In this document: positions 1 through 64,000 of the stretch, piece by piece
How the letters are laid out: the number at the start of each line of letters is the position of its first letter
Numbering within the stretch: the stretch's first letter is position 1
Source of the DNA: a bacterium
GTDB lineage: Bacteria > Bacteroidota > Ignavibacteria > Palsa-1295
Assembly (NCBI GenBank): GCA_037143335.1
Contig: JBAWZA010000010.1
Span: 25,326-89,325, forward strand
Direction of reading: 5' to 3'
Length of the DNA: 64,000 nt
The notes under the pieces: generated by a model
The model's input: only the letters and a program-made list of their open reading frames with translations
Database searches by the model: none
What the model was told of the DNA's origin: nothing
Translations under genes and position numbers: made by a program

Positions 1-766
1 ACATGCCCACCTGTTTCAATATCGAAGCCAATCGCAAGAGGGTCATTATGCTTGATCGAGCTTTGTACTGAGTTGAATGGATGTGTCCAATCAATAGTAA
101 ACGAAACGCGATTTGTTATTTTAACTCTACCACCAACACCGAGTGCAATGATATTATGCGGATCACTTGCGTAGGTTACTAAATTTTGGTGAATGAGAGT
201 AGGGGAGAGCTGCAGGGAAATGTCATCAGAGAATTTTCTCCCCAAAAGTATCTGCTGAAAAAAGCTCATCCGCGACGTAAAGAAATTCGTAACGGTAGGA
301 TCGGAGTAGGTTGTCGAACTAAGCGTCATTCCTGCTACAAGCACAACAGTGAGCGGCACAGTGCGCAATCCCTGCGATTGCTGGAGCAGATCATATTTGA
401 TGAATCCGTCGAACTCTTTTTGACCTCTGCTTGAGCGACCGATGCCGACAAGAAGATCATTTGTCGGAGCGAAGTCAAAGCTAAACCGAGTGGAGGCTTC
501 GTCGAGTCCAAATAAATTTCCCGCACCTGAATTAACTGGACCGAATCGATGGAGAACCCGAAAATCCAGCGACCCGGCTCCGAGCATTTCTATAGATTGC
601 GAATTAATGATTCGTGTTGACTTGAACGCATTTTTTACATACTCTACTTCGGTGGTTGAGTCACCCACCAGATCAAGCAAGCCCACTGGTTCTTGGGCGA
701 AAGCGTTTGTGAGTGATACGAATGAACAAAGCGTAGCGAGTGCTACGAGCAAAAAATATTTCTTCA
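1..766 (-). CDS. putative outer-membrane beta-barrel-like protein, C-terminus cut by window edge (N-terminus MKKYFLLVALATLCSFVSL... signal peptide)
   Basis: Minus-strand frame is open to position 1. The ATG at 764-766 overlaps the stop of the upstream YceI gene (ATGA coupling). Signal-peptide-like N-terminus. No ORF-track entry because there is no stop inside the window. Confidence 0.4.
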
Positions 767-1318
767 TGGAAGCGGATCGAGCCAAACTTTTACTGTAATT
801 GTGACTTTGTTCGAAATTTTATCTTTGACAAGACCGGGGATTTCAATTCCAAAATCGGAAAGCAGGATCTGGAGATTTGCATACCCACTGACTTTACCAT
901 CGGCAACCTGAATCCCGCCAGTTGCAGGCACATCTTTAGTTACACCGTGCATGGTGAGTTTTCCTACCATTTTCACAAGATACGTCCCATTAACCCGGAA
1001 CTCAACGTTAGATAAATTCGTGACTTTACCTTTGTACGTCGCTTTCGGAAATTTATCACTCTCTGCGTAATTTTCATTGAAATGCTCCTGCATGAGTGCG
1101 CGCTTAAATTCAAATGCCTTCATGAGGATACCCATCTCAACTGCGGAAGTTTTTGTATCAAGTACGAATGTCGCTTTTTTATTCTCAGCAAGAATTTCCT
1201 CAACAGTGCCGGATGCATCGAATTTGATATTTGCAGACTTAGTAAAATATTTACTCTGCGCGTTAGCACCGCTATGAAAGAGCGTCAAGAGAATGCCAAG
1301 TGCATAGATCGTTCTTTT
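764..1318 (-). CDS. YceI-family periplasmic (polyisoprenoid-binding) protein
   Basis: ORF 764..1351. Sequence KYFTKSANIKFDASGTVEE...GKLTMHGVTKDV...GYANLQIL is typical of the YceI fold. Probable start MKRTIYALGILLTL (signal peptide) at about 1318. Confidence 0.6.
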   Translation of the reverse strand, partial: KRTIYALGILLTLFHSGANAQSKYFTKSANIKFDASGTVEEILAENKKATFVLDTKTSAVEMGILMKAFEFKRALMQEHFNENYAESDKFPKATYKGKVTNLSNVEFRVNGTYLVKMVGKLTMHGVTKDVPATGGIQVADGKVSGYANLQILLSDFGIEIPGLVKDKISNKVTITVKVWLDPLP

Positions 1319-1376
1319 CATCGTTTTCATCATAATCATCATCGTTATCAAAGTATGGATTTCAAAATAACCACTG

Positions 1377-1802
1377 CTATTTCTTTACAAAGCTACACTG
1401 AACTAATACGACATCAGAGAGCATTCCCGTGCAGATTCCTGTAACAGTGATTGTATCTGCTACTCGAACTTTCGCCGCATCACCGATGTGACGTGGATCC
1501 AATTCACAAGAAATGTTTGCCATCAGATCACCAGTCTCAAGCGCAATACTGACCGAGCCAGTCTGATCCTTGTCAATAGACTTTACGGCTCCTCTACAAG
1601 ATGTTACTTTATTGAGAAATCTTTTATTCGCTAGATTCTCGTCCTTTGCAAATTCAGCGAGTAAATTCGGTGCACTAATGGCAATGTCAGCTTTGGCACC
1701 TGATAAATCTGGATGTCCTCTCGTATATTCGCTATAACCATAGAACCCTGCGATGGCAAGTCCAATAACGATGATCAAAAAAATCCATCTTGTTTTACTC
1801 AT
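1377..1802 (-). CDS. membrane-anchored OB-fold protein (tRNA_anti-like/DUF-type)
   Basis: 141 aa with an N-terminal TM anchor followed by a small beta-rich domain. Resembles the tRNA_anti-like OB-fold family. Sits in the operon 41 nt downstream of the cytochrome gene. Confidence 0.35.
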   Translation of the reverse strand: MSKTRWIFLIIVIGLAIAGFYGYSEYTRGHPDLSGAKADIAISAPNLLAEFAKDENLANKRFLNKVTSCRGAVKSIDKDQTGSVSIALETGDLMANISCELDPRHIGDAAKVRVADTITVTGICTGMLSDVVLVQCSFVKK

Positions 1803-1842
1803 TCTAATCTATGTAACCCCTTGCTCAAAAGAGGGTTCCGCT

Positions 1843-2247
1843 TCAGTTCTGAGGCATTCCGATGTTAATCCAGTGCTGGACTTTCGCTATCGTACATGCA
1901 TCAAGTTTATTTCCACCAAAAGGCATTGGTACAAATGAGCCAGTGGTTTGATTTAAGTCGGCCATCAGCTTTCCATTCTTTGCTTGCACCACGAGATCTG
2001 ACAAATTATCTAACACAATATCACCGCCATTCGCATGAGCCGTTGCCTTGGTATGACATGAGGCGCAGTTATTGGAAATGATTGTTGAGATAGATTTAGC
2101 AGATATTGTATTATTATAAGACACACCAGAGGTGTCACACGTGACATTTTGCCCGGGGAGACCGTAGAGTTCTTCGACGGTATCGTTATAACAACCAGCG
2201 AAGAAAACGACTGCGAGGACGATTGGAATGAGTATTACGCGATTCAT
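1843..2247 (-). CDS. small c-type cytochrome-like lipoprotein (CxxCH, PSCyt1-like module)
   Basis: Internal start MNRVILIPIVLAVVFFAGC (lipobox). Heme motif NCASCH. A VPMPFGG and W-I-x-x-G tail occurs as in planctomycete-type cytochrome c domains. Confidence 0.5.
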   Translation of the reverse strand: MNRVILIPIVLAVVFFAGCYNDTVEELYGLPGQNVTCDTSGVSYNNTISAKSISTIISNNCASCHTKATAHANGGDIVLDNLSDLVVQAKNGKLMADLNQTTGSFVPMPFGGNKLDACTIAKVQHWINIGMPQN

Positions 2248-2309
2248 GTCTAAAAAAAAATCTGATTTTTTGCCTTTCAAACAAGTTGGAATGAGAAAAT
2301 GCAACCAAC

Positions 2310-3065
2310 TTATTTAGGATAACCGTTCCGAACCCAAATTTTTAGGGTATTGGCGTCGCAAATAGATAGTTTCGAGTATGGCGGCATTGCAATATATCCT
2401 TTTGAGTATGTGATTGTCGCCAACAGTTTTTTATTCGCGGCTTGCGCAGCGATTTCATCATAATTTGTTAACGAGATTTTCCCAGCAGGATTGCTCCCAG
2501 AATGGCATCCCGTGCAATTATATTTTATGATAGGCAGAACAGATCCTTCAAAGGTAACATTAGAATTTGAGCAGTCTCCGTCGCAGTAGTTATCTTTCGC
2601 TCCTTGGAGGATCCACTTGCGGATCAATGAATCCTCATGGGGTGTTGGTACAATTCCTGGTGGTTGCGGCATTTTATCCTCACCTTTTCTAGTCCTCGTA
2701 GTGAGAACCTTACTGGTTAACGGCGAATTAGGAACGACATTTTCGTCGTTCAACAATTGTGCATAATTTGTCAACGGCTGAGCTTTCGATGCTTTTGCAT
2801 CATGACATCCATGGTCTGGTAAGTCACAATGATTCTCAATCAAAGGTAGGATGTCGTTCGCAAAATAGACGCTATCAGGACTGCAAACATGTATAGGAGT
2901 TTGAAGAGCGGTGTCTATACCACCTCCACCATTTCCACCGCCTGTAGTCGTATCGGTAGCAGCCGCAAGTGGATGGGATAGCGTATGCTTACACGCTTCT
3001 GTGGTGAGCATTACACAAATGAAGATGAAAGCTCCAATGATGAGGGAAAGAATCGATTTTTTCAT
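2310..3065 (-). CDS. lipoprotein with two tandem PSCyt1-like cytochrome c modules
   Basis: 251 aa with a signal peptide. Module 1 is ILPLIENHCDLPDHGCH...KMPQPP...LIRKWILQGA (non-canonical C-x6-CH). Module 2 is VLPIIKYNCTGCHSG...MPPYSK...LKIWVRNG (canonical CxxCH). Confidence 0.5.
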   Translation of the reverse strand: MKKSILSLIIGAFIFICVMLTTEACKHTLSHPLAAATDTTTGGGNGGGGIDTALQTPIHVCSPDSVYFANDILPLIENHCDLPDHGCHDAKASKAQPLTNYAQLLNDENVVPNSPLTSKVLTTRTRKGEDKMPQPPGIVPTPHEDSLIRKWILQGAKDNYCDGDCSNSNVTFEGSVLPIIKYNCTGCHSGSNPAGKISLTNYDEIAAQAANKKLLATITYSKGYIAMPPYSKLSICDANTLKIWVRNGYPK

Positions 3066-3210
3066 AGTAAAAAAAGCGGCTTTATCGGAAATAGGTGATC
3101 CTGCCGACGAACCACCATCTGTAATGAGCCAAATAACCAGGAATTGTTTCAGCGTAAACGAATTTAGTCATGGGACAAATCCTGTGTTTTTTTCGTTTTT
3201 GGGCAAAATA

Positions 3211-4566
3211 ATGCAAATTGTCGCTCATACACTCGGTTGCAAACTCAATAGCGCAGAAACTTCTGCTATTGTCGAGCAATTTCGCCTACGGAATTGGGAA
3301 ATCACCCAACTTGGCACCGATACCGATGTTTTTGTCTTGAATACCTGTTCGGTCACCCAAAATGCCGAAAGAGAGTGCCGACAGATCATCAGACAAATTC
3401 TCCGCAAGAACCCGAAAGCCTTTGTTGCAGTAACTGGTTGTTATGCCCAACTCCGACCTGAAGAGATAGCAAGTATTGAGGGAGTGGATGTTATCCTTGG
3501 GGCGAAGGAGAAGTTCGATCTTTTCTCTCACGTTACTTCATTCGAGAAATTACCCGCGCCAGTTATTTTCTCCTCACCGATTGACGAAGCAACAGAGTTT
3601 CATATTGCCGCCACTTCTGACACAAACGAGCGAACCCGCGCATTCTTGAAGGTGCAAGATGGATGCGATTATACCTGTTCGTTCTGTACAATCCCACAAG
3701 CACGTGGAGAGTCGAGATCAACCTCAATTGAGAAGATTCTTGCCGAGGCGCGCATGCTATCTGCAGAGGGATTCCGCGAGATCATTCTCTCTGGTGTGAA
3801 TGTCGGAGATTTCGGCAGAAAAATAGGGACAAGTTTTTATGAGCTCGTTCAGGCAATCGAGAATGACCAAGCAATTGAATCACGCATCCGTATCAGCTCG
3901 ATTGAACCAAATTTATTATCGAACGAAATAATCGAGTTAGTTGCAAAATCGGCGAAGTTCTGTCCGCATTTTCATATTCCACTCCAATCAGGATCTGCTA
4001 ATGTATTACGTGCGATGCAAAGACGTTACACAGCAGATTTGTATCGCTCCCGAATTGATCGAATCAAAGAACTTCTGCCACAAGCAGCCATTGGTGCGGA
4101 TGTTATAGTCGGATTTCCTGGAGAGACGGATGAAGAATTTGAGGAGACGTACAAATTCTTAAGTGAGCTTGACATAGCATACTTGCACGTATTTACCTAT
4201 AGCGAACGCCCCGATACCAAAGCTACGTTGATGGGAAATCGTGTGATACCAACAAAACGCAAAGAACGTAATGCACGCTTGCGAATTCTCTCAGAAAAGA
4301 AGCGACACGAATTCTTCCGTTCGCAGCTTGGTAAGACTGTTGAAGTGTTATTGGAGCCAAGTGACTCAGCGTTACTCAATTCAGGACGAGTCGAAGGCTT
4401 TTCCGAAAACTATGTTCGTGTCTCCGTCAATAAATCCGAAGTAACTTCTGGGGCAGAACTTGTTCGCGTTTCTCTAACAGAAGTAGCAGGCGATCATGTT
4501 TGCGGCGACATTTCTGAAGTGCTTACCCGACGTGCTTATGAGTCACTATTGCCAATTATAGGATAG
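3211..4566 (+). CDS. mtaB: tRNA (t6A37) methylthiotransferase MtaB (radical SAM, MiaB-like)
   Basis: N-terminal MQIVAHTLGCKLNSAE. Radical-SAM CDYTCSFC motif. C-terminal TRAM-like region. The ORF-track start at 2911 is an unstopped upstream extension that overlaps the convergent gene. ATG at 3211 was chosen. Confidence 0.8.
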   Translation: MQIVAHTLGCKLNSAETSAIVEQFRLRNWEITQLGTDTDVFVLNTCSVTQNAERECRQIIRQILRKNPKAFVAVTGCYAQLRPEEIASIEGVDVILGAKEKFDLFSHVTSFEKLPAPVIFSSPIDEATEFHIAATSDTNERTRAFLKVQDGCDYTCSFCTIPQARGESRSTSIEKILAEARMLSAEGFREIILSGVNVGDFGRKIGTSFYELVQAIENDQAIESRIRISSIEPNLLSNEIIELVAKSAKFCPHFHIPLQSGSANVLRAMQRRYTADLYRSRIDRIKELLPQAAIGADVIVGFPGETDEEFEETYKFLSELDIAYLHVFTYSERPDTKATLMGNRVIPTKRKERNARLRILSEKKRHEFFRSQLGKTVEVLLEPSDSALLNSGRVEGFSENYVRVSVNKSEVTSGAELVRVSLTEVAGDHVCGDISEVLTRRAYESLLPIIG

Positions 4567-4570
4567 AAGC

Positions 4571-5839
4571 TTGTTCGATAAACTGACTCTAAACCTACAA
4601 AACCGGCGCACCGAGTGGTTGCTACTACTCGGAGTCTCGGTTGTCATTTTCATAATCCAAATTCTCACCCTCCGCCCACCAGTTGGTATTGGTGAGCCAT
4701 ATTGGATTGCGAAACATTTAGCCGCAGGCGAAGGATTTATCTATCCCTATCCATTTGACTCTGCATGGCTTCCAACCTGTTACATTCCACCGCTTTACGT
4801 ATGGTTTCATGCGGCAATTATTGGCATTGGAGGGGGATTAGTTGTTACGCAGATAGCTGGGTTAATATTCTTTCATGCCGCAAATTTTTTCTTCTACAAA
4901 TTTTTTCAACGCATTACCACAAAAACTATCGCCTTCATTGGTTTTTGCGGATTGGCGTGTTACGTTCCGCTGTGGCTCATCTCGCAAAAGCCGGATCCGG
5001 ATGGACTTAATTTATTACTCATTGCGCTCACGATACTCACCCTCGACCGCATAATCTCTAAGCAGAAAATTTCATCAATGTGGAATTGGGTGACTCTTGG
5101 AATTCTCTTTGGTTTACAAATTCTTGTTCGCCCTGATATTTTAATGGGTATCGTCCTCTTCGGCTTGTGGTTACTTTTTTATTCAGGCAAGTATTGGTTG
5201 CGCAACGGAATTCGATTCTGTTTTTCTGTAGCGATAGCACTTGCGATGGTCTTGCCGTGGACAATCCGCAATTATAATACATTTCATTCGTTCGTACTGG
5301 TAAGTTCAAATTCAGGGTTCAATTTTTTCATCGGGAATAATCCGATTGCAACAGGGGAATTTCAGCAAGGAGTCAGTAATGCCGAGAGTCAACGAATGGA
5401 TACTGCCCGCACAGAGTTTTACCGAGTACATACCTCGCCTGTCGAAAGAGATTCGTATCTATTCAAAGTAGGAAAGGATTGGGTCTTGGAGCATCCAGGA
5501 GATGCGCTTATCCTCGGTATGAAAAAATGTTATTATCATTGGTGGCAGCGGGAGTACGCTGGTGGCAGTATCGCCGCATCTGCTTGGATGGTGACGGGTT
5601 ATAAATTTATTTCGATCTTTCTATTGACCTTCGGATTCATCGGACTTTTTAGTTTGCGCTCTAAAAGTAGCCGTGCGTTGCTCATGACATTATTTTTGTA
5701 TTCAACCTTGATCTCTGTTATTTTCTTTACACAATCACGGCACCGTGCAATCAAGATTGACCCGTATCTTGTTACATTGTCTATCATCGGTGTTGGTGCG
5801 ACACTCAAAAAAATTAAGCGCAACGAATCAAAGCAATAG
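4571..5839 (+). CDS. polytopic membrane protein, putative GT39/GT83-like glycosyltransferase
   Basis: 422 aa with more than 10 predicted TM helices. TTG start 4 nt after the mtaB stop. Architecture resembles ArnT/PMT-type lipid-linked sugar transferases. Confidence 0.35.
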   Translation: MFDKLTLNLQNRRTEWLLLLGVSVVIFIIQILTLRPPVGIGEPYWIAKHLAAGEGFIYPYPFDSAWLPTCYIPPLYVWFHAAIIGIGGGLVVTQIAGLIFFHAANFFFYKFFQRITTKTIAFIGFCGLACYVPLWLISQKPDPDGLNLLLIALTILTLDRIISKQKISSMWNWVTLGILFGLQILVRPDILMGIVLFGLWLLFYSGKYWLRNGIRFCFSVAIALAMVLPWTIRNYNTFHSFVLVSSNSGFNFFIGNNPIATGEFQQGVSNAESQRMDTARTEFYRVHTSPVERDSYLFKVGKDWVLEHPGDALILGMKKCYYHWWQREYAGGSIAASAWMVTGYKFISIFLLTFGFIGLFSLRSKSSRALLMTLFLYSTLISVIFFTQSRHRAIKIDPYLVTLSIIGVGATLKKIKRNESKQ

Positions 5840-5841
5840 CT

Positions 5842-6603
5842 ATGAAAATCATATCATGGAATGTGAACGGCATCAGAGCCGCAGAAAAAAAAGGATTTAT
5901 CGAATATATGAAGAAGGAAAATCCGGACATCATGTGTTTGCAAGAGACGAAGGCTCATCCCGATCAACTCAGCGACGCACTCAAGAATATCCCTGGCTAC
6001 ACTTCCTACTTTGTCCTTGGCGATAAGAAGGGCTACTCAGGTGTCGCCATCTACACCAAGCAAACTCCCAAAGAAGTGATCGTCGGATGTGGCGAAGCCC
6101 GATTCGATACAGAAGGTAGGATCATTGCCGCGGAGTATGACGATTTCATACTTTTTAATATCTATTATCCGAATGGTGGCCGTGGACCAGATCGGGTTCA
6201 GTATAAGTTGGAATTCTACGATTTCATGTTAGCAAAATGGGAAGCACTTCGGAAGAAGGGAAAGAAACTCATCCTCACCGGCGATTTTAATACTGCGCAC
6301 AAAGAGATTGATTTAGCTCGACCGAAGGAAAATGCAAAAGTGACAGGCTTCCTTCCGGAGGAGAGAGCGTGGCTTGATAAAATTTCCACGATGGGGTACG
6401 TAGATATTTTCCGGCAGCTGAATCAAGAACCTGAATGGTACACATATTGGGATCAACTCACTCGCGCAAGAGATAGAAACGTTGGCTGGCGTATTGATTA
6501 CTTCTGGGTAACCTCCGATGTAGTCCCCATGGTGAAAGCCGCCCCGATCCGCATGGAAATCCTAGGTAGTGACCACTGCCCAATAGAGCTGCATTTGAAG
6601 TAA
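5842..6603 (+). CDS. xth: exodeoxyribonuclease III
   Basis: Starts MKIISWNVNGIRAAEKKGF...LQETK. Ends ...GSDHCPIELHL. Canonical ExoIII/AP endonuclease. Confidence 0.85.
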   Translation: MKIISWNVNGIRAAEKKGFIEYMKKENPDIMCLQETKAHPDQLSDALKNIPGYTSYFVLGDKKGYSGVAIYTKQTPKEVIVGCGEARFDTEGRIIAAEYDDFILFNIYYPNGGRGPDRVQYKLEFYDFMLAKWEALRKKGKKLILTGDFNTAHKEIDLARPKENAKVTGFLPEERAWLDKISTMGYVDIFRQLNQEPEWYTYWDQLTRARDRNVGWRIDYFWVTSDVVPMVKAAPIRMEILGSDHCPIELHLK

Positions 6604-6648
6604 TCTGCATTCCACCGTTTGTTCTATCCGAAACGTGTTTGGTTAAAC

Positions 6649-6669
6649 CTTTGTTTAGTATTAAGACTA
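6649..6669. promoter_or_regulatory. 21-bp perfect palindrome TATTAAGACT-A-AGTCTTAATA, candidate Fur operator
   Basis: Read directly from the sequence. Ends 17 bp upstream of the fur start codon. AT-rich dyad of Fur-box size. Confidence 0.4.
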
Positions 6670-6685
6670 AGTCTTAATAAAAGAA

Positions 6686-7252
6686 ATGAGTGAGTCGAAA
6701 GAAGAGTCAAAGAAATCGAAGAAAGCTGAGAAGTTAGTGACAGCTACTCCTGCACCTGAAGAGATATTTCGTAAGTTTCTGAAAGATGGGGATTATCGGA
6801 ATACTCCTGAACGCTTCGAAGTGCTTGATGCTGTCATGAAATGGGATGACCATTTTGATGCTGATAATCTCTTTATAGATTTGAAGAACCGAGGTTCAAA
6901 GGTTTCTCGCGCTACGGTCTATAAGACTTTGAATCTTCTCCACGAATGCGGTCTTGTGTCTCGCTATCGTTTTTCACAAGGACATGCTCAATACGAAAAA
7001 ACAATTGATCGCCCCCACCACGATCATTTGATTTGCACAACGTGCGCCAAAATCATTGAGTTTGATAACAGCCGAGTCATTCAAATGCAAAATGATATTT
7101 GCATCGCGTATGGATTCAAGCCGCTCTACCATTCATTCCAGGTCTTCAGCGAATGCCTCGATGGGGCAATGGATATTCAAGATTGCGAGTATGCTCGTCA
7201 ACGTAAATCGGCTCTGATGAATCCGATGAAGAAGAAAAATCATATTGTTTAA
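6686..7252 (+). CDS. fur: Fur-family metal uptake regulator with a Lys/Glu-rich N-terminal tail
   Basis: Contains TPERFEVLDAV...HHDHLICTTCAKIIEF. Winged-helix plus HHDH and CxxC metal sites. Confidence 0.8.
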   Translation: MSESKEESKKSKKAEKLVTATPAPEEIFRKFLKDGDYRNTPERFEVLDAVMKWDDHFDADNLFIDLKNRGSKVSRATVYKTLNLLHECGLVSRYRFSQGHAQYEKTIDRPHHDHLICTTCAKIIEFDNSRVIQMQNDICIAYGFKPLYHSFQVFSECLDGAMDIQDCEYARQRKSALMNPMKKKNHIV

Positions 7253-7257
7253 CTCCG

Positions 7258-8052
7258 GTGTTCGAAAAATTATTTAACCAATTCGTCATTTGTTTTCGTG
7301 AGGGCACCGAGGCATCTCTTGTCATCATGGCGGTGATGGTCGCAATCAAAAAAAGGGGTGACGACCGCTTCCGTATTGCCGCATTGTGGGGAATCGCCAC
7401 TGCGATCGTCGCATGTGTTATCGGTGGATATGTACTCGGCACGATTGCATTAGTTACAAACGAAGGGCACAAAATAGAACTCATCCTCTATCTTTCAGCT
7501 ATGGTTGCGGTAACGGCGATGGTATTTTGGATGATGAGGACTGGAAAGAATCTGCGATTCGAGATTGAGAAAAAAGTGAATGCCTATAAGACCAGTAATT
7601 CGTTTCTTGCGATTGCCGGAGTTTTTCTCTTCGTATTCTTCATGATTGCTCGCGAAGGTTTCGAGACAGTACTCCTTCTACTCTCCTTCGGCTCTGGTGT
7701 TGGCGGGCACTATTATGTATCGGCAATGCTCTTGGGTATCCTTGCTGCGGTCGGGCTTGCATACGCATTATCCAAAGGACTTATAAAAGTCCAGATTGGA
7801 AAATTTTTGCAACAGACAGCTTTTGTGCTGCTCTTTTTTGTAGTCCAACTAATTTTTGATTCTTTGCACGAGGCCTACGAAGGTAATTTTCTTCCTGCTC
7901 CAACATCACAGGGCTGGGCGAACTTCATTGATTACGTCCATGATCAAGTGCCAATCTTCTCGTATATTGCGCTCGCACTCTTCGGATGCATCATCATCTA
8001 CCACCTTGCAAACTCCGTCACCAAGCGGACACCAAAAGGAATTGGAGCTTAA
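7258..8052 (+). CDS. FTR1-family iron permease (EfeU-like)
   Basis: Two RExxE motifs (FREGTEASL and AREGFETVLLL). 7 TM helices. GTG start 6 nt after fur. Confidence 0.65.
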   Translation: MFEKLFNQFVICFREGTEASLVIMAVMVAIKKRGDDRFRIAALWGIATAIVACVIGGYVLGTIALVTNEGHKIELILYLSAMVAVTAMVFWMMRTGKNLRFEIEKKVNAYKTSNSFLAIAGVFLFVFFMIAREGFETVLLLLSFGSGVGGHYYVSAMLLGILAAVGLAYALSKGLIKVQIGKFLQQTAFVLLFFVVQLIFDSLHEAYEGNFLPAPTSQGWANFIDYVHDQVPIFSYIALALFGCIIIYHLANSVTKRTPKGIGA

Positions 8053-8063
8053 AGTTTATGTAA

Positions 8064-8094
8064 TAAAAAAAGGCGAGTAATAACTCGCCTTTTA
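8064..8094. terminator. bidirectional rho-independent terminator
   Basis: Hairpin AGGCGAGT-aataa-ACTCGCCT flanked by an A-run on one side and a T-run on the other. Lies between the convergent FTR1 gene and the CAP-domain gene. Confidence 0.55.
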
Positions 8095-8113
8095 TGATTT
8101 ACATTTGGTAGTA

Positions 8114-9994
8114 CTATTTTACGACGACGATATTTCCTGTCGTGCGAGTATCACCGATAGTGAGTTCGTAGAGGTAAACTCCTGCAGGCTTATTCCCAGT
8201 TTCCCAAGTGATGTCGTATGCTTTCGGTGCCAAGTTACCGAGGTTGATTGAGGTCTCTACTTTGCCGGTCACATCATAGATCTTGAGCTGTGCAACTGCC
8301 GATTTGCGCAAAGTGAAGTTCACGTGAGCCTCATTCCGAGTTGGGTTCGGTGTGACTGAGAGATTGAAAGTGCTCGTGTTCGAACTTGCAACGCCCGAAG
8401 CTCCCGCCGTGAATTTTCTCCCTACACTTGGTGCGCTGAATCCGTTATCATTTTCAGCGCGAACTCTCCAGAAATATGTGGCGCCTGCCTCTAAGTCCGT
8501 AGCAGAGATTGAGAACTCATTCGTAAATATCGTATCACTACGAAAGGTTGTTGCAAAGGTATTATCCTTCGTGACTTCGATCCAATAGTCATTTGCTTGC
8601 GGAGTTGTTTCAACCCATTTAAGGTCGGCATCGGCAGTTCCGATGTTTGCTCCGTCAGCAGGGCTTGTGAGAACTGGTGCTTTGAGCGGTAAGCCGATAG
8701 AGAATGAGAACGTTGCTGAATACTGTCCCCAACCAATAGCATTCTTTGCGCGCACCTTCCAGTAATAGGTGGTACCATCTGTAAGTGTCTTCAATAATTT
8801 CGTCCCACCAGTGAGTGTAGAATCTTTGACAAGAGGTTTCGAGAAATCATTGCTTGTCGAGACTAATAATTGATACTTTGTCGTGCCAGCAATTTTCCCC
8901 CAAGTAATTGTCGCGGTATCAGCATGGACTACTGTATCCGAAATTGGGTATATACCAATCGGCTGATCAGGGAATCCAGTAGAACCTTGAATGAAGTCGA
9001 CTTTCACGTTGAATTGATCAATGGATGCTTGGTGCACAATATCAGCAGTTAACGGACCACCGGATGCGGTGACAGTTACTGTTCCTTCGCCAACGGTAAC
9101 AGGAATTGCATACCCACCAGAGGTTGAGCTAACCGCAGTCCAGCCATTTGATGCAGTAATCGTCACTCCGGGAAGTCCTTCGCCGACATCATAAAAATTA
9201 TTGTGATTATCATCACCATAGACGACGCCTGTGATGAAGATATTTCCTGGGATCGTGCCGAAGTCCTCAGTGGTGATAATTGGACCAACATTGCCATTAC
9301 CTGAGCCGCCATGAATAATACCAATTCCAATTTCAGCGTATGTATAGGTGCCGAAATTAATAAGATTTTCTCTGTGACCTAAACCAGGATTGCCGAAATC
9401 ATATTCGAACTCCATATTGATCTCGTCCAGATCACTACCATACGCAAAAATATTTTCACCTGCATACGTGTAATTAGTATATCCTGCTTTTTGCATCCGT
9501 GTAAAAGGTGACGAGCCATCAGTTGGGGAGTCATGCGCTTGATAGTTATGGTCAAGCATATCCTGACTATGAATTCGTGCGGCGGCAATAATATTTTTAT
9601 TAAACGCAAGTGGTTGTCGTGCAGGATAGCCTGCGAACGCACTTTTTACATCAGCGCGAGTAGGTGAGCCCCATTGCTGGAGCGAGTTGACTAAGTATGG
9701 ATTCTGAGTGTTGAATAACAACAATCCCTCTGCAGGGGGATTGGAGCGGGCTCTATTTATTAGCTCAAGCTCATACTGCTCTTCGGCAGTAGGATCGCCA
9801 TGATCATAGACGTCTAACTGGCCGAGTGGTTTGGTGTTGTGCTTAGCAGAAGTGGGGAAGCCTTTTGCAGTGACGGCAGGAACGAGTTTAGGATGTCGTA
9901 AGGCATCCTGAGTTTGTGCATGAGAGCTTGTAACGGCAAAAGCACCGCAAGCAATGACCGTAAGGAGTAATTTCGAGAAACGCATTGTAATCAT
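8114..9994 (-). CDS. secreted CAP/SCP (PR-1-like) domain protein with Fn3-like repeats and T9SS C-terminal sorting domain
   Basis: Signal peptide. CAP motifs HNYQAHDSP...GENIFAYG...GHRENL. C-terminal YLYELTIGDTRTTGNIVVVK. Start may be the MRFSKLL Met at about 9985. Confidence 0.6.
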   Translation of the reverse strand: MITMRFSKLLLTVIACGAFAVTSSHAQTQDALRHPKLVPAVTAKGFPTSAKHNTKPLGQLDVYDHGDPTAEEQYELELINRARSNPPAEGLLLFNTQNPYLVNSLQQWGSPTRADVKSAFAGYPARQPLAFNKNIIAAARIHSQDMLDHNYQAHDSPTDGSSPFTRMQKAGYTNYTYAGENIFAYGSDLDEINMEFEYDFGNPGLGHRENLINFGTYTYAEIGIGIIHGGSGNGNVGPIITTEDFGTIPGNIFITGVVYGDDNHNNFYDVGEGLPGVTITASNGWTAVSSTSGGYAIPVTVGEGTVTVTASGGPLTADIVHQASIDQFNVKVDFIQGSTGFPDQPIGIYPISDTVVHADTATITWGKIAGTTKYQLLVSTSNDFSKPLVKDSTLTGGTKLLKTLTDGTTYYWKVRAKNAIGWGQYSATFSFSIGLPLKAPVLTSPADGANIGTADADLKWVETTPQANDYWIEVTKDNTFATTFRSDTIFTNEFSISATDLEAGATYFWRVRAENDNGFSAPSVGRKFTAGASGVASSNTSTFNLSVTPNPTRNEAHVNFTLRKSAVAQLKIYDVTGKVETSINLGNLAPKAYDITWETGNKPAGVYLYELTIGDTRTTGNIVVVK

Positions 9995-10183
9995 TGTTCG
10001 AATAAATATCTGTATGAGTTTAGGAACTGATTATAACTCCGATACACACTATTTTGTTCAAATCCGAATGGGTATATTTTGCGTATAAAATTCCTGTATG
10101 CACCTCGTCGTTGTAACTTTTCAGCGTATATTCAGTTTATATAGAGAGCTAAACTTAGAACCAGCTTGTTTAAATTATTGCTA

Positions 10184-13100
10184 ATGAAGCTTAGTCTCCA
10201 GAAAGCATTTTATCTCCTCGCAACTTCGGTTGTCCTCCTTACCTCGACTCCTCTACTTGCTAAGTGGGACACAGTATTCGTCTGTCATTTTGGAGGCTTG
10301 TCCTCTGGTCCAAGGCGTGCCGTGACATGCGGATTTTTTTTCAATGAATTTCAAGGGATAATCGCATCGACAGGTGATGCCGGAATTTTCAAGACCCGCG
10401 ACGGAGGAAAAACTTGGAAACGAGCGAATACTCCTGCCACCTATGTCGGAGATTATACCTCCATATTCATGAAGGATACTCTCAATGGTTGGGCTACTAT
10501 TGAGGAGCCAGCGTTCAATCACGGAGGCGTTGCACAGCAATGTATTTTTCAGACAATTGATGGCGGTCTGAATTGGTCTGCCATTGGACCGAAAAATGAC
10601 TATGCCTGTATTTATCAAACTACGGGCACGCTTGTCGCCACGAGTAGAAACAAAACGAAAAGTGGCACGATTTCACCAGATAATGCTGCCTCATTCCAGC
10701 AAGGGATGCTCGTTGCTACGAACGGAGTTACATTCGTTGATGACCTCAATGGTGTCGCAACAGGATTTGAAAATACGTCGTGGAAACGAACAGTAGATGG
10801 TGGGAGGAACTGGATACCCATTGTGCCTCAAATTGCGATAGAAAGTTGGGGAGTCTATGGCGTCAAGAATACACCCATTTTTTATGCCGCACCCGAAACA
10901 GATCATAATAATCAGTCGAGCGGTGGTTTCAGTTCGGTTTACCGTTCATCCGATTATGGCGCTACGTGGTCTGCTGGGATTCCTCTGACATTTTATACTA
11001 CAGGTCATATCTCTGGGTTCAAGGATGCACATCTCTATATTCAGTTTGAAGATGACAATGCAAATCAAGCGCTGAATTTTGGAATGTTCCGTTCGGATGA
11101 TCAAGGCAACAACTGGATTCCAGTAGGAGGACCAAAACACATTAACGACAAGCGCTTTGTCGTCACGGGCTGTAACGGAGGTGTCGTTTATGCTTTCGAA
11201 AAAAATGGCAATGTCCTCAAAACGCGTGATGGTGGAGATGGCGGGGTGTATGAGCCACCCGTTGAACCACTCATTTATGGCAACCCAGTAGTATTTCAAG
11301 GACCTATTTGTTCGACAAGTGCTGCGACGTTAGAGATCGAAAATTTATTTTGCGGAGACGACTCGATTCTCTCAGCAATTGTGCTTGACTCCAATTCTGC
11401 ACTGATTTCAAGTGGAGCATTAAAGATTTCCACACAGCCTACATTCCCACTTTTTCTTGCATCAGGTGCGAAGGACTCCATCCGCTTTACCTGGGAGCCT
11501 TTGAAATTATTTCATACTGATACGACTGTTTATGTCCGTGTGAAGGTAACGTATTATTCTAAGGTACTGGGCGCGTCGTTCGATACTATTCTTACACTTT
11601 CTCTTCATGCGATTGGCGATACTCCGAATGCAGCCGTAAGCCCATCGCAAATAAATCTGGGGGATTTATCGTATTGCAATCCAGCTGATACTTCTTTCTG
11701 GATAAAAAACATCGGGTGCGATACTTTATATCTTACTGCGACAAGTACTACTGGCTCTTTACCCTATCAATTGTTGGATGCATCTGGCTTGCCTATAAAA
11801 CTTCCGATCATCATCAAGTCTGGTGATTCTACACGGATATTCATGCGAGTCTCATTGGCGGGTACTGGCACGTATTCGTCAACGCTAAAAATTTCACTGC
11901 GCCATCAAGGGATTTATCGTGATACTTCGGTTGCCATCTCGGCAGTGGGAGTTTCGGCTCAGGCGAAGTTCACGCTAAACCCGCCGCGTGACACACTCTT
12001 CGATATTTCGATGACACGTTGTGATTCGCCGAAAACATTTAAGCTAGTAATTTCCAATCCGGGTTGCGAAAATATCAAAGTGCTAAGCGCAACGTTAGTT
12101 GGGGATTCGGCTCCGAACATTTCTCTTCTGAATAGCACCCAACTCCCGGCGGATGTTAACTCTACGAGCACCACTACAAGGAGCTTCTCGGTTACTCTAG
12201 AAGCATCTGCAAAACAACTTGGGATGTACTCAGGCAGCCTAAAGATTACATACCAACTTCCCAATAGACCTGCTCGGGATACAGTAGTGCATTATTTTCT
12301 ACGAGTGAACTATGGATCCCGTATCCTTTCGGCCTCTGTTGATACGATTGACCTCGGCTCGATGAAATTATGCGACACCCGTGATTCATTTATTATTATA
12401 AAAAATATCGGCTGCGATACGATGCAGATTATCTCTGAAGTCATTTCAGGAAATGGAAATTTTACGCTCACTTCGAATCCACTTCCATACCTGATTGAGA
12501 ATGCGTTCGACAAAATAAAATTTCACTTCGAACCTGTAGGAGCAGGTTTGATAAAGGGGGCATTAACGGTATCAACTGTATCAGACTCTCTCCCGATACG
12601 CAAAGTATTTATCGTTGTACATGTGATTCCGACAGATACAATTGCTTTTGATATGCTCCCAACGCGTTCTACGTTTTACGCGGGTGATACACTCACTGTT
12701 CGCCTAATTCCTCGGGATAGTATTTTTGGAAGGGGATTATTACGGTTAGGGTTTGACATCAATTACAACGGCGATTTAGTCACTTTACTCGACCCACCAA
12801 CTGGTGGGAAGTCGGACTACGGCATCCTAATACAAGCGCCTTCCTTCGGCACACCGAAGCATACCACGACAAGAATAGACTTGATCGGAAATCCGACTCT
12901 CGAATTGCCGAAAGGACAGTCTGCGGCGGAGTTCAGATTTTATGTCAGACTCTCGGATTCGATTACGACGGAATTTGCACTCTCGAATATTGAGCTTAAC
13001 GGTAATGACAAAATATACCAACGTTGTAATCTCGGCATTTTTTCCAACAGCCTCGTTTATCAAATCGGTTATCATTGTGGTGATTCATTGCTTGTAAGGT

Positions 13101-13405
13101 TGATGCAACTCGGCGACTCACTACACATTTTTGCGACAGCTATCTACCCGAATCCGCTAACGGAGCTAAATAATTACCGATCGCAACTTAATGTCAAGAC
13201 TTCCAAATCGGGGAATTATGAAGTTCGTGTCTATGACGGAATTGGTCAACAGGTGTACACTCATTCAATTCAAACCGATACGCCCGGGACTTACTCACTT
13301 CTCATAAATGGAAAAGACTTTGCCTCGGGACTTTATTCATACATTCTCTTTGACTCAGGTCATCCAGTTGCCACTGCCCGGGGTAGATTTGTTGTTGCGA
13401 AGTAA
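10184..13405 (+). CDS. large secreted BNR/Ycf48-like beta-propeller protein with Ig-like (N-x-G-C-D-x-L) domains and T9SS CTD
   Basis: BNR-like repeats TRDGGKTW, TIDGGLNWS, TVDGGRNW, SSDYGATWS, RSDDQGNNW. Repeated NIGCDTLYL/NPGCENIKVL/NIGCDTMQI modules. C-terminal GLYSYILFDSG...RFVVAK. ATG at 10184 gives a clean signal peptide (ORF-track TTG at 10166). Confidence 0.6.
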   Translation: MKLSLQKAFYLLATSVVLLTSTPLLAKWDTVFVCHFGGLSSGPRRAVTCGFFFNEFQGIIASTGDAGIFKTRDGGKTWKRANTPATYVGDYTSIFMKDTLNGWATIEEPAFNHGGVAQQCIFQTIDGGLNWSAIGPKNDYACIYQTTGTLVATSRNKTKSGTISPDNAASFQQGMLVATNGVTFVDDLNGVATGFENTSWKRTVDGGRNWIPIVPQIAIESWGVYGVKNTPIFYAAPETDHNNQSSGGFSSVYRSSDYGATWSAGIPLTFYTTGHISGFKDAHLYIQFEDDNANQALNFGMFRSDDQGNNWIPVGGPKHINDKRFVVTGCNGGVVYAFEKNGNVLKTRDGGDGGVYEPPVEPLIYGNPVVFQGPICSTSAATLEIENLFCGDDSILSAIVLDSNSALISSGALKISTQPTFPLFLASGAKDSIRFTWEPLKLFHTDTTVYVRVKVTYYSKVLGASFDTILTLSLHAIGDTPNAAVSPSQINLGDLSYCNPADTSFWIKNIGCDTLYLTATSTTGSLPYQLLDASGLPIKLPIIIKSGDSTRIFMRVSLAGTGTYSSTLKISLRHQGIYRDTSVAISAVGVSAQAKFTLNPPRDTLFDISMTRCDSPKTFKLVISNPGCENIKVLSATLVGDSAPNISLLNSTQLPADVNSTSTTTRSFSVTLEASAKQLGMYSGSLKITYQLPNRPARDTVVHYFLRVNYGSRILSASVDTIDLGSMKLCDTRDSFIIIKNIGCDTMQIISEVISGNGNFTLTSNPLPYLIENAFDKIKFHFEPVGAGLIKGALTVSTVSDSLPIRKVFIVVHVIPTDTIAFDMLPTRSTFYAGDTLTVRLIPRDSIFGRGLLRLGFDINYNGDLVTLLDPPTGGKSDYGILIQAPSFGTPKHTTTRIDLIGNPTLELPKGQSAAEFRFYVRLSDSITTEFALSNIELNGNDKIYQRCNLGIFSNSLVYQIGYHCGDSLLVRLMQLGDSLHIFATAIYPNPLTELNNYRSQLNVKTSKSGNYEVRVYDGIGQQVYTHSIQTDTPGTYSLLINGKDFASGLYSYILFDSGHPVATARGRFVVAK

Positions 13406-13506
13406 CGATGTAGTGAAGTCTGATCAAGACAAGCTTTTGTCATCCAACACTCCGCGGATGCTACCATTTCTCCAAGCCTGTGTTCTTAAACAAGTATATG
13501 AATTGT

Positions 13507-15120
13507 ATGAAATATATCATTATCGTAGTATGTCTCCACTTGAGTAGCACTGTCGCGCTTTCCCAAAATTGGGAATTTGCACGGTCATTCGACGGTGCTG
13601 GCACTTCAAGTAATCCTGCGCTCTCGATAGATAAGGATGGCAATTCCTTCGTCCTTGGGACATTCACGGGTAATTTGATCCTTGACACTATCTCCATTAA
13701 AGGCGATAGTAGTAGAAAAGTATTCCTCGCGAAATTTAATACTGGAGGAAGAGTTGTCTGGGCCGAGCTAATCGCTTCTCCAATAAATCCTGTAGTTGAT
13801 ATCATAAATGCAAATGCGATTTGTGTTGATAATCTCGGAGATGTTTTTATTACGGGTAACTATTTGGGAAGTGCTTTATTTTTTGGAATGAGCCATACAA
13901 CTATCGCCGCATCAGAAATATTCACTGCAAAATTATCCTCAACAACCGGTGAACTAGTATGGATAAAGACCGCTGGTGGTTATGGTGTAGGGACCTATAA
14001 CCAGAATGAGGCTTTTGCAATCAGCGCCGACCAAGCTGGAAACTGTATTCTTACAGGTAGATATTTCAAGACTGGTACATTCGATTCCATCACGATTAGT
14101 TCGGATTTACCCCATGAACTATTCGTAGCAAAATATAATAGCACCGGAGACATTGTGTGGGTGCGAAGCGGAGGCGGCGATTTCGGGATACATACGGGAT
14201 ACAGTATTGTAATCGATGCCGTAGATAATATTTTTGTTGCAGGCGATTTTTTTGGACATCTGGTGATTGACGGTAAATTGATTGATGCCGTTGACGCCGA
14301 GCAAAAAATATTTCTCTGGAAAATCTCACCCGCCGGAATCACAGTATGGGCAGAAGAAGTTGGTACTGGCGGGTATTACGGAATCTCATCCGGAATAGCC
14401 CTTGACACTGCGGGAAATCCATGCATTGCTGGATTTTTCCGTTCGACAATCGATTTTGGCTCTAAACAGCTAACCTATGACGGGGCGACTATTTCCTATG
14501 CTTTACTCGTATCCAAATTCGATTCGGAAGGAAAATTTCAGTGGGCTGTTAGCTCAGAAGGGGTTGACCAAAATACGAGAGGCAATGCGATCTGCTCAGA
14601 CTCGAAAGGTAACTTCTATCTAGGTGGTAGTTTCATGACGAAAACAACGTTTGGAAAGACAACACTTCTGCCAGATAACGGACTCTCAACATTCCTCGCC
14701 AAACTTGATGTAAACGGAAAATTTTTGTGGACGATACAAGCAAGGGGAAATGGAAGTAACGAGTGCCGAAGTGTAGGGCTTTTGCCAGATAATACTCTCA
14801 ATCTCCTTGGCCTATTCAGCGACACAATTCTTTGTGGATCACAGCAGATGACGAGTCTCGGTACGAAAAATATATTTCTTGCCCATGTTACCAACTCCAA
14901 AGAGAGAGTAAAGTCAGGTGATGATAAAGGTGCGGAGGAAAATTGTTATCCCATCCCGGCAAGTAACAGAATTCATTTTGACCGATCAGATGCCATTTCA
15001 CTCACTAACTTGCAAGGGAATTTCGTCATGACATGTAAAGATTGCTCGGAGCTAAATATAGAAGCCATCATTCCCGGTGTCTATTTCTTGAACCACCAAA
15101 AGATCGTGATTTGTAGATAA
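13507..15120 (+). CDS. secreted SBBP-type beta-propeller repeat protein
   Basis: Signal peptide MKYIIIVVCLHLSSTVALSQ. Repeated motifs of the form GN-F/I-x-TG/AG-x-F-x-G (SBBP-like). Confidence 0.5.
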   Translation: MKYIIIVVCLHLSSTVALSQNWEFARSFDGAGTSSNPALSIDKDGNSFVLGTFTGNLILDTISIKGDSSRKVFLAKFNTGGRVVWAELIASPINPVVDIINANAICVDNLGDVFITGNYLGSALFFGMSHTTIAASEIFTAKLSSTTGELVWIKTAGGYGVGTYNQNEAFAISADQAGNCILTGRYFKTGTFDSITISSDLPHELFVAKYNSTGDIVWVRSGGGDFGIHTGYSIVIDAVDNIFVAGDFFGHLVIDGKLIDAVDAEQKIFLWKISPAGITVWAEEVGTGGYYGISSGIALDTAGNPCIAGFFRSTIDFGSKQLTYDGATISYALLVSKFDSEGKFQWAVSSEGVDQNTRGNAICSDSKGNFYLGGSFMTKTTFGKTTLLPDNGLSTFLAKLDVNGKFLWTIQARGNGSNECRSVGLLPDNTLNLLGLFSDTILCGSQQMTSLGTKNIFLAHVTNSKERVKSGDDKGAEENCYPIPASNRIHFDRSDAISLTNLQGNFVMTCKDCSELNIEAIIPGVYFLNHQKIVICR

Positions 15121-15259
15121 TTCAATCACACAGGTCATCCTTTATCACTCCCGAACCCCTTTTTCTTCTTTCTTGTTAACACTCGGCTATCAATATAGCG
15201 AATCGTAACTTACATTTTATTGACGGACGGATTCGTCCAAATATCAGAAGTATATTATC

Positions 15260-17164
15260 ATGGCAAATGAAGCAGGTGTGGAAACAGCAGTAAACGGACA
15301 AAATGGACATGCAATGCCCGAGTCTATCGGTCAACGCCCAAAGGTACCGATCGAGATTCGTGAAGACGTAACGATACGATTCGCCGGCGATTCGGGAGAT
15401 GGTATGCAGCTTACAGGTACGCAGTTCACGAATACCACGGCACTTGTCGGTAACGATCTTTCTACTCTGCCCGATTATCCTGCTGAGATTCGCGCTCCTA
15501 TCGGTACTCTCTACGGAGTATCCGGATTCCAAATCCATTTCTCATCGAAAGATATTCATACGCCTGGCGACAATCCAGACGTTCTTGTCGCTATGAACCC
15601 AGCGGCGCTGAAAGTTAATCTTCGCGATCTCAAAAAAGGTGGCGTCATCATCGTAAACGAAAACGCATTCGATGAAAAAAATCTGAAGCTTGCTCACTAT
15701 GAAAAAAATCCACTTGAAGACGATACACTGAGCGGCTACCAAGTCTATAAATTCCCACTCACCAAGATCACTCTCGATGCGGTGAAGGATTTGAAGATGG
15801 GATCAAAAGATGGTGCACGTTCCAAGAACATGGTCGCTCTTGGACTTGTCTATTGGCTCTATAACAGACCTCTCGATCAAACTGAACAATGGCTTAAAGA
15901 GAAGTTCGGCAAGAACGAACAAGTGTATGAAGCCAACCTTCGTGCACTCAAAGCTGGATACTATCTGGGTGAGACAGCAGAATTATTTTCTGCTCGTTAC
16001 GAAGTGAAGCCAGCGAAGTTCACTCCCGGCAAATACCGTGGCATTATGGGTAACGAGGCAACGGCTCTTGGTTTGGTTGCCGCCTCTGTAAAATCTGGAT
16101 TGCAATTGTTTTTAGGCTCATATCCTATCACTCCAGCATCAGATATTTTGCACGAACTGTCGAAGTATAAAAACTTTGGAGTAAAGACTTTCCAAGCAGA
16201 AGATGAAATTGCAGGTATATGCTCTGCAATTGGTGCTTCTTATGCAGGAGCGCTTGCTCTGACAACGACATCAGGACCGGGACTTGCACTCAAAGCCGAA
16301 GCCTTGGGACTTGCTGTCATGACTGAGCTTCCGCTCCTCGTGATTGACGTTCAACGTGGCGGACCCTCAACTGGTTTGCCGACGAAAACAGAGCAAGCAG
16401 ATTTGATGCAAGCAATGTACGGCCGTAACGGCGAATGTCCCGTTGCCGTTATTGCCGCAAAGAGTCCCACAGATTGTTTTGATAGTGCGTTTGAGGCTTG
16501 TTCGATTGCACTTAAATATATGGTACCTGTCATTTTGCTGACAGACGGCTACATAGCAAATGGAGCTGAGCCTTGGCTCATTCCAGATGTTGATGCGCTT
16601 CCCGAGATTAAGACCAAACAATTAAAGAAAGCCACAGAAGGCAAGCCTTTCATGCCTTATGAGCGTGATGAAGATAACGCACGACCGTGGGCGATTCCAG
16701 GAATCGAAGGCTTGGAACATCGCATTGGCGGACTCGAAAAGCAACACATCACTGGCAATGTGAACTACGAGCCACAGAATCACGACTTCATGGTTCGTTT
16801 GCGTCAGCAGAAGGTTGATGGAATCCAAAAGGATATTGCTCAGACAGAATTACACGGACCAAAGAAGGGCAAGATTCTGCTCCTCAGTTGGGGTGGTACC
16901 TATGGCGCAGTTCTTTCGGCTCAAGAGCAGCTCGAAAGTCGTGGCGTATCAATGGCACACTTGCGTTGGATGAACCCACTACCTGCTGATCTTGGTGAAA
17001 TTCTGAAAAATTACGAAAAGGTGATTATTCCCGAATTAAATCTCGGACAGCTTCGCAGAATTATTCGCGATACATATTTAATTGATGCTATTGGAATTAA
17101 TAAGGTGGAAGGACTTCCGTTCACTCCGCACGAAGTCATCGAAAAGGTAGAGCAATACCTTTAG
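15260..17164 (+). CDS. korA: 2-oxoglutarate:ferredoxin oxidoreductase subunit alpha (fused gamma+alpha type)
   Basis: 634 aa. Contains DYPAEIRAPIGTLYGVSGFQIHF (gamma-like domain), then GNEATALGLVAA and an alpha core. No korB follows. Confidence 0.8.
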   Translation: MANEAGVETAVNGQNGHAMPESIGQRPKVPIEIREDVTIRFAGDSGDGMQLTGTQFTNTTALVGNDLSTLPDYPAEIRAPIGTLYGVSGFQIHFSSKDIHTPGDNPDVLVAMNPAALKVNLRDLKKGGVIIVNENAFDEKNLKLAHYEKNPLEDDTLSGYQVYKFPLTKITLDAVKDLKMGSKDGARSKNMVALGLVYWLYNRPLDQTEQWLKEKFGKNEQVYEANLRALKAGYYLGETAELFSARYEVKPAKFTPGKYRGIMGNEATALGLVAASVKSGLQLFLGSYPITPASDILHELSKYKNFGVKTFQAEDEIAGICSAIGASYAGALALTTTSGPGLALKAEALGLAVMTELPLLVIDVQRGGPSTGLPTKTEQADLMQAMYGRNGECPVAVIAAKSPTDCFDSAFEACSIALKYMVPVILLTDGYIANGAEPWLIPDVDALPEIKTKQLKKATEGKPFMPYERDEDNARPWAIPGIEGLEHRIGGLEKQHITGNVNYEPQNHDFMVRLRQQKVDGIQKDIAQTELHGPKKGKILLLSWGGTYGAVLSAQEQLESRGVSMAHLRWMNPLPADLGEILKNYEKVIIPELNLGQLRRIIRDTYLIDAIGINKVEGLPFTPHEVIEKVEQYL

Positions 17165-17171
17165 TCACACG

Positions 17172-17756
17172 TTAGGGAATTCTGTTGAAGACGCTTAAGA
17201 ATACGTCTTTAGTTTGCGCGCCTATTAATTTCTGTGCGATGTGACCAGACCGGTCAATTGCGAATGACCACGGTACTTCTGTGCCTGTACCACCATAGTT
17301 TGCATATAGGTAAGAATTCGGGTCCGTTACCATTTGGAATTTCAGCTGTCGGGATTCGGCATAAAGTTTTGCTCGATCAAAGAGAGATGATTTAAAGTCA
17401 AGCGTACAAATACCGATCACAGTTACGTCCTTGGTGTCAGCAACGGCCTGAAGGTCCTTCATTTCAGATTCGCAGGGCACACACCAAATTGCCCAGAAGT
17501 TGAGCAATACCTTTTTGCCACGTAAGCTATCAAGTGATTGTGTTACACCTAAAGAATCCTTCCAGATTATATTCGATACAAGGTATGCACCAGTGTTATC
17601 TTTAGCGATCTTCGAGCCTTTTCCGTAGAGAGCGGAAATATTATTCTTGTACTGAAGTACCGTGTCAGGATCGTTGGTATTAATATCGGTAACTGCATCA
17701 GGCACACACCCTGTGTAAAGAAAGACAAAAAGTAGTATGGCGGGAATGAATCGCAT
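17172..17756 (-). CDS. TlpA/ResA-like thiol:disulfide oxidoreductase lipoprotein (thioredoxin fold)
   Basis: Lipobox LYTGC. Active site WAIWCVPCESE. AhpC/TSA-Redoxin-like. Confidence 0.65.
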   Translation of the reverse strand: MRFIPAILLFVFLYTGCVPDAVTDINTNDPDTVLQYKNNISALYGKGSKIAKDNTGAYLVSNIIWKDSLGVTQSLDSLRGKKVLLNFWAIWCVPCESEMKDLQAVADTKDVTVIGICTLDFKSSLFDRAKLYAESRQLKFQMVTDPNSYLYANYGGTGTEVPWSFAIDRSGHIAQKLIGAQTKDVFLSVFNRIP

Positions 17757-17796
17757 GTATTGTAAAGTGTAGGTGTGGGGAACAAGTTCCGAGACC

Positions 17797-19521
17797 CTAC
17801 AGCCACCAGGAGAGGTCTATTTCCTCAAAAAGCCTATCATCTTCCGATACCAGTTCAAGATAGTCTTTGTCCTTTGGTGTTTGCTTTTTTCCGTTCATCA
17901 CTCGCTCGGAGATAGTCAGTAATTTCGTTAGCCGTCTGCGATGCTCCTCGAAACGGTCGGTTGAATACTCGGTGGCGCTATCAGTAGTAATAAGAAATTG
18001 CCAATCGCTCGCTTCAAGAAGAAGTAATTCACGCGCAGATTGCTTCAAAATCTTGGTAAGAAATTTCGCAGGGTTAGCAATTTGGAAATACTCATTTAGC
18101 GTATCAAGAAATTTCTTCTCGAGCGAATAAATATCATCCCATGTCCACGCTACTTTCTGATTTTGCCAGACGAAGTGTCCACCACCTTCGCCCCATGACC
18201 CTTCGGGGAGTGCAATGATTTCGGGGTTGGGGAGTGCTTCGATAATCTCGGCGCAATTTGACAAAACAATATCATTATCCTTCGATAATTTTTCGAACAC
18301 TAACTTTAAAAATCCCGGTCCTTCATACCACCAGTGCCCGAATAATTCTGTGTCGAATGGTGAACAAACAACGCCAGGCTTGCCGGTTTTTGCTCTATGT
18401 TCGTGAAGTGTGGTCTTTACGAGATTCACGAAATGCGTTGCTTGGATTTCGAGAGTGGCATCTGTTGCCGTGGGTTCAAATAATTTTTTCCCGCCAATGT
18501 CAACTCCTCTACCAGTCACCTTCCAATACCTCAAGCCGGAATTGTGATGCTTCTTATGAAATTCAAGATAGTTTGGGTGTCCTGGGTAACCGATCTCACC
18601 CGACCATACTTGCTCTGATGTTTTTCTATCTCGTGAAAATACAACAGGAAGTTTGCCTGGGATTTCGCGCAATGTGGATTTTACTGCATAGATATTCGAT
18701 AACGACCTATCCTCATGCTCGGATGTTTGAAAAAAATATTTTGCCCAATCGAATGAATCTTCTGCGGAGTGATTGTTTGAATTCCAGTGATAGCTCGGCA
18801 TGGCTTTGCCACCTTTGGTGAGCGAACCTTCAACAATAAAGTATCGCAGATCAAACTCCGCCAAGATCTCTTCAATGCCTGCACGCTCTTTTGAAAACTC
18901 ACTATATCTCGCACTTGCAGTTTGTGGTGTCCACCAGTATCGAGGACGGTATGCGCACTCTGGCAACCAGATACCCTTCGGTCGCTTGCCGAAATATTTT
19001 TCGTGAGTTGCAATAGCAATTTGAATTTGTGCTCGGATATTTCTATCATCAACCAAAAGAGGGAAGTAGCCATGCGTTGCCGCGCATGTCATCGCATCAA
19101 GAACTCCTGCATGGCTCAAGTGCTTTAGTCGTGCAATAATATTGTTTGAATATTTCTTATTGAATATCCGCTTGGTCTCTTTATAGAAATCAATCCAATA
19201 CTCTGCAAGCTCCAACAATTCCGCTTCGCTATCTTTGAATGATTTCTTATCAGCTTTAGCGAGTTTGATTCGCTCATCGCAATAGTCATTGAAGACTGTT
19301 GGGAAATCCGGATCTGCAAGTTGCTCTAGGAGAACAGGCGAGAAATCCATTGATATTTTTACCGGCACATCCGCTTGATGAAGTGATTCCAACTTTTCAA
19401 TGATCGGAATGTAGCACTCAGCGACAGCTTCGGAGAGCCAATCGGAGCCGAATGGCCATTTGCCATGATGAAGTACGTAAGGCAAATGCGTATGAAGTAC
19501 GAATGTAAAGTAGCCGAGCAC
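17797..19521 (-). CDS. GH57-family alpha-glucan branching enzyme
   Basis: N-terminal GYFTFVLHTHLPYV...GKWPFG is the GH57 signature. 574 aa. Confidence 0.8.
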   Translation of the reverse strand: MLGYFTFVLHTHLPYVLHHGKWPFGSDWLSEAVAECYIPIIEKLESLHQADVPVKISMDFSPVLLEQLADPDFPTVFNDYCDERIKLAKADKKSFKDSEAELLELAEYWIDFYKETKRIFNKKYSNNIIARLKHLSHAGVLDAMTCAATHGYFPLLVDDRNIRAQIQIAIATHEKYFGKRPKGIWLPECAYRPRYWWTPQTASARYSEFSKERAGIEEILAEFDLRYFIVEGSLTKGGKAMPSYHWNSNNHSAEDSFDWAKYFFQTSEHEDRSLSNIYAVKSTLREIPGKLPVVFSRDRKTSEQVWSGEIGYPGHPNYLEFHKKHHNSGLRYWKVTGRGVDIGGKKLFEPTATDATLEIQATHFVNLVKTTLHEHRAKTGKPGVVCSPFDTELFGHWWYEGPGFLKLVFEKLSKDNDIVLSNCAEIIEALPNPEIIALPEGSWGEGGGHFVWQNQKVAWTWDDIYSLEKKFLDTLNEYFQIANPAKFLTKILKQSARELLLLEASDWQFLITTDSATEYSTDRFEEHRRRLTKLLTISERVMNGKKQTPKDKDYLELVSEDDRLFEEIDLSWWL

Positions 19522-19649
19522 GGGCGGTAAAGTTGATTAAAAGTTGATTTATTATGCGATTCGGCTTGAAAACATCAAAGATTACCGCTTCGTCCCGCAA
19601 GTTTTTCGGAACCGCAGTTCGCAGAAATAACGTTTACTGTCCCTCAATA

Positions 19650-19723
19650 AAAATAAAATTCCTGAGTAGCTCAGTTGGTTAGAGCATCTGACTGTTAATC
19701 AGAGGGTCGCAGGTTCAAGTCCT
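19650..19723 (+). tRNA. tRNA-Asn (anticodon GTT)
   Basis: Cloverleaf folded by hand. Acceptor TCCTGAG/CTCAGGA. D-arm GCTC-AGTTGGTTA-GAGC. Anticodon stem TCTGA/TCAGA with loop CTGTTAA. T-arm GCAGG-TTCAAGT-CCTGC. Confidence 0.85.
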
Positions 19724-19756
19724 GCCTCAGGAGCAACAAACATCTATTTTGATCCA

Positions 19757-19787
19757 AGCCTGCGACAATCTCGCGGGCTATTTTTTT
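19757..19787 (+). terminator. rho-independent terminator after tRNA-Asn
   Basis: AGCCTGCGA-caatc-TCGCGGGCT followed by TTTTTTTT. Confidence 0.5.
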
Positions 19788-19859
19788 GTAGTTTGCCAAC
19801 GTTACCTCGCACAATTCGTATCTTCGTAAGACAATTTATCACCAACCACATTTATCGTT

Positions 19860-20396
19860 ATGAAATCACTATCGTTACCTATCGCATTGCTCGCTATATT
19901 TTGTTTAGCAAGCTGTGCAAAGAAAGAAAGCCCTGCCATGATAGCCAAAGCCAGAGCGGATTCTATGGAAACTGCATACAAAGCATTCATGACTGCTTGG
20001 GACGCGGGAAAAGTTGAGGAGTTTGATAAATACATTTCTCCAAACTGCCTTGACAAATACGAAATGCTCCCTGGCATGAAGTCCGGATTAGCTGGCTTGA
20101 AGGAAATGGCACTGATGGTAAAAACCGGATGTCCTGACAATAAGACAACGATAAAAAGTATGTATGCCGACTCGAATGTTCTCAACGTCGCCTACACCGA
20201 CACTGGGATGAACACTGGACCGATGGGAGGATACCCAGCGTCAAACGAAAAAATGACAGGCTCAGGCAACTATCGCGTCAATTGGGTTAATGGAAAATTT
20301 GAAGACCTCTCCGGCCTCATGGATGGCGCAAAGAGCAGGGTGAGCACCAGAAAAATGATTGAAGACTTCGCGCATCCAGAAGCGAAGAAGAATTAG
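19860..20396 (+). CDS. hypothetical lipoprotein (NTF2/SnoaL-like fold suspected)
   Basis: Signal peptide plus lipobox LASC. 178 aa. No recognisable catalytic motif. Confidence 0.4.
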   Translation: MKSLSLPIALLAIFCLASCAKKESPAMIAKARADSMETAYKAFMTAWDAGKVEEFDKYISPNCLDKYEMLPGMKSGLAGLKEMALMVKTGCPDNKTTIKSMYADSNVLNVAYTDTGMNTGPMGGYPASNEKMTGSGNYRVNWVNGKFEDLSGLMDGAKSRVSTRKMIEDFAHPEAKKN

Positions 20397-20407
20397 ACTA
20401 TACATTA

Positions 20408-20440
20408 CCGCCCACGATTTCAATCGTGGGCGGGATTGAT
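20408..20440. repeat. REP-like GC-rich palindromic element, copy A
   Basis: CCGCCCACG-atttcaat-CGTGGGCGG-GATTGAT. Same element as at 25421..25454 (inverted) and 25523..25552. Confidence 0.55.
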
Positions 20441-20551
20441 AATCGCAGAGAGCCCCACTATATTCCCGCGCTCGCGGAATGACGACGCAGAAAGGGAAAG
20501 AAGAGGGGGAGCATAAAAAAACTATTAGAAGATTTTTTTGTTAATTAAAAA

Positions 20552-20941
20552 ATGGAAAGTAATTTAACCCCTGGTGCAGAGACGTCTAAACTACGTTTTT
20601 TTCTTGATGGGAACGCTGGCCTTACGAAGTCTCATAGAAAAGCACGGAAAGAAATTGCAAAAGTTCTTGCCGAATTCGGAATAAATGTAACTAGTTTACC
20701 AAGTCAAAGAACATTTGATTCATCAGAAATGACTCAATGGGAATATTGTAAAAAAGAAGGAAGAGTAATGATAACCCATAATTCAAATTATCTTCGTATT
20801 GCAGAAAAGGATTTGAATCATCCGGGACTTATTCATTGCAAAATAGAAATGCATTTCGCTGGCGAAATTGTTCTCGGCATATCTGAACTTTATAATGAAT
20901 TATCCCCTGGCGAAATGCGGGGGAAAATTCTTTATATGTAA
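20552..20941 (+). CDS. DUF5615-like PIN-fold (Mut7-C-like) putative nuclease/toxin, orphan
   Basis: 129 aa. RFFLDGN near the N-terminus matches the F-L-x-D-E-N start of DUF5615. EGRVMITHNSNY and NHPGLIHCKIE blocks follow. No DUF433 partner upstream. Confidence 0.45.
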   Translation: MESNLTPGAETSKLRFFLDGNAGLTKSHRKARKEIAKVLAEFGINVTSLPSQRTFDSSEMTQWEYCKKEGRVMITHNSNYLRIAEKDLNHPGLIHCKIEMHFAGEIVLGISELYNELSPGEMRGKILYM

Positions 20942-21203
20942 TTGCTTATAAGAAATTCAGGCGCACTCGAACGAAGATGCACAACTGCGAACGACGAGAG
21001 GGGAATTATTCCCTTCTCTTTTTTCTCAATTCCCTATCATATTGAATCGCTTCAAATTGTTTGGATGATATTAGTCGATCAATGTCAGAAAAAAAATCAT
21101 TTTCTACAATTTGTTTTTGTCTAAGGGACATTGACTTATTTATTTTCTCGATGTGTTCAGCGCGATCATTTAACCACCATGGAAAATTTTCGGGGATAAT
21201 GTA

Positions 21204-21890
21204 TTATTTTCCCTGAATTTTTAATGATCCTTGCATATCAATTTTCGAACCTTCCCAAGGGTTATGTCTTGATGTGAAACCCAGCAAGACAATACCGCAC
21301 ATATTTAAATATATGAATCCTTCTTTCTTTGTACTCCCAAAAGTAAAATCTGTTGATCTCATTAAATAATTATTAATGTTATCGGCGGTCTCAATGGAAC
21401 CAGTGGATTCAATACCGCCCATCAATACCATATGTTGTTCTGTCATCCCAATATCATTTCTTTCTCCTAGCAAAAATTGACGCCACGTTTTTTCAGCTAA
21501 CCTCAATTTCTGAGCATGGAAAAGAGATAACCCTTTATGCCCATTTTCTTTTTTCATCATCGTAAGGATTCTCCAGGTTACTGAAGTCGCAAATTTTAGC
21601 AGCCATTCGCCATACTCAACATCTTGATTATCGTGATTTTGGTAAGGATAGAAAACTTTTTCAGCGTATTTTTTTTCGGACCTTCCAAAAAGTTGTTCGC
21701 AGTCGAAACAGAGTAAGTAGTCTTTGTACCCGTCTTGTGCCCTTTGATTAATTGCCCGAGAATGTCTAAGATAACCAGTAGCTGAAGTTTTTTTTTGCCA
21801 TAGGTTAATAAATTTGGGAATGATATGGCTCTCCTGAAGTTCTTTAACCTCTCGACAAAGTGCACATGTTCCAATATTTTCTTTTGCCAT
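21204..21890 (-). CDS. HNH-motif endonuclease-like protein with an uncharacterised 150-aa C-terminal domain
   Basis: N-terminal CALCREVKELQESHIIPKF...N...DYLLCFDCEQ matches the CxxC-[D/E]HIIP-N-LLCxxC HNH pattern. The remainder has no recognisable motif. ORF-track start 21923; the MAKEN Met at 21890 is preferred. Confidence 0.45.
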   Translation of the reverse strand: MAKENIGTCALCREVKELQESHIIPKFINLWQKKTSATGYLRHSRAINQRAQDGYKDYLLCFDCEQLFGRSEKKYAEKVFYPYQNHDNQDVEYGEWLLKFATSVTWRILTMMKKENGHKGLSLFHAQKLRLAEKTWRQFLLGERNDIGMTEQHMVLMGGIESTGSIETADNINNYLMRSTDFTFGSTKKEGFIYLNMCGIVLLGFTSRHNPWEGSKIDMQGSLKIQGK

Positions 21891-21930
21891 ATTTCGATAA
21901 CCCCTGAAACTCCTACCCCCCATTTTACGT

Positions 21931-21957
21931 TTAGCACTCCCACTAAATGAGTGCTAA
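21931..21957. promoter_or_regulatory. CIRCE operator (HrcA binding site) for groES-groEL
   Basis: Exact TTAGCACTC-N9-GAGTGCTAA, about 80 bp upstream of the groES ATG. Confidence 0.85.
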
Positions 21958-22037
21958 CTTTCAACCCTGAAATTGGGCTGGGAGTTCTCAGAAAACGATG
22001 AAATTTTGATTTTTTTCACCAATAATTACGACATAAC

Positions 22038-22337
22038 ATGAATCTAACACCATTACATGACCGCCTCATCGTCCGGGCTGCTGCTGCGGCGGAGGTCACT
22101 AAGGGAGGAATTATCCTTCCCGATACAGCTCAGGAAAAGCCACAGCAGGGCGAAGTTCTTGCTGTCGGAACCGGCAAAATTGACGACAACGGCAAGACAT
22201 TGCCGATGGCAGTGAAGGTCGGCGATACCGTCCTTTACGGAAAATACTCAGGCACCGAAATCTCAGTTGATGGAGAAGAAGTTCTCATCATGAGAGAGTC
22301 GGATGTTTTTGCAATCGTAGGGAAAGGGAAGAAGTAG
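22038..22337 (+). CDS. groES: co-chaperonin GroES
   Basis: 99 aa. LHDRLIVR...[22 protein letters not shown]. Confidence 0.95.
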
Positions 22338-22428
22338 TCGTTAGTCGTTAGTCTCTAGTCGTTAGCAGATTGTGGTTTTTAGCTTTGGCATTTTTCTGCT
22401 AAAGACTAACGACTAAAGTCTAACGACT
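22338..22428 (+). repeat. long imperfect inverted repeat made of GTCGTTAG / CTAACGAC tandem units in the groES-groEL spacer
   Basis: Left arm TCGTTAGTCGTTAGTCTCTAGTCGTTAGCAG. Right arm CTGCTAAAGACTAACGACTAAAGTCTAACGAC. Roughly 30-bp stem with about 27-nt loop. Confidence 0.55.
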
Positions 22429-22486
22429 TTCAGAAACTACTGACGCTCTGATAAAAACAAAATTTACACAAAAAAAATTAACATAA

Positions 22487-24139
<1,653 letters not shown>

Positions 24140-24179
24140 GCTAACGAATAGACGTTCAGAGATGTATTGACGCATAGAA

Positions 24180-24207
24180 AGCCGGCTCAAGGGAGCCGGC
24201 TTTTATT
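24180..24207 (+). terminator. rho-independent terminator after groEL
   Basis: AGCCGGCTC-aaggg-GAGCCGGCT followed by TTTTATTT. Confidence 0.7.
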
Positions 24208-24249
24208 TGTCGTATTTTTGTAATAAATGATAAGTTAATAATCTTTCAT

Positions 24250-24804
24250 ATGAGAAAATATTTTTCCATTTTTCTATGTGTTTTATTTTCGAGTTGTGCA
24301 ACGACGCGACTAAATTCAGTTCATACTGGAAATCATTCTACCTATATGAAAATTCTCGTATTTGCTGATTATGAAGATATTGGACAACGCAAAAACTACG
24401 AACAGGCACTTTTAGAGGAATTGTCAGATAAAGGAGTTCAAATTTTTATGAGCATTGATTATTTTCCCCCGTTAAAAGAATATACCGACCAAGAGAGAGA
24501 AGCAAATAAAATTAGCCTTGGCTATACAGCTGTTTTATTTCTTGAGCCAAAAGGAAGTAATACATCCACTCATTCGGAAGCTTACAGGAATTGGTTTGGT
24601 GGAGTTTCTGCTGATACTCATGAAAGCCTCGACGGCGTGTATACCATTGCCACTCTTACTGACTTAACTTCAAAGGAACATGTCTATAAAGCTACAATCT
24701 ATACTTCACTGGACAGCAGATATACACAGATGAACGAAGTTAGAAGCTCGATGGCAAAAAAAATTGCCGACGATATGTCTGATAACGGATTTTTCAATAA
24801 ATAG
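24250..24804 (+). CDS. hypothetical lipoprotein
   Basis: Signal peptide plus lipobox LFSSC. 184 aa. AT-rich codon usage. Confidence 0.45.
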   Translation: MRKYFSIFLCVLFSSCATTRLNSVHTGNHSTYMKILVFADYEDIGQRKNYEQALLEELSDKGVQIFMSIDYFPPLKEYTDQEREANKISLGYTAVLFLEPKGSNTSTHSEAYRNWFGGVSADTHESLDGVYTIATLTDLTSKEHVYKATIYTSLDSRYTQMNEVRSSMAKKIADDMSDNGFFNK

Positions 24805-24809
24805 CAAAC

Positions 24810-25322
24810 ATGTGTAGTATTGATTGGGCAGCCACAGGTGCTATGCTTGGAGGTATCGCGACTGCGATTTATGCGCTCTTCACTTTATTTCTTTGGCTAA
24901 CTGCAAAAAAAGATTTAGATCAGACGAAAAAATTGCACCTCGCAGATTCAAGACCTTGGCTTGAAGCACAACTTATAGCTGTAAAGTATAGAGGAGTTGA
25001 TCCTCTGGATTATATGCAGTCTGGAGTACAAGTAATGGCCTATAATCATGGTAAAAGTCCTGCGAGAATTGTTTCATGGCAAGTTGGATGGTCCGATGAC
25101 GGAATAAATAAATTTTGGTCACCCAGATCTAAGCAAACTGTTATCATGCCACATTCTTCAATGGATGAAGTTTTTCCAGTTACTGAGATTCGGGCAAATG
25201 AAAGGCGTTTGTATATAGTTAACCTCACTTACCATTCAGGGGCAAGCGAGAATTATGTAACAACTGTAGAATACATTTATCACCTCCGAACATGGGAGCA
25301 AGGTGCTGTTATATACACATAG
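24810..25322 (+). CDS. hypothetical membrane-anchored protein
   Basis: 170 aa. One N-terminal TM helix. Lies 5 nt after the previous gene, so likely co-transcribed. Confidence 0.4.
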   Translation: MCSIDWAATGAMLGGIATAIYALFTLFLWLTAKKDLDQTKKLHLADSRPWLEAQLIAVKYRGVDPLDYMQSGVQVMAYNHGKSPARIVSWQVGWSDDGINKFWSPRSKQTVIMPHSSMDEVFPVTEIRANERRLYIVNLTYHSGASENYVTTVEYIYHLRTWEQGAVIYT

Positions 25323-25420
25323 TTTAGAACAATTTTCATACCCTTTTCTCCATTCTCAATTTTCTATTCTCACTTCCGCCACCAACGCGCGGCGCGGGCA
25401 TCGGCGGGCAAGGGAGCGGC

Positions 25421-25454
25421 AATTATCAAACCCGCCCACGGTTGAAACCGTGGG
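25421..25454. repeat. REP-like palindromic element, copy B (inverted orientation)
   Basis: ATTATCAAACCCGCCCACGG-ttgaaa-CCGTGGGC. Its reverse complement reads GCCCACGGTTTCAACCGTGGGCGGGTTTGATAAT, nearly identical to copy A. Confidence 0.55.
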
Positions 25455-25522
25455 CTAATATGTTTTCATCGGTTTCACCGATTCGGGGAATAAGAGTCGC
25501 CTTTGGCGACGGCAACAGATTA

Positions 25523-25552
25523 GCCCACCAATTCATTGGTGGGCGGGATTCG
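25523..25552. repeat. REP-like palindromic element, copy C
   Basis: GCCCACC-aattcatt-GGTGGGC-GGGATT. Shares the GTGGGCGGGATT 12-mer with copy A. Stem base pairs are compensatory (CACG/CGTG versus CACC/GGTG). Confidence 0.5.
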
Positions 25553-25609
25553 GGAATTGAATACACCCTTCAAATGTAGTTGAACCTCAATTAGCAATAA
25601 AATTTTTAC

Positions 25610-26428
25610 ATGGCAGAAACGACAGGAACAGAATATATTTTACGTATCAATCAAACAGAGCTTGAGCGACTCGGTTTTCAGCATGGAGTGTGGAAGGATG
25701 TGTCGGATGCATTTTTTGACAGACTCAAGATCGCTGAAGGCTGGGATTGCCTTGATGTCGGCGCAGGTCCAGGATTTGTGTCGATGGATTTACGAGATAG
25801 GGTCGGGGATTCAGGCTCCGTAACCGCTCTCGAACCAGCGCAAATGTATCTTGATTATCTGAGCAAACAAGCGGAAAGGCGTGGGTGGAAGAATATCACT
25901 TGCATTCAAGGTGATGCCGAAACAGCTCTACTTCCGAAGGAGAAATATGATATTATCTATGTTCGATGGGTTCTCTGCTTCGTGCCTGATCCCGAAAAAT
26001 TCATCGCGAATTTGCTTCCTGCACTCAAGGTCGGTGGAATTATTGCGATTCAAGATTATTTGTATTCAGGTTTAGGCCTATATCCGAAGGGCGGTGCATT
26101 CGATAATGCACTTGAGACCGTTATCAAGCATTGGAAAATAAATGGCGGCGATGCTTTTATCGCTGGGAGAATCCCAGGTATTTTTCGGAAACTTGGTGTT
26201 GAGCTTATTGATTACTCACCGCATGTGAAGACAAGCGGTCCAGATGGCGATGTAATCGAGTGGGCAGATAAATACTTTACAAAACATCTGCCAATCATGG
26301 CGGCTGACGGTGCGACCACAATCGAGATGGCAGATGCGATGGTTGCCGATTGGAATGCTCACCGCAAAAATCCAGATACAATATTTTGCTCGCCGATCTT
26401 GGTGGATGTTGCTGGAAGAAAGATTTAG
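25610..26428 (+). CDS. class I SAM-dependent methyltransferase
   Basis: LDVGAGPGFVSMDL glycine-rich SAM motif. 272 aa. Confidence 0.6.
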   Translation: MAETTGTEYILRINQTELERLGFQHGVWKDVSDAFFDRLKIAEGWDCLDVGAGPGFVSMDLRDRVGDSGSVTALEPAQMYLDYLSKQAERRGWKNITCIQGDAETALLPKEKYDIIYVRWVLCFVPDPEKFIANLLPALKVGGIIAIQDYLYSGLGLYPKGGAFDNALETVIKHWKINGGDAFIAGRIPGIFRKLGVELIDYSPHVKTSGPDGDVIEWADKYFTKHLPIMAADGATTIEMADAMVADWNAHRKNPDTIFCSPILVDVAGRKI

Positions 26429-26450
26429 TTATGAATTGGATATTGGTAAA

Positions 26451-26558
26451 TCTCCGTGCCACTCCGTGAGGTACTCCGTGTTCCTCCGTGGTTCATAATA
26501 AAGTATCGAGGAATTAACCACGGAGGGGCACGGAGTTCGTCACGGAGGAACGCGGAGT
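26451..26558. repeat. 108-bp inverted repeat carrying 4+4 helically phased CTCCGTG / CACGGAG heptamers
   Basis: Left arm tCTCCGTGccaCTCCGTGaggtaCTCCGTGttcCTCCGTGg. 26-bp AT-rich centre. Right arm cCACGGAGgggCACGGAGttcgtCACGGAGgaacgCGGAGt. Confidence 0.55.
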
Positions 26559-28015
26559 TAGAGTATTGGCAGCATCGCAGCAGGCTGCTCGACTCCTGCA
26601 TGTTCGTGTTCACTCACTGATGAGATGACGAGTGGTGTCAGGTCATAAATCACCTCGCCGCGATCTTGAGAAGTTTGCAGGGTAATTTTTGATTCTTTCA
26701 CATCAGTTAATTCTCCGAATAACGTTGAGGAAGTTGATCGCAGAATTTTTACCTTGCGATACTCGCCGACTTCTGCATCTATTCTTGGGAATACTACTTT
26801 CTTGTTTGAATCAGTTCTTCCGCGCCAATCATTTTCACTTCGCTTCGAACGGCCTTCAACAAGAACGGTATGCTCAGTTCCGATTTCAGTAAGATTTTTT
26901 TGTGCAGCGATTCTATATTGAATATCAATCATCTGAGTCAATCTCCTCGACTTCTCTACATCTGGTACATCGTCAGGGAGTGTGTCGAATGCTTTTGTAT
27001 TTGGTCTTGGCGAGTAGTTGTACATATAAGCACCTTCATACTCAACCTCTTTGATAACTTCGAGAGTCTGAAGGTGATCCTCGAGCGTTTCGGTGCAAAA
27101 ACCTACAATAAAATCTGTTGTTAGTGCGGCTTGTGGCATTGATTTCTTAATCATCTCGATGATACCCATATAATGTTTTCGGGTATAAGTGCGATTCATC
27201 AATTTCAGAATTCGATCTGAACCAGATTGCAACGGAAGATGAATAGATTTGCAGATGTTATCATGCGATGCCATCGTATCGGTCAACTTCTGATCGAAGT
27301 CCTGAGGATGGCTTGTCGTATATCTAATGCGAACACTCGGGACTGCTTTTGCGCATTCTCCTAGTAGATCAGAAAAATCTTTTCCTTCATCCGAAAACGA
27401 ATTTACGTTTTGACCGAGTAACGTAATTTCCTTGAATCCCTGTTGCTCAAGTTGTTTGCATTCATCTACGACGGAAAGCAATGTTCTTGATCGTTCTCTT
27501 CCGCGTGTGAATGGGACTACACAGAACGTACAAAATTTATCGCATCCGCGCATAACGGAAATATAAGCCGTGATTCCCTCGGCACGGAAGGGGAGTATGT
27601 CATCGTAAGTTTCGGTGCGCGAAAGTTTGATTGCAATGCCACTTGTACCTGTATGGAGCGTAGCATCAACGAGCGCAGGAAGCTTGCGATACTCATCGGG
27701 TCCCACAATGAGATCCATGACGTTGTCCTTCGTTTGTAAAAGGTCTTTCCGTAAATGCTCAGCCATGCAACCCAGCAACCCCATCACCATTTTTGGTTTA
27801 CGTCGTTTCTGCCCTTTCCAATGCTGAAGGCGCTTGCGTACTTTGTCCTCCGCATTTTCGCGGATGGCACATGTATTCATAAATGCAAGGTCTGCCTCCT
27901 CAAAATTCATGGTCGGTGTGTAGCCAGACTTTCCCATTACGGCGAGTACAACCTCGGTATCTGCCACATTCATCTGGCAGCCATACGTCTCAATGTAGAT
28001 TTTTTTCGTTGTCAT
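26558..28015 (-). CDS. miaB: tRNA-i6A37 methylthiotransferase MiaB
   Basis: MTTKKIYIETYGCQMNVADTE... Radical-SAM and TRAM regions. 485 aa. Confidence 0.85.
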   Translation of the reverse strand: MTTKKIYIETYGCQMNVADTEVVLAVMGKSGYTPTMNFEEADLAFMNTCAIRENAEDKVRKRLQHWKGQKRRKPKMVMGLLGCMAEHLRKDLLQTKDNVMDLIVGPDEYRKLPALVDATLHTGTSGIAIKLSRTETYDDILPFRAEGITAYISVMRGCDKFCTFCVVPFTRGRERSRTLLSVVDECKQLEQQGFKEITLLGQNVNSFSDEGKDFSDLLGECAKAVPSVRIRYTTSHPQDFDQKLTDTMASHDNICKSIHLPLQSGSDRILKLMNRTYTRKHYMGIIEMIKKSMPQAALTTDFIVGFCTETLEDHLQTLEVIKEVEYEGAYMYNYSPRPNTKAFDTLPDDVPDVEKSRRLTQMIDIQYRIAAQKNLTEIGTEHTVLVEGRSKRSENDWRGRTDSNKKVVFPRIDAEVGEYRKVKILRSTSSTLFGELTDVKESKITLQTSQDRGEVIYDLTPLVISSVSEHEHAGVEQPAAMLPIL

Positions 28016-28114
28016 TTGCTAAATCCTATAACTTTGCAGGCTTGATTCGCGTTCAATATCATCAATAATACCTTATGGGTACTTTATACTCTGTCCCGTG
28101 GGTCGGGGATGTTT

Positions 28115-28154
28115 ACCACGGAGTAACACAGAGGTTTTCACGGAGGAACAGGAG
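28115..28154 (+). repeat. partial second copy of the CACGGAG element
   Basis: CCACGGAGtaacacagaggttTTCACGGAGGAACAGGAG. Near-identical to 26541-26558 (GTCACGGAGGAACGCGGAG). Confidence 0.45.
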
Positions 28155-29222
28155 ATGGTTATGAAGAGAATATTTTTAGTACTTGTTATAGCAATTCTCA
28201 GCGCAAACACGGTACACGCACAATACTGGTGCGTGTGGAAACATACGAATGGTATAGTCTTGGGGCTATCATCGGATGAAAAGTGGGCGTTTTTCTTGCA
28301 AAAGAATGATGCTGGAGTCCAGAATATATACAAGGTTGAACTCAAAACCAACTTTGTCACGCCGGTTACGAATTTTACCGAAAGACCTGTCATAAGTGGG
28401 ATAGTCATTTTCGGAAAGCCAGCAATTATTTACTTGCGTGCAGCCTCGAATACTGGTTCAGATGTTCATGTCTATCGTGTTGACGTCCTCGGGACTGACC
28501 CCCCAATTGATATTACTCCGAAGGATGAAATCTCAAGCAAAAAAATTCTTGGTTTGGCATACAACGGTCGTTATGTCTATTACACATCCGACAAAGGACC
28601 TGGCACGAAGAAAGATACTTGGCGATATGATTGCCAACAATACATTCTCGAGCTTGCATTCACTAATGATAAAGATTACGAAACGCTCTGTTGGAGTCGC
28701 GATCAAACGCATCTTCTCCTTCGCGATCCAAATACACGTGAGATATTTAGTCATGATATCGAGACAACGGATAATGTGCAGGTTCAAATACCAATTGATG
28801 CCACAAAGATCCAGACAGCATTTTATGGGCCGATGAACACGACAATGCTGATGCTAACCAATGGCTCCGTGATTACGGCGAAGATGAGTTCTCCGACGGC
28901 AGTTGATCCAATCGATAACATCGAGGCTGCATCGAAATTCAAGGATGTTACCGGAGTAGAGCTTTCGCTCAATGGAAAATATACTCATCTGGTGTTTGCT
29001 GATCCGAAGAATTTTCACGAAAAGATTATCGAAACGGCTTCAGGGGTTGAGCTGGCATTAAATCCAGACCCAAACCCAGTTGATCTTGTCATAGGCCCGA
29101 AGGAATCATCGGTTCTGTACATGGGGAGTAGTAAGGAATTACGAAAAGGCATTGCAAATAATAGTTTATATCTCTACGATTTCGTAAAGAAGACCACCAA
29201 AGAACTCACTCTGATTAAATAA
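28154..29222 (+). CDS. hypothetical secreted protein (beta-propeller-like)
   Basis: Start MVMKRIFLVLVIAILSANTVHAQ preceded by GGAGG. ORF-track start at 28098 rejected. Confidence 0.45.
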
Positions 29223-29236
29223 AACATAATTCTTAC

Positions 29237-30544
29237 ATGGAAGCATTTAGAATCATTGGTGGGAAACCACTACATGGCAAGGTTCGAGTGAGTGGTACGA
29301 AAAATCTCATTTCGAAGTTGATGGTTGCCTCCACTCTCTCGGAATCGGAGAGCGTATTCACGAATGCGCCTTTCAGACTTGGAGAGACAGAAATTACGAC
29401 TGACATCATTGAATCACTCGGCGCAATAGTGAAAGAGCGTGAAGATGGGACAATGTTCGTGCATACTCCAAAATTTTCTACATCCGAAGTGCCAGAGCGA
29501 TTCGCACTATTGAATCGGATACCAATTTTACAAATCGGTCCTCTATTACATCGGACTGGCAAAGCAATTGTCCCAATTCCTGGTGGCGATAAGATCGGCG
29601 CACGTCCCGTTGACTTCCACGTCGATGCTCTTGAGAGAATGGGGGCAAAGATCGAGTTAAAAGATCATTACTATCATTGCGTGGCTGATGGCTTGAAAGG
29701 CGCCCACATCAGTTTGCCTTTCCCGAGTGTCGGTGCGACAGAAAATATTATCATCTCCGCTTCACTTGCCAACGGCACAACAATCATTGAGAATGCTGCG
29801 GTTGAACCTGAAATTACCGAGCTTGTGAAGTATCTTCAGAAAATGGGAGCGATCATTTCGATAGAGACAAATCGAAGAATAATCATCGAAGGAGTGACTT
29901 CACTTCACGGAGCAGAGCATCATATCATGCCTGATAGAATTGAAGCAGCTTCATTCGCATGTGCTGCCGTAGCATCGAAAGGAGATGTGTTTATCCAGGA
30001 TGCAGAGCAATCGGCTATGCTTACATTCTTGAATACTATGCGCAGAGCTGGTGGTGACTTTGATATTCTTGATGGGGGCATTAGATTTTACTACAAAGGT
30101 AAACTCCGCTCAACAGCAATTGAAACAAATGTTCACCCAGGCTTCATGACCGATTGGCAACAGCCGTGGGTATTGATGATGACACAAGCAGAGGGTTTAT
30201 CCGTCGTTCACGAAACTGTTTATGAGAATCGTTTTGGTTATGTGTCTGAGCTTCGCAAAATGGGTGCGCATATCGAGTTGTACAATTCTTGTCTTGGGGG
30301 TGCAGAGTGCAGATTTACCACTCTTTCAAACCCTCACTCAGCAGTAATCTTCGGACCTTCGAAGTTGAAGGGTGCAGATATAAATATCCCTGATCTCCGT
30401 GCAGGATTTGTTTACCTTATTGCCGCCGCACTTGCGCAAGGTGAGTCAACGATCACAGGCATTCATCATGTCGAACGTGGGTACGAACACATCGAACAAA
30501 AACTTGCCGCGCTTGGAGTAGAAATAGAAAGAGTTGATGTATAA
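29237..30544 (+). CDS. murA: UDP-N-acetylglucosamine 1-carboxyvinyltransferase
   Basis: FRIIGGKPLHGKVRVSGTKN... 435 aa. Canonical MurA. Confidence 0.9.
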   Translation: MEAFRIIGGKPLHGKVRVSGTKNLISKLMVASTLSESESVFTNAPFRLGETEITTDIIESLGAIVKEREDGTMFVHTPKFSTSEVPERFALLNRIPILQIGPLLHRTGKAIVPIPGGDKIGARPVDFHVDALERMGAKIELKDHYYHCVADGLKGAHISLPFPSVGATENIIISASLANGTTIIENAAVEPEITELVKYLQKMGAIISIETNRRIIIEGVTSLHGAEHHIMPDRIEAASFACAAVASKGDVFIQDAEQSAMLTFLNTMRRAGGDFDILDGGIRFYYKGKLRSTAIETNVHPGFMTDWQQPWVLMMTQAEGLSVVHETVYENRFGYVSELRKMGAHIELYNSCLGGAECRFTTLSNPHSAVIFGPSKLKGADINIPDLRAGFVYLIAAALAQGESTITGIHHVERGYEHIEQKLAALGVEIERVDV

Positions 30545-30572
30545 AAAAAAACGGCGAGTGAATCGCTTCACC
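30543..30572 (-). terminator. terminator for the 30601..32715 gene (bidirectional with murA)
   Basis: GTGAA-tcgc-TTCAC hairpin with an A-run on the plus strand and a T-run on the minus strand. Confidence 0.55.
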
Positions 30573-30600
30573 CACCGTCTATAATTATCGTTATGAGTGA

Positions 30601-32715
30601 TTATTGCTTAATCACCATAACGTTAAATTTCTCGCCAACTGGCATTGCAGTCACTTGATCTTCAAGAACGATCTCCCAACGGTTTTGACCAGCGTTCCAG
30701 ACCACACCGTAACCGAGCCCTGCACCGCCAGCCGACTTCAATGGAGCCGCTACTAATTGGTGAGTGACGATGACAATATCAGTTGCTGCCATTCCGTTAT
30801 ATGCCAAGAATGTTCTTCCGCCTGCGCCGATATTGATAGCGGCAGTTGTATGAACATACGCCGTTTTAGTTACTCCAGATACTTTCATGAAGCCGTTATC
30901 TATCTGCAATGCAGTACCACTTGTGGATGCACCGCCATAGGTAGCAAGGACCGGTACACCATCACCTGAGGTGTATCCTTGAACACCAGTACCTGTTACT
31001 GTACTTCCATACACACCAGTACCTGCGCCTGCATGACTTCCCCAAACACCGATTCCAATTGCGGTAGTACCCTTGTGCTGTCCTCTGACGGCAGTTGCAA
31101 CGTTTGACGGACCGCTTGATGAATTGCTAATCTCGCCAAGAACTGCAATCGCTGTGCTTGTAGTGCTGGCATTTATTCCTTCCAGCGTTGGCTTAGTGTT
31201 CGCTGCATTGGTATTTGTGAAATGACCTGCTGTCCCAGTACCTGCTGATGTTGCCTCGAGGACGTTACCTGTGACTGTTGCGGCATTCTGCTCGAATACT
31301 GCTGCACGCGCTGTCGTGCCACCAGCACCGATAACTCCGTGGACACCGATACCTGTTGAGCTTGCATAACCTTCCACGCCAAAGCCCGTTGCAGTGGAAC
31401 CTTGCACACCGTTTCCATTGCCACTCGAACCCATGACTGCACTGTTAGCATTCGTGCCGACTCCGCCGTCTGCGGTAACACCATAGACACCCATGCCGGC
31501 GGCGTTTGTGGTCTTACCGACGATACCAGCGACACCGCCCGCGGCTGCTGCTGTTCCGACGATTGCGTTACCATTGCCGTTTGTTGTGGCTTCGATGGCG
31601 TTTGATCCGTTCGTCACATTCGAAATCTGGAAGAATCCGACTCTACCTGTTCCGGTGGTCATGACTTGCAGTATATTTGCAGAATTTGCGGCATTCAAAT
31701 CAGAAATATCAGCGACAACTCCTAATCCCGCTGTTCGCACAGCAAGTGTCGTTGCATTGCTGGCTGGATTTGTTACTTCAATGAAACCAGCACGACCTGT
31801 TCCAGAATTTTGTCCGTAAATTCCAACGCTTGCTGGTCCGCCGTTCGTATTTCCTGCCAAAGCATTTCCTGCACTCGTAGCATTGGTTACAGTAAACATT
31901 CCGCCTGAGCCTGTCCCAGTATTTTGGATTGCAAATGCGCCGCCGTTATTGACCACGCTGCCTAAATACGGAAGTGTCAAACCGCCACCTGGAGCTGTTT
32001 GCCATGCTACGCCGCCAAGACCATTCGCCATAAGAACCATTCCTGCTGTTATGCCCGTACCATCAATCTTACCAGGAGTTACTGCGAGGTCAGCGATTTT
32101 TGTCGTGGTGATACCACTTACCGCAACAGCGATAGAAGCAGTCGGACCAGTAGGACTTGCTACAGCAATTGAATTATCTGCATTCGAGACTCCCTGAATT
32201 CCCGTTCCGCCAACACCCGTTGAATTAATGGTGATTGTATCATTCGTACTGGTGAGTGTGGTACCTGTACCAGACTTCAACACAACCACGCCAGATTGTC
32301 CATTGAGACTCTTCACGGCTCCGCCTACGATACCATTAGCCATGAGTGCGTACGGCGCACCACTTATCGCCGTGCGTGGTACCATCTCGTTACCACCATC
32401 AACCGAGATTCCGAGAAAGTATGGTTTATCAAATCCAACTGTATTAGGAATTGGAGTTACGCTACCGATAATCACATCGAAAATCCCTCGGAGAAATGGG
32501 CGATTAACTTGATTCTCGGTGTAGATCGCATTTGGCGCATCAACTGCTTCATAGAGCTTCAGGCTGACATTATGTGTGCCATCTGAAATAAATTTTCCTT
32601 GGCCATCAACAACCACACCTTGATAGGTGATTGTGCGCGGGATTTGAGCTTGGATGGCTGAAGCAGCCACGAAAAGCATCACCGCAATAAATAATGAGTG
32701 AAGAATTGTTTTCAT
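30601..32715 (-). CDS. secreted Gly/Thr/Ala/Asn-rich repeat protein (beta-helix / tail-fibre-like)
   Basis: Signal peptide MKTILHSLFIAVMLFVAASAIQAQ. About 500 aa of degenerate x-G-x-G-V-x-G-x-[ST] repeats. Distinct C-terminal 80-aa domain. No T9SS CTD. Confidence 0.5.
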   Translation of the reverse strand: MKTILHSLFIAVMLFVAASAIQAQIPRTITYQGVVVDGQGKFISDGTHNVSLKLYEAVDAPNAIYTENQVNRPFLRGIFDVIIGSVTPIPNTVGFDKPYFLGISVDGGNEMVPRTAISGAPYALMANGIVGGAVKSLNGQSGVVVLKSGTGTTLTSTNDTITINSTGVGGTGIQGVSNADNSIAVASPTGPTASIAVAVSGITTTKIADLAVTPGKIDGTGITAGMVLMANGLGGVAWQTAPGGGLTLPYLGSVVNNGGAFAIQNTGTGSGGMFTVTNATSAGNALAGNTNGGPASVGIYGQNSGTGRAGFIEVTNPASNATTLAVRTAGLGVVADISDLNAANSANILQVMTTGTGRVGFFQISNVTNGSNAIEATTNGNGNAIVGTAAAAGGVAGIVGKTTNAAGMGVYGVTADGGVGTNANSAVMGSSGNGNGVQGSTATGFGVEGYASSTGIGVHGVIGAGGTTARAAVFEQNAATVTGNVLEATSAGTGTAGHFTNTNAANTKPTLEGINASTTSTAIAVLGEISNSSSGPSNVATAVRGQHKGTTAIGIGVWGSHAGAGTGVYGSTVTGTGVQGYTSGDGVPVLATYGGASTSGTALQIDNGFMKVSGVTKTAYVHTTAAINIGAGGRTFLAYNGMAATDIVIVTHQLVAAPLKSAGGAGLGYGVVWNAGQNRWEIVLEDQVTAMPVGEKFNVMVIKQ

Positions 32716-32879
32716 TGGATTTACTAAATTAAATACGTATGACAAAAACGACAACTATGACAATAATCTGTCAGCAAATCTACGCAAATTTTGGCCAACA
32801 CGATAGATAATGAGGAATCTACGCAAAAAATCGGAATTCGGATTTTTCGAGCCTCCAAAATGGAAGCTGTCCAGCCCAA

Positions 32880-35800
32880 TTATCTAACCTTCACAAAGCT
32901 TTGCGTTGCAGGGAAGCCACCGGAGTTGAGGCGGAGATAATAGATTCCTGCCGGAAGTTTCTGTGTATTGAGGCGAAGTGTGCCCGTCCCAATTTTGAGT
33001 ATTTCACCGCCACTGAGGATGCTTTCTCCAAGTGAGTTCGAGACATCGTAGGAAATCCAATTCGCACTTTGAGTTAACACATCCACGATCACCTCATCTT
33101 GTGCAGGGTTTGGTCTCAATGAAATAATTTTTAGCGCAGTGATTCCATTCATTGCATCACTGATGGTTCGTTCACCGCAGATGAAGTGATAATCGAACGT
33201 TGCAGTGCCGCCAGTGCTGAGTGTCATCATCCCACACGGGATCTGTGTTGTATCAACTCTCTTCGTCATTGCAATCTGTGTCGCGGAGTCCTTCGTTAAG
33301 TATATCCGAAATCCAAGTGTTGCCAGAACACCGCTTGCATCAGAGTGAATCGCAACTGGATCGGTGAGTGTAAACGTGTTGCCGACTTTACTGACGTTTG
33401 CTGAGCTATTTGATGACTCAAAATCTAATAGATCGGTATTGTATGTCAGATCAAACCGTACTTCCTTGATCTGACTTCCAGTGAATTTGCGATTTGGGTC
33501 TTCTAATATTTTATATTTAACCAGAGTCTGATCACCACCCATCATCGGTGTTGGGTCAAGGAACAGTGCGGCATCCAGACGGGAAGATTGGGAGTAGGTT
33601 CTTGTTAGGTCAATTGGGCTGATCGATGAGTCGGCATCGCTTGTGAATGTGATTTGTGCACTTGATGCCAGCTTGCCACCAACGGTATCAAGTTGAGTGA
33701 TGATATGAATATCCTTCGAAGTACCGGCTTTGATCGTATCGGGTAAAGGTGTGGTTACAATAAACCCCGAACCACTTAAGCTGTACTTGGTAATAACTAT
33801 ATCCTCACATCCGCTATTGGAAAGAGTAATAGAACTATCTTTCGTATCACAGACACTTACCCTACCGAAGTCAAGCGTATGTTGTGATGATGAGAGAATG
33901 CGTGTGCCAGACTTTTTTGTTTCGGTAAATCGGATTGTGTCAATCTTTCCATTGACTGCAATAAGCAGTAGTCCGGTACGAGTACCTGGGTTAACGGGAT
34001 GAACAAATACCGTATAACGGATTGTGTCTCCTGGCCTGATTGACTTCGCACTGAACACTGCGTTTGAAATGTCGAAATCCCTGTAATCGTAAAAAACAAT
34101 TCTATCGATGCTAAGTGAATCGCATCCATTATTCGTTATGAATCCGTTCACTGAATCATGATCGCAAACACTTAACGAACCAAAATCAAATTGATGAGGA
34201 GAGTAAGAGAGTTCGCCGCCTTCGGATTTGCCAGTGCCTTCGAGATAGAGTTGCAAATCCTGGCTGAGTCCTTGTTGTTCGGCATGAAAGCGAGGGCGGA
34301 GAATAAACGTATTTGCACTGCTCGGCTTAAATCTGAATCGCACCGACACCGAGCTATCAGGCGGAATACGAATCGGAAGTGTGAACGGGGGTAATAAAGA
34401 GAATTCGGCAGTCTTCATACCCGATGTATCAGTAATAGTAAGTGTATCGCAACCAGCATTCCGTAACACAAACACACTATCCCGCGCACCGGAACAAGTG
34501 GAGACTGTGTCGAATTTAGCATTATACTCGTCAGCTACAAGTGCTGGTGGGAGTGCTTTAGAAATAGCACTAAGTACAAAAATCGTATCAAAGTTCTGTC
34601 GAATATCTTCACCAATTATTTTTCCTCTCAGATGAACTTTCCCTATAAATAGTCCGGATTTTTTATGTGGATTGAAGAGAATGTGAATACTATCTCGAAT
34701 GCCTTCGTTACGGATAAAAGGATATGACGGTGGGCTTAGTATTGAAAAACTTGTATTGTCATTTTCTACGAAAGCCGAATCATATTCCACGTAGCCGCAT
34801 CCTGAGAATATGAAGTTGAAAGAAGTTATGCCCGTATCGCATGAAAAAATAGGAGAAATAGAATTTGGTGGCTTTAATGAAAATACAGGGTCTTGTTGTA
34901 TTTTTCCATCGCCCCCATCATTCGTCATCCAAATAGAACCTTCTCTATCGAATGCGATTACAGTTCCGCCTTTGCAAGTTGGTATAACATTAAACCGTAT
35001 GTCCCAATCGGTAGATGGACCACCGACTGAATCCCATGTTTTTCCTTCATCAGTAGAGCGAAACATACCGTTATATTCCGATTGAACATAGATTGCATCA
35101 GCGAACCCCTCTATATCTCCAGTCCCATACAACCCTGAAAAATTAACGGGAGTCACGACAGATTTCATAGGTACTTTACCAGCAGTTTGCCAAGTATATC
35201 CTGAATCACTGCTCGAAAAGACGAATGGGTTTGGGGCGGACCACCCAGGCGCTCCTTCAGGACAAACAAAAAATCTCCTAGTTTTTTTCTGACAATAGAT
35301 TCCCCAAGACTCAGTGAATTTAGCATCAGCGTTTGGTAAAGTCTTCCATGTCTGACCGCCATCCGTTGTAAGACTTGCTGGCATTTGAACGGATGAACTC
35401 GAACCAACTGCTCTACTCAGCATTCCGACTAAACTATCGGCGAATGCAATTCCACCGCTACTCACTATCAACCGTCGTGCTGGTGTCTCATAGATACTGT
35501 TCCATTGGTTAGAATCAACTATTGGTTGCCAATTAAATCCACCATCCGACGTTACCCATACGCCGTATTGAGTAAAACCATATCCAAAAAAAGTAAGCCA
35601 ACCAACGTTTCGATCGCGAAAATGTATGGTTGTTATATATCCATTATATCCGTTGAATTGACCTAATAGGTCACACTGCTTCACTATGTACTTTGCTGAT
35701 AAAGTATCATAGTCTATGCGGTACACCGCGATTGGATTTACCACTGCTGGTAGTCTTCCATTTTTAGCTACAGCAATGATTCCACTATGTTTATTCCAAA

Positions 35801-35918
35801 AAAATCCAGAAGTGGGTTCGCCGATTAGTGTGGCAATTTTATTCCAATGTTGTGCGTAAATATCCGCCTGTAAGGATACTAAAAAAATCAAAACCGCGAT
35901 GTGCCACCGATAATTCAT
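32880..35918 (-). CDS. large secreted BNR/Ycf48-like beta-propeller + Ig-like domain protein with T9SS CTD (paralog of 10184..13405)
   Basis: Repeats TTDGGQTWKT, SSDSGYTWQT, STDEGKTWDS, TNDGGDGK. NAGCDTLTI/NNGCDSLSI/NSGCEDIVI modules. C-terminal GIYYLRLNSGGFPATQSFVKVR. Confidence 0.6.
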   Translation of the reverse strand: MNYRWHIAVLIFLVSLQADIYAQHWNKIATLIGEPTSGFFWNKHSGIIAVAKNGRLPAVVNPIAVYRIDYDTLSAKYIVKQCDLLGQFNGYNGYITTIHFRDRNVGWLTFFGYGFTQYGVWVTSDGGFNWQPIVDSNQWNSIYETPARRLIVSSGGIAFADSLVGMLSRAVGSSSSVQMPASLTTDGGQTWKTLPNADAKFTESWGIYCQKKTRRFFVCPEGAPGWSAPNPFVFSSSDSGYTWQTAGKVPMKSVVTPVNFSGLYGTGDIEGFADAIYVQSEYNGMFRSTDEGKTWDSVGGPSTDWDIRFNVIPTCKGGTVIAFDREGSIWMTNDGGDGKIQQDPVFSLKPPNSISPIFSCDTGITSFNFIFSGCGYVEYDSAFVENDNTSFSILSPPSYPFIRNEGIRDSIHILFNPHKKSGLFIGKVHLRGKIIGEDIRQNFDTIFVLSAISKALPPALVADEYNAKFDTVSTCSGARDSVFVLRNAGCDTLTITDTSGMKTAEFSLLPPFTLPIRIPPDSSVSVRFRFKPSSANTFILRPRFHAEQQGLSQDLQLYLEGTGKSEGGELSYSPHQFDFGSLSVCDHDSVNGFITNNGCDSLSIDRIVFYDYRDFDISNAVFSAKSIRPGDTIRYTVFVHPVNPGTRTGLLLIAVNGKIDTIRFTETKKSGTRILSSSQHTLDFGRVSVCDTKDSSITLSNSGCEDIVITKYSLSGSGFIVTTPLPDTIKAGTSKDIHIITQLDTVGGKLASSAQITFTSDADSSISPIDLTRTYSQSSRLDAALFLDPTPMMGGDQTLVKYKILEDPNRKFTGSQIKEVRFDLTYNTDLLDFESSNSSANVSKVGNTFTLTDPVAIHSDASGVLATLGFRIYLTKDSATQIAMTKRVDTTQIPCGMMTLSTGGTATFDYHFICGERTISDAMNGITALKIISLRPNPAQDEVIVDVLTQSANWISYDVSNSLGESILSGGEILKIGTGTLRLNTQKLPAGIYYLRLNSGGFPATQSFVKVR

Positions 35919-35972
35919 AACATATTAAACCCTACCGCCTGCAAAAAAATGCAGGCGGTAGGCTTAAATCTG

Positions 35973-37802
35973 CTATTTCAGTATGATCAATGATTTACTC
36001 AAAAGCACTTTACCTTTTGGCTGTTCAATCTGATAGAAGTATTTCCCTGAAGGCAGTTGACTACCAGTGAAGTAGAAGAAGTGTTTTCCTCCTTCATCAA
36101 ATGACATTGTTTCTTCAAGAATAAGTTTTCCCGTTGCATCCAGTACCCTAATACCTGCTTCTCCACCTGTCGGAAGTGTAAACGGTATTGTGGTCTTAAA
36201 ATCATGATCCGATGAGACTGGGTTCGGATAGTTCTGTTCGTCGCCCACCACAAATACGGCAGTGTGTGATTCCGCAGCTTTCTTTAGGTTGACTGTATCC
36301 TTCGCGGAGTAACAATTACCTCCGGGGTTTCCTAATGGGTAGCTTTGGATGGTTATAGTATCTGAGATATATGGTGTACATTTTTTTACTTTCATACACC
36401 AGGTGCCACAAGGTGGAAGTTTAAAATAGCCACTCGTTGGTTTAAATACTATAGTTTCTGTTGCAGGCGATGTTGTATATCGCATTGTACTATCCCATCC
36501 CTGTATTGCACTGTCTCGGTCACAGTTACCATTACAAGGAACAAGATAGGGTACTCTCGTGTAACTTGGTGGATATCTGTGCCAAATTGTATCCCTATGA
36601 CTCACTCCACCGCAAGCAGTATCACAGTGTACTTTGCGTAGTACGTCACCAGTAAATGTAAGCGTATCACATGGCTTTAGGCCGGGTTTAATGGTTACGA
36701 CGATACTATCTGCCTGGACATCCCAATCACTTCGCTGAACACAGAATGTTACGTAGCCACCAAAAGTTGTCCGCGTAATCTTATCGCAATTTGGATTACA
36801 TGGCGATATCAGACCACACCAACCACTTGCTGTTGAATCGCCATAATTATGATCGTGTGGGTGGGTTGCATCTGGATGAGGAGTATCATACGACCACCAC
36901 TCCACGTTTCCACCCCAATTATAGAAACAGGTAGCGGAAGGATTTATGGAGTGTTCGTCAGCTGCAACGCATAAGGTAATACTAAGCACATCGCCAACTA
37001 CCCAACCGTTTGCTTGATCTGTCCAAATATCAATGGTTATGGGTCCATTGATGCTGTTACCATTGCTAATTTGTACATGCTCCGTTGATATTAATTGTAT
37101 TGATGTATCATTCCTATCAACGGATTGCCGTGCGCAATAAAGTGTCAGGCAATTCGTATCAGCGGCAGAATTTCCTGCAATAGTGATTCTAAACCACTTA
37201 GTGCCTGCTCGTAGGACGTGCATTCGAAAATCCTTGCAACAAAGTGCTATACCCATACAACCGCCACTATCTGCTGGTGATAGAATAGACATAGAGTCAT
37301 GGTCACATGATGTGAGTGTAAATCCACCATTCCCATTCTCAGAGCTAGAATGGTATGATTTCCATGAGACATTTCCACCCGCTACATCACAACCATTCAC
37401 TGGACAAAGTGTGAAGTTCGCTGTCACTCCGCTCGATATTGCCGGTGTAAAAGTAAGCTCAATAATCTTACTTGCACCGGAATGGGTATTGTCGGTTGTT
37501 GTTACAGTGTCAAAACCGCTACTGACTGTTACTGCTTGAAAGTTATTGCTCTCAAAGCAAGACCAGTCCCAGCAACTAGTATCGTTGATAAAAATATCTA
37601 ATTTATCAACAGTGGAAGCACCCGGATCAAAGTTGAACTCTTGACAGCATTGATTTGAGCCACAAGCACTTGAGTGCTTGGAACTTGCCGTCAGTGTTTG
37701 TGCAACGAGAGATTGGCTACCATTCAGGAGAATCAAGCTAAATAGAAGCAAACCGTACCAGAAGTACTGCCTGCTATGGGGTATCGTTTTTGTTATACTC
37801 AT
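35973..37802 (-). CDS. cysteine-rich secreted protein with T9SS CTD
   Basis: 609 aa with a signal peptide and about 35 Cys in CxC/CxxC-like clusters. C-terminal GKYFYQIEQPKGKVLLSKSLIILK. Confidence 0.5.
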   Translation of the reverse strand: MSITKTIPHSRQYFWYGLLLFSLILLNGSQSLVAQTLTASSKHSSACGSNQCCQEFNFDPGASTVDKLDIFINDTSCWDWSCFESNNFQAVTVSSGFDTVTTTDNTHSGASKIIELTFTPAISSGVTANFTLCPVNGCDVAGGNVSWKSYHSSSENGNGGFTLTSCDHDSMSILSPADSGGCMGIALCCKDFRMHVLRAGTKWFRITIAGNSAADTNCLTLYCARQSVDRNDTSIQLISTEHVQISNGNSINGPITIDIWTDQANGWVVGDVLSITLCVAADEHSINPSATCFYNWGGNVEWWSYDTPHPDATHPHDHNYGDSTASGWCGLISPCNPNCDKITRTTFGGYVTFCVQRSDWDVQADSIVVTIKPGLKPCDTLTFTGDVLRKVHCDTACGGVSHRDTIWHRYPPSYTRVPYLVPCNGNCDRDSAIQGWDSTMRYTTSPATETIVFKPTSGYFKLPPCGTWCMKVKKCTPYISDTITIQSYPLGNPGGNCYSAKDTVNLKKAAESHTAVFVVGDEQNYPNPVSSDHDFKTTIPFTLPTGGEAGIRVLDATGKLILEETMSFDEGGKHFFYFTGSQLPSGKYFYQIEQPKGKVLLSKSLIILK

Positions 37803-37882
37803 ATGTTTTTTGATGAAATTAAATGATGAACTTTAACAATAGTTAAAACTACTTTCATGCAAATATAACTAAGTTTCTGACG

Positions 37883-38104
37883 ATGCTTATTCAAAAGATC
37901 GTCGGAGACAATATCAGAGGCTATCGAAAAAAAATCCAGTGGACACAGGAGAAGCTATCTGTTCGTTCAAAAATTTCATCTCCGTATATCAGCCGAATTG
38001 AAAAGGGACACGAAAATCCGAGCGTCAGTGTACTTGCGACTCTTGCAAATACGCTTAAGGTTGAACTCTTCCAATTCTTCATCAAGGAATCCTACAAGGA
38101 TTAA
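37883..38104 (+). CDS. XRE-family (Cro/C1-type) HTH transcriptional regulator
   Basis: 73 aa. IRGYRKKIQWTQEKLSVRSKISSPYISRIEKG. Confidence 0.7.
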   Translation: MLIQKIVGDNIRGYRKKIQWTQEKLSVRSKISSPYISRIEKGHENPSVSVLATLANTLKVELFQFFIKESYKD

Positions 38105-38257
38105 CATTCCTTTACATTAAGTCAACTGAGAACCGAAAAGGTTACAAAAAATTTCCGGCATGCCTCCTTCGTCGCAAATTCTGTACGTATTTCACCCCTC
38201 CCTTGGGAGATTTTTGCAGTCTGTTGCGTTTGTATGTTCTATAATATTTAGATCAGT

Positions 38258-41200
38258 TTGAAATACCCAGAAATACCAGCGAAATTATCGCCTGATGAGC
38301 GCGAAAGGCAGTTACTTCATTATTGGACGGAGAATAATATCTTCACTCGTTCAATAAGCGAGCGCGATGAGGCAAAAAGCTATTCATTCTACGAAGGTCC
38401 GCCAACGGTGAATGGTGTGCCCGGCATCCACCACGTTTTTTCGCGAACGATCAAGGATTCTATCTGTCGCTACAAGACGATGCAAGGCTACCGCGTCGAG
38501 CGTAAGGGCGGATGGGATACGCACGGACTCCCCGTGGAGCTTGCCATCGAAAAACAACTCGGCTTTAAACATAAAGACGAGATCAAGGAGTTTGGCGTTG
38601 CCAAATTTAATAAGACCTGCAAAGATTTTGTCTTTGATAATATCGGACGTGACCGAGGTTGGAAAGAACTGACCGAACGTATGGCGTATTGGGCAGATCT
38701 TGATAATCCGTATATCACCTGTTCGAACGAGTATATCGAATCAGTATGGTGGGCACTGAAGAAATTCTGGGATGCTGATAAAATTTATAAAGGCTTTAAA
38801 ATTCAGCCGTATTGCCCGCGTTGCGAAACTCCGCTGAGTTCGCATGAAGTGTCATTGGGTTATGACACAGCGAAAGATCCAAGTGTGTTCGTAAAATTCA
38901 AGCGCAAAAATACTGCTGAAGAAGAATTCTTTCTTGCTTGGACAACAACGCCTTGGACACTCATCTCGAACGTTGCACTTGCCGTGCATCCTGATGTTGA
39001 TTATGTGACAGTGATCAACAAGCGTAAGGATAAAACCGAGCGCTTAGTTCTTGCCGAAGCACTCATCAGTAAGCTCGAAGGCGAAACCGAAATAGTTGGA
39101 AGAGTAAAAGGCAAAGAACTTGAGGGCGCTGAGTACGAACGACTCTTTAGTTATGTACCAGTCGAAGAGAAAGCATTCTATGTTGTGCTTGGCGATTACG
39201 TAACTGTTTCTGATGGTACAGGTATCGTACACACAGCACCTGCATTCGGTGAAGAAGATTTTCAAATCTCGCGGAAGTATAACTTACCGCTCATCAATCC
39301 CGTCAATAAATCGGGTGAGTACGATGCTATCGTTACCGATTTCGCGGGACAATTTGTGAAAGACGCTGACCCAGCAATTACACAAAATCTCAAAGAACGT
39401 GGATTGCTATACCGTAAGGAGACTATCGAGCATACTTATCCATTTTGTTGGCGATGCGATACACCGCTCATTTATTACGCCCGTAGCTCGTGGTATATCC
39501 GAGTAACGGACTTTAAGGATAAACTTGTCGCCGCGAATAAAACCATCAATTGGAATCCGCCTGAGATCGGAGCAGGGAGGTTTGGCAATTGGCTTGAAGA
39601 ACTGAAAGATTGGGGAATTTCGCGAGAAAGATTTTGGGGCACGCCATTTCCTGTTTGGTTATCGGAGGATGGCACCGAGATGAAATGTGTCGGAAGTTTC
39701 TCAGAACTCATCGGTGCAGAATTCGCCGATGAGAACGGAAATCCGACAGGGAAGTATTTCACTCAAGCTGATCTTGCGAATTTTGATCCGCATAAGCCAA
39801 GCGTTGATAATTTGCTCTTTAAGGAAAACAGCGGAAATGGTTATCTCCGCCGAGTGCCTGATGTGATTGACGTATGGTTTGATTCAGGCTCGATGCCATT
39901 TGCACAACATCATTATATGGGCGAAGGCAAGGCGGGGAGCATTCCACTTCCTCCGAATTACCCTGCCGATTTTATTAATGAAGGTATAGATCAAACGCGT
40001 GGGTGGTTTTATACACTTCATGCGATCAATACTTTTTTATTTGGTGAACCTGCTTTCAAGAATCTGATCGTCAATGATCTGATCTTGGATAAAGCAGGAT
40101 TAAAGATGTCAAAGTCACGCGGGAATGTCGTTAACCCGTTCGATGTGCTCTCGCAATATGGCACAGATGCCGTGCGTTGGTATTTTCTTGAGAGCTCTGT
40201 TCCTTGGAAGCCGAAGCTCTTTAACCTTGACGACATTGCGGAGGTCGAGCGGAAGTTCTTTGGTACACTCCTCAACACCTACGGGTTCTTTACGCTCTAT
40301 GCGAACATTGATGGCTTCAGATATTCGGAAGATAAAGCCTCGAAGGTTCAGAGCCGCCCAGAGATGGATAGGTGGATCTTATCGAAGTTGCACTCACTTG
40401 TTGCGAGTTGCACACAGTCTATGGATGACTACGACTTAACAAAACCCGCACGTGCAATTCAAGAGTTCGTGATCGAGGAATTATCGAATTGGTATATCCG
40501 AAGATCGCGACGCAGATTCTGGAAAGGCGAATTGAATAGCGATAAGCAAGCAGCTTATGAAACATTGCATGAGTGCTTGTTAACGATTGCAAAGCTGATG
40601 GCGCCGATTGCTCCGTTTATGTCGGAGCTTCTTTTCCGGTCACTCACGAATACAGACAATGGGTCTGTTCACTTGGCAGATTATCCTGTAACCGATCAAT
40701 CGTTGATTGACTCAGCGTTAGAAGATCGGATGCATAAAGCGCAAATCATCTCTTCGCTTGTGCGCCAAATGAGAGAGCGCGCAAAAATCAAAGTACGCCA
40801 ACCACTTGAGCGCATCCTCGTGCCTTCGGCTAATCGGAAGGCAATCGAGGAATTACGTAAGGTTGAAGATATTATCTTAGATGAAGTGAATGTCAAGCGC
40901 GTCGAGCATATTGAGTCAGGTGATTCGGATGTGATCAAGCGCAAGGCAAAAGCAAATTTCAAACTCTTGGGCGCGAAACTTGGCAAGCAAATGAAAACTG
41001 CTTCGGCACGCATCGCAACGATGAGTGATGATGAGATCAGAACATTCGATGAGCAGGGATTTATCGAGTTTGATATTGATTCAAGCAAGATTCGAATTGA
41101 TCGTGGTGAATTGGAAATTGTTGCCGAAGATGTCGAGGGTTGGCTTGTCTCGAGTGAAGGCGGAGTGATCGTCGCGCTCGATACGCATATCTCCGATGCG

Positions 41201-41482
41201 CTGTTGAATGAAGGGTTAGCCCGTGAATTTGTGAACCGCGTGCAGAATATGCGGAAAGATTCTGGCTTTGAGGTAACCGATAGAATTGTCATCGGCGTTG
41301 CACGCCCAAGTGCTACGCTTACGTCGGCATTAGAAATATATCGTGGTTATGTTCAGCAAGAAACCCTTGCTACGGAAATATTTTTGTCAAACGATGCACT
41401 CAGTGATCGCGAGGATGTACACGAGGCGGAGTTAGAGATTGGAGACGAACGTGCGCTTTTGCGTTTAGCGAGGTTGAATTGA
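38258..41482 (+). CDS. ileS: isoleucine--tRNA ligase
   Basis: 1074 aa. PPTVNGVPGIHHVFSRTIKD (HIGH region). KMSKSRGN. TTG start as called in the ORF track. Confidence 0.9.
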   Translation: MKYPEIPAKLSPDERERQLLHYWTENNIFTRSISERDEAKSYSFYEGPPTVNGVPGIHHVFSRTIKDSICRYKTMQGYRVERKGGWDTHGLPVELAIEKQLGFKHKDEIKEFGVAKFNKTCKDFVFDNIGRDRGWKELTERMAYWADLDNPYITCSNEYIESVWWALKKFWDADKIYKGFKIQPYCPRCETPLSSHEVSLGYDTAKDPSVFVKFKRKNTAEEEFFLAWTTTPWTLISNVALAVHPDVDYVTVINKRKDKTERLVLAEALISKLEGETEIVGRVKGKELEGAEYERLFSYVPVEEKAFYVVLGDYVTVSDGTGIVHTAPAFGEEDFQISRKYNLPLINPVNKSGEYDAIVTDFAGQFVKDADPAITQNLKERGLLYRKETIEHTYPFCWRCDTPLIYYARSSWYIRVTDFKDKLVAANKTINWNPPEIGAGRFGNWLEELKDWGISRERFWGTPFPVWLSEDGTEMKCVGSFSELIGAEFADENGNPTGKYFTQADLANFDPHKPSVDNLLFKENSGNGYLRRVPDVIDVWFDSGSMPFAQHHYMGEGKAGSIPLPPNYPADFINEGIDQTRGWFYTLHAINTFLFGEPAFKNLIVNDLILDKAGLKMSKSRGNVVNPFDVLSQYGTDAVRWYFLESSVPWKPKLFNLDDIAEVERKFFGTLLNTYGFFTLYANIDGFRYSEDKASKVQSRPEMDRWILSKLHSLVASCTQSMDDYDLTKPARAIQEFVIEELSNWYIRRSRRRFWKGELNSDKQAAYETLHECLLTIAKLMAPIAPFMSELLFRSLTNTDNGSVHLADYPVTDQSLIDSALEDRMHKAQIISSLVRQMRERAKIKVRQPLERILVPSANRKAIEELRKVEDIILDEVNVKRVEHIESGDSDVIKRKAKANFKLLGAKLGKQMKTASARIATMSDDEIRTFDEQGFIEFDIDSSKIRIDRGELEIVAEDVEGWLVSSEGGVIVALDTHISDALLNEGLAREFVNRVQNMRKDSGFEVTDRIVIGVARPSATLTSALEIYRGYVQQETLATEIFLSNDALSDREDVHEAELEIGDERALLRLARLN

Positions 41483-42700
41483 TCTCGTCCTCCGAAACTC
41501 GATCGCAAGTAGGAGTGCAGCCACAATAGCAAATCCTCCTCCTGCAAGAAAGGGGAGTTGCATTCCGTACTCTTGCCATAGCACTCCTGCGAGTAAGCTC
41601 GCCGGAAGTGCCGCTATTCCAATTACTCCGTTGAAGAGACCATATGCAGAGCCGCGAGATTCTTTTGGTACAAGGTCGGCAACAAATGCTTTCTCTGCGC
41701 CTTCGGTGATACCATAATAGAGTCCGTAGGAAATGTAGAGAATCCAAATATGGAGCTCGCTCGTGGCAAGCGCAAAGCCCAGATAGAGCACAGCATAAAA
41801 TATCCAACCGATTAGTAGTAATGTCTTTCTGCCTAATTTATCCGAAAGCTTACCAGCGGGATAGGCGGAGAGTGTGGTTACTAGGTTGAAGAGAGCAATC
41901 ATCAAGAAAATCTCCGCAGCAGAAATACCGACCGAGTTTGCACGAAGCAGAAGAAAGGCATCGCTGGACATTCCTAATGAAAAAATAAAAAGAATCGCAA
42001 GGTAGCGGTAAAAGTCTTTTCCCATTCCTCGGAATGAAAGACTTACAGAAGTTTTCGCTACCGCTCTTTTTTTCTCCTTGACAAAAAAGATAATAATTAA
42101 TACTGAGAGCACAGTCGGGACGGTTGCAATGATAATCAGCGTTCTAAATATTTCTGGCGTGACCTTACCACCCGTATTCGTTGCAAATCCGCCAATACCA
42201 TAAAGAACAGCCGCTGCGATGAGTGCGCCAAGCGTTGCTCCGAACGGATCAAGCGCACGATTGAACCCGAAAGCACGTCCGCGGTTATCTGGAGTTACGG
42301 AGTCTGCGATGAGCGCATCACGCGGAGCGGTACGGATTCCTTTGCCAACGCGATCCAAAAATCGGAAGACAAATGGTGCCGCCCAGTTTGTTGCGAGTAG
42401 AAGTATTGGACGTGTGAGAGTTGAAAGTCCGTAGCCAATTGCAGTTAGTGATTTCCGTGAACGGAGTCTATCGCTGTACCATCCAAAAAAAACTTTGAGC
42501 AGCGACGATGTTGTTTCCGCGACACCCTCGATCATACCTATCACACTCATACTCACCCCGAGCACTCCAGAAAGGAAGAGAGGTAATACACGCAAAACTA
42601 TTTCGCTCGATATGTCATTGAACATCGAGGTAATGCCAAGCCAGATGACATTACTCGGGAGTTTTGTTGAAGCATGTTTAGGTTTTATTTTTGCTGGCAT
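41465..42700 (-). CDS. MFS transporter
   Basis: 411 aa with 12 TM helices. Contains G-x-x-S-D-R-L-R-S-R-K. 3-prime end overlaps ileS by 18 nt. Confidence 0.7.
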   Translation of the reverse strand: MPAKIKPKHASTKLPSNVIWLGITSMFNDISSEIVLRVLPLFLSGVLGVSMSVIGMIEGVAETTSSLLKVFFGWYSDRLRSRKSLTAIGYGLSTLTRPILLLATNWAAPFVFRFLDRVGKGIRTAPRDALIADSVTPDNRGRAFGFNRALDPFGATLGALIAAAVLYGIGGFATNTGGKVTPEIFRTLIIIATVPTVLSVLIIIFFVKEKKRAVAKTSVSLSFRGMGKDFYRYLAILFIFSLGMSSDAFLLLRANSVGISAAEIFLMIALFNLVTTLSAYPAGKLSDKLGRKTLLLIGWIFYAVLYLGFALATSELHIWILYISYGLYYGITEGAEKAFVADLVPKESRGSAYGLFNGVIGIAALPASLLAGVLWQEYGMQLPFLAGGGFAIVAALLLAIEFRRTRSIQPR

Positions 42701-42733
42701 AAAAAGAAAAAAAAACCGGAGCTAACTCCGGTT
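42701..42733 (-). terminator. rho-independent terminator of the 42756..44393 gene
   Basis: CCGGAG-ctaa-CTCCGG followed by a T-run on the minus strand. Confidence 0.6.
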
Positions 42734-42755
42734 TCTTATTGAAAATATTTGCTGA

Positions 42756-44393
42756 TTAATTCCCATGAATTGGATTGACACGAACCACGATCCATTTTGG
42801 TTGGTAATCGGGGTTCGGGTGATTTTGGCGCCCAACTAAGAACGCTTCATAAATCGCGCCGTCCTCTGGTGTGAACGTATAGGTTATTGTGCTCGTAGGA
42901 TCAACGCCATTATTTGTTTGTGCTGAAAGTGTAACATCCGTTCCGATTGGCACAACAGGTGTGGCATCATAAGTTTTCGGTGCTCCGACCTTATAGGTAG
43001 TCTCGGTACCGTTTCCGCTCATTAGACTAAATTTAATTTTATTCGGCGTTTGTGGATTTTTTAAATAGCATAGCATATTGCCCACCACAATCCTCGCTGA
43101 ACCCGCGATTGGTGCATCCGGAATTGGTATTGTTGCTACACCAGCTGCTGAATCGTAACCAGCTGTTGGAAGTGATACAGGTTTCTTTACAGAATCAAAT
43201 ACTATTATGGTATAAAGTTGGTCACTCTTCAATTGTCCGTTGGCACCAGTCAAGCCTGCATAAAAACGGAAAAGAATGTTGTCGGCGGAACTTGGGTTCT
43301 TCTCGCCAGCAGGTGTTTTCAACAGTTTGAGATAGAGCTTATCCGTTGCGGGATTGTACGAAAACGCAGTTGGTACTTGGTAGAACGCTTTCCCATCGGG
43401 TGACATACCAATCGAATGTGGGGCAAGAGAAAAGTACGTTAGATTCTGATAATTAAAATCAGAATTATTATTGATAACAACAGAAAGACCTTGTGGCATA
43501 TAATCAAAAAGCGTGCTTGTCGGGTTTGCCGGGGGAACAAGAGCATTGATAAAATTATAACGGAGTGTCGATGGGACGGCATAAGTCAAATCAACGCCTT
43601 GGTCGTCATCTAAAATTCTGATACGCGTCGTGTCGTTAAGTGTGATTGCGCCACTTGCGTCAGGTGTGCGATTTGAAGAATCCTGGCCACCCCACGTTAC
43701 GGTCTTATAAGCTGCGGAGTCCACTGTGATTCCTGAGAGTCTGCCAACGACTTTGTTATTCGCATCAGTTACATAGAATGTGAGAGTCGTATCCGGAGCG
43801 GTTGGAATACCTACATATTGGCTAATGGTCTTATAAGCTTGATTAACCGCAATTGGCATACCGTTGATCGGATCACCTACACGCAACGTCATCGGACCCG
43901 AGGGATTTACATTGATAAATCGGAAAAAACCTTTCGCGCTCGGCGCGTTTGCAAGTGGGGCATCGTCAACGATGAGCGATTCAAATGCTCCGCCTTTAGC
44001 AACACCATTGCCGGTAACAAACCACGTTTTCTTATCGCCTGGCTTGAGGATAATATCCTCATGGATTTCCGCATTTTTTGTAACAGCGTTAATCACAACA
44101 AGGTGATACGTTGCTCCAGAATTTCTATTCGTTGGGATATTTGTATAATATGGAGTAACAATCCCATAGGTCAACGGGGTAGGTGTCTTGCTCGCTGCAG
44201 CTGAGTCAGCACTTGTCGCATTGACTGGGTACATGTAGATCTGTATGCCATCAATCTGATGGAAATTTGCGAACCGAATCTCGGCGAGTTGAACAAAAGC
44301 TGGATCGGCAGTTGTATCCTTACAGCCGTTCACACTGATTGTCGCAAGAAGTGCAGAGAGCGAGAGAGCTAACAGAAATCCTTTTTTCATCAT
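42756..44393 (-). CDS. hypothetical lipoprotein with repeated beta-rich domains
   Basis: MMKKGFLLALSLSALLATISVNGC lipobox. 545 aa. Internal repeats. Confidence 0.45.
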   Translation of the reverse strand: MMKKGFLLALSLSALLATISVNGCKDTTADPAFVQLAEIRFANFHQIDGIQIYMYPVNATSADSAAASKTPTPLTYGIVTPYYTNIPTNRNSGATYHLVVINAVTKNAEIHEDIILKPGDKKTWFVTGNGVAKGGAFESLIVDDAPLANAPSAKGFFRFINVNPSGPMTLRVGDPINGMPIAVNQAYKTISQYVGIPTAPDTTLTFYVTDANNKVVGRLSGITVDSAAYKTVTWGGQDSSNRTPDASGAITLNDTTRIRILDDDQGVDLTYAVPSTLRYNFINALVPPANPTSTLFDYMPQGLSVVINNNSDFNYQNLTYFSLAPHSIGMSPDGKAFYQVPTAFSYNPATDKLYLKLLKTPAGEKNPSSADNILFRFYAGLTGANGQLKSDQLYTIIVFDSVKKPVSLPTAGYDSAAGVATIPIPDAPIAGSARIVVGNMLCYLKNPQTPNKIKFSLMSGNGTETTYKVGAPKTYDATPVVPIGTDVTLSAQTNNGVDPTSTITYTFTPEDGAIYEAFLVGRQNHPNPDYQPKWIVVRVNPIHGN

Positions 44394-44599
44394 GGTATCT
44401 ACGTTTAGAGTCCGTGAGTCTTACACAACATATTACAATACTACACCAAACACACCCAAAAGTCGCAGAATAACTCCGCAAACACTTAAAAAGTTTGATA
44501 GGAGTGCAAAAATACGAAAAAATTTGAGGGTCAAGGGTGGAACCGTATTTTTGAAGCCAAGCGGTACACATGTTGTATTTTTGTAAAAAACATCATTAT

Positions 44600-45058
44600 A
44601 TGGCAAAGCACCACTGGCTCTTGAAATCGGAACCCTCAGCATATTCGATTGACGATCTAAAATCAGATGGCTCAACTGAGTGGACGGGAGTGCGTAACTA
44701 TCAAGCGCGTAATACTTTACGGGATTTGATGAAGAAAGGAGATCAAGCATTCTATTATCATTCCGCCGATGAGACGGCTATTGTTGGTATATGTGAAATC
44801 ACAAGCGACGCTCTGCCCGACCCGACTGCTTGGGATAAAGAAGACAGCCACTACGATGCAAAATCATCACCGGCAAACCCAATCTGGTATTGTCGCAAGG
44901 TCAAGTTCAAAAAGAAATTGAAGAAAGCTCTGACGTTAAGTGACCTGAGAGGTTTGAAGGGGTTGGAGAAAATGGTGTTGCTTCAAAAAGGCTCTCGTCT
45001 TTCTGTTCAGCCTGTCCGAGCGGAAGAATGGGAGATTATTGAGAAGGCAATAAATTAG
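44600..45058 (+). CDS. EVE (PUA-like) domain protein
   Basis: MAKHHWLLKSEPSAYSIDDL...GVRNYQARN is typical of EVE domains. Confidence 0.65.
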   Translation: MAKHHWLLKSEPSAYSIDDLKSDGSTEWTGVRNYQARNTLRDLMKKGDQAFYYHSADETAIVGICEITSDALPDPTAWDKEDSHYDAKSSPANPIWYCRKVKFKKKLKKALTLSDLRGLKGLEKMVLLQKGSRLSVQPVRAEEWEIIEKAIN

Positions 45059-45059
45059 T

Positions 45060-46082
45060 TTATATTTTCCTCATCGTAGAGATAACATCCTGCATATCCT
45101 CAGGCAAATCGGTCGTCCATTCCATTAAATCTCCTGTTCGTGGGTGATGGAGCCGAAGTGTCTTTGCATGCAATGCCTGTCTTGGAAAATCATCTAAGAG
45201 GTGCTCTGCCCATTGTTTAAATTTTGGGACATCATGTCGAACAGTCATCATGGCTCTGCCTCCATACGTCACATCACCGAAAACAGGATGGCCAATGTGT
45301 TGCATGTGGACTCGGATTTGATGCGTCCTACCAGTTTGCAGTTTTAACTCGATGAGCGAGAATCCCTTGAATTCTTCGGATACGAAATACTCTGTGATCG
45401 CAAGCTTGCCATTTTCATAGACAACGGCAAATTTCTTTCTGTCCTTTGGATGTCTTCCAATCAACGTCTCAATTTTGCCGAATCTTGTCTTTGGGATTCC
45501 CCAGCAAATGGCATTATAAACTCTGTGTGCTGTGTGGAGGAAGAATTGCTTTGCGAGATTCCTATGCGCTTCTTCGTTTTTTGCCACTACGATAAGTCCT
45601 GATGTATCCTTGTCCAACCGGTGCACTATACCCGGACGATCAGAGTCGTCGGATTCTTCTGATAAGTTTTCGATATGGTGCAAGAGCGCATTCACAAGAG
45701 TCCCCGAATTCGTCGCAAGTGTTGGATGTACAACCATTCCGGCGGCTTTATTAATCACAATCATATCTTCATCCTCGAAAACGATATCAATTGGGATGTC
45801 TTCGGCTTCGGCTTTCATTCTGCCTCGTGATGGAATGCGCAGTTCGATCTCATCTCCACCCTTGATTTTATAAGATCCCCTAGTATGGACCTCGCCATTA
45901 ACCGACACTGCGCCAGTTTCTAATCCCTCCTGGACTTTGCTCCGGGAAGTATTGGCGACCATGCGTGCGATGTACTGGTCTATGCGTTCGGGAGTCTCGC
46001 CTTTGGGCACAAGTAATGTGACTACTCGGTGCTGATGCGGAATATCATCTTCGATGAAAGGAAGGTCAAGTTCATCAAGCAT
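45060..46082 (-). CDS. rluD: RluA-family 23S rRNA pseudouridine synthase (RluD-like)
   Basis: S4 domain plus HRLDKDTSGLIVVAKN catalytic motif. Confidence 0.8.
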   Translation of the reverse strand: MLDELDLPFIEDDIPHQHRVVTLLVPKGETPERIDQYIARMVANTSRSKVQEGLETGAVSVNGEVHTRGSYKIKGGDEIELRIPSRGRMKAEAEDIPIDIVFEDEDMIVINKAAGMVVHPTLATNSGTLVNALLHHIENLSEESDDSDRPGIVHRLDKDTSGLIVVAKNEEAHRNLAKQFFLHTAHRVYNAICWGIPKTRFGKIETLIGRHPKDRKKFAVVYENGKLAITEYFVSEEFKGFSLIELKLQTGRTHQIRVHMQHIGHPVFGDVTYGGRAMMTVRHDVPKFKQWAEHLLDDFPRQALHAKTLRLHHPRTGDLMEWTTDLPEDMQDVISTMRKI

Positions 46083-46088
46083 ATCAGG

Positions 46089-46667
46089 TTACTCAGAAAC
46101 TTGGAGGCTTGTTGGTGCTTGTTGTGATTCAGCAGGTTTTTTCTTCATCAACATCAGTGTAAGAAGGATCACACCGATAGTCACACAAGAATCGGCAACG
46201 TTAAAAACGGGCCACCAATTTTTTTTGTAGCCAAAATCAATAAAGTCAACCACGTGCCCGTAAAACAGAGACTCTTCACCGAATAACACCCCATAAAAGC
46301 AGCGGTCAATGAGATTGCCAACAGCACCACCCATAATCATGGAGAGTGCAACCAACTCCCATTTCGGAAGACGCTCTCGATTCCGAATGATATATACAAG
46401 AATCCCAATGGAAGCGGCGATTGAGAAAAGCGAGAAGAATATCTTCATCCCCGGTATTTGTATACCAAAAGCGATACCAGGGTTCTCGACGTAGGTTATG
46501 CGAAAGATATCAGCGAGAAGTGGCTGTGAACTTCCATACGCCATTCCATGTAGGCCAAGAAACGGAATGCCCTTGATCAATAATTTTGTGAGCTGATCGA
46601 GCACGACGATCGAAGTCGTGATCAACAACAAATTCTTAAGCGATGGATGTTTTTCGCTCTCGGACAT
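46089..46667 (-). CDS. lspA: lipoprotein signal peptidase II
   Basis: NPGIAFG and FNVADS motifs. 4 TM helices. Confidence 0.8.
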   Translation of the reverse strand: MSESEKHPSLKNLLLITTSIVVLDQLTKLLIKGIPFLGLHGMAYGSSQPLLADIFRITYVENPGIAFGIQIPGMKIFFSLFSIAASIGILVYIIRNRERLPKWELVALSMIMGGAVGNLIDRCFYGVLFGEESLFYGHVVDFIDFGYKKNWWPVFNVADSCVTIGVILLTLMLMKKKPAESQQAPTSLQVSE

Positions 46668-46680
46668 AATTCAATTGAGG

Positions 46681-47403
46681 TTAGTCAATAACTTCTTCCG
46701 GCGCGAGATAGGCGGCTTCGGATGAAGTTCTTGAAAATGTTTTCCGTTGAGTTTTATTTTTGCATAGTACATGCTTCTGAGTAATCGGAACAGCGAAGAG
46801 ACGTTGCTTCTCAATGAGTTCGCCACAAATCACACAAATACCATACGTTCCACGATTGATACGTTCAATCGCTTCGTCTAACTTTTTGATGTAGTCACTT
46901 GTACGCTGTGCTTGGAGAAAATGTTTTTCACGTTCCATCGCGTCCGAGCCTTGTTCTGCGGTGTGAAGAGCGAATGATTGATTCTCGCCATCAAACTCAC
47001 CGGAGGTATCCATGAGCTGTTGAGAGATAATATCAAATTCTTCACTGGCTTCACTACGCTGCTCAAGAATTACCTTCGTGAACATGTCAAGATCTTTAGC
47101 ATTGTATCTAACCTTTGAATTCGCAACGACATCATTATCATTTGCTGTCAGTTGCATGGGAGCAAGATTCTTTACAGGTTTCTTAGCGGATTCTTTCACT
47201 GTTTTGGTAGTAGAGTTAATTGGTTTAGGAGTGCTTTTGGCGACGACCTTCTTCTGAACGACTTTCTTGGCAACGACTTTCTTCACCACTTTTATAGGGG
47301 CAGGTTTAGAAGCTGTTTTCTTTGCAGCAATTTTTGTTGCTGGGGTAGATTTTTTTACTGTTTTAGCTTTGGTTTTCGCTGTTTTTTTTGTGGTCTTTGC
47401 CAT
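46681..47403 (-). CDS. DksA/TraR-family zinc-finger protein fused to an 80-aa histone-H1-like Lys/Ala-rich N-terminus
   Basis: C-terminal coiled-coil plus GICVICGELIEKQRL...C finger region. N-terminal AKTKAKTVKK... repeats. Confidence 0.55.
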   Translation of the reverse strand: MAKTTKKTAKTKAKTVKKSTPATKIAAKKTASKPAPIKVVKKVVAKKVVQKKVVAKSTPKPINSTTKTVKESAKKPVKNLAPMQLTANDNDVVANSKVRYNAKDLDMFTKVILEQRSEASEEFDIISQQLMDTSGEFDGENQSFALHTAEQGSDAMEREKHFLQAQRTSDYIKKLDEAIERINRGTYGICVICGELIEKQRLFAVPITQKHVLCKNKTQRKTFSRTSSEAAYLAPEEVID

Positions 47404-47513
47404 AAAACTCCTTAATGAAAATGAGTAACGCCGTTCAACAAAGTTGGTACGAAAATGCTCCCCATCATTTATACGACTTCCGTCCTTTTGTGTTATCGTG
47501 AATCACAAACAGC

Positions 47514-48485
47514 CTACGCATCCGCAAGGGTAGGCGATTCGATTTCGTCGTCTTGTTCGAGTTCTTTCTTGGCAAGAGCGAGTTCAGGGAAACACTTCTC
47601 ATCGGCGATGGACTTAGCCAAGTATTCAGCCCAGTTTGTTTCGCCGGTGCCTCTGGGAGCTTTGGCAAGGTGTTTTGCGGCTGAGCGTAGATGAGCGGTT
47701 TTCCAGCCGATGATCAATAGATCTAGCTTAATACATTCATCCGCTAAATCACGTAAGCGCGAAGCACTCGCAGATGAAAATTGAAGGAACTGCGAATAAA
47801 AGTCTTTAGGATTGGTACGGCTCAGATTCAGCGTTTCGGCAACAACTTTTTCGAATGCAAACCTGAGCGAATTCGGTTCGCGCTTCCCGTACATTTCATT
47901 CAGCCAAGAGAGGTGTTTCTCTTTAAAGTTTAGTAGTGTAAGAGTCGGTTCACCAGTGGATTTATCACGCGCGGCACGCTCCCAATAGAATGTATTATCC
48001 TCGCCACGTATGGATTTACGGTCAAGACCCGTCAGAATTTCAATCGCACGGAATTGAGCGGATTGGAAACCACTCGACGCACCGAATGCTTTACGAAACT
48101 CCATGAACTCATCTGTACTCAATCCATCAATGAGCACATCGAAGCTCTGGGTGAGATGCCCAAAAATTCTATTAATTTTCACGACTGCATGAATCGCTCC
48201 GCTAATATCCGGTGGAGATAGAAGTAAGCAATTTATTGCACCCTTCATTTCGTGAAGGATAAGCCTGAACCACAGTTCGGTCTGCTGGTGATAAATCATA
48301 AACGTCAACTCGTCATGGTAAGGAGTCAACGGTTGCTGAATAGAGAGGAGTGTGTCTATCCGGATATAGTCATCATAAGTGAGTTCGCGTCGTATTGCCG
48401 CACCCTCGACATAGTCAGCTGCGCGTTCGCCATAGCGGGCTGTGAGTTTGGTAAGTGCTTCGGTAAGTTTATGGTTTTCTGGCAT
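47514..48485 (-). CDS. kynA: tryptophan 2,3-dioxygenase
   Basis: LTYDDYIRIDTLLSIQQP...HDELTFMIYHQQTELWF is typical of bacterial TDO. Confidence 0.7.
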   Translation of the reverse strand: MPENHKLTEALTKLTARYGERAADYVEGAAIRRELTYDDYIRIDTLLSIQQPLTPYHDELTFMIYHQQTELWFRLILHEMKGAINCLLLSPPDISGAIHAVVKINRIFGHLTQSFDVLIDGLSTDEFMEFRKAFGASSGFQSAQFRAIEILTGLDRKSIRGEDNTFYWERAARDKSTGEPTLTLLNFKEKHLSWLNEMYGKREPNSLRFAFEKVVAETLNLSRTNPKDFYSQFLQFSSASASRLRDLADECIKLDLLIIGWKTAHLRSAAKHLAKAPRGTGETNWAEYLAKSIADEKCFPELALAKKELEQDDEIESPTLADA

Positions 48486-48525
48486 TATTTATACATTTGT
48501 CTGTGCGGTGAGCACCTTGTCCGGA

Positions 48526-49926
48526 TTAGTAGTCGCGAACGGATAGCTCTTTGAGTTGTTCGCGGATCACTTTTAATCCGAGATCAATTTCTTCGCGGGT
48601 GATATTAAGCGCTGGACGGAAACGAATAGAGCGATCGCCACAGCCAATTACTATAAGTCCTTCGTCGTAACATTTTTGTTTGAGCACGTCGCGCATTTGC
48701 GCTTCTTCGAGTGTGAATGCGCACAGGAGTCCTAAACCCCGAGAGTTCGATACGATATTCGGAAATTCTGATTCGAATTTTTTCAATTCTGCAATGAGGT
48801 ACTCTCCCTGGATTCGTGCATTCTCGACAAGATGTTCTTCTGCTATAATTTCAAGATATTTTTGTGCGCGGATCATATCAACCAGATTTCCTCCCCAAGT
48901 CGAGTTGATACGGCTCGATTTCATAAAGACATTATCATGCGCTTCGTCTATTCTTCGTGAGGCAAGTAAACCGCAGACTTGCATCTTCTTCCCGAATGTC
49001 ATGATATCCGGTTTCACAAAGTGCTGGTGTGCCCACATCTTCCCCGTGATGCCTACACCTGTTTGCACTTCGTCAAAAATGAGTATCGCATCATTTTCAT
49101 CCGCGAGTTGCCTGAGCGATCTGAGAAATCTCTGACTAAAATGATTGTCACCACCTTCACCTTGAATTGGTTCAATGATGATTGCTGCAATTTGATCAGG
49201 GTAGTTTGTGAAGGCTTCCTTCATCTGCTTGATAGACCGATCCTCATCTATGAATGCTTGAGCTTGATTTGCATCGTTGAGAGGGAAGTGAAGAACTGGT
49301 GCGTCAATTCTTGGCCAATCCTTAAACTTGGGATAGTAGAGCGTTTTGGTTGGGTCAGTGTTTGTTAACGACAAGCCGTATCCATTACGTCCGTGGAAGG
49401 CATGTGTGAAGTGTAAGACTAAATGACCACGTTCTTGAGTATAACCCTTTACAAAGTTTTTCCGGACTTTCCAGTCGAATGCAACCTTCACAGCATTCTC
49501 GATCGCGGCACTTCCACCTTCGATCATGAACAAGTGTGGGAGATATTCAGGGATGGCGACTCGGCTAAAAGTCTCAACAAATTCTGCCATCTCGACAGTG
49601 TAGGCGTCGGAGCTTGAAGGTTTGTTTATAGCGGCACGAAGTAAGCGTTGCTTGAATGCCGAATCCAGCATTTTCGGATGATTCAATCCAACCGGTCCAG
49701 AGGCGAAGAATGTGAAAAAATCGAGAAATTTCTTGCCGGTACGAGCATCATAAATCCAGTTTCCTTGCGATTGCTCAAGATCAACCACCAAATCGAATCC
49801 GTCCACTAACATGTGTTTAGCAAGGACTTCATGCACCTTTTCTGCCTGGATGTGGACAGGTTGAGCCTCATAGACACTGAAGGTCTGGGAAGGAACAATA
49901 CTCCCTATTTCATAACTTGTTGACAT
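48526..49926 (-). CDS. lat: class-III aminotransferase, L-lysine 6-transaminase-like
   Basis: GKKFLDFFTFFASGPVGLNHP. 466 aa. PLP-lysine region. Confidence 0.65.
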   Translation of the reverse strand: MSTSYEIGSIVPSQTFSVYEAQPVHIQAEKVHEVLAKHMLVDGFDLVVDLEQSQGNWIYDARTGKKFLDFFTFFASGPVGLNHPKMLDSAFKQRLLRAAINKPSSSDAYTVEMAEFVETFSRVAIPEYLPHLFMIEGGSAAIENAVKVAFDWKVRKNFVKGYTQERGHLVLHFTHAFHGRNGYGLSLTNTDPTKTLYYPKFKDWPRIDAPVLHFPLNDANQAQAFIDEDRSIKQMKEAFTNYPDQIAAIIIEPIQGEGGDNHFSQRFLRSLRQLADENDAILIFDEVQTGVGITGKMWAHQHFVKPDIMTFGKKMQVCGLLASRRIDEAHDNVFMKSSRINSTWGGNLVDMIRAQKYLEIIAEEHLVENARIQGEYLIAELKKFESEFPNIVSNSRGLGLLCAFTLEEAQMRDVLKQKCYDEGLIVIGCGDRSIRFRPALNITREEIDLGLKVIREQLKELSVRDY

Positions 49927-50024
49927 ATTCGCGCTTGTTTTCGAGATTATTAGAACAAGTTAAAACGGCATTGCGTTTTAGTGGTATCATTTAGGATAAA
50001 CCAATCCGAGCAGTTCACCCAGTC

Positions 50025-50870
50025 ATGACACAGCAATTCATCTCACCGTGTAAAATTAATCTGGGACTTGAGGTACTTCGCAAACGAGCCGATGGGTACC
50101 ACGAACTCAACACTGTTTTTTTGAAAGTTCAAGCGCCACACGATACACTGCACATCCAAGAGTCGAATTCATTTCTTTTTACCTCTAACGACACAAATAT
50201 CCCGACGAATGATGACAATCTCGTCGTTCGGGCATTTAAACTTTGTGCGCTCGAGTCTAGTAACCAATTACCCAACGTTCATATTCACCTTGAAAAGCAG
50301 ATTCCGACAGGTGCAGGATTGGGTGGGGGTTCTGGTGATGCCGCGACTGCGATAAAGATGTATTCTTCATGTGTGAGGGAGTTAACATCAGTACAGCAAT
50401 TTGAAATTGCAAAAAGACTCGGGGCCGACGTGCCATTTTTTTTACAAGAAGACACAGCAATGGTCGCTGGTGGTATTGGTGATATTCTTACCCCGATAAC
50501 ATTTGCATTAAATCATCCTTTACTTATTGTCTCTCTTAAACAATTACCGATTTCAACTGCCGATGCGTACTCAAAGTTAAGATTGATTGAACACCGATTG
50601 CCTACTGAACTAACTAGAATTATCCAAAGCAAACCCGTTTCGGATTGGCGAGACAGAATTATCAATGATTTCGAAGAGGTCGCATTTGGGATTCATCCAA
50701 TTTTGAAACCGTTAAAAAGTTCACTATACCGCTACGGTGCTGCGTTTGCTTTGATGAGCGGGAGTGGCTCAGCGTTTTTTGCTATCTTTGAAAGTCAGGA
50801 GGTACTCATGGATGCACATGAAAAAATATTAATAGAGTATCCAAGCGCGTCCGTGTATCATTCGGTTTAG
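50025..50870 (+). CDS. ispE: 4-diphosphocytidyl-2-C-methyl-D-erythritol kinase
   Basis: PCKINLGLEV...IPTGAGLGGGSGDAA (GHMP kinase). Confidence 0.8.
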   Translation: MTQQFISPCKINLGLEVLRKRADGYHELNTVFLKVQAPHDTLHIQESNSFLFTSNDTNIPTNDDNLVVRAFKLCALESSNQLPNVHIHLEKQIPTGAGLGGGSGDAATAIKMYSSCVRELTSVQQFEIAKRLGADVPFFLQEDTAMVAGGIGDILTPITFALNHPLLIVSLKQLPISTADAYSKLRLIEHRLPTELTRIIQSKPVSDWRDRIINDFEEVAFGIHPILKPLKSSLYRYGAAFALMSGSGSAFFAIFESQEVLMDAHEKILIEYPSASVYHSV

Positions 50871-50911
50871 ATCATTCGTACCACAAACAGAATTAACAAA
50901 TCTCAGTCTAT

Positions 50912-52252
50912 ATGAAATCACTTTTTATCTCGGTTATTCTCTTCCCTGCATTTTGCTTCGCTCAAGAGGCAAAGCGGGAGTCTATTGCCTTGACGGTCTA
51001 TAATAACGACCTCGGAGTTGTTCGAGATGTTCGGTCTTTCGATTTGACCAAAGGACAGTCGCAAATCAGACTTGTTGATGTGCCTGCGCAAATCGATGCG
51101 ACTTCAGTGAAGATAACTGCACTAAAGCATCCGCAAAACTTTGAAGTGCTCGAGCAAAATTTCGAATATGATCTCATCAGCCAAGAGAAGATTCTGAATA
51201 AATTTATTGACAAACCAATTACACTCACAAATGATAAAGGTGAGAGGATCGAAGGGACACTACTCGCGTCCCAGCATTTACAGGTGTCACTCTCTTCACC
51301 ATCCGGGATACTCTTGATTCCGAATATATCTCAATACCGAATATCAGTACCGAATTTACCAGGCGGCTTAATTACACGACCTACACTACTATGGGATGTG
51401 ACTTCAAGTACTACTCTCTCAAATGAGCCACTGGAAGTGCTTTACCAAACGTCGGGAATTTCCTGGCACGCTGAGTACATCGCAAGTCTCAGTGACGATG
51501 AAAAGTCAATTGATTTGACTGGTTGGGCAAGCATTGATAATAAGTGTGGCGCAACATTTGAGAATGCGCGAGTAAAATTGGTAGCGGGTGACGTGAATGC
51601 TGTTACTCCACAGCCGACCATTCGCAGAAAGACTTTTGCAATGATGGCAGCTGATGAGACTGCTTCGGTTCAAGAACGAATCCTTGCAGAGTATCACCTC
51701 TACGACCTAGGGAGAAGCACAACGATAAAGGATAATGAAATCAAACAGTTGTCGCTTCTGAATGCTTCGAATATTACGGCCACAAAACATTATACGTATC
51801 ACGGCGACAAGAATGTGGAAGTAACTTATGATGTGATGAATTCTACAACGAATAACCTCGGAATGCCATTGCCCGCAGGTACGATACGGATGATGAAAAA
51901 AGATAAAGATGGCACATCTCAGTTCATCGGCGAAGATAGAATCACACATACCCCACGTGATGAAAAGATTACTATCAAAACAGGCAATGCTTTCGATTTG
52001 CTGGGTGAACGAACAGTTACGGAGTCGAAGAATAACGAGCATTCTACTCGACAGACAATCGTCTTGTTAGTAAAAAATAGAAAGAAAGAATCGGTTACGA
52101 TTGATGCAATCGAAAATGTTGGCGGCAATGCCGAGATAATCAAATCATCAATGGAGTACGAGAAGAAGAATGCAAATGAAATTATCTTTCATGTCCCAGT
52201 CTCAGCGGGCAGCGTTCAGAAGGTAGAATTTACTGTTTTACAAACTTGGTAG
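50912..52252 (+). CDS. DUF4139/DUF4140 (MuiA-like) secreted protein
   Basis: Signal peptide. LTVYNNDLGVVRD start and overall layout are typical of the family. Confidence 0.5.
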   Translation: MKSLFISVILFPAFCFAQEAKRESIALTVYNNDLGVVRDVRSFDLTKGQSQIRLVDVPAQIDATSVKITALKHPQNFEVLEQNFEYDLISQEKILNKFIDKPITLTNDKGERIEGTLLASQHLQVSLSSPSGILLIPNISQYRISVPNLPGGLITRPTLLWDVTSSTTLSNEPLEVLYQTSGISWHAEYIASLSDDEKSIDLTGWASIDNKCGATFENARVKLVAGDVNAVTPQPTIRRKTFAMMAADETASVQERILAEYHLYDLGRSTTIKDNEIKQLSLLNASNITATKHYTYHGDKNVEVTYDVMNSTTNNLGMPLPAGTIRMMKKDKDGTSQFIGEDRITHTPRDEKITIKTGNAFDLLGERTVTESKNNEHSTRQTIVLLVKNRKKESVTIDAIENVGGNAEIIKSSMEYEKKNANEIIFHVPVSAGSVQKVEFTVLQTW

Positions 52253-52261
52253 AATCTACGA

Positions 52262-53668
52262 TTAAACTAACGACTCAAGGTTGATTGCCTGCCCTAAGTG
52301 TGGCATTTCAACTGTCCAGTGAAGTTCAGCTTCGATCTTTGCCTTGAGTGCAATGCGTGCTTGATCTTCACCGTGAGTAAGGAAAACCTTTTTCGGAGGC
52401 TTGGGCATTGACTTTAGCCAGTCCAAAATCTCGTCCTGGTCGGCGTGTCCACTGTATGAATTCAGTGTCTGAATCCGTGCTTTCACTTCAACTTGTGCTC
52501 CGTGAATGTTCACATACTTTGCGCCTTCAAGAAGGACTCTACCAAGCGTGCCTTCGGCTTGATATCCTGTCAAAAGTACAATCGTGTCTGCATTTGGTAA
52601 ACGATTGGCGAGGTGATGCATAATCCGACCACCAGTTGCCATTCCACTTGCGCTGATAATGATTGCCGGACCAGTGAGACTATTAAGCCGCTTTGAATCT
52701 TCCACTCCTTTTGTGAATTTAAGTGATTGAAATCTCAACGGATTCTTGTCTGGCTCATTCAATTCCTCATTTGTATATATATGCTCGTCAGGGAATTTGT
52801 CATAGACGTCGGTCACTCCCGTTGCCATGGGTGAGTCAATAATTGTTTGAATGATGGGAATCTCTTCGTCGCGCATCAGTGCGTTCAAACAGAAGAGCAA
52901 CTCTTGGGAGCGATCAACCGCGAACGCAGGTATGAGCAACGTGCTCTTTGTCTTGATTGCCTCCAAGACAACGTCGCGAAGTTCGTTTTTGGGATCAATC
53001 GACTTGTGCAATCTATCTCCATAAGTTGATTCGCAAACGACGTAATCTGCTTGTGGTGCATCATCTTTAGGCTTGAGATAAATCGGACTCCGCCGGCCAA
53101 TGTCACCCGAAAAAAGGATGCTTATTGGCTCTCTGTCATCATAGCGTTTTTCGATTCTGATTGAGCACGAGCCAAGAATATGTCCAGCATTTGAATATTC
53201 GGCAGAAATATTATCCGGTAATATTTTTTTCTTGTATCTCTGAACTGGTTGAAACAGGGAGAGAGTATCTTCTGCGTCTGCAGAAGTATAGAGTGGGATT
53301 GCTGGTTTATGTCTTGACCAGCCGTGATGGTTCGCGTTCTTGGCATCCTCTTCTTGGAGTTTTGCCGAATCCCTCAAGACGTAACCAGCAATTTCTATCG
53401 TTTCCTCGGTAGCAAAAATCGGTCCTCGGTATCCATCCTTCACAACATGCGGAAGAAATCCAACATGATCCAAATGTGCATGTGTGATGAGGATATTCCC
53501 AATCGCCCCAATAGGAATTGCGAGTGGAAGTCTGTTCATTTGGCTTAGCTCTGGTGGACCTTGGAATAAACCACAGTCAAGTAAAAAGCCGCGAGAGGTT
53601 GAAGAATAGACAAAATATTTTGAACCGGTAACTTGACCAGCGGCTCCTAAAAAATGGATGTTCAGCAT
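52262..53668 (-). CDS. MBL-fold beta-CASP RNA-metabolising hydrolase
   Basis: Contains ITHAHLDH. Beta-CASP segment. 468 aa. Confidence 0.65.
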   Translation of the reverse strand: MLNIHFLGAAGQVTGSKYFVYSSTSRGFLLDCGLFQGPPELSQMNRLPLAIPIGAIGNILITHAHLDHVGFLPHVVKDGYRGPIFATEETIEIAGYVLRDSAKLQEEDAKNANHHGWSRHKPAIPLYTSADAEDTLSLFQPVQRYKKKILPDNISAEYSNAGHILGSCSIRIEKRYDDREPISILFSGDIGRRSPIYLKPKDDAPQADYVVCESTYGDRLHKSIDPKNELRDVVLEAIKTKSTLLIPAFAVDRSQELLFCLNALMRDEEIPIIQTIIDSPMATGVTDVYDKFPDEHIYTNEELNEPDKNPLRFQSLKFTKGVEDSKRLNSLTGPAIIISASGMATGGRIMHHLANRLPNADTIVLLTGYQAEGTLGRVLLEGAKYVNIHGAQVEVKARIQTLNSYSGHADQDEILDWLKSMPKPPKKVFLTHGEDQARIALKAKIEAELHWTVEMPHLGQAINLESLV

Positions 53669-53692
53669 GGCGTTCCTCCAATGTGTCTTGAA

Positions 53693-54184
53693 TTATTCTG
53701 CAGTTTTTTTCTTCCGTTTGGTCGGGACTTTGTCCTCAACTATTTCAGTTGGAGCATCACCCCAAAGCCGTTCGAGATGGTAGAACTCTCTGGCAGTTTC
53801 CTGAAAAATATGCACGACTACATCGACGAAGTCAACAATGACCCAGTTGAGTGTATCCCAGCCTTCGCTCTTCCACGGTTTGACTCCTCGTTCGCGCAAT
53901 TTATTTAAGATATTTTCTGCGATTGCTTTTACCTGCATATCACTTGAACCAGAAGCAATGACGAAATAATCTGCGAATGAGGTGATGGTACGGACATCAA
54001 GAATTTTTATATTAGTTGCTTTTTTCTCCAAACCAAACTCTGCCGCAGCCAGGGCGATGAGTTTATTTAATTCAGGCTCGGGCTTCGGCGCAGGACGCTT
54101 ACGCGGAGCCTTCGGCTTTGCAGGGGCAGTTTTTTTTGTCGCAGTCTTAGCGACAGTACTTTTCTTGGTCGGTGTCTTTGCCAT
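53693..54184 (-). CDS. rsfS: ribosome silencing factor RsfS with a Lys/Ala/Pro-rich N-terminal tail
   Basis: DYFVIASGSSDMQVKAIA...VDFVDVVVHIF core. 45-aa K/A/P-rich extension. Confidence 0.65.
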   Translation of the reverse strand: MAKTPTKKSTVAKTATKKTAPAKPKAPRKRPAPKPEPELNKLIALAAAEFGLEKKATNIKILDVRTITSFADYFVIASGSSDMQVKAIAENILNKLRERGVKPWKSEGWDTLNWVIVDFVDVVVHIFQETAREFYHLERLWGDAPTEIVEDKVPTKRKKKTAE

Positions 54185-54191
54185 TGTGAGG

Positions 54192-54704
54192 TTATTTCAT
54201 TGGGCTTGTGGTTAAATAGTCTTTTCCGATGACTACGGCAGCATCAACAAATGCATTCGAGTCCGGTTCATGAGTAATGCGCATTGGACTGATTCCGAGT
54301 GCGTAGGCGATCTTTTGTGCTGATGCCGTATCAGAAACTTTATCTATGATGAACGTATGTTCGATGTCCTTTTCTTTGTAATTAGTCATTTCGACAACAT
54401 CGAATTTTCTTGCCCTCAAAAAGTCAGTAAATATTCTTGCAACGTTGGCAGTACCTGATCCATTGAGTACATTCACTTGAATATGTTCGCCTGCTCGTAC
54501 TAACAAATCATTTCGCTCTCGGGTACTCGAAACTGGTGGCTTGATCCACATCCTGCTTATAAATTGCCAACCGAGTAAAAGTACTATGAATGCTGATGCC
54601 CCTAAGAGTAACCACATCATTAACGAACGAATTTTTTCGGAGCGACTTTTGGCCGGACTTTTCGAACGGAATGGTTTGGGGATGCGGAGTCGGAAATTTG
54701 CCAA
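54192..54704 (-). CDS. LytR_C-domain membrane protein
   Basis: TM anchor followed by a LytR cell-envelope-related C-terminal-like domain (VNVLNGSGTANVA). Confidence 0.45.
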   Translation of the reverse strand: MANFRLRIPKPFRSKSPAKSRSEKIRSLMMWLLLGASAFIVLLLGWQFISRMWIKPPVSSTRERNDLLVRAGEHIQVNVLNGSGTANVARIFTDFLRARKFDVVEMTNYKEKDIEHTFIIDKVSDTASAQKIAYALGISPMRITHEPDSNAFVDAAVVIGKDYLTTSPMK

Positions 54705-54713
54705 GTGCGACAG

Positions 54714-55205
54714 TTAACGCAGAGGTGAAAACAAACTACGGTCCGAGGCAAACGGAGAGTAGTACGATGAGTAGGGAAGTCCGTTATATTCAATCCTCAT
54801 AAAAGTATGCTCTCCCATTTTCCAATCCAGTCGAGCGCTTGAAAGGTAGATGCCATTAATGCTTTTTTGAAATTGCGTACCGAGCGTGCTAAACGGAGAA
54901 TATACTGCTGATACATCCGCAGAAATCGCCAAATTATCTGCTGTCTGGTATGCAAATGTGTTGGTGAACATTCCCAAACTCGTTGATTGCCCGCCACCAG
55001 TCATAAATGACATCGTGTAAGTTTGGTGCATACTCAATCGCATCGGGTCGAAGAGAGACGAAAAGATATTCTCGCCATGATTCGACATCGCACCAATCGT
55101 CGAAGTGGGTTTATCTTGCTCTGAAATTCCAGTCTCCGGACGGAACTGAGCCAAAGCTATACTTGCTACGAGGGAAAGAAAAACGATTATAAAAAACGTT
55201 TTCAT
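54714..55205 (-). CDS. hypothetical small secreted protein
   Basis: Signal peptide MKTFFIIVFLSLVASIALAQ. Gly/Ser/Thr-rich beta-type composition. Confidence 0.4.
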   Translation of the reverse strand: MKTFFIIVFLSLVASIALAQFRPETGISEQDKPTSTIGAMSNHGENIFSSLFDPMRLSMHQTYTMSFMTGGGQSTSLGMFTNTFAYQTADNLAISADVSAVYSPFSTLGTQFQKSINGIYLSSARLDWKMGEHTFMRIEYNGLPYSSYYSPFASDRSLFSPLR

Positions 55206-55310
55206 GAGTTTATGAATAACAGGTAATGACATACTACTGCTATATCATAATCGTAAACGAGGGAAAGAAGTTTCTGTTTCCAGATTTTCCGAACAATTCT
55301 AAAAGAAAAA

Positions 55311-55335
55311 GGCAGGTCAATATGACCTGCCTTTT
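55311..55335 (-). terminator. hairpin terminator (bidirectional)
   Basis: GGCAGGTCA-atat-GACCTGCC with T-runs on both strands. Confidence 0.55.
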
Positions 55336-55356
55336 CAAAAAATAGCGCTTTACGAC

Positions 55357-55995
55357 TTATTTGATAGTCGCGCCAGAACCTCTACGAGTTGTTCCGCCTT
55401 CGGCAGGCTTAACAGCATGTTTGGTCATATCCATCTTTGGTGCATCTGGAGGAGCAGCCTGTGTTTTGCCTGCTGTCTTCTTTGCTGGCTCAGCTTTTTC
55501 AGCCGGCTTTGAAGCGTCTGCAGGAGCAGCACCACCTAAGAAAGCTGTGATGTCAGCACCCAATTTCTTGTGAGCTTCCATGAACATGTTGCAAGAAGAA
55601 TTACCAGCGGCGATCTGAGCGTCAAGACCTGCGATAGCAGCCTTCAACTGATCATTGGTTTCTGTCTTTGCATTGTAGTAAGCATGAATGCTATCCATCA
55701 TTGCACTTGACTTCGCCATATCGTCATGCTTTTTCATTTCAGCTTTGAAGCCGTCAACCTTTGCTTGATCTGCACCAGCTTTTGCTGCTGAGTCGAGCTT
55801 AGCGGTCCACATTGCATGGTCGCCAATCATTTGCTTGCTGCCGTCTTCCATCATTTTCATGAGTTTGTCGGCATCAGCCCTTCTTGAGTTGAAATCGGCG
55901 ATCAACGCTTCATCTTTCTTTGCGCCACAGCTTGTCAAAATGAAGCTGAGTGCAACTACTGTCAGTACTGAGAGTATCGAGAGTTGTTTTTTCAT
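55357..55995 (-). CDS. hypothetical Ala/Lys-rich helical lipoprotein
   Basis: Lipobox LTSC. 212 aa. Predicted helical, with an Ala/Pro/Lys-rich C-terminus. Confidence 0.45.
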   Translation of the reverse strand: MKKQLSILSVLTVVALSFILTSCGAKKDEALIADFNSRRADADKLMKMMEDGSKQMIGDHAMWTAKLDSAAKAGADQAKVDGFKAEMKKHDDMAKSSAMMDSIHAYYNAKTETNDQLKAAIAGLDAQIAAGNSSCNMFMEAHKKLGADITAFLGGAAPADASKPAEKAEPAKKTAGKTQAAPPDAPKMDMTKHAVKPAEGGTTRRGSGATIK

Positions 55996-56045
55996 TGTAG
56001 TAAATAATTTGATTCTAAAACGCTATACAAAAATACGAAAATCCT

Positions 56046-56118
56046 GTGACCCCGGGCGGGCTCGAACCGACGACCCTCTGATTAAAAGTCAGATGCTCTA
56101 CCACTGAGCTACGGGATC
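56046..56118 (-). tRNA. tRNA-Lys (anticodon TTT)
   Basis: Reverse-complement cloverleaf. Acceptor GATCCCG. D-arm GCTC-AGTGGTA-GAGC. Anticodon stem TCTGA/TCAGA with loop CTTTTAA. T-loop TTCGAGC. One T-stem mismatch. Confidence 0.8.
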
Positions 56119-56203
56119 AAAAACGCTTTCTCAGTGTCAGATTGTTCGCCACCTTGATTGCGGGCGTATAACGCACAACAGCCTGTTCGGGTTTCGTAAA
56201 GGT

Positions 56204-58396
56204 TTAGCTAATTCTGGGTTCGTTCGGAGTTGCGGGATTTGCGAAATCCCATGCCCGAACTGCCCTCAACTCCTCATAGGTATAGCTCTCGCCAAGGTTT
56301 TGCTTTATAGGCGCAAGGGTTGCCGTGCCTAAACTCCGAAAAGCGGCTTGAATCCGTGGGATCTTCTCCGCCTGGACAAAGCGCGTGATGTCCGAAATTT
56401 CCCCTGAGGCGATGTGTGCTTCCAGATGGATAATCACTGTTGAGAGTGTCAGTCCTCTTGATTCAGCTATATCTACCGGAGACTGACCTTGTCTAAAGAG
56501 CCGAAGGGTAGCCGAGGAAGTTATCGCTGGTTTCGGTGGAATGTAGTCGGCAACAACAGTCTTTCGAGGGAGTGCTTGGTGCTCCCTCAAGTACGCGTGA
56601 ATCTCTTCTATAAATAACTTTCCGTATTTTTTAGACTTGGATTCACTAACTCCTAAAACCTTTATGAATTCACTCGGCGTCTTCGGCAGACGATTTGTCA
56701 TATCCCTCAGCGATGAGTCGTTGAAGATCATATATGGAGCTAATCCAGATTTATCTGCGATATTTTTTCTGAGGACTCTCAATTTCTCGAATAGCCTGAT
56801 GCGACTTGCGTCTTCCTCGTTTCCGGCTCCATTATGCGAGGCGACCTCGGAACCAGCACGAGAACTCTGTGCTCTGACAGGAATGCTACTCATCTGAAAT
56901 GTTCGCTCGCCTTTCATTATCTCCCAAGCAAGAGGAGTGAGTTTGAGGACATTGTAATTATCCGCATCTTGGGTTAGGTACTTTGATCCTAAAAGATCAT
57001 GAGCTAATGCCTGCCAGAACTTGACCTTTTTATCTTTGCCGATTCCGTAAGTCGAGAGATCGTGATGTCTGTTGCTTAGGATTCTCTGATCTTCTGATCC
57101 ACGTAAGACATCAATCACATATTTTATTCCAAAACGCTGATCAACTCTCGCAACGCAAGAAAGAAACATCTGAGCATCGCGCGTTGCGTCAGTTTTGACT
57201 TCGGAATTGCTTCGAGTGCAAATGTCACAGTTTCCGCAGTTGTCTTTTTGGTAATACTCTCCGAAGTACTTGAGAATTATTCGCCTCCTGCAGGTTTGTG
57301 CTTGAGCGAAATCCATCATGTTGGAGAGCTCTTGCCTTGCATGTTTCAACTCACTCTCGCTTCGAATCTCACTGAAGAAATACTCGATTTTGCGTTTGTC
57401 ACCATAGTTATAAAAGAGCAGGCAATCCGATTGTTCGCCGTCTCTTCCAGCTCTACCGGTTTCTTGGTAATATCCCGCCAATGATTTTGGTAGATCATAG
57501 TGGATGACAAATCTGACGTTGGATTTATCAATGCCCATACCAAAGGCAATGGTGGCGCAGATGATATCAATTTTATCTTTTACAAATTTTTCTTGAGTTG
57601 TTGATCTGGTCTCAGCGCTCAATCCTGCGTGATAGGCAAGTGCCTTAAATCCCTCACCTCGCAGCTTTTCAGCGACGGCCTCAGTGCCTTTCTGGCTGAA
57701 GCAATAAATAATACCTGCTTCGGATTGATGGTCTTTGAGGAAGTGGAGGAGCTGTGGAAATTGCTTATCCTTCATCAAGGCGGCGTAGCGGAGATTCGGA
57801 CGATCAAAACTTGCCTTAAAGAATAACGACTCTTTTCCGAAATGCAACTGGGTGACTATATCTTGCTGTACTCGCTCGGTGGCTGATGCGGTCATCGCGA
57901 GTTGGGGAATTCCTGGAAATTTTGTTTTTAGAATGCGAAGCTGTCGGTAGTCCGAACGGAAATCATGTCCCCACTCCGAGATACAGTGTGCCTCGTCAAT
58001 AGCAAACAGCGAGATTTCGATTCCTTGGAGGAATTCAAGAAAAGAGGGCATCATCAAACGCTCAGGAGCTACGTAGAGTAATTTGATTTTGCCTCTGCGT
58101 ATTGCATTCATTCGTTCATCAACATCACCAGCGAAGAGTGAGCTATTGATGAACGTCGCCGGTATTCCGCTTTCTATTAGCCCATCTACTTGGTCTTTCA
58201 TTAGTGCGATGAGTGGGCTTACGACGATGGTCAAGCCTTTCATCATCAACGCCGGTAGTTGGAAGCAAAGCGATTTACCACCGCCTGTGGGCATAAGTAC
58301 GAACGTATCTTTTTTTGCGAGGACACCTTCAATGATTTCGCGTTGGAGGGGGCGAAACGTTGAGTATCCAAAATATTTTTGAAGTAAATCTTCCAT
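56204..58396 (-). CDS. recQ: ATP-dependent DNA helicase RecQ
   Basis: FGYSTFRPLQREII...LMPTGGGKSLCFQLPAL. DEAH motif. RQC region. Two HRDC-like regions. 730 aa. Confidence 0.9.
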   Translation of the reverse strand: MEDLLQKYFGYSTFRPLQREIIEGVLAKKDTFVLMPTGGGKSLCFQLPALMMKGLTIVVSPLIALMKDQVDGLIESGIPATFINSSLFAGDVDERMNAIRRGKIKLLYVAPERLMMPSFLEFLQGIEISLFAIDEAHCISEWGHDFRSDYRQLRILKTKFPGIPQLAMTASATERVQQDIVTQLHFGKESLFFKASFDRPNLRYAALMKDKQFPQLLHFLKDHQSEAGIIYCFSQKGTEAVAEKLRGEGFKALAYHAGLSAETRSTTQEKFVKDKIDIICATIAFGMGIDKSNVRFVIHYDLPKSLAGYYQETGRAGRDGEQSDCLLFYNYGDKRKIEYFFSEIRSESELKHARQELSNMMDFAQAQTCRRRIILKYFGEYYQKDNCGNCDICTRSNSEVKTDATRDAQMFLSCVARVDQRFGIKYVIDVLRGSEDQRILSNRHHDLSTYGIGKDKKVKFWQALAHDLLGSKYLTQDADNYNVLKLTPLAWEIMKGERTFQMSSIPVRAQSSRAGSEVASHNGAGNEEDASRIRLFEKLRVLRKNIADKSGLAPYMIFNDSSLRDMTNRLPKTPSEFIKVLGVSESKSKKYGKLFIEEIHAYLREHQALPRKTVVADYIPPKPAITSSATLRLFRQGQSPVDIAESRGLTLSTVIIHLEAHIASGEISDITRFVQAEKIPRIQAAFRSLGTATLAPIKQNLGESYTYEELRAVRAWDFANPATPNEPRIS

Positions 58397-58466
58397 ACAA
58401 TTTTTTTGATTCGGGCGATACCATTTTGGAGGGATTGCTTTATCATACCCTCTTCGTTATATAGTT

Positions 58467-60227
58467 ATGCGCCCGAATGCAAACACGCGAAAGCTCATTC
58501 CTGTTTTTTTTCTCCTTCTTGGTGTTGGGTTTCCTTCGCAATCTTATGCGCAATGGATAAATGTTTTTTCTTTCCCAACCGTAGCACGCTCCATTCATTT
58601 CTTGAATGAACTCGGCCACCCCGAGATCGGATTCGCTGGGTTAAATGATGGTTCAATCTGGAGAACGATGGATCAAGGCGGGACTTGGAAACGGATGTTT
58701 GTTGAACCCGGAGGATTAAGTATTACTGATATAACATTCAAAGATCGGCTCACGGGTTGGTATTGTACTGCTCCGTACCTTACACAGAACGGAGCCTCAA
58801 CTGTGCGTCGAACAACTGATGGCGGATTGACGTGGAATAATATTTTTACAGAGTTCGCTCAAGGATTTACTGCAATTTATTATCACAGACCTGGGAGGAT
58901 TTTGTTCCTCTCGGAGTGGGGTAGGGGAGGATTTAGTTCAGGTGACGATGGGGATACTTTTACTCTATTTACTACCCAATTTCCTCTGAATGGCTATGCC
59001 TTTACCGACGCGTCGAATGGGATTCTTTCGTTTGCGGGAGGGTCGCAGTTTAATCTGTATAATACATCTGATGGCGGCGGTAATTGGAACATACTCTTTA
59101 CTGGGTATAACTGTTGGCAACCAGCATCAAAACCAGGGACTCCCACTTTCTTCATGTTTAGCGAATATACTTCTACGCTCTATCGGAATGAAGGCTCAGG
59201 ATTGCCGTGGAGTACGATTAGTACTATCGGTTCCGGGAAAAGTTACGATTTTACCGGCTGTTTGCGTGTAAGTGGATGCACTGGGGAGTTGTATGTTCAA
59301 TCTGCGGTCAAACCCGACGGCCTATACTCCTCTGCCGACGACGGCCAAACGTGGCAGGCAATCGGCGGACCAACAGGAGAAGTTGACTCTCGATTTTGGA
59401 TAGATGGTGCGGATGTTATTGCCGCAGGTTTGGACGGAAAGATATGGGTACTTCATAATGCCTTAGATACGATTCGTCTATCGCCGCAATTGACTGATGA
59501 TAAATTTCACAGCACACTGAAATTGGGGTGTGGGCATGATACGACGATTGCGTTTTCGTTCGAGAACGATATTCCTATATCTGCAGGACTCGACTCCTTT
59601 GCTTTTGATCTATCCTTCAACTCCGATGCAGTGGAGATTACGGATGCTCAATGGACGAGCGGATGGGGCATGACTTTTCAAAAGATTAGTAACGGACTCT
59701 TCCACGTCGTACTAAAAAATTCACTCCACAAAGAAGCATTACCAAAACAATTGCTGTCTCAATTTTTGATTAAGACATTTCTGAATCGAGATACTGATGT
59801 CACAATATCGTTGTTAAACCCAATGCCGTTCCTGAATCCTACGAGCAACGGAGGCTGTAGTTTTATTGAATTGCCGCCAGTGATTCAGAATGCTACTTCA
59901 AGTGTGCGGATTCAAACACTTGATAGTTGCGGTGATAAAACAATCCGCGATTTCATGAACAATGTGCCCGCGAAATTCCGCATACTAGGAATCTACCCGA
60001 ATCCTGTTAAAGATGAATTGCGAGTTGATATTGAAACTGTATCGTCAATGGTTGGGACGATAACAATCACCGATGAGCTGGGTGTTAGACGTTTCAAATC
60101 AGAGAATAATTTTCAAGGAAAGACCTCGCTGAATGTTCCAATTACATCACTTCCATCGGGCTGTTATCACCTCATCATTAAGTCTGAGGGTACAACTGCA
60201 GAATCGGATTTTATAAAAATCCATTAA
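58467..60227 (+). CDS. secreted BNR/Ycf48-like beta-propeller protein with T9SS CTD (third paralog)
   Basis: MDQGGTWKR, TTDGGLTWNN, TSDGGGNWN, ADDGQTWQA. C-terminal GCYHLIIKSEGTTAESDFIKIH. Confidence 0.55.
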   Translation: MRPNANTRKLIPVFFLLLGVGFPSQSYAQWINVFSFPTVARSIHFLNELGHPEIGFAGLNDGSIWRTMDQGGTWKRMFVEPGGLSITDITFKDRLTGWYCTAPYLTQNGASTVRRTTDGGLTWNNIFTEFAQGFTAIYYHRPGRILFLSEWGRGGFSSGDDGDTFTLFTTQFPLNGYAFTDASNGILSFAGGSQFNLYNTSDGGGNWNILFTGYNCWQPASKPGTPTFFMFSEYTSTLYRNEGSGLPWSTISTIGSGKSYDFTGCLRVSGCTGELYVQSAVKPDGLYSSADDGQTWQAIGGPTGEVDSRFWIDGADVIAAGLDGKIWVLHNALDTIRLSPQLTDDKFHSTLKLGCGHDTTIAFSFENDIPISAGLDSFAFDLSFNSDAVEITDAQWTSGWGMTFQKISNGLFHVVLKNSLHKEALPKQLLSQFLIKTFLNRDTDVTISLLNPMPFLNPTSNGGCSFIELPPVIQNATSSVRIQTLDSCGDKTIRDFMNNVPAKFRILGIYPNPVKDELRVDIETVSSMVGTITITDELGVRRFKSENNFQGKTSLNVPITSLPSGCYHLIIKSEGTTAESDFIKIH

Positions 60228-60261
60228 AATTTTACTTCATTACCTAAACAATCCCGTAGAA

Positions 60262-61971
60262 TTGCAGAGCATGAACGTTAATTCCAAGCTAAAGCGAAGG
60301 TCATTGCTGATTCTATCGGGAGTACTCCTCGGTCTTTCTTTCCCTCCCTTTGGGTTACTTGGCGGGTTTTGTGCTTTCTTTGCACTCGTTCCGTTACTGA
60401 TTGCGCTCGAAGATACCGTCCGCTTACGTAATGCATTCACTCGCGCTTATCTTGCGATGTTCGTGCTCACGTTGATTGCAACGTATTGGGTTGGTGGCTC
60501 CAACGCTGGCGGGCATGTTGATCCTTTTTTAATGATCGCGGGTATTACATTAGATTTTTTGCATCCGTTATTTCTGCTGCTTCCAATTCTACTTTATGAC
60601 GCCACTCGGAGAAGATTCGGAAATCTTGCTGGCCTGGTAGCATTCCCGATCATCTGGTTAGGATTTGAATTTTGGCACTCCAATGGTGATTTTTCTTTCC
60701 CGTGGTTATCTCTATATAATACACAGACTTATAACCTGTACTTCATACAATTTATTGATATAACAGGGTCTTTCGGTATCTCGCTCCTGGTATTGTTTGT
60801 GAATATGCTACTGTATTTGTTACTACGATTCGAAAGGGTTACCGGTAAGCCCCTCTCTGCTTTTGCTCAAGCGATCGGATTTCGGAAGTACCTTAAGATT
60901 CAGTTTCTTTCTGCTATCGCACTTTTGTTCATCTTACCATATCTCTATGGTTTGATAAAGCTCGGCGCCACCGATACATATGCGAGGAAGATCACCATCA
61001 CAATTATTCAACCCAATATCAATCCTTGGGACAAATGGTCGTTGGGTACAAACCAGGTAACAGATTCAATGTTTCATGCGAGCAAAACTGCACTTGCGAA
61101 GACTTCAATTCATTCAGATTTGCTTCTTTGGCCAGAGACAGCAATAACTTACCCAATCACCTTGCCATGGAAGTCAGGTGATCTTAATAGTGTGTTCCAT
61201 TTTATTTCCGAAATCGGCGTGCCGATACTCACTGGGATTCCGGATAGGGAAGAGTACCAAAAAGGTCGTGACGTTATTCCCAAGGACGCAAAAATGATGA
61301 AAGACTCACTTTCATTTCATCGCGACTGGAATTCGGCGATGCTATTTAGTTTTAACTTGGATGGAAAACCCTCGTATCAACGGTATCACAAACAAAAGCT
61401 TGTACCGTTCGGTGAGCGAGTACCGTTTGTAGATGATATTCCCATACTCGGTGATTTAATTGGATGGAGCGTTGGCATTGGAAGTTGGAATACGGGTGAG
61501 GGGTATGATTACTTCAAACTACCGTTCAAAGGCTCACTCGTTACCGCTCCAGACACCGCTCGGATTTGTACGATGATATGCTATGAGTCGGTTTATCCAT
61601 CATTCGTTCGGGAATTTACAAATCGTGGTGCAGAGCTCATCACAATCGTAACCAATGATGGTTGGTATGGCAAGAGTTCTGGTCCCATCCAACATAGCCA
61701 ATTTGCCGTTCTGCGCGCAGTAGAAAACAGGAGATGGGTGGTGCGCTCAGCAAACACAGGAATCTCATCTGTGATTGATGACAAAGGCAGATTTATTCGT
61801 GAGACTAATTGCATGGAAAGCGCATCCGTCACACAATCAGTCCCACTCCTGAGCGAACGAACAATCTATGCACGACTCGGAGATTTTATTGCTATCCCAT
61901 GTGAATGGGGAAGTTGTGTGCTGCTCCTTGGATTAGTGGCAATGCGTATCGTACAACGAAAGAAGAAATAG
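60262..61971 (+). CDS. lnt: apolipoprotein N-acyltransferase
   Basis: N-terminal TM helices plus a CN-hydrolase domain (ICYESVYP...VTNDGWYG). Confidence 0.8.
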   Translation: MQSMNVNSKLKRRSLLILSGVLLGLSFPPFGLLGGFCAFFALVPLLIALEDTVRLRNAFTRAYLAMFVLTLIATYWVGGSNAGGHVDPFLMIAGITLDFLHPLFLLLPILLYDATRRRFGNLAGLVAFPIIWLGFEFWHSNGDFSFPWLSLYNTQTYNLYFIQFIDITGSFGISLLVLFVNMLLYLLLRFERVTGKPLSAFAQAIGFRKYLKIQFLSAIALLFILPYLYGLIKLGATDTYARKITITIIQPNINPWDKWSLGTNQVTDSMFHASKTALAKTSIHSDLLLWPETAITYPITLPWKSGDLNSVFHFISEIGVPILTGIPDREEYQKGRDVIPKDAKMMKDSLSFHRDWNSAMLFSFNLDGKPSYQRYHKQKLVPFGERVPFVDDIPILGDLIGWSVGIGSWNTGEGYDYFKLPFKGSLVTAPDTARICTMICYESVYPSFVREFTNRGAELITIVTNDGWYGKSSGPIQHSQFAVLRAVENRRWVVRSANTGISSVIDDKGRFIRETNCMESASVTQSVPLLSERTIYARLGDFIAIPCEWGSCVLLLGLVAMRIVQRKKK

Positions 61972-62054
61972 GGAGCTAAGTTCTCAGCTCTGCTGTTTCC
62001 TTGATACTATTACTGTTGTGTTTTTATATACTTCTATTATTATATCGTACTATT

Positions 62055-63095
62055 ATGATTGTTGAGCAAAAGAAAAAAACTACACTGGAGAACATCTCTT
62101 ACGATCCTATCTACAAAAATGCCGCTCGCAATGCAATTGATATTTGCCTGAACGTACAAAAAGGCGAACGTGCGACAATTATCACAGATCTTGAAACCCT
62201 CCAAATCGCCGCAAGTCTTTACGATGAATTAGATCATATCGGCGCGAATGTGCATACATTCGTAGTCGAGGATTACTCTGAACGCCCGATGCTCCATATG
62301 CCTTCCGAGATTCTTGCTGATCTCGAAAAATCAGATGTGACTATCTATTGCATGCAGGGTCAGGAAAATGAATTGCAAACTCGCAAAGAGATGATGGGTG
62401 TGATCAACCGCATCAAGCCTCGGCATGCTCACATGGTGAATATCAATCACGAGATCATGGCTGAGGGTATGCAAGCGGATTTCCTTGCTGTTGATGCCAT
62501 CAGTAAAAAAGTATGGGAGCTTGCGAAGCAGGCTAAAAAAATCACGGCAATTTCACCAGCGGGCACGCACATCGAAGCAACTTTTTCACCAGAGTTGAAG
62601 TGGCTTAAGACAAGTGGCATTATCTCGCGTGATAAATGGGGCAATCTCCCCGGGGGCGAAGTGCTCACATGTCCAGCCGATGTGAACGGAGTGTATGTTG
62701 TTGATGGAGTCGTCGGAGATTATCTCTGTGCAAAGTATGGCGATCTCAAAAATACTCCACTAACTATTCATGTCACAAACTCTCGTATCACGAAGTGCGA
62801 GTGTTCAAACCAAGAATTGCTCGAAGAATTTTTGGAATACACACACCGCGATGAAAACTCTGACCGCGTTGGCGAATTTGCCATCGGAACAAATATTGGC
62901 GTTAAAGATATTCGCGGCTTAATCCTACAAGATGAAAAGATCCCCGGCTGCCACATAGCATTCGGTTACCCCTACTGCGAACACACTGGAGCGAAGTGGT
63001 ATTCCGAAACACATATCGATGTTGTAGGCAGAGCCTTCGATATTTGGATTGATGACTTGAAAATCATGGAGGCGGGAAAGTTCTTGATCGGGTAG
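62055..63095 (+). CDS. aminopeptidase, M29 (AmpS/thermophilic metalloprotease)-like
   Basis: About 346 aa from MIVEQKK. GEFAIGTN and HIDV motifs. ORF-track start 62001 adds a spurious hydrophobic leader. Confidence 0.45.
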   Translation: MIVEQKKKTTLENISYDPIYKNAARNAIDICLNVQKGERATIITDLETLQIAASLYDELDHIGANVHTFVVEDYSERPMLHMPSEILADLEKSDVTIYCMQGQENELQTRKEMMGVINRIKPRHAHMVNINHEIMAEGMQADFLAVDAISKKVWELAKQAKKITAISPAGTHIEATFSPELKWLKTSGIISRDKWGNLPGGEVLTCPADVNGVYVVDGVVGDYLCAKYGDLKNTPLTIHVTNSRITKCECSNQELLEEFLEYTHRDENSDRVGEFAIGTNIGVKDIRGLILQDEKIPGCHIAFGYPYCEHTGAKWYSETHIDVVGRAFDIWIDDLKIMEAGKFLIG

Positions 63096-63162
63096 TGCCG
63101 AGATTTTTTGTGGTTCGTGAGAATTCTTCAATTACAATATATACAAATGAGACTCTCATGGA

Positions 63163-64000
63163 ATGTCTCTACCTCTTCCACTGTTTAGATGGCCTCACAA
63201 TGTAACTGTCATACGTTTCGTGAAAGAAAAAACTGAACTTAGTCTGACTATCTCACAAGGTGGGGATAGCGAATATCAGGTTTCTTGTCTTACATGCTCT
63301 CGAAGCCCGCATAACAATGCGAAGCCCGAACTTGATAAGCCCAAATCCAACTGCGGAGTTGTTGGTGTCTTCAACCATCCCGAAGCCTCGGTCATAGCCT
63401 ATTACGCACTCCATTCGTTACAACACCGCGGCCAGGAAGCTGCTGGGATAATTGCTGCCAAATGGGAAGGCAACAGCGGCAAGAAACGTAAATTCTCTGT
63501 TCATAAAGATCATGGCCTTGTCCTGAGTATTTTCGCGGATTCAAAAATTCTTACTGATACGCTTGCAGGGGATTCCGCAATAGGACATAACCGCTACTCC
63601 ACCACTGGAGCGAGTGGGAAGACAGAAAATATTCAGCCTTTCTATATGAATTACCGAAGCGGTAATTTTGGATTAGCGCATAACGGAAACCTCACAAACA
63701 CCCATACACTTCGCGAGACACTCAAGACTCAAGGTACCATTTTTCAGACCACGACTGATAGTGAGATTATTCTTCACCTTGTAGCGCGTTCACAACAAAC
63801 TGATCAAATTGAACAGATCCGCGATGCCCTCCGCCAGACACTCGGCGCATATTCATTGGCGCTTTTGACAGATACTGCTCTTATCGCCGCTCGAGACCCG
63901 CATGGTGTGCGTCCGCTTGCAATCGGAAGAATTAAGCGTAACGACGGCGAGTGGTCATATATGGTAGCAAGTGAGACGTGTGCGTTTGATATCGTAAATG
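63163..64000 (+). CDS. purF: amidophosphoribosyltransferase, 5-prime part (runs off window)
   Basis: Ntn-hydrolase core CGVVGVF...LHSLQHRGQEAAGI...GHNRYSTTG. The first in-frame ATG at 63163 gives an unusually long pre-Cys leader of about 55 aa. Confidence 0.75.
   Translation, partial: MSLPLPLFRWPHNVTVIRFVKEKTELSLTISQGGDSEYQVSCLTCSRSPHNNAKPELDKPKSNCGVVGVFNHPEASVIAYYALHSLQHRGQEAAGIIAAKWEGNSGKKRKFSVHKDHGLVLSIFADSKILTDTLAGDSAIGHNRYSTTGASGKTENIQPFYMNYRSGNFGLAHNGNLTNTHTLRETLKTQGTIFQTTTDSEIILHLVARSQQTDQIEQIRDALRQTLGAYSLALLTDTALIAARDPHGVRPLAIGRIKRNDGEWSYMVASETCAFDIVN

What the first reader, a model, noticed from the sequence alone, without database searches (positions are those of the whole stretch)
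1..3065. Tightly coupled five-gene operon: two CxxCH PSCyt1-like lipoproteins, an OB-fold protein, YceI and an OMP
The five minus-strand genes are separated by only 6, 41 and 26 nt, and the last junction is an ATGA stop/start overlap, so they are almost certainly co-translated. The 251-aa protein is an internal duplication of a roughly 90-aa module. Each module ends in an MP(P/Q)-x-P and W-[IV]-x-x-G tail, as in planctomycete-type cytochrome c (PSCyt1) domains. One module has a canonical CTGCH heme site. The other has an unusual C-x6-CH (CDLPDHGCH) site. A single-module paralog (CASCH) follows. Such cytochrome modules normally sit inside giant planctomycete proteins. Here they are stand-alone lipoproteins wired to a polyisoprenoid-binding YceI protein and a beta-barrel. 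That suggests a periplasmic redox/lipid-handling unit that, to my knowledge, is not described as a unit.
Basis: partly seen in the sequence, partly recalled or inferred. Interest (0 to 1): 0.5.

Follow-up and report, generated by a model that had tools for sequence, protein, structure and literature searches.

The report
Conserved Bacteroidota cytochrome–lipocalin–porin operon
This is a real five-gene operon, conserved in many Bacteroidota-group species, that encodes two heme-protein lipoproteins, a membrane-anchored OB-fold protein, a lipid-binding YceI protein and a small outer-membrane channel; it looks like an unstudied electron-transfer unit of the cell envelope, but its substrate is unknown.

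Summary
Five minus-strand genes lie at 1-3065. Gaps are 5 nt (62 if gene B starts at ATG 2247), 40 nt and 25 nt, then an ATGA overlap.

- **Families:** Pfam gives PSCyt1 (25.9 bits, cut-off 22), tRNA_anti-like, YceI and DUF5777.
- **Heme sites:** the 251-aa protein is an internal duplication. Module 1 has a family-wide CX4CH site, which in this genome is a rare CX6CH variant. Module 2 has CXXCH.
- **Structural relatives:** PccH and FoxE, both cytochromes of electron uptake from outside the cell, are the only clear matches.
- **Channel:** DUF5777 models as a 12-stranded barrel whose invariant charged residues sit, by strand parity, on the lumen-facing side.
- **Conservation:** of 80 species loci found through the diheme protein, 22 keep the same five-gene order and 58 keep the channel next to the cytochromes. 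Four of five loci found through the channel have the full cluster.
- **Literature:** no held paper mentions DUF5777 or this unit. The nearest described system is the proteobacterial cytochrome b561–YceI pair LcoA/BcnA.

Best reading: an envelope electron-relay module. Substrate and direction are inferred, not shown. I rate it a new variant of a known kind, of moderate interest.

The parts
2310..3065 (-). Gene A: 251-aa predicted lipoprotein (invariant Cys25) with two PccH/FoxE/PSCyt1-like class I cytochrome c modules. Module 1 has CDLPDHGCH (CX6CH, 2802-2828), with Met132-Pro133 as the likely distal ligand. Module 2 has CTGCH (2502-2516), with Met227-Pro228.
1843..2247 (-). Gene B: 134-aa predicted lipoprotein (signal MNRVILIPIVLAVVFFAGC) carrying one cytochrome c module, with CASCH at 2053-2067. 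An alternative TTG start at 2304 gives 153 aa.
   Evidence: E=1e-10 to module 2 of A; only a weak Cytochrome_CBB3 hit, E=0.003; 65 homologues conserve the lipobox Cys, C..CH, MP, a second Cys and W..G.
1377..1802 (-). Gene C: 141-aa protein with an N-terminal membrane anchor and a tRNA_anti-like OB-fold domain.
   Evidence: PF12869 at E=8e-18, 64.8 bits; the same position in related clusters; no solved relative by sequence.
764..1351 (-). Gene D: YceI-family lipocalin with a cleavable signal peptide. The start is TTG 1351, ATG 1342 or ATG 1330.
   Evidence: PF04264 at E=2e-16, 61 bits; the closest solved chain is Burkholderia BcnB (5ixg), E=1e-3; the conserved F.F..LMQEHFNE.Y.ES motif.
1..767 (-). 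Gene E: DUF5777 outer-membrane beta-barrel. The first 255 of 297 aa are in the window; the rest lies beyond position 1. Its start overlaps the stop of D (ATGA, 767-764).
3066..3210 (.). A 145-bp spacer shared with the divergent mtaB-like gene. It is the presumed promoter region of the operon.
   Evidence: no Rfam match; no motif shared with the upstream regions of 59 related clusters.

Best explanation
The five genes form an envelope electron-relay module that is typical of Bacteroidota and their relatives.

**Proposed arrangement**
- Two membrane-tethered c-type cytochromes, diheme A and monoheme B, carry three hemes in all. They sit in the periplasm next to a small 12-stranded outer-membrane channel (DUF5777).
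- By strand parity in the model, the channel's invariant charged residues face the lumen.

**Proposed mechanism (inferred)**
- A small redox-active solute crosses the outer membrane through the channel. Fe(II) or another soluble metal or shuttle is the most plausible candidate.
- The solute exchanges electrons with the PccH/FoxE-like cytochromes, which connect to the respiratory chain in the inner membrane.
- The YceI lipocalin probably holds a polyprenyl quinone. Together with the inner-membrane-anchored OB-fold protein it acts as a frequent accessory that supplies or buffers a lipid-soluble electron carrier.

**Shown versus inferred**
- Shown: gene structure, family membership, the conserved heme-type motifs, the barrel model and the conservation of the cluster.
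- Inferred: heme attachment, protein localisation, the substrate, the direction of electron flow and the role of YceI.
For: - **Conservation from the cytochrome side.** Of 80 species loci, 22 have the identical five-gene order and 8 more have all families in another order. 11 have cytochrome, YceI and channel. 17 have cytochrome(s) and channel only.
- **Conservation from the channel side (against 48).** Four of five look-ups show the full cluster.
- **Heme-site residues.** Both Cys-...-Cys-His motifs and both Met-Pro pairs are invariant.
- **Other redox proteins recruited to the cluster.** Rieske [2Fe-2S] proteins, some with a twin-arginine-type lipoprotein signal, occur in 7 loci, and L091 adds another. 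A Reeler-domain protein with a type IX secretion sorting tail occurs in 6 loci; the representative read carries a CTACH motif.
- **Heme expansions.** Bacteroidales and Lentimicrobiaceae MAGs carry 4-5-heme tandem versions of A.
- **Channel model.** DUF5777 is a 12-stranded barrel with about 60 invariant columns. Many of these are charged and alternate with hydrophobic residues along the predicted strands, as in the specific channels KdgM and NanC.
Against: - No experiment exists on any member, and no paper in the held library mentions DUF5777.
- A 12-stranded barrel is too narrow to hold a cytochrome, so this cannot work like MtrCAB.
- The similarity to PccH and FoxE is at the level of the fold (20-23% identity) and does not carry function.
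- The Foldseek search against the PDB gave no significant hit, and model A has only pLDDT 70.6.
- The iron link is circumstantial. Fur and FTR1 lie 3.6 kb away in the divergent gene string, and TonB- or iron-type neighbours appear in only some loci.
- No shared regulatory motif was found.
- YceI points as much to lipid or quinone chemistry as to metals.
- 16 of the 80 loci have the cytochrome with no channel nearby (6 of these are cut off near the gene), so the diheme protein also works in other settings.
Confidence: 0.4

Rival explanations
1. It is an antioxidant quinone-cycling system that works like proteobacterial LcoA/BcnA. YceI carries a polyprenyl quinol that quenches lipid peroxyl radicals in the envelope. 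The c-type cytochrome lipoproteins take the place of cytochrome b561 and re-reduce the quinone. DUF5777 gives access to, or releases YceI or its ligand into, the outer membrane.
For: - YceI is in the cluster or within the ~6-kb flank in about half of the 80 species loci, and in all five channel-side loci.
- The closest solved relative of D is Burkholderia BcnB.
- In Proteobacteria, YceI lipocalins are genetically linked, and sometimes fused, to a heme protein. Mutants show increased lipid peroxidation (PMC9113575).
Against: - No cytochrome b561 gene was found in the clusters examined.
- 17 loci keep cytochromes plus channel with no YceI or OB gene within about 6 kb, so YceI is not the core.
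- The invariant residues of the barrel are charged, not hydrophobic.
- c-type cytochromes are not known to reduce quinones bound in a lipocalin.
Confidence: 0.25
2. It takes up and oxidises a hydrophobic compound. DUF5777 acts as a COG4313/FadL-like channel for a hydrophobic molecule, YceI ferries the molecule across the periplasm, and the cytochromes serve an oxidising step.
For: - The YceI fold binds isoprenoids and fatty-acid derivatives, as summarised in PMC9113575.
Against: - The conserved strand residues of the barrel are charged.
- No oxygenase or dehydrogenase is conserved in the cluster.
Confidence: 0.15
3. The genes are ordinary housekeeping neighbours. A and B are general respiratory electron carriers, for example between alternative complex III and an oxidase, and they merely lie beside unrelated envelope genes.
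For: - Lipoprotein cytochromes c are common respiratory carriers in Bacteroidota (established knowledge).
- 16 of the 80 loci show the diheme gene without the other families.
Against: - The linkage to DUF5777 persists across orders (Bacteroidales, Chitinophagales, Flavobacteriales, Cytophagales, Saprospiraceae, Kapaibacteria) and through rearrangements of gene order.
- D and E overlap by ATGA here, and their genes overlap or abut in related loci.
- No respiratory-complex genes are adjacent.
Confidence: 0.1

Closest known systems
LcoA (cytochrome b561) – BcnA (YceI lipocalin) lipid-peroxyl detoxification system of Burkholderia and other Proteobacteria (PMC9113575)
   Same: A YceI-family lipocalin is encoded in one operon with a heme electron-transfer protein of the envelope. 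The closest solved relative of protein D is BcnB.
   Different: - The heme partner here is a pair of c-type lipoprotein cytochromes, not a membrane b561.
- An outer-membrane barrel and an OB-fold protein are added.
- YceI is dispensable in about a fifth of the related clusters.
- The host group is Bacteroidota and relatives, not Proteobacteria.
FoxE, diheme Fe(II) oxidoreductase of Rhodobacter ferrooxidans SW2 (PDB 5mab; foxEYZ operon)
   Same: - It is a two-heme protein with His/Met ligation and a structural disulfide (PMC10654088). Protein A has four further invariant cysteines.
   Different: - FoxE has two CXXCH sites; this family has CX4CH plus CXXCH.
- No FoxY (PQQ protein) or FoxZ is present.
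- Identity is about 20%.
- FoxE is soluble, not a lipoprotein.
PccH, periplasmic monoheme cytochrome of Geobacter sulfurreducens needed for electron uptake from electrodes (PDB 4rlr; Pfam PF22297)
   Same: - The PccH Pfam family is flagged on several close homologues of A.
   Different: - PccH has a single module.
- It has no lipid anchor and no linked porin or YceI.
- For the window protein itself the Pfam PccH hit is not significant (E=0.24).
Porin–cytochrome conduits (MtrCAB, PioAB, Geobacter Pcc) and the fused porin–cytochrome Cyc2
   Same: An outer-membrane barrel is encoded together with periplasmic or lipoprotein c-type cytochromes. In 6 related loci a protein secreted to the cell surface, whose representative carries a CXXCH motif, is encoded as well.
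   Different: - The barrel has 12 strands, not the much larger barrels of those conduits, so it cannot enclose a cytochrome.
- There are only 3 hemes.
- Cytochrome and barrel are separate genes.
- No sequence relation to these systems was tested or seen.
PSCyt1 (PF07635) domains of large planctomycete proteins
   Same: Module 2 of A passes the Pfam cut-off. It shares the CXXCH ... MPP ... W-I-x-x-G layout.
   Different: - Here the modules make up small stand-alone lipoproteins.
- Module 1 and protein B fall below the model's threshold.
- The PSCyt2 and PSD1 partner domains are absent.

Membership tests
PSCyt1 (PF07635) | Pfam HMM score at or above the gathering cut-off (22 bits) | tested here: met
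   25.9 bits on residues 184-229 of A (module 2). Module 1 of A and protein B are not matched by this model.
Class I c-type cytochrome | An N-terminal CXXCH heme-attachment site with a Met (or His) sixth ligand downstream | tested here: met
   CTGCH with invariant M227-P228 in A module 2. CASCH with a conserved MP in B. Module 1 has CX6CH (CX4CH in the rest of the family) with invariant M132-P133.
Class I c-type cytochrome | An all-alpha cytochrome c fold | tested here: met
   [not shown]
Class I c-type cytochrome | Covalently bound heme | not testable with these tools
   This needs heme staining or mass spectrometry of the expressed proteins. It is especially open for the CX4CH and CX6CH sites.
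YceI (PF04264) | Pfam HMM score above the cut-off (23.7 bits) | tested here: met
   61.1 bits, E=2e-16; the closest solved chain is BcnB (5ixg).
YceI (PF04264) | Binds a polyisoprenoid or quinone ligand | not testable with these tools
   Ligand binding is known only from crystal structures of other members, as cited in PMC9113575.
tRNA_anti-like OB fold (PF12869) | Pfam HMM score above the cut-off (23.5 bits) | tested here: met
   64.8 bits, E=8e-18, covering nearly the whole profile.
DUF5777 (PF19089) | Pfam HMM score above the cut-off (23.1 bits) and an outer-membrane beta-barrel fold | tested here: met
   [not shown]
LcoA/BcnA system | A cytochrome b561 membrane protein encoded next to the YceI gene | tested here: not met
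   no b561 gene in the operon or its flanks. The related clusters examined also lack one.
foxEYZ Fe(II)-oxidation operon | FoxE together with FoxY (PQQ protein) and FoxZ (inner-membrane transporter) | tested here: not met
   neither is among the neighbours. The similarity to FoxE is only distant.
Porin–cytochrome conduit (MtrCAB/Pcc type) | A large barrel that encloses a multiheme (8-10 or more hemes) cytochrome | tested here: not met
   12 strands; 2 + 1 heme-type motifs in this genome.
Bacterial lipoprotein (A and B) | A signal peptide ending in a lipobox with an invariant Cys | tested here: inconclusive
   Cys25 of A is invariant, and the Cys of B's ...FFAGC is conserved in at least 90% of 65 homologues. 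The -3 to -1 positions of A (T-E-A) are atypical, and no dedicated signal-peptide predictor was available.

The most novel reading that the evidence does not exclude
The cluster is a third architecture for moving electrons across a Gram-negative outer membrane, particular to Bacteroidota and their relatives. A small, specific 12-stranded channel passes a redox shuttle or Fe(II). PccH/FoxE-like lipoprotein cytochromes with a CX4CH heme site work on the periplasmic side. In some species a Rieske protein and a heme-carrying Reeler-domain protein secreted by type IX secretion are added. This would give a very large and ecologically dominant phylum a previously unrecognised route for iron oxidation or reduction, or for extracellular electron exchange.
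Probability: 0.15. Interest if true: 0.85.

Novelty: new variant of a known kind. Interest (0 to 1): 0.55.

Why it matters
- Every component belongs to a catalogued domain family, yet the five-gene unit has no entry in the literature searched. It still occurs in hundreds of species across most orders of Bacteroidota and in their Kapaibacteria/Ignavibacteriota-like relatives.
- Extracytoplasmic redox chemistry in this phylum is poorly known. A conserved cytochrome-plus-channel module, with a YceI lipocalin often attached, is a concrete and genetically testable entry point.
- It also bears on what YceI proteins do. They are one of the most widespread bacterial protein families without a settled function. 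Here they pair with heme proteins for a second, independent time.
- The family-wide CX4CH site, with rare CX5CH and CX6CH variants, is a natural test set for how tolerant cytochrome c maturation in this phylum is to the spacing of the two cysteines.

Tried and rejected
- **Riboswitch or leader RNA upstream of A:** nothing in Rfam at E≤1 near 3066-3210.
- **Internal terminators or promoters:** the consensus scan is no better than shuffles.
- **Shared regulator site:** a 7-mer enrichment over 59 upstream regions gave only AT-rich words and no Fur-box-like motif.
- **Further conserved neighbours:** all-against-all clustering of ORFs from the loci found nothing beyond the five families. The exceptions are antisense shadow ORFs and the patchy Rieske, Reeler and LytS/LytTR genes.
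- **Solved relatives:** none by sequence for DUF5777 or for the OB protein.
- **AFDB fold search for the barrel:** the library was unavailable.
- **Literature:** searches for DUF5777, for PSCyt1, and for combinations of YceI, cytochrome and Bacteroidetes or Flavobacter terms found nothing on this unit. The Riemerella iron-limitation RNA-seq lists a YceI gene as about 2-fold up, but not its neighbours.
- **Rejected readings:** an MtrCAB-type conduit, because the barrel is too small; membership of the foxEYZ or LcoA/BcnA systems, because the defining partners are absent.
Full report
**1. What is in the sequence**

Five minus-strand genes fill window 1-3065.

| Gene | Coordinates | Size | Note |
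|---|---|---|---|
| A | 2310-3065 | 251 aa | |
| B | 1843-2247 | 134 aa | from ATG; a TTG at 2304 gives the 153-aa form of the public annotation |
| C | 1377-1802 | 141 aa | |
| D | 764-1351 | 195 aa | from TTG; ATG alternatives at 1342 and 1330 |
| E | 1-767 | 255 of 297 aa | starts at 767 and runs off the window start |

The public contig that carries the identical protein A (L006) shows E complete at 297 aa. It is followed by a convergent gene. The gene upstream of A is a divergent mtaB-like radical-SAM gene (3211-4566 +). The unit is therefore exactly five genes.

The gaps are 5 nt (62 with the ATG start of B), 40 nt and 25 nt (34 or more with an ATG start of D). D and E overlap by ATGA at 767-764. 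The simple scan shows no credible internal terminator. No Rfam element lies upstream.

**2. Family assignments**

- Pfam gives PSCyt1 at 25.9 bits on A residues 184-229 (cut-off 22). The Cytochrome_CBB3 score of 26 bits falls just below its cut-off of 27.
- B reaches only a sub-threshold Cytochrome_CBB3 hit (E=0.003).
- C is tRNA_anti-like (E=8e-18), D is YceI (E=2e-16) and E is DUF5777 (E=2e-69).
- NCBIfam adds nothing above its cut-offs.
- Module 1 of A matches module 2 with E=3e-6 at 26% identity.
- B matches module 2 of A with E=1e-10.

So the internal duplication and the single-module paralogue are both real.

**3. The cytochrome family**

A search with A returned 653 protein clusters, mostly from Bacteroidota metagenome-assembled genomes. 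When named at all, they are called "c-type cytochrome domain-containing protein".

In an alignment of 26 two-module members the following are invariant:
- the lipobox Cys25;
- both heme-type motifs (C80...C87-H88 and C184-x-G-C187-H188);
- both Met-Pro pairs (132-133 and 227-228);
- both Trp tails (W151, W244);
- four further cysteines (C61, C161, C165, C236), which probably form one disulfide per module (inference).

Module 1 reads C-x4-CH in nearly all members, typically CAMSGCH. Across 268 unique family cytochromes I counted 309 CXXCH, 235 CX4CH, 4 CX5CH and 4 CX6CH motifs. The window's CDLPDHGCH is thus a rare 2-residue insertion variant of a family-wide CX4CH site. Three of the four CX6CH variants read x-H-G-C-H.

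CX4CH heme sites are known elsewhere, for example in a heme of the anammox hydrazine dehydrogenase (paper found) and, from my own knowledge, in cytochrome c3. Heme binding at this site is therefore plausible, but it is not shown here.

**4. Structural relatives of A**

- A profile of the family finds FoxE (5mab) at E=2.6e-6 among solved structures. The heme domain of hydrazine synthase alpha, cytochromes c6 and PccH follow weakly.
- The AlphaFold model (pLDDT 70.6) is helical.
- Foldseek gives only non-significant hits to cytochromes c6 and c551.
- PccH is the periplasmic cytochrome whose loss blocks electron uptake from electrodes in Geobacter (PMC13591261). FoxE is the diheme protein thought to take electrons from Fe(II) in Rhodobacter (PMC10654088).

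This places A and B in a PccH/FoxE/PSCyt1-like branch of class I cytochromes. It is a lead to function, not proof of it.

**5. The barrel**

- DUF5777 is a large family: 5944 hits. The 120 best-scoring hits listed are all stand-alone proteins, nearly all of about 275-315 aa, and 47-69% identical to E.
- Sixty-four columns are invariant in 25 sequences. They include RxLHRFG, GRS, E-x-D-G-x-x-K and DIETGGHVFQxHxSN.
- The model (pLDDT 79.8) has 12 strands.
- No solved protein is related by sequence.
- Along the predicted strands, invariant charged residues (D68, R70, R74, R94, D98, E118, D120, K124, D249, E251, Q258, H260) alternate with hydrophobic ones. I read this as a conserved polar lumen, as in specific channels. 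This is inferred from strand parity, because I could not inspect coordinates.

**6. Conservation of the unit**

Look-ups of individual homologues of A gave these arrangements:
- the same order, A-B-OB-YceI-DUF5777, in two unrelated contigs;
- DUF5777-YceI-A preceded by two Rieske genes in Aquirufa rosea;
- a split arrangement in a Bacteroidales genome.

A scan of one genome per species found 548 confirmed matches to the pattern taken from A, and 80 loci were fetched. I annotated them with iterative HMM searches seeded on the five proteins and tallied the result:

| Arrangement | Loci |
|---|---|
| Identical five-gene order | 22 |
| All families, another order | 8 |
| Cytochrome + YceI + channel | 11 |
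| Cytochrome(s) + channel only | 17 |
| Cytochrome(s) alone (6 of them cut off near the gene) | 16 |
| Truncated, consistent with the common order | 6 |

Starting instead from the channel, four of five look-ups show the full five-gene cluster. These include the complete genome of Flavihumibacter fluvii. The fifth shows OB-YceI-channel without cytochromes, in a genome whose relative has them.

The constant core is therefore cytochromes plus DUF5777. YceI and the OB protein are frequent accessories.

Other genes join the cluster in some lineages:
- Rieske proteins, some with a twin-arginine-type lipoprotein signal, in 7 loci, and another directly after the channel in L091;
- a Reeler-domain protein with a type IX secretion sorting tail in 6 loci, whose representative carries a CTACH motif;
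- a LytS-type kinase with a LytTR regulator in about 10 loci;
- an ECF sigma factor with a putative anti-sigma protein in L091 and L092.

Bacteroidales and Lentimicrobiaceae genomes carry 4-5-heme tandem versions of A.

**7. How it probably works**

The following is inferred from signal sequences read directly, not from a predictor:
- A and B are lipoproteins.
- C has an uncleaved membrane anchor.
- D and E have cleavable signal peptides.

All five products would therefore be extracytoplasmic.

My preferred reading (confidence 0.4) is an electron-relay module. A small redox-active solute crosses the outer membrane through the channel; Fe(II) or a soluble shuttle is the most plausible candidate. 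It exchanges electrons with the three hemes of A and B, which connect to the respiratory chain. YceI carries a polyprenyl quinone as an accessory.

The main rival (0.25) is an antioxidant quinone cycle like LcoA/BcnA (PMC9113575). Against it:
- no cytochrome b561 gene was found in the clusters examined;
- YceI is missing from 17 loci that keep the cytochromes and the channel;
- the conserved barrel residues are charged, not hydrophobic.

Weaker rivals are uptake and oxidation of a hydrophobic compound (0.15) and chance neighbourhood of housekeeping cytochromes (0.1). The latter is contradicted by linkage that survives rearrangement across several orders.

The iron link in this particular genome is circumstantial. 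A Fur-family gene (6686-7252) and an FTR1 permease gene (7258-8052) close the divergent gene string. No shared upstream motif was found.

**8. Comparison with known systems and novelty**

- It is not a member of the LcoA/BcnA, foxEYZ or MtrCAB/Pcc systems. In each case a defining partner or feature was looked for and not found.
- No paper in the held library mentions DUF5777. The five papers that mention PSCyt1 do not deal with this cluster. Combined searches for YceI, cytochrome and Bacteroidetes or Flavobacter terms found nothing relevant.
- I rate it a new variant of a known kind: a heme protein plus YceI lipocalin, or a porin plus periplasmic cytochromes. Interest is moderate (0.55).
- It is widespread, tightly organised, wholly uncharacterised and experimentally approachable. 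Its function, however, rests on inference only.

**9. Source organism**

The exact protein is annotated only as "MAG: bacterium". Among its nearest named relatives for A and E are Candidatus Kapaibacterium, Ignavibacteriota and Bacteroidota genomes.

Noticed in passing
window 6686-8052 (+): A Fur-family regulator (188 aa, long for the family) is followed 5 nt later by an FTR1-type iron permease. These two genes end a same-strand string (mtaB-like 3211-4566, PMT_2 glycosyltransferase 4571-5839, exonuclease III 5842-6603). That string diverges from the cytochrome operon across the 145-bp spacer.
   Followed up: partly
window 8000-8133: Weak Rfam sRNA-type matches lie on both strands just after the FTR1 gene. 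They most likely reflect a bidirectional terminator hairpin between FTR1 and the convergent 626-aa gene.
   Followed up: no
window 8114-9994 (-) and 10166-13405 (+): Two large proteins carry type IX secretion C-terminal sorting domains (Por_Secre_tail), according to the public contig's precomputed Pfam hits. This marks the organism as a type IX secretion user.
   Followed up: no
window 2244-2309: The start of gene B is ambiguous. The public annotation uses TTG 2304 (153 aa). ATG 2247 gives a clean lipoprotein signal peptide and a length close to the shorter ORFs of this family in related clusters (about 120-135 aa).
   Followed up: partly
window 2802-2828; L004 and L011: Three of the four known CX6CH variants of module 1 share an extra His two residues before the second Cys (x-H-G-C-H). 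This may be a lineage-specific change in the environment of the heme site.
   Followed up: partly
window 2982-2993 (A residues 25-28); homologues P0002-P0120: The residues after the lipobox Cys are nearly invariant C-K-H-[E/D]-P in family A (C-K-H-T in the window protein) and C-Y-x-D in family B. These could be sorting signals or ligands. They remain unexplained.
   Followed up: no
L020, L023, L029, L034, L037, L039, L042-L044, L069: Bacteroidales and Lentimicrobiaceae genomes carry tandemly expanded versions of protein A with four or five heme-type motifs. The rest of the cluster is unchanged.
   Followed up: partly
L005, L013, L014, L040, L053, L060: A Reeler-domain protein with a type IX secretion sorting tail sits in or beside the cluster; the representative read (L013) has an N-terminal CTACH motif. 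This suggests a heme protein at the cell surface in some species.
   Followed up: partly
L090 compared with L092: Two related contigs share the same flanking genes. L090, a Sediminibacterium genome, lacks the ECF sigma factor, the putative anti-sigma protein and both cytochrome genes but keeps OB-YceI-DUF5777. This is a natural deletion variant.
   Followed up: no
L091 814-2732 and L092 716-2676: An ECF sigma factor and a 436-464-aa protein with a beta-barrel-type C-terminal domain lie directly upstream of the five-gene cluster on the same strand. This is a possible dedicated regulator pair.
   Followed up: no

Follow-up and report, generated by a model that had tools for sequence, protein, structure and literature searches.

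We identified, at about 20400-21930 of the window (the whole 64-kb stretch of DNA that was analysed), what probably remains after the erosion of a variable accessory hot-spot for toxin-antitoxin (TA) cassettes and other mobile-element genes. Two unrelated genes appear to be left over in it. The first would be a PIN-like toxin gene of the DUF5615 type that has lost its DUF433 antitoxin partner and in which the conserved acidic residues were then replaced. The second would be a CxxC family gene in which a recent Lys-to-stop mutation removes the C-terminal helical quarter. The tRNA-Asn gene, terminator, lipoprotein gene, palindrome, DUF5615 gene and convergent gene with a CxxC/His motif that were listed in the initial annotation are all present, and the features of the locus and its flanks are as follows.

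19660-19734, plus strand: tRNA-Asn (anticodon GTT), found by ARAGORN, Rfam tRNA 74.9 bits; flanks the locus
19757-19779, plus strand: intrinsic-terminator-like hairpin with a T-run, after tRNA-Asn; 9-pair stem with 6 GC pairs, tail ATTTTTTTGT
19860-20396, plus strand: SnoaL-like (ester cyclase-type) lipoprotein gene, 178 aa, Pfam SnoaL 1.4e-15
20403-20438, no strand: REP-like hairpin (palindrome), left edge of the low-GC islet
20552-20941, plus strand: orphan DUF5615 (COG4634-type PIN-like) toxin homologue, 129 aa, Pfam DUF5615
20976-20993, no strand: core of a short intergenic repeat, the sole copy in the window, at the junction; two copies flank the TA pairs in the related contig L001
20996-21018, called on the plus strand: terminator-like hairpin between the convergent genes, overlapping the stop of the full-length frame (21006-21008)
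21006-21890, minus strand: nonsense-interrupted CxxC-SHIIP-CxxCE family gene, of a family of about 300 aa, matching phrog_26326
21204-21206, minus strand: in-frame TAA, codon 240 of the 305-codon frame; AAA or AAG (Lys) in the closest relatives
21891-21928, minus strand: short leader that aligns with the leader of a 225-aa gene of L001, the gene itself being absent in the window
21931-21957, no strand: CIRCE-type inverted repeat TTAGCACTC-N9-GAGTGCTAA, read from the sequence; groES upstream region and right edge of the islet
22038-22337, plus strand: groES, conserved right flank, Pfam Cpn10
22496-24139, after groES: groEL, Pfam Cpn60

The low-GC stretch at 20401-21930 has a GC content of 0.372, against a window mean of 0.443 (sd 0.02), and is the lowest-GC 1.5 kb in the 64-kb window (0.3rd percentile of 1.5-kb stretches). 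Both the DUF5615 gene and the CxxC gene have a GC content of 0.359. The lipoprotein gene, at 0.456, is at least as GC-rich as the GH57 gene (0.439), and because of this native GC content we place it in the flank, outside the islet. The AT-rich islet of the initial annotation, which took in the lipoprotein gene, can therefore be upheld for about 20400-21930 only. Within these boundaries, the description of the islet as accessory and compositionally foreign is borne out by the GC minimum of the window together with the different gene content beside groES in L001.

Each edge of the islet is marked by an inverted repeat. The palindrome at the left edge has 17-nt arms that are 88% complementary (fold z = -4.9) and belongs to a GCCCAC-N10-GTGGGC repeat family with three copies in the window, where 0.01 would be expected. 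Related hairpin copies at 25431-25545 gave matches of 30.1 and 27.5 bits to Rfam Acido-Lenti-1, below its gathering score of 37, and a composite copy of the hairpin, 76% identical, also occurs after a homologous gene in contig L002. As recurring, stable, GC-rich intergenic hairpins, these elements are similar to REP/MITE-like repeats, but those of the window have no associated transposase, and their resemblance to Acido-Lenti-1 is weak and sub-threshold. The CIRCE-type repeat at the right edge is conserved in L001.

L001 is a related metagenome contig with about 80% nucleotide identity, and is itself 100% identical to L172 from another sample's assembly. Starting from groES, it carries the 225-aa gene, which overlaps the start of an intact 296-aa CxxC gene, followed by a repeat, TA pairs, a second repeat, and DUF5615 with DUF433. 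The intervening pairs consist of a 95-aa ORF with an Unstab_antitox gene and of PemK with a 66-aa gene; with these two pairs between them, DUF5615 and the CxxC gene of L001 are 1.46 kb apart. Two 44-nt blocks are common to the two repeat copies, with identities of 95% and 93%. We rejected the idea that these repeats are integron-like attC sites, as they fold no better than shuffled sequences (z = -0.2 and -0.1). No remnants of the L001 toxin-antitoxin genes were found in the window. The gene order of the window was not found in L001, the only available relative, which has different content beside groES. Our comparison covers one related lineage, in two identical assemblies without the tRNA-side end, and loss here and gain there are inseparable in it. 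The intervening TA pairs were probably lost from the window by recombination between direct repeats, and their gain in the relative would be equally possible.

The 129-aa product of the first leftover gene matches Pfam PF18480 (DUF5615) over residues 34-115 with 26.7 bits (cut-off 23.8, E = 5.4e-6), and a phmmer search with it yielded 85 relatives at E ≤ 1e-3. Residue-column counts were taken from an end-to-end alignment of the product with 45 family members, which are about 110 aa long. The conserved acidic set of the family, which is the presumed active site, comprises a D-E after strand 1, a central D and T-x-D-x-D, and the window copy departs from it. D19 is retained, while E20 is replaced by G (E in 44 of the 45 relatives), D59 by E (D in 45/45), D77 by N (D in 45/45) and D79 by N (D in 40/45). 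The product is also extended by 12 aa at its N-terminus and has an insertion of 9 aa following the first strand; it shares 46% identity with the L001 copy, in which DEN and THDRD are found. Since three near-invariant acidic residues (E20, D77 and D79) are replaced, the window copy is probably catalytically dead. Weighing against this, members of COG4634, which is considered a potential toxin, differ in the number of active-site residues that they keep (PMC5499597).

The pairing of PIN with DUF433 has been predicted to form a toxin-antitoxin system (PMC2701414), and L001 contains a canonical pair of this kind, with DUF433 and DUF5615 overlapping by 1 nt. The window product passes the Pfam DUF5615 cut-off and in this respect resembles the predicted type II DUF433 (COG2442)-COG4634/DUF5615 (Mut7-C group) system; in contrast to that system, the window holds an orphan DUF5615 with replaced acidic residues and no DUF433, which is probably not a working pair. 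No ORF of at least 27 aa was found at 20397-20551, upstream of DUF5615, and tblastn with the DUF433 protein of L001 gave nothing significant in the window. The initial annotation had described a DUF5615 gene with no toxin-antitoxin partner, and this was confirmed, as neither DUF433 nor any other antitoxin ORF or remnant lies upstream. Replaced acidic residues are what would be expected in a toxin that outlives its antitoxin.

The second leftover gene was first seen as a convergent 239-aa ORF (21204-21923, minus strand) carrying CxxC...SHIIP...CxxCE. This ORF ends at the in-frame TAA at 21204-21206; its frame runs on as far as 21006, and the alignment with homologues of about 296 aa continues past the TAA. 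The start of the gene is likely the ATG at 21890, not 21923, because homologues begin there; the product annotated by NCBI is 228 aa only. With the stop read as X, residues 14-300 match positions 9-302 of the 303 in the phrog_26326 profile (E = 4.6e-49), and without read-through only positions 9-223 are matched. Over the 305-codon read-through, homologues that are 290-310 aa long reach a coverage of 92-96%. A single A-to-T change converts the Lys codon to TAA. The frame stays open for 64 further conserved codons after the stop and closes at the terminator-like hairpin, and the invariant or nearly invariant P244, S266, Q269, S287 and D296 all lie beyond it. Window-specific amino-acid changes number 7 in the 65 codons after the stop, the same as on the L001 branch, and 9 against 10 on the L001 branch in the 228 before it; relaxed constraint after the stop was not detectable, at the low power that 65 codons afford. 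The stop appears to be recent, because the post-stop changes on the two branches are equal in number.

The open frame after the stop and its lack of excess window-specific changes would also fit a TAA that arose through faulty assembly or base calling, or one that represents a minority allele. The window would then hold an intact, working CxxC gene of about 294 aa, expressed from the leader beside the groES upstream region, with DUF5615 still degenerate. A terminator at the end of the long frame and the low coverage (about 7.8x by contig name) point in the same direction. We nevertheless consider such an error or minority allele unlikely. The same base is present at the TAA in a second assembly (L164): ENA ERZ4222710 and Logan SRR12676966, which come from different pipelines, are 100% identical over 3043 nt, stop included, although these two agreeing assemblies may share the same reads. 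Substitution errors are, moreover, uncommon in short-read consensus sequence.

It is very improbable that the CxxC gene is functional despite a genuine stop, whether by read-through or as a 228-aa N-terminal protein with a separate 41-aa C-terminal peptide from the ATG at 21131. Beyond the stop, the frame is conserved and includes an ATG-initiated 41-aa ORF at 21006-21131, but that ORF would omit 23 conserved codons, including the invariant P244. TAA also ends the DUF5615 gene, which argues that it is an ordinary stop here, and no split gene was seen among the family members listed, nearly all of which are about 290-310 aa long.

Erosion of an accessory hot-spot, which we prefer to these alternatives, would make the locus an ordinary case of the decay of chromosomal TA and mobile-gene hot-spots. 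In such a course, the antitoxin would be lost and the acidic residues of the toxin would follow, cassettes would drop out between repeats, and nonsense mutations would appear.

The two genes had initially been proposed as the parts of one candidate module. This grouping does not survive the comparison with L001, where the genes lie on either side of two TA pairs and have different neighbours (DUF433 beside DUF5615, the 225-aa gene beside the CxxC gene). Neither window copy looks functional, because DUF5615 is without its acidic residues and antitoxin and the CxxC gene has a nonsense codon. Searches of PADLOC-DB 2.0 with the three islet proteins gave no match at E ≤ 1, in agreement with the earlier statement that no defence system is recognisable here, and PADLOC searches across 41 CxxC members gave only single-member matches to unrelated models. 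A working two-nuclease anti-phage or addiction module of DUF5615 and the CxxC/His gene, acquired at tRNA-Asn, is suggested by the adjacency and equally low GC content of the genes and by the mobile, defence-like surroundings of CxxC family members (L165, L168 and L174), but we regard it as highly improbable given the 1.46-kb separation and individual neighbours in L001, the replaced near-invariant acidic residues and the nonsense codon, family-wide PADLOC matches each confined to 1/41 members with none for either window gene, the lack of DUF5615 or any conserved neighbour beside the family members examined, and the lack of an att repeat and an integrase. The locus is consequently unsuited for pursuit as a two-nuclease defence module.

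Acquisition at tRNA-Asn, also part of the initial annotation, found no support. Between the tRNA gene and the islet lies the native-GC lipoprotein gene, a 178-aa SnoaL-like ORF with a lipobox-type N-terminus (LASC) and the NCBI name 'ester cyclase'. A second copy of the tRNA-Asn 3' end (24-mer) is absent from the window at up to 3 mismatches, and no integrase or recombinase Pfam family was found among the genes called at 10552-30941 of the window (20.4 kb). A tRNA-integrated genomic island is not supported, as there is neither a tRNA-derived att repeat nor an integrase around the islet, and tRNA-Asn is not demonstrably an integration site. On the same side of the locus, scans of genome and metagenome contigs with the GH57 protein returned no close relative, the best among the matches listed being 40-42% identical. 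A neighbouring gene gives a weak Pfam match to Por_Secre_tail, a sorting signal for type IX secretion.

The convergent gene had been described as an HNH-motif gene. The CxxC/His motif is indeed present, but the HNH fold is not established and the ORF, ending at the in-frame TAA, is not a complete gene. The N-terminus reads CxxC-x8-(E)SHIIP, followed about 35 residues on by LLCxxCE. As in the zinc HNH/endonuclease VII nucleases (HNH_5 PF14279 and Endonuclease_7 PF02945), two Cys pairs bracket a conserved His, and the structure model predicts a beta-hairpin with the His and a helix that starts at the second CxxC. The family differs from these nucleases in that a conserved 35-residue insertion splits the motif, a Glu stands in place of the last His, and about 220 of its roughly 300 residues have no counterpart. 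H33 is invariant in an alignment of 13 sequences, its conservation among 41 members being at least 90%, and the second CxxC is directly followed by an invariant Glu instead of His/Asn. The window CxxC protein has no Pfam match. HNH_5 is weakly matched by 8 of the 41 family members (best E = 4.2e-4), none reaching the cut-off; the three matches that we inspected scored 11-15 bits against a cut-off of 27.5 and covered profile positions 1-21 or 1-22 of 56. An NCBIfam match to HlpB had E = 0.035. As judged from these profile and motif comparisons, the HNH assignment appears to be a sub-threshold motif resemblance only.

The CxxC gene family is the useful by-product of the locus. It is an unnamed, phrog_26326-like family of about 300 aa ('hypothetical protein', function unknown), to which the window copy is homologous over its full length when the stop is read through; the window copy differs in being interrupted by TAA and in not being preceded by the 225-aa gene found in its closest relative. 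At least 192 members occur in Bacteria and Archaea, and nearly all of the best 120 of 192 further homologues are about 290-310 aa long. No Pfam model exists for the family. Its fold is predicted with confidence, and the conserved CxxC-His-CxxC-E motif resembles a metal-binding site. A Foldseek search of the family model against PDB and BFVD returned nothing at E ≤ 0.001, and a profile search of PDB sequences with the family gave nothing below E = 0.25. In phage genomes we found a single partial match, with 32% identity over 34% of the CxxC query.

Every family member examined stands alone on a plasmid, genomic island or prophage end. These contexts include integrases with Mrr_cat/HEPN_Toprim in L165, PIN with FRG in L168, and a prophage end in L174. 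There is no conserved partner gene, as no similarity was found among the neighbours in L001, L002 and L165-L168 and the plasmid and chromosome contexts are those of a solo gene, and none of the family members examined lies beside DUF5615. These observations tentatively raise the possibility, which we hold to be doubtful, that the family, hitherto undescribed, acts on its own in mobile elements as a nuclease or as a defence protein of the abortive-infection type; its HNH-like zinc motif, split and with a Glu, would be joined to a domain without a known structural relative. With no Pfam model, a conserved motif and a location on mobile elements, the family could reasonably be given its own domain-of-unknown-function entry. 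It could also reasonably be included in a screen for defence or toxicity, by way of an intact member such as P0001, not the window copy. The closest members are 86% and 78% identical to the window copy, which keeps the invariant C, SH, C-x2-C-E, W and R positions.

The 64,000-nt window comes from a 111.6-kb metagenome-assembled contig (ENA ERZ4222710 NODE_76). All the features named in the initial annotation, from the tRNA through groES and groEL, are present:

19660-19734, tRNA-Asn(gtt)
19757-19779, terminator-like hairpin
19860-20396, lipoprotein-type ORF of 178 aa, SnoaL-like (Pfam, 1.4e-15)
20403-20438, palindrome with 17-nt arms
20552-20941, DUF5615 ORF of 129 aa (26.7 bits; cut-off 23.8)
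21204-21923, ORF convergent with the DUF5615 gene, motif CxxC...SHIIP...CxxCE (the CxxC gene)
22038, start of groES
22496, start of groEL

Mean GC in the window is 0.443 (sd 0.02 over 1.5-kb stretches), and that of 20401-21930, which contains the whole-window minimum (0.3rd percentile), is 0.372. The AT-richness first ascribed to the entire islet holds for the DUF5615 and CxxC genes (0.359 each) but not for the lipoprotein gene (0.456), which does not fall below GH57 (0.439). The GC profile thus places the start of the islet, about 1.5 kb long, past the lipoprotein gene rather than at the tRNA. The tRNA-Asn 3′ end has no second copy in the window, and no integrase is among the genes called in the surrounding 20.4 kb; the proposed integration at tRNA-Asn is not supported.

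The locus is probably a variable accessory hot-spot adjacent to groES, eroded in the window, with two unrelated surviving genes. The site beside the groES upstream region would have hosted changing gene content, of which the DUF5615 and CxxC genes would be unrelated survivors that have both lost their usual neighbours and acquired changes expected to disable them. Decaying toxin-antitoxin loci and pseudogenes are commonplace in accessory islets. The closest relative, JGI contig L001, is 100% identical to Logan contig L172 from another sample, and reads outward from groES as follows:

CIRCE and leader region
225-aa gene of no family match, 752-1429 (L172 466-1143), with a 4-nt overlap with the next gene's start
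intact 296-aa CxxC-family gene
repeat A
95-aa ORF and Unstab_antitox gene
PemK and 66-aa gene
repeat B
DUF5615 gene (DEN and THDRD intact) overlapping DUF433, then the contig end

Nucleotide identity between the window and L001 is 80% in groES, 83.6% in the CxxC gene and 72% in DUF5615 (46% aa). Because the 38-nt leader at 21891-21928 aligns with that of the 225-aa gene, the groES-side difference is a clean presence or absence of this ORF. Neither the window nor any other CxxC-family context examined contains it, and it may be a lineage-specific partner. L001's two toxin-antitoxin pairs are flanked by direct repeats A and B (2333-2427 and 3656-3779), each built from a pair of 44-nt blocks (95% and 93% identity between the repeats); the window has one shorter copy (core 20976-20993) exactly between the DUF5615 and CxxC genes. 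Cassettes may be gained or lost by recombination between these repeats. An attC-like nature was rejected, as they fold no better than shuffled sequence. The gene-content comparison covers the relatives recovered and fits loss in the window as well as gain in L001. In a second relative, L002, the CxxC-family gene lies in a different context: an unrelated 320-aa gene precedes it, and it is followed by a REP-like element and a gene for a CopG antitoxin.

The CxxC ORF ends at a TAA (21204-21206), and the same frame stays open for 64 more codons to 21006. With the 305-codon read-through as query, 44 proteins were matched, nearly all of 283-334 aa, at 92-96% query coverage. The two closest (86% and 78% identical; 296 and 294 aa) have Lys at the stop column, encoded by AAA and AAG, without an indel. 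Reading through extends the PHROGs match (phrog_26326) from 9-223 to 9-302 of 303 positions, and the invariant or nearly invariant P244, S266, Q269, S287 and D296 all lie past the stop. A terminator hairpin (20996-21018) coincides with the end of the long frame. Homologues begin at the Met12 position, so we place the true start at ATG 21890, where the 228-aa NCBI product also begins. In a three-way comparison, window-specific changes number 7 of 65 residues past the stop (7 on the L001 branch) and 9 of 228 ahead of it (10 on that branch). With no excess past the stop, the mutation is either recent or else an error or minority allele. The latter, the main uncertainty of our reading, is unlikely; a Logan assembly (SRR12676966) is identical over 3043 nt, stop included, and may derive from the same reads.

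DUF5615 belongs to the COG4634/Mut7-C group of PIN-like domains, predicted toxins with DUF433 (COG2442) antitoxins (PMC2701414, PMC5499597). The initial annotation was right that it lacks a toxin-antitoxin partner, no DUF433 ORF or remnant being found in the window. In an alignment with 45 relatives, each about 110 aa long, the window copy retains D19 but has G at position 20 (E in 44/45), E at 59 (D in all 45), N at 77 (D in all 45) and N at 79 (D in 40/45), plus a 9-aa insertion past the first strand. With these substitutions, it is an orphan that looks inactivated. That the two genes form a two-nuclease defence or addiction module is highly improbable.

The label of HNH gene survives as an N-terminal resemblance, but HNH_5 is matched by 8 of 41 family members (best E = 4.2e-4), the three matches inspected scored 11-15 bits against a 27.5 cut-off over profile positions 1-21 or 1-22 of 56, and the residue directly after the second CxxC is Glu. 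The "HNH-like zinc motif" is accordingly a lead suggested by sequence, not a classification. PADLOC gave no consistent match to this uncharacterised family, whose predicted structure is likewise unmatched; it seems rather doubtful that the family represents a novel standalone nuclease or defence protein, and an intact member is worth testing.

A profile search found 192 members at E ≤ 0.001. Among the 120 listed, nearly all are 290-310 aa, all but two are named "hypothetical protein" (the others are UniRef "HNH endonuclease" and JGI "uncharacterized protein YlaI"), and one carries SEC-C, the sole Pfam domain. Members stand alone in variable surroundings, with no conserved neighbour gene across the contexts compared: beside integrases and an Mrr_cat/HEPN_Toprim gene (Fodinibius), close to a resolvase, close to FRG and PIN genes, at a prophage end (Burkholderia), on Bacillus, Lysinibacillus and haloarchaeal plasmids, and as a single insertion amid metabolic genes. 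The Cohnella member lies 250 nt from an upstream tRNA-Arg(cct) (5677-5751 on contig L166). On another contig (L167), the uncalled gap at 5182-6000 upstream of the member translates to a motif read as tRNA-like (GTTRFELATSPTP); ARAGORN found no tRNA there. Together, these two cases suggest that some members may sit in tRNA-targeted islands.

The islet adjoins the groES regulatory region, where 21931-21957 holds a perfect CIRCE-type operator (TTAGCACTC-N9-GAGTGCTAA), conserved in L001; it implies putative HrcA-type heat-shock control. Three GCCCAC-N10-GTGGGC hairpins (20410-20431, 25434-25455 and 25523-25544; 0.01 expected in the window) flank a segment made up of the islet, groESL and a second patch of low GC. 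The composite palindromic element at 25431-25545, some 115 nt long with a DNA fold z of -7.4, is 76% identical to one at L002 1937-2053, downstream of its CxxC-family gene; Rfam Acido-Lenti-1 matches (30.1 and 27.5 bits) fall below the threshold of 37.

Directly past groEL, the second patch (24250-25322) has two ORFs: a lipoprotein-like one of 184 aa (GC 0.36) and one of 170 aa (GC 0.40) whose N-terminus includes a hydrophobic stretch. Searches of Pfam, NCBIfam, PHROGs and PADLOC gave no significant match for either, and the patch may itself be an accessory insertion, a further one beside groESL. The self-complementary stretch at 26462-26547 (about 86 nt), which matches its reverse complement at 73% identity, probably serves as a terminator in both directions; it separates a methyltransferase gene from a radical-SAM/TRAM gene convergent with it.

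Follow-up and report, generated by a model that had tools for sequence, protein, structure and literature searches.

The window analysed here, a stretch of 64,000 nucleotides, carries on its minus strand an open reading frame at 21204..21923, which encodes 239 aa from its first ATG (21923), the stop codon being included in the coordinates. A preliminary description of this DNA had called the same reading frame, and both motifs on which that call was built, CALC-x9-SHIIPKF and LLCFDCEQ, can be read in the translation. The CIRCE operator of groES that had been placed beside the gene was also confirmed. The operator, TTAGCACTC-N9-GAGTGCTAA, lies at 21931..21957 (+) upstream of groES, agrees perfectly with the consensus and is unique in the window; it is located between the ORF and the divergent groES (22038), 41 nt from an internal ATG at 21890. 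A DUF5615 (PIN-like) gene occupies 20552..20941 (+), and an upstream partner of the DUF433 type was not called for it. A GC-rich hairpin followed by a T-run (20996..21018), which resembles a terminator, lies between this convergent gene and the full-length form of the HNH-like gene, overlapping the ancestral stop codon of the latter. The "tRNA islet" that had been reported nearby is a single tRNA-Asn at 19660-19734; 1.3 kb with two genes separate it from the point where the full-length gene ends. The DUF5615 gene and the HNH-like gene are the two accessory genes of an islet (20500..21930) whose GC content is 35-36%, compared to 44.3% for the window and 51-52% for groES and groEL; the HNH-like gene itself has a GC content of 35.5%. 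The segment from the DUF5615 gene to the CIRCE operator is a foreign low-GC islet. A second paralogous copy was searched for within the window, and none was found.

The homologs of the encoded protein are approximately 290-320 aa long, and the same frame runs on for 65 homologous codons beyond the stop codon; therefore, the ORF is not the whole gene. The ancestral gene is on the minus strand, begins at 21890, ends at 21006, and comprises 294 codons. Its start is the ATG at 21890 (MAKENIG...), which is supported by the homologs, and not the ATG at 21923 that had been assumed. The truncated product is most likely encoded by 21207..21890 (-), whose start aligns with those of the homologs; this product is 228 aa long (MAKENIG...LKIQGK) and is on record in two assemblies. 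The premature in-frame stop is a TAA at codon 229 (21204..21206, -), and it differs by a single A-to-T substitution (AAA to TAA) from a lysine codon. In L001 and L002, the two closest relatives, this codon encodes Lys (AAA and AAG, respectively). The in-frame remnant behind the stop (21006..21203, -), whose 65 codons read YIIPENFPWW...RKKRRE and are followed by the ancestral TAA at 21006-21008, shares homology with the C-terminal helices found in intact family members and still carries the family-conserved S255, Q258, S276, and D285. The family HMM spans the premature stop in one alignment (profile positions 3-292, E 6e-111). As judged from these alignments, one A-to-T change at codon 229 cut the ancestral gene and thereby removed four C-terminal helices, approximately 22% of the protein. 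The annotated 228/239-aa protein in this genome is a truncated remnant. The intact architecture described earlier, an HNH motif followed by 150 aa, has to be corrected accordingly, and the C-terminal domain is about 210 aa long in the family.

When the 65 post-stop codons were scanned, no additional stop and no indel were found. Their dN/dS was 0.18 compared with L001 and 0.16 compared with L002, while it was 0.21 between the intact L001 and L002; for the codons before the stop, values of 0.05-0.09 were obtained. The post-stop codons remain in frame and still look selected, so the break is recent. Disrupted copies occur elsewhere in the family, with 4 of approximately 33 non-redundant copies affected (those of the window, L034, L038, and L040). 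An assembly error was considered as the origin of the stop and was rejected, as two assemblies agree on it, but the two do not differ at any of 3,043 bases and may share reads. For this reason, the premature stop could also be a strain polymorphism.

The family to which the gene belongs is large. At E<=1e-3, 5,309 representatives (clusters at 50% identity) were collected, and 1,229 were collected at E<=1e-30. The matches come from Bacteria and Archaea, nearly all of them are full-length single matches, and their lengths are almost all 280-320 aa. The clade of the window (window, P0001, and P0002) has Asn at a position that is Lys in 96.5% of the family (K198, P0001 numbering). Searched against Pfam, NCBIfam, and PADLOC, the native ORF matched no model, and the sole result was a faint HlpB match (E 0.035). 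The PDB sequences were searched by phmmer and by profile, the queries being the ORF, the full-family profile, and an N-terminal profile, and they gave chance-level matches only. A relationship to DUF4238, which has a similar H-x-x-P-x-F motif, would be conceivable; no family member matched its Pfam model at E<=1. Literature searches on HlpB/HNH and on HNH_5/defense returned nothing about this family. None of the curated libraries that were searched (Pfam, NCBIfam, PADLOC, and PDB) has a name for it.

The genomic contexts of the homologs were diverse. Thirty genome loci from Planctomycetota, Acidobacteriota, Acinetobacter, Paenibacillus, Bacillus, and DPANN archaea were inspected; they had been retrieved with a 10-sequence subset through KxTSATGYLR and are thus biased towards the members with that exact motif. 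The family is carried by 14 plasmid records, including haloarchaeal plasmids and a B. thuringiensis plasmid with phage lysis genes, and it is further located in an integrase/resolvase element, on a RepA/TraG contig, and at a prophage/T6SS-toxin edge in B. cepacia. An intact member, WP_061885237.1, comes from B. thuringiensis pBT1850055. Many copies sit among ordinary metabolic or housekeeping genes. Across 40 loci, no neighbour family was common beyond close lineages. A conserved partner gene was considered and rejected, because the genes found upstream in the two closest relatives are unrelated to each other and missing from the window. Among 118 flanking proteins, there were, in raw counts, three integrases, two DUF559/REase-like proteins, two Phd/YefM, and two DUF5131 (PDC-M30B/M41B), together with single matches to RmrA, DinG, DpdF, QueC, PDC-S15, and CapP; the remainder were housekeeping proteins or proteins of no known type. 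In PADLOC-DB v2.0.0, the window ORF, P0001, P0008, and P0275 (the last from Shewanella japonica) had no match at E<=0.1-1. A defence role, such as the abortive-infection theme raised for the gene, is at most suggested by these data; no PADLOC model matches, and defence or mobile neighbours are found only sometimes. The family is not a universally conserved housekeeping gene, since it is patchy and mobile, its contexts vary, and some copies have decayed.

[quoted passage not shown] The His-Me finger has a beta-beta-alpha core, in which a helix follows two antiparallel strands, and a zinc knuckle occurs in many of the superfamily's members, although not in all. C9/C12 and C61/C64 are the predicted zinc ligands, S21-H22 end strand 1, and E65, where a helix starts, directly follows the second CxxC. 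Between the two core strands, residues 23-55 (21726..21824, -) form an insertion of approximately 30 residues, an elaborated Omega-loop, which has its own helix and the near-invariant TSATGxLR and PNxRxQDG motifs (R42, N48, R50, Q52, and D53). [quoted passage not shown] The candidate catalytic His (H22 in the window, H24 in P0001) terminates the predicted first core strand and is conserved in 98.6% of 284 members (280/284). In the same members, E65 is conserved to 99.6%, R42 and Q52 to 99% each, D53 to 97%, and the cysteines to 96% (C9), 96% (C12), 99% (C61), and 100% (C64). The residue preceding the His is Ser (95%) and that following the second CxxC is Glu (99.6%), so the canonical metal ligands of the His-Me finger, Asp/His ahead of the catalytic His and Asn/His on the helix, do not occur there. 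The zinc-ribbon HNH pattern noticed earlier is real, and its putative catalytic His is well conserved; as an HNH assignment, it has to be qualified, the motif being non-canonical and below every curated threshold. The Asn that had been read immediately ahead of DYLLC does not exist, the sequence being YKDYLLC, and the conserved Asn is N48 in PNxRxQDG (91%).

HNH_5 (PF14279) was the recurring best Pfam match, and its profile positions 1-22/28 were always aligned to the CxxC...SHIIP segment. The native members scored 11.4-14.5 bits and the family consensus scored 15 bits as a whole and 19.2 bits over its N-terminal 85 aa, compared with a gathering cut-off of 27.5 bits. No native sequence reached the gathering score of any curated HNH model (best 14.5-15 vs 27.5 bits). 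When the insert was removed in silico, 9 of 10 members matched HNH_5 over both CxxC halves (E 4e-5 to 1e-2), with the deletion boundary picked by the analyst, and the insert-deleted constructs scored 16.3-24.7 bits, still below 27.5. In control constructs of the consensus, the baseline of 24.7 bits fell to 16.7 bits when the His was changed to Ala, scrambling of SHIIPKF left no HNH_5 match, and changing Cys to Ser left no match at all. Restoring the canonical residues had the opposite effect: the change of Glu to Asn gave 28.7 bits, which is over the cut-off, and the change of Ser to Asp together with Glu to Asn gave 32.3 bits.

The rest of the truncated product, residues 85-228 (21207..21638, -), is the retained portion of an uncharacterised alpha/beta domain with the family-conserved R107, H153, and R178. 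The AF2 model was confident (pLDDT 91.6, pTM 0.90), and in the fold searches the approximately 210 residues behind the finger matched no solved or viral structure. A Pfam search with the C-terminal 205 aa of the consensus returned noise only. The impression that this part of the protein resembles nothing recognisable was thus upheld, both in Pfam, NCBIfam, PADLOC, and PDB and by the structure prediction that had been recommended for it.

From the features described above, the most likely function of the intact members is that of metal-dependent nucleases, with a zinc-knuckle His-Me finger as their scaffold. The four Cys would hold a structural Zn, and the near-invariant His ending strand 1 (H22 here) would serve as the general base. 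The catalytic metal would be bound by the invariant Glu after the second CxxC (E65), possibly aided by D53/Q52 of the inserted loop. The Ser...Glu arrangement would then stand in for the usual pair of Asp before the His and Asn on the helix, and substrate recognition would come from the inserted TSATGxLR/PNxRxQDG loop together with the alpha/beta domain.

A protein that is non-catalytic or differently catalytic is still conceivable, both canonical metal-ligand positions being substituted. The CxxC...CxxC would in that case be just a structural zinc ribbon, and the family would consist of binding factors for nucleic acid or a ligand, or of enzymes with another chemistry, such as a nucleotide phosphodiesterase/transferase using the TSATGxLR/QD/E/R/H set. 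We consider this unlikely. It would account for the Ser and Glu found in place of the Asp before the His and the Asn/His on the helix, for the HNH profile scores that are all under the curated cut-offs, and for the weak matches that also include generic zinc-ribbon families; it would also suit the near-invariant polar residues outside the finger (R42, R50, Q52, D53, E72, R107, H153, K198 in P0001 numbering, and Q258) and the structural searches, which gave no nuclease match. However, the HNH_5 signal requires the His and SHIIPKF and not the Cys alone (a loss of 8 bits upon the change of His to Ala, and abolition upon scrambling), the conserved His terminates the first core strand, as it does in the superfamily, and a Glu carboxylate at the helix position could still bind metal. 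The reading of the window copy as a broken gene has its own alternative, in which the TAA is tolerated or functional; the 228-aa product would be active when short, possibly with a separate C-terminal peptide, or the stop would be read through. The conserved catalytic-candidate residues are all intact upstream of the stop, a 41-aa ORF with an ATG start (MSLRQKQ..., 21006-21131) covers the last helices, and the post-stop sequence is intact with a dN/dS resembling that of purifying selection, but a very recent mutation predicts an identical dN/dS. An alternative genetic code or readthrough was rejected, because TAA is an ordinary stop here, terminating both the ancestral gene and the neighbouring DUF5615 gene. 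Of the approximately 5,300 family representatives, nearly all have the full length, and the lost segment includes four positions with a conservation of 90-98%. The predicted model is a single compact fold (pTM 0.90), and decayed copies are also seen elsewhere in the family. A functional TAA is therefore judged improbable.

The position next to the CIRCE operator raised the further question of whether the gene belongs to the heat-shock regulon, sharing the HrcA/CIRCE region with groES and acting in stress-induced DNA/RNA turnover. The 41 nt between the CIRCE operator and the ATG are too short for a promoter and leader of its own, so that a promoter would probably overlap the operator or lie past it, and the closest relative, L001, also adjoins groES/CIRCE with a homologous leader. 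Nevertheless, no promoter-like site was seen on the minus strand in 21891-22037, and in L001 a 225-aa gene stands between the CIRCE operator and the HNH-like gene. The gene is also low in GC and recently acquired. Moreover, the adjacency to groES/CIRCE is limited to the window and L001, groES being near none of approximately 40 other non-redundant loci. The groES CIRCE neighbourhood is a property of the variable spot of this lineage and not of the family, and since the adjacency is so limited, heat-shock co-regulation would be a local accident at most; we regard it as very improbable.

Taken as a whole, the observations are best explained by a recently inactivated, horizontally acquired stand-alone gene, whose kin are likely metal-dependent nucleases and whose role is probably related to conflict; we hold this account to be reasonably probable. 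The copies are distributed patchily, lie at mobile and variable sites, are low in GC, and have often decayed; for these reasons, a conflict-related role is probable, although speculative, in the sense of defence against, or maintenance of, mobile DNA. A bolder proposal, which is possible but doubtful, is that the family constitutes a new class of stand-alone conflict nucleases (anti-phage, anti-plasmid, or addiction) combining a ligand-swapped His-Me finger (Ser-His...Glu for Asp-His...Asn) with a substrate-sensing domain whose fold is new to solved structures, and that the window copy, in a small variable spot beside groES, has been freshly killed. If the intact members are active, the His-Me finger would be able to work with a carboxylate ligand shifted from strand to helix, and one more single-gene nuclease would be counted among the mobile conflict genes. 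With several thousand sequence clusters, a confident predicted structure, and no counterpart in Pfam, NCBIfam, PADLOC, or PDB, the family represents a clear annotation gap.

Compared with known systems, the family shares with the HNH homing endonucleases a small His-Me finger with zinc and a sporadic, mobile-looking occurrence. It differs from them in that, at the loci examined, no copy lay within an intron, an intein, or a different gene, and in that searches for NUMOD or HTH modules for DNA binding were negative; a homing endonuclease was rejected, as phages are nearly devoid of the family (1 partial match in 50,697 records). A likeness to T4 endonuclease VII (PF02945) is seen in the four-Cys zinc site that bridges a hairpin and a helix and in the metal ligand right after the second CxxC, where endonuclease VII has LCNLCN and the family has LLCxxCE. 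The insert-deleted constructs gave weak Endonuclease_7 matches of 13-17 bits (cut-off 23.6 bits), and the match survived scrambling of the His motif (17.3 bits); the signal therefore comes mainly from the Cys spacing. The motif was not aligned when the N-terminal profile was compared by hhalign with a T4 endonuclease VII sequence, and, unlike that family, the present one has an unrelated size and architecture and no phage context. The single-protein anti-phage or abortive-infection nucleases are similarly stand-alone, patchy, low in GC, and found on plasmids, in integrative elements, and at prophage edges, and some copies of the present family adjoin a TIR-like effector, HEPN, PemK, DUF5615, DUF5131 (PDC-M30B/M41B), RmrA, or DpdF; in contrast to those nucleases, the members tested have no PADLOC-DB v2 match and many copies lie among metabolic genes. 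HNH_5, which has been placed in group 1 of the His-Me finger/HNH superfamily (PMC5714182), differs from the family by the approximately 30-residue insert with its own helix and near-invariant motifs between the strands, by the Ser that replaces Asp/Glu before the His and the Glu that replaces Asn after the second CxxC, and by the approximately 210-aa domain joined to the finger, which is outside the HNH_5 description. As in HNH_5, however, a CxxC zinc knuckle comes first and is followed about nine residues later by x-H-I-I-P at the strand end, the second CxxC lies at the N-terminus of the core helix, and the HNH_5 profile aligns over its whole length after removal of the insert.

The 239-aa ORF at 21204..21923 on the minus strand was present and contained both CALC-x9-SHIIPKF and LLCFDCEQ, as stated in the preliminary description. 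However, it was not the intact HNH protein with a 150-aa C-terminal domain that had been proposed but a truncated gene, whose homologs are about 290-320 aa long. The closest homologs, P0001 (296 aa) and P0002 (294 aa), shared 90% and 80% identity with it, and homologs and nucleotide alignment favoured an ATG at 21890 over the start at 21923. The codon of the stop TAA (21206-21204) encodes Lys in the loci of the closest relatives (AAA in L001 and AAG in L002). Past this stop, the reading frame runs on for 65 codons (YIIPENFPWWLNDRAEH...RKKRRE), which aligned with P0001 and P0002 at their C-termini and are ended by a second in-frame TAA (21008-21006, minus strand) within a terminator-like hairpin; the family HMM spanned the stop as one alignment (E 6e-111). 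The dN/dS was 0.05-0.09 upstream of the stop, and downstream it was 0.18 versus L001 and 0.16 versus L002; L001 versus L002, both intact, gave 0.21. Given these dN/dS values and the absence of any additional stop or indel in the 65 codons, the nonsense mutation is recent.

The "tRNA islet" previously placed beside the ORF was inaccurate, since only one tRNA, tRNA-Asn (19660-19734), was detected nearby by ARAGORN and Rfam, and two genes, one SnoaL-like and one DUF5615, separate it from the ORF. The GC content was 35.5% for the HNH-like gene and 35.9% for the adjacent DUF5615 gene; the two form a low-GC islet, since the window as a whole has 44.3% and groES and groEL reach 51-52%. The DUF5615 (PIN-like) gene (20552-20941, plus strand, 129 aa, annotated MEI8134777.1) had no DUF433-type partner ORF upstream and may be an orphan toxin remnant. 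Unlike in the window, a 70-aa gene directly precedes the DUF5615 gene of L001.

The CIRCE operator reported between the ORF and the divergent groES (22038) was confirmed as a perfect element at 21931-21957 (TTAGCACTC-N9-GAGTGCTAA), the single copy in the 64-kb window (chance expectation 0.01). L001 also adjoins groES/CIRCE. It carries a 225-aa gene (752-1429), without a Pfam or PADLOC match, between CIRCE and the HNH-like gene, whose start it overlaps by 4 bp, and extra PemK/antitoxin genes on the other side. The short leader beside CIRCE was homologous in the two loci. Since the window lacks exactly the 225-aa gene and keeps the leader, this gene was either deleted precisely from the window or inserted precisely into L001. 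The differing gene content makes the groES-adjacent spot a small variable region of the window/L001 lineage.

The groES-groEL spacer of the window is 158 bp, which is long for a groESL operon. An imperfect hairpin (22336-22428, plus strand; 34-nt arms, 25-nt loop; -42 kcal/mol, z -3.45) lies within it, with arms built of the 7-nt units TAGTCGT/TAGTCTC. No second copy was found in the window, and the hairpin is not conserved in L001, since the L001 sequence past groES fails to align. In this organism, a probable relative of the Ignavibacteriota, a simple scan upstream of groES returned one sigma-70-like site (ATGAAA-17-AATAAT, 21998-22026), downstream of CIRCE and about 10 nt from the groES ATG.

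No native family sequence reached a curated HNH threshold. HNH_5 was the recurrent best Pfam match (7 of 40 members and the family consensus), always with profile positions 1-22/28 on the CxxC...SHIIP segment. In the AF2 model (pLDDT 91.6, pTM 0.90; P0001 numbering), a short strand, a CxxC and a strand ending in S-H (17-24) are followed by a helix (28-37) with a loop, a strand (58-63) and a helix starting with CxxC-E (64-86). This predicted order would be that of a zinc-knuckle His-Me finger whose strands are separated by an elaborated Omega-loop; Jablonska et al. (PMC5714182) described the zinc-knuckle His-Me finger, and elaborated Omega-loops as a known variation within the superfamily.

When the insert was deleted in silico, with boundaries of our choice, 9 of 10 members matched HNH_5 over both halves, with E values between 4e-5 and 1e-2 and alignments that ran from profile position 1 to positions 43-54 of 56, and Endonuclease_7 and HNH_2 also matched, more weakly. 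The insert-deleted consensus scored 24.7 bits against an HNH_5 cut-off of 27.5 bits. The H to A change reduced the score to 16.7 bits, scrambling of SHIIPKF abolished the HNH_5 match, and changing every Cys to Ser left no match of any kind. The E to A change left the score unchanged (24.9 bits), E to N raised it over the cut-off (28.7 bits), and E to N combined with S to D gave 32.3 bits. By these controls, the HNH_5 signal is specific to the His motif and the zinc knuckle. Among 284 members, the His was conserved in 98.6% and the Cys in 96-100%, and R42, N48 (91%), R50, Q52 and D53 of the insert were near-invariant. Membership in the His-Me finger superfamily is probable, not proven, since the deletion boundaries were author-chosen.

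The domain after the motif had been said to match nothing recognised, and this held: residues ~87-296 had no match in Pfam (members or consensus) or PDB sequence profiles, and no fold match by Foldseek against PDB and BFVD. In the AF2 model this part comprises a pair of long helices, a sheet region of five strands and, at the C-terminus, four helices, with Y95, W98, F102, S105, W108, R109, W138, H155, R180, K198, Q260 and S278 conserved (P0001 numbering). Lys198 is found in 96.5% of 284 members, and window N196 (21303-21305), P0001 and P0002 have Asn there; P0001 also has Thr at Arg180, which is 89% conserved.

An exhaustive profile search returned 5,309 cluster representatives when the limit was E<=1e-3 and 1,229 when it was E<=1e-30, nearly all of 280-320 aa and matching over the whole profile. 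No Pfam domain was on record for them, and the source names were 'hypothetical protein' except for a single 'HNH endonuclease' in UniRef (Shewanella) and a single 'YlaI' from JGI. When genomes were scanned through the motif KxTSATGYLR, 30 loci were obtained, which belong to Planctomycetota, Acidobacteriota, Acinetobacter, Paenibacillus, Bacillus, Cloacimonadales, Armatimonadales, Binatia and DPANN archaea. By tblastn, 14 of 72,556 plasmid records carried a family member, annotated hypothetical in every case, including a B. thuringiensis plasmid with phage lysis genes and haloarchaeal plasmids; one of 50,697 phage records matched, partially.

All-against-all ORF clustering of 40 loci revealed no neighbour family common beyond close lineages. 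One locus lay in an integrase/resolvase element and one on a contig with RepA/TraG/methylase; the B. cepacia copy lay at a P2-like prophage edge, adjoining a PAAR/Tox-REase-5/Imm52 cassette, and a Cohnella copy had a HEPN-like neighbour. Immediately upstream in L002 was a TIR/NDT-like effector (PADLOC TIR, 3.6e-9). This 291-aa protein (88-963) matched the TIR effector model with its C-terminal half and Nuc_deoxyrib_tr weakly, and had a CxxC motif at its N-terminus; the upstream neighbour in the 80%-identical L002 is thus a different one from that in L001. A DUF5131 gene lay just downstream in Acidobacteriaceae loci L007, L026, L027 and L035, matching the PADLOC candidate models PDC-M30B/M41B at about 1e-100; this succession could be lineage synteny or functional pairing. 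Other copies were plain single-gene insertions between metabolic genes. Four of ~33 non-redundant copies were disrupted: the window copy (nonsense), L038 (frameshift; a Binataceae MAG), L034 and L040. The last two, from Acinetobacter (9989-10336 and 10001-10102), stop after ~115 and ~45 residues; since they break off 76-107 bp before the contig ends, insertion-sequence disruption is suggested.

The family protein is probably a zinc-knuckle His-Me finger nuclease with a putative recognition domain. A rival reading is a zinc-ribbon protein without nuclease function, or an enzyme with another chemistry: the native sequences stay below every curated threshold, whereas the signal needs the His motif as well as the knuckle. 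The patchy distribution, mobile locations, low GC, frequent decay and occasional defence or toxin-antitoxin neighbours would agree with a conflict-related role, either defence or addiction; however, no PADLOC model matched the family. Heat-shock co-regulation, through the region supposedly shared with groES, is the weakest alternative, since groES adjacency is restricted to the window's lineage and groES was found near no other family member examined.

As a further rival, the truncated form may be tolerated or split. A 228-aa product from ATG 21890 is recorded in two assemblies (ENA ERZ4222710, NODE_76, 111,578 bp, a MAG; and a Logan contig of SRR12676966), which may share reads, since they are 100% identical across 3,043 bp. 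All family-conserved residues are kept on both sides of the stop, save Asn for Lys198, and the truncation removes the four C-terminal helices, carrying four positions 90-98% conserved. The best supported reading is that the window gene descends from a mobile gene that stands alone and has lately been inactivated in this copy. The family is sizeable, uncharacterised and worth an experiment; the window copy is dead.

Compared with HNH_5, the family differs at precisely those two positions that canonically provide metal ligands, which are Ser in 95% and Glu in 99.6% of 284 members. We infer a ligand swap, in which the carboxylate would now lie on the helix instead of the strand and the site would still be catalytic. 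None of the libraries searched describes the family, its insert, its Ser-His...Glu arrangement or its C-terminal fold; the motif type of the family is already known.

Follow-up and report, generated by a model that had tools for sequence, protein, structure and literature searches.

The ends of Tn7 and Mu, and those of the parent insertion sequences of MITEs, carry multiple subterminal transposase-binding repeats. In MITEs and their parents the inverted ends hold several phased short sites, the terminal inverted repeats are common to the MITE and its gene-carrying parent, similarity stops at sharp boundaries, and cargo-less derivatives far outnumber the gene-carrying units. The ORF-carrying intervening sequences of 23S rRNA of the Leptospira type, reportedly described by Ralph and McClelland in 1993, place a small ORF inside inverted repeats that pair in the transcript, where RNase III would free an ORF-bearing RNA, and their ORF families are small, multi-copy and of a function that is not known. 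Integron attC sites are imperfect inverted repeats of 7-bp boxes with a variable centre that separate promoter-less, closely abutting ORFs. Pho-box and OmpR operators, iterons and MraZ boxes consist of three or four direct 7-mers spaced by one helical turn; they are tied to the promoters or origins of particular genes and remain conserved between orthologous regions. The RAYT-associated REP, REPIN and BIME elements are short, non-coding and strictly intergenic, form inverted doublets that fold to hairpins, often just past stop codons, and have a lineage-specific copy number (PMC3116915, PMC3733652). Finally, the TAACTGA repeats of Beggiatoaceae, Cyanobacteria and Bacteroidetes consist of one heptamer which occurs between genes in distant phyla, often just before start codons and with no known mechanism (PMC4679880).

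The element described here lies in a 64,000-nucleotide stretch of ignavibacterial DNA, hereafter the window, whose sequence sits in a 111.6-kb metagenome contig (ERZ4222710 NODE_76). A 129-bp gap between the convergent stop codons of a class-I methyltransferase gene (25610-26428, + strand) and of miaB (26558-28015, - strand; UPF0004, Radical_SAM and TRAM domains) is filled by an inverted repeat. The left arm (26452..26490, - strand) starts 23 nt past the methyltransferase stop codon and is composed of four exact CTCCGTG heptamers, CACGGAG on the - strand, which begin at 26452, 26462, 26474 and 26484 and are thus spaced 10-12-10. The right arm (26519..26557, + strand) directly adjoins the miaB stop codon (26558-26560) and repeats the same spacing with exact CACGGAG heptamers at 26519, 26529 and 26541 followed by CGCGGAG at 26551. 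The phased inverted repeat that the original prediction had placed at the 3′ end of miaB is therefore present as described, except that three and not four of the right-arm units are exact. Between the arms, an AT-rich linker (26491..26518) holds both inward-facing 5′ arm leaders, ATTAAC on the + strand for the right arm and TTATGAAC on the - strand for the left arm, both of which fit the TTTnAC consensus given below. This centre, AT-rich as predicted, spans 28 nt between the innermost heptamers instead of the 26 bp originally given, and within it GGTT/AACC prolong the stem to leave a 22-nt loop. Other neighbours of the element in the window are the genes for a secreted protein, EPSP synthase and GroEL.

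A further arm (28112..28154, + strand) stands alone in the divergent spacer between miaB and a 374-aa ORF. It opens with a TTTAC leader (28112-28116), after which the units CACGGAG, CACAGAG, CACGGAG and CA-GGAG, separated by taa, gtttt and gaa, occupy positions 28117-28154, and it has TCACGGAGGAAC in common with the right arm. The presence of the same motif on both sides of miaB is thereby confirmed, while the supposed half-copy upstream is in fact a complete third arm, as all three arms of the window have four units at 10-12-10 and a T-rich leader ending in AC. The start codon of the downstream gene had been thought to lie inside this copy, which holds only for the GTG at 28098 chosen by the gene caller, a start that places the solo arm within the 374-aa ORF. 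The signal peptide, however, begins at the ATG at 28161, 6 nt past the last GGAG of the arm, so that the arm is more likely a 5′ UTR; the GTG start is probably wrong and the start of the 374-aa gene probably belongs at ATG 28161. With this start, the solo arm would provide a GGAG just upstream of the start codon of the neighbouring secreted-protein ORF.

The arms are lineage-specific additions to the locus. Named relatives of the window MiaB come from Candidatus Kapaibacteria and Bacteroidota MAGs, and five relatives with MiaB proteins 81-83% identical (L123, L125, L413, L414 and L415; 83 kb in total) contain no arm anywhere, including both ends of miaB. In the spacer upstream of miaB the miaB-proximal part is conserved among the relatives and the distal part varies, being 75 bp long and empty in one of them; of the remaining four, at least three have palindromic inserts of unrelated sequence, with a GTAG head as in REP elements in two cases. 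Because the inserts differ among relatives, this spacer is a landing place for several kinds of small palindromic repeat, the heptamer arm being the one that the window lineage chanced to gain there, and because none of the five relatives has arms, the arms are lineage-specific gains and not a conserved miaB operator. The comparison of these loci shows all three arms as acquisitions of this Kapaibacteria-like lineage. A second assembly is identical across the region, and the comparison of these near-identical strains caught no insertion event.

The same arms recur far beyond this lineage. A scan of 185,579 GTDB genomes, one per species, for three CACGGAG heptamers at 3-5 nt spacing returned at least 120 matches, and removal of 12-nt coding repeats and pure tandem repeats left 122 arrays in 79 loci among the matches listed. 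The raw count was rejected as proof of specificity, since two permuted control heptamers also gave many matches in viral contigs. Those control matches, as far as listed, were almost all 12-nt coding repeats, and by a rough background estimate imperfect tandem repeats can also yield such three-heptamer matches. Raw counts being uninformative, the arrays were judged by their architecture: whether the spacers vary, a leader is present, an inverted partner exists and the array lies between genes. Among the matches listed, 64 of the 122 arrays (52%) have an inverted partner within 150 bp, compared with 0/18 and 1/18 for the two permuted heptamers and 0/4 for CACGGAG arrays in viral contigs. This control is indirect, as the permuted heptamers were scanned in viral contigs, where 12-nt coding repeats dominate every pattern, and the family arrays come from species genomes. 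The module that emerges is a polar arm, 5′-TTTnAC(CACGGAG-N2-5)x3-4, found at about 80 intergenic loci in at least ten phyla among the matches listed; its carriers include Planctomycetota, Bacteroidota, Chloroflexota, Alphaproteobacteria, Gemmatimonadota, Cyanobacteriota, Spirochaetota, Armatimonadota, Ignavibacteria, Lentisphaerota and others. Absence of any site beyond the two at miaB had been named as speaking against the original prediction; no further arm exists in 82 kb of contig (the window and ~18 kb more), the three arms all lying inside 1.7 kb around miaB, whereas across genomes such sites abound.

In the consensus of 180 arms the leader reads TTTnAC and the heptamer positions are 98-100% conserved, with the exception of position 4 (G 92%, A 7%). 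Arms have three or four units spaced 9-12 nt apart, with heterogeneous spacers, and neither spacers nor loops are conserved. A 10-11-10 spacing is seen in Bacteroidota, Cyanobacteriota and Chloroflexota and a 9-10-10 spacing in Planctomycetota and Acetobacteraceae, while the 10-12-10 spacing of the window also occurs in L018, L417 and L434. The last of these holds a near look-alike of the window element (3793-3890) with a linker ending in ...gaaattaac, located between aminotransferase and nadE-like genes. Arms occur solo, in tandem or as inverted pairs, and some genomes, such as that of L010, carry dozens of tandem copies. The back-to-back form of the window, in which a CTCCGTG arm, an AT-rich linker and a CACGGAG arm follow each other, is the rarer one, with 8 against 56 of the classified pairs, and with four exact heptamers it was found at 26 metagenome loci. 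Of the 39 array clusters at low-GC loci, 38 lie between genes, which flank them in every orientation, and no recurrent protein family was found within 600 bp of the arrays, apart from ABC ATPases and translated array sequence.

Spacers of partner arms are complementary at 58% of positions, and shuffling the partners lowers this to 27%. Counts of 12 G-U against 19 A-C mismatches gave no overall strand asymmetry. In Bacteroidota copies one arm is uniformly of the CACAGAG type, and in L010 the strand that would allow wobble pairing runs antisense to the genes on either side. Arm polarity after stop codons was 14 against 7, which is not significant and is biased by the choice of loci. At the gathering score, all Rfam matches in the window and in 18 loci with arrays were tRNAs; sub-threshold matches to microRNA hairpins were dismissed as chance. 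The element had no BLAST match in plasmid and phage collections, and no description of spaced CACGGAG arrays, or of GxxExxY genes linked to repeats, was found in the literature searched, where the heptamer itself led to primers and unrelated matches.

The link to GxxExxY genes surfaced only when the DNA between inverted arms 150-3000 bp apart was surveyed for cargo, the survey of neighbours within 600 bp having missed it. L085 and L417 proved to carry a GxxExxY gene (TIGR04256 / PF13366, of the PD-(D/E)XK nuclease superfamily) as cargo, L423 a decayed copy of one, and L057 a gene of the GFA family (PF04828) that arms bracket exactly. A profile search of all fetched DNA placed each of the four GxxExxY-like ORFs at array-selected loci between arms or next to one. 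Altogether, a small ORF is bracketed by or adjoins the same or closely related heptamer arms at 11 loci, 10 of which have GxxExxY as the cargo. The polarity is consistent in 10 of the 11 cases, with the purine-rich CACGGAG arm 5′ of the ORF and the CTCCGTG arm 3′ of it; in L057 and L100 the last heptamer lies 2-4 nt ahead of the start codon, and the ORF of L417, like that of L423, stands between near-identical hairpins in the back-to-back form known from the window.

An array-independent check supports the association. The GxxExxY proteins P0200 and P0225 were chosen by protein similarity only, and their loci, fetched afterwards, turned out both to be bracketed by arms in two different gene neighbourhoods. 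Each opens with TTTAC and four heptamers, continues with a conserved leader of ~95 nt ahead of the ORF and closes, past a trailer, with four CTCCGTG-type heptamers and GTTTA or GTTAA. When the two are aligned with L417, similarity starts exactly at TTTAC-CACGG in the leader of the 5′ arm and stops exactly at CTCnGTG-GTnTA after the 3′ arm. Since the bounds of similarity coincide with the arms, the latter are the terminal inverted repeats that delimit a discrete unit of ~640 bp present in at least three genomic contexts, and the role of arms as cassette ends is seen in L085, L417, L423, L443, L453 and L464-L466. Among eight plasmid-borne GxxExxY genes, 38-56% identical, related arrays of CACAGAG, CGCAGAG or CGCGAAG lie beside the ORF in four and keep TTCAC / GTGAA borders, a single inverted 13-mer is found in one, and other repeats surround three; several of these genes are wedged in very short spacers of housekeeping operons, as in fabD-GxxExxY-fabG. 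More distant GxxExxY genes sit among non-heptamer repeats, and the link holds for a large subfamily and not for the whole family. One protein search gave at least 7,988 close relatives, and the viral contigs searched yielded a single locus. By sequence, the protein has no relative in the PDB, its AlphaFold model (pLDDT 57) is too poor for a fold search, and its function was listed as 'unknown' in a 2012 survey of the PD-(D/E)XK superfamily (PMC3424549). The profile search found no GxxExxY gene in the 82 kb of contig or in the loci of the five relatives.

The nearest described phenomena (REP/REPIN elements, MITEs, rRNA intervening sequences, attC sites and TAACTGA repeats) differ from the heptamer arms in defining features. 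The likeness to REP elements covers all the traits given at the outset and extends to the GTAG-headed REP-type palindromes in the relatives' miaB spacers. However, the REP/REPIN unit is an imperfect palindrome of 20-40 nt with a GTAG or CGTC tag, whereas the heptamer arm is an array of direct repeats with no internal palindrome and no tag; REP sequences are lineage-specific, whereas the CACGGAG heptamer is common to at least ten phyla; and the partner gene is a Y1 (HUH) transposase (RAYT) in one case and a PD-(D/E)XK protein in the other. REP/REPIN copies number tens to hundreds per genome; the 82 kb of contig covered here contain three arms. With MITEs and their parents the arms share the phased inverted ends, the abundance of cargo-less copies and the sharp similarity boundaries, the GxxExxY units taking the place of the gene-carrying parent. 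In contrast to MITEs and insertion sequences, no direct repeat indicative of a target-site duplication flanks the window copy, L443, L453 or L057, solitary, tandem and back-to-back arms are found as well, and the sole recurrent cargo is a 125-aa nuclease-fold protein, with no DDE, HUH, serine or tyrosine enzyme. The 23S rRNA intervening sequences resemble the cassettes in their ORF-enclosing repeats, but the heptamer elements lie between protein-coding genes, none was found in rRNA genes, and their cargo is GxxExxY and not a four-helix-bundle protein. The TAACTGA repeats, unlike the arms, are contiguous tandem copies without spacers, inverted arms or an associated ORF (PMC4679880).

The window element is best explained, with a probability of roughly 65%, as a cargo-less, REP/MITE-like orphan or relic of a widespread intergenic family of heptamer-arm cassettes. 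The comparisons presented above show, at the level of sequence, its membership in the family, the gain of its arms in this lineage and the use of arms as cassette ends with sharp similarity boundaries; the status of an orphan follows from the lack of cargo and of a GxxExxY gene in 82 kb. The unit 5′-TTTnAC(CACGGAG-N2-5)x3-4 puts the heptamers on one face of the helix, and elsewhere pairs of the same or closely related arms form the terminal inverted repeats of ~640-bp cassettes with GxxExxY as their usual cargo. The back-to-back pair of the window, consisting of a 3′-type arm, an AT-rich linker and a 5′-type arm, is the unit that separates adjacent cassettes elsewhere, and the window contains one such pair plus one solo arm. 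A protein that reads the heptamers is plausible because these are far better conserved than the spacers and are phased by one helical turn. The heptamers might accordingly be putative binding sites of a multimeric protein responsible for the movement or upkeep of the elements, for which the GxxExxY nuclease-fold protein would be the obvious candidate. Locally, and in keeping with the folding energies given below, the likely effect is an RNA hairpin of roughly 40 bp at the convergent 3′ ends of both mRNAs, into which transcripts of either gene would fold and which could serve as a 3′-end barrier, a stabiliser or an RNase III substrate.

Some of the same observations would fit a cassette boundary or recombination site, that is, an attC-like folded site with two arms of 7-bp boxes at which a site-specific enzyme inserts and excises ORF cassettes, the window copy being an empty site. 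The near-identical back-to-back hairpins on both sides of the ORF in L417 and L423, the bracketing of the ORF to within 4 nt in L057 and the plasmid GxxExxY genes squeezed in among housekeeping genes (fabD and fabG, for example) are all in line with such a site. Nevertheless, we regard it as unlikely: no integrase or recombinase recurs near the arms in the neighbour survey, which, in contrast to integrons, also showed no IntI gene nearby; each arm has four boxes instead of the two of attC (R''/L'' and L'/R'); long cassette arrays with diverse cargo are missing, the cargo being almost always GxxExxY; and the loop sequence differs between loci.

The position of the element exactly between two stop codons, together with a very stable fold on both strands, could also suggest an RNA element that arose in place by slippage and inverted duplication and acts as a bidirectional terminator or 3′ stabiliser, its likeness to arms elsewhere being convergence. 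Slippage does commonly yield tandem heptamers (PMC4679880), and folding bears out the hairpin originally predicted where the two genes converge: the inverted pair reaches -72.2 kcal/mol when the + strand is folded (z = -9.0) and -61.2 kcal/mol for the - strand (z = -7.9), the region of the solo arm giving no significant fold (z = -1.2). Of the features of an intrinsic terminator, however, only the GC-rich stem is present: neither strand shows a T-run past the hairpin, and a terminator scan calls nothing at 26440-26570. The inter-heptamer spacers of the window form Watson-Crick pairs between arms at only 4 of 11 positions, and the stem is for this reason best described as a string of 7-bp helices with internal loops between them. 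Furthermore, the third arm sits in a 5′ region, and an identical heptamer, TTTnAC leader, four-unit arm and 10-12-10 spacing recur in unrelated genomes, so that a home-grown origin seems quite improbable.

The original prediction had likened the heptamers to iterons or to the operator of a response regulator. In the latter case a multimeric regulator, either a tandem dimer of the OmpR/PhoB type or an MraZ-like ring, would bind at both ends of miaB, loop the DNA and control miaB and its neighbours. The geometry is suitable: heptamers every 10-12 bp on one helical face form two 17-bp dyads per arm, the window arms show the 7-bp direct repeats at 10-11-bp phasing of OmpR/PhoB-type operators, the heptamers are conserved far beyond their spacers, and the arms within 82 kb are restricted to the surroundings of miaB. 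MraZ boxes have the same layout of a 7-mer plus a 3-nt spacer, although their sequence, AAAGTG[T/G], differs from CACGGAG (PMC8475190). Yet MraZ box arrays lie upstream of mraZ or the dcw cluster and are usually unique in the genome, and no mraZ gene or mraZ-like ORF is present in the window or at any fetched locus. More generally, in contrast to operators and iterons, the heptamer arms are dispersed, variable in location and often placed after stop codons; the main site here lies between two of them. The same module stands beside unrelated genes in many phyla without a recurrent neighbour family, other genomes such as that of L010 hold dozens of tandem copies, and the five relatives lack arms in the same spacers, which speaks strongly against a conserved miaB operator. 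Plasmid and phage iterons adjoin a rep gene or an origin, and the window element has neither a rep gene among its neighbours nor a match in the plasmid and phage collections. A dedicated operator array is consequently very unlikely, and the element is not a dedicated regulator of miaB, although a local, miaB-specific role of the arms may exist since they are few in 82 kb and all located around this gene.

Chance clustering of a common word, for which only the shortness of the motif could be argued, is refuted by the shuffles, the motif being above background, as predicted, with 15 exact heptamers in the window against 5.2 expected (15 was reached in 0 of 100 shuffles) and eight adjacent degenerate pairs, all at the two sites, against 0.32 expected, with a maximum of 2 in 200 shuffles.

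Returning to the cassette family, a more far-reaching version can be formulated, which is tentative and which we would sooner expect to fail than to hold. In this version, the arms would be the recognition ends of an unrecognised class of selfish cassettes with the 125-aa GxxExxY PD-(D/E)XK protein as its enzyme, amounting to a nuclease-driven mobile element or an intragenomic homing element that has spread over at least ten phyla, the arms around miaB being examples of the thousands of hairpins and solo arms without cargo that it has left behind. At the RNA level, pairing between the four GGAG of the 5′ arm and the four CUCC of the 3′ arm would also gate translation or direct the release of the cassette mRNA from host read-through by RNase III. 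As to kind, the elements would be small palindromic intergenic repeats with a gene-carrying parent, and it is a real possibility that this parent represents a new class of nuclease-driven cassette.

For annotation, the symmetry around miaB should not be recorded as a miaB operator or an origin. Arrays are misread as open reading frames in several loci, both as spurious array-spanning ORFs and, in the window, as the 374-aa gene call that runs through the solo arm. The family also accounts for a set of intergenic repeats that probably break metagenome assemblies, many of the carriers being found on contigs of ~1 kb. Finally, GxxExxY is a large family, and its tie to phased heptamer ends provides a testable idea, namely that the protein may bind or cleave the DNA or RNA of the arms.

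The solo arm of the window, an unpaired array of phased CACGGAG heptamers in the divergent spacer between miaB and a 374-aa ORF (28112-28154, plus strand), adjoins a gene whose start is open to revision. The gene caller places the start at GTG 28098, whereby the arm itself becomes translated (28098-28163). An ATG at 28161, preceded by GGAG, opens a signal peptide (MKRIFLVLVIAILSANTVHA), and the true start of the ORF is probably 28155 or 28161. In three relatives with MiaB proteins 81-83% identical to that of the window, the miaB-upstream spacer carries unrelated palindromic inserts, located at 9800-9990 in L123, at about 5860-5950 in L414 and at about 5905-5960 in L415 and reading, each with its mirror, GTCATTGCGAGG...CGAAGCAATC; GGTAGCCGCAGGCTTTAGCCTGCG; and GTAGCGCGGACATCTTGCCCGC. 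Small repeats thus accumulate preferentially in this spacer, a hotspot of their insertion. Elsewhere in the window, four short hairpins rich in GC lie within 25370-25545, in the 287-bp spacer that precedes the methyltransferase gene: GCCCACGGTTGAAACCGTGGGC (25434-25455), CATCGGTTTCACCGATTCG (near 25468), GTCGCCTTTGGCGAC (25496-25510) and GCCCACCAATTCATTGGTGGGC (near 25524). The group may represent a further repeat cluster or a structured RNA.

Several variants of the heptamer, all fitting CRCRRAG, probably belong to the arm family. In the comparison loci L023 (about 2250-2330) and L463 (300-380 and 880-990), related arrays of CGCAGAG with a spacing of 8-9 nt are found next to CACGGAG arrays and next to a gene for a GxxExxY protein (TIGR04256/PF13366), the usual cargo of the arm-bounded cassettes. 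A Chitinophagaceae MAG (L010) has hairpins in tandem runs between paralogous FtsX/MacB-type permease genes (600-1000, 3780-4110 and 7500-7700), with one arm built entirely of CACGGAG-type heptamers and its partner entirely of the CACAGAG type, so that G-U-tolerant stems are possible only on the gene-antisense strand.

Cargo other than GxxExxY also exists, since in a Chamaesiphon MAG (L057, 7454-7918) perfectly mirrored four-heptamer arms bracket a GFA-family gene (PF04828) at a distance of at most 4 nt on both sides. In L453, a GxxExxY unit with arms as terminal inverted repeats, the 3′ arm is interrupted within its first heptamer by a further small palindromic insert with a cgtcccgagtactcgggac core (about 1925-1995), so that one repeat family is nested within another.

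Among plasmid-borne GxxExxY genes, those of L464, L465 and L466 are squeezed in between housekeeping genes that run in one direction, a few nucleotides away from their neighbours. The gene of L466, in the fabD-fabG spacer of a Sphingomonas parapaucimobilis plasmid, has a 5′ array alone (CGCGAAG-type), without a 3′ arm. More distant GxxExxY genes from Fusobacteria, Persicobacter and Prevotella (L468, L469 and L470) are flanked by repeats other than heptamer arrays, in L468 for example by a direct repeat of ~25 nt (CAGATTTAATCCGTGTACCTAT) on each side. Finally, the matches of a protein similarity search include thousands of GxxExxY proteins, mutually 82-90% identical, carried on contigs of ~1 kb, as one would expect of cassettes that exist in multiple copies and disrupt short-read assemblies.
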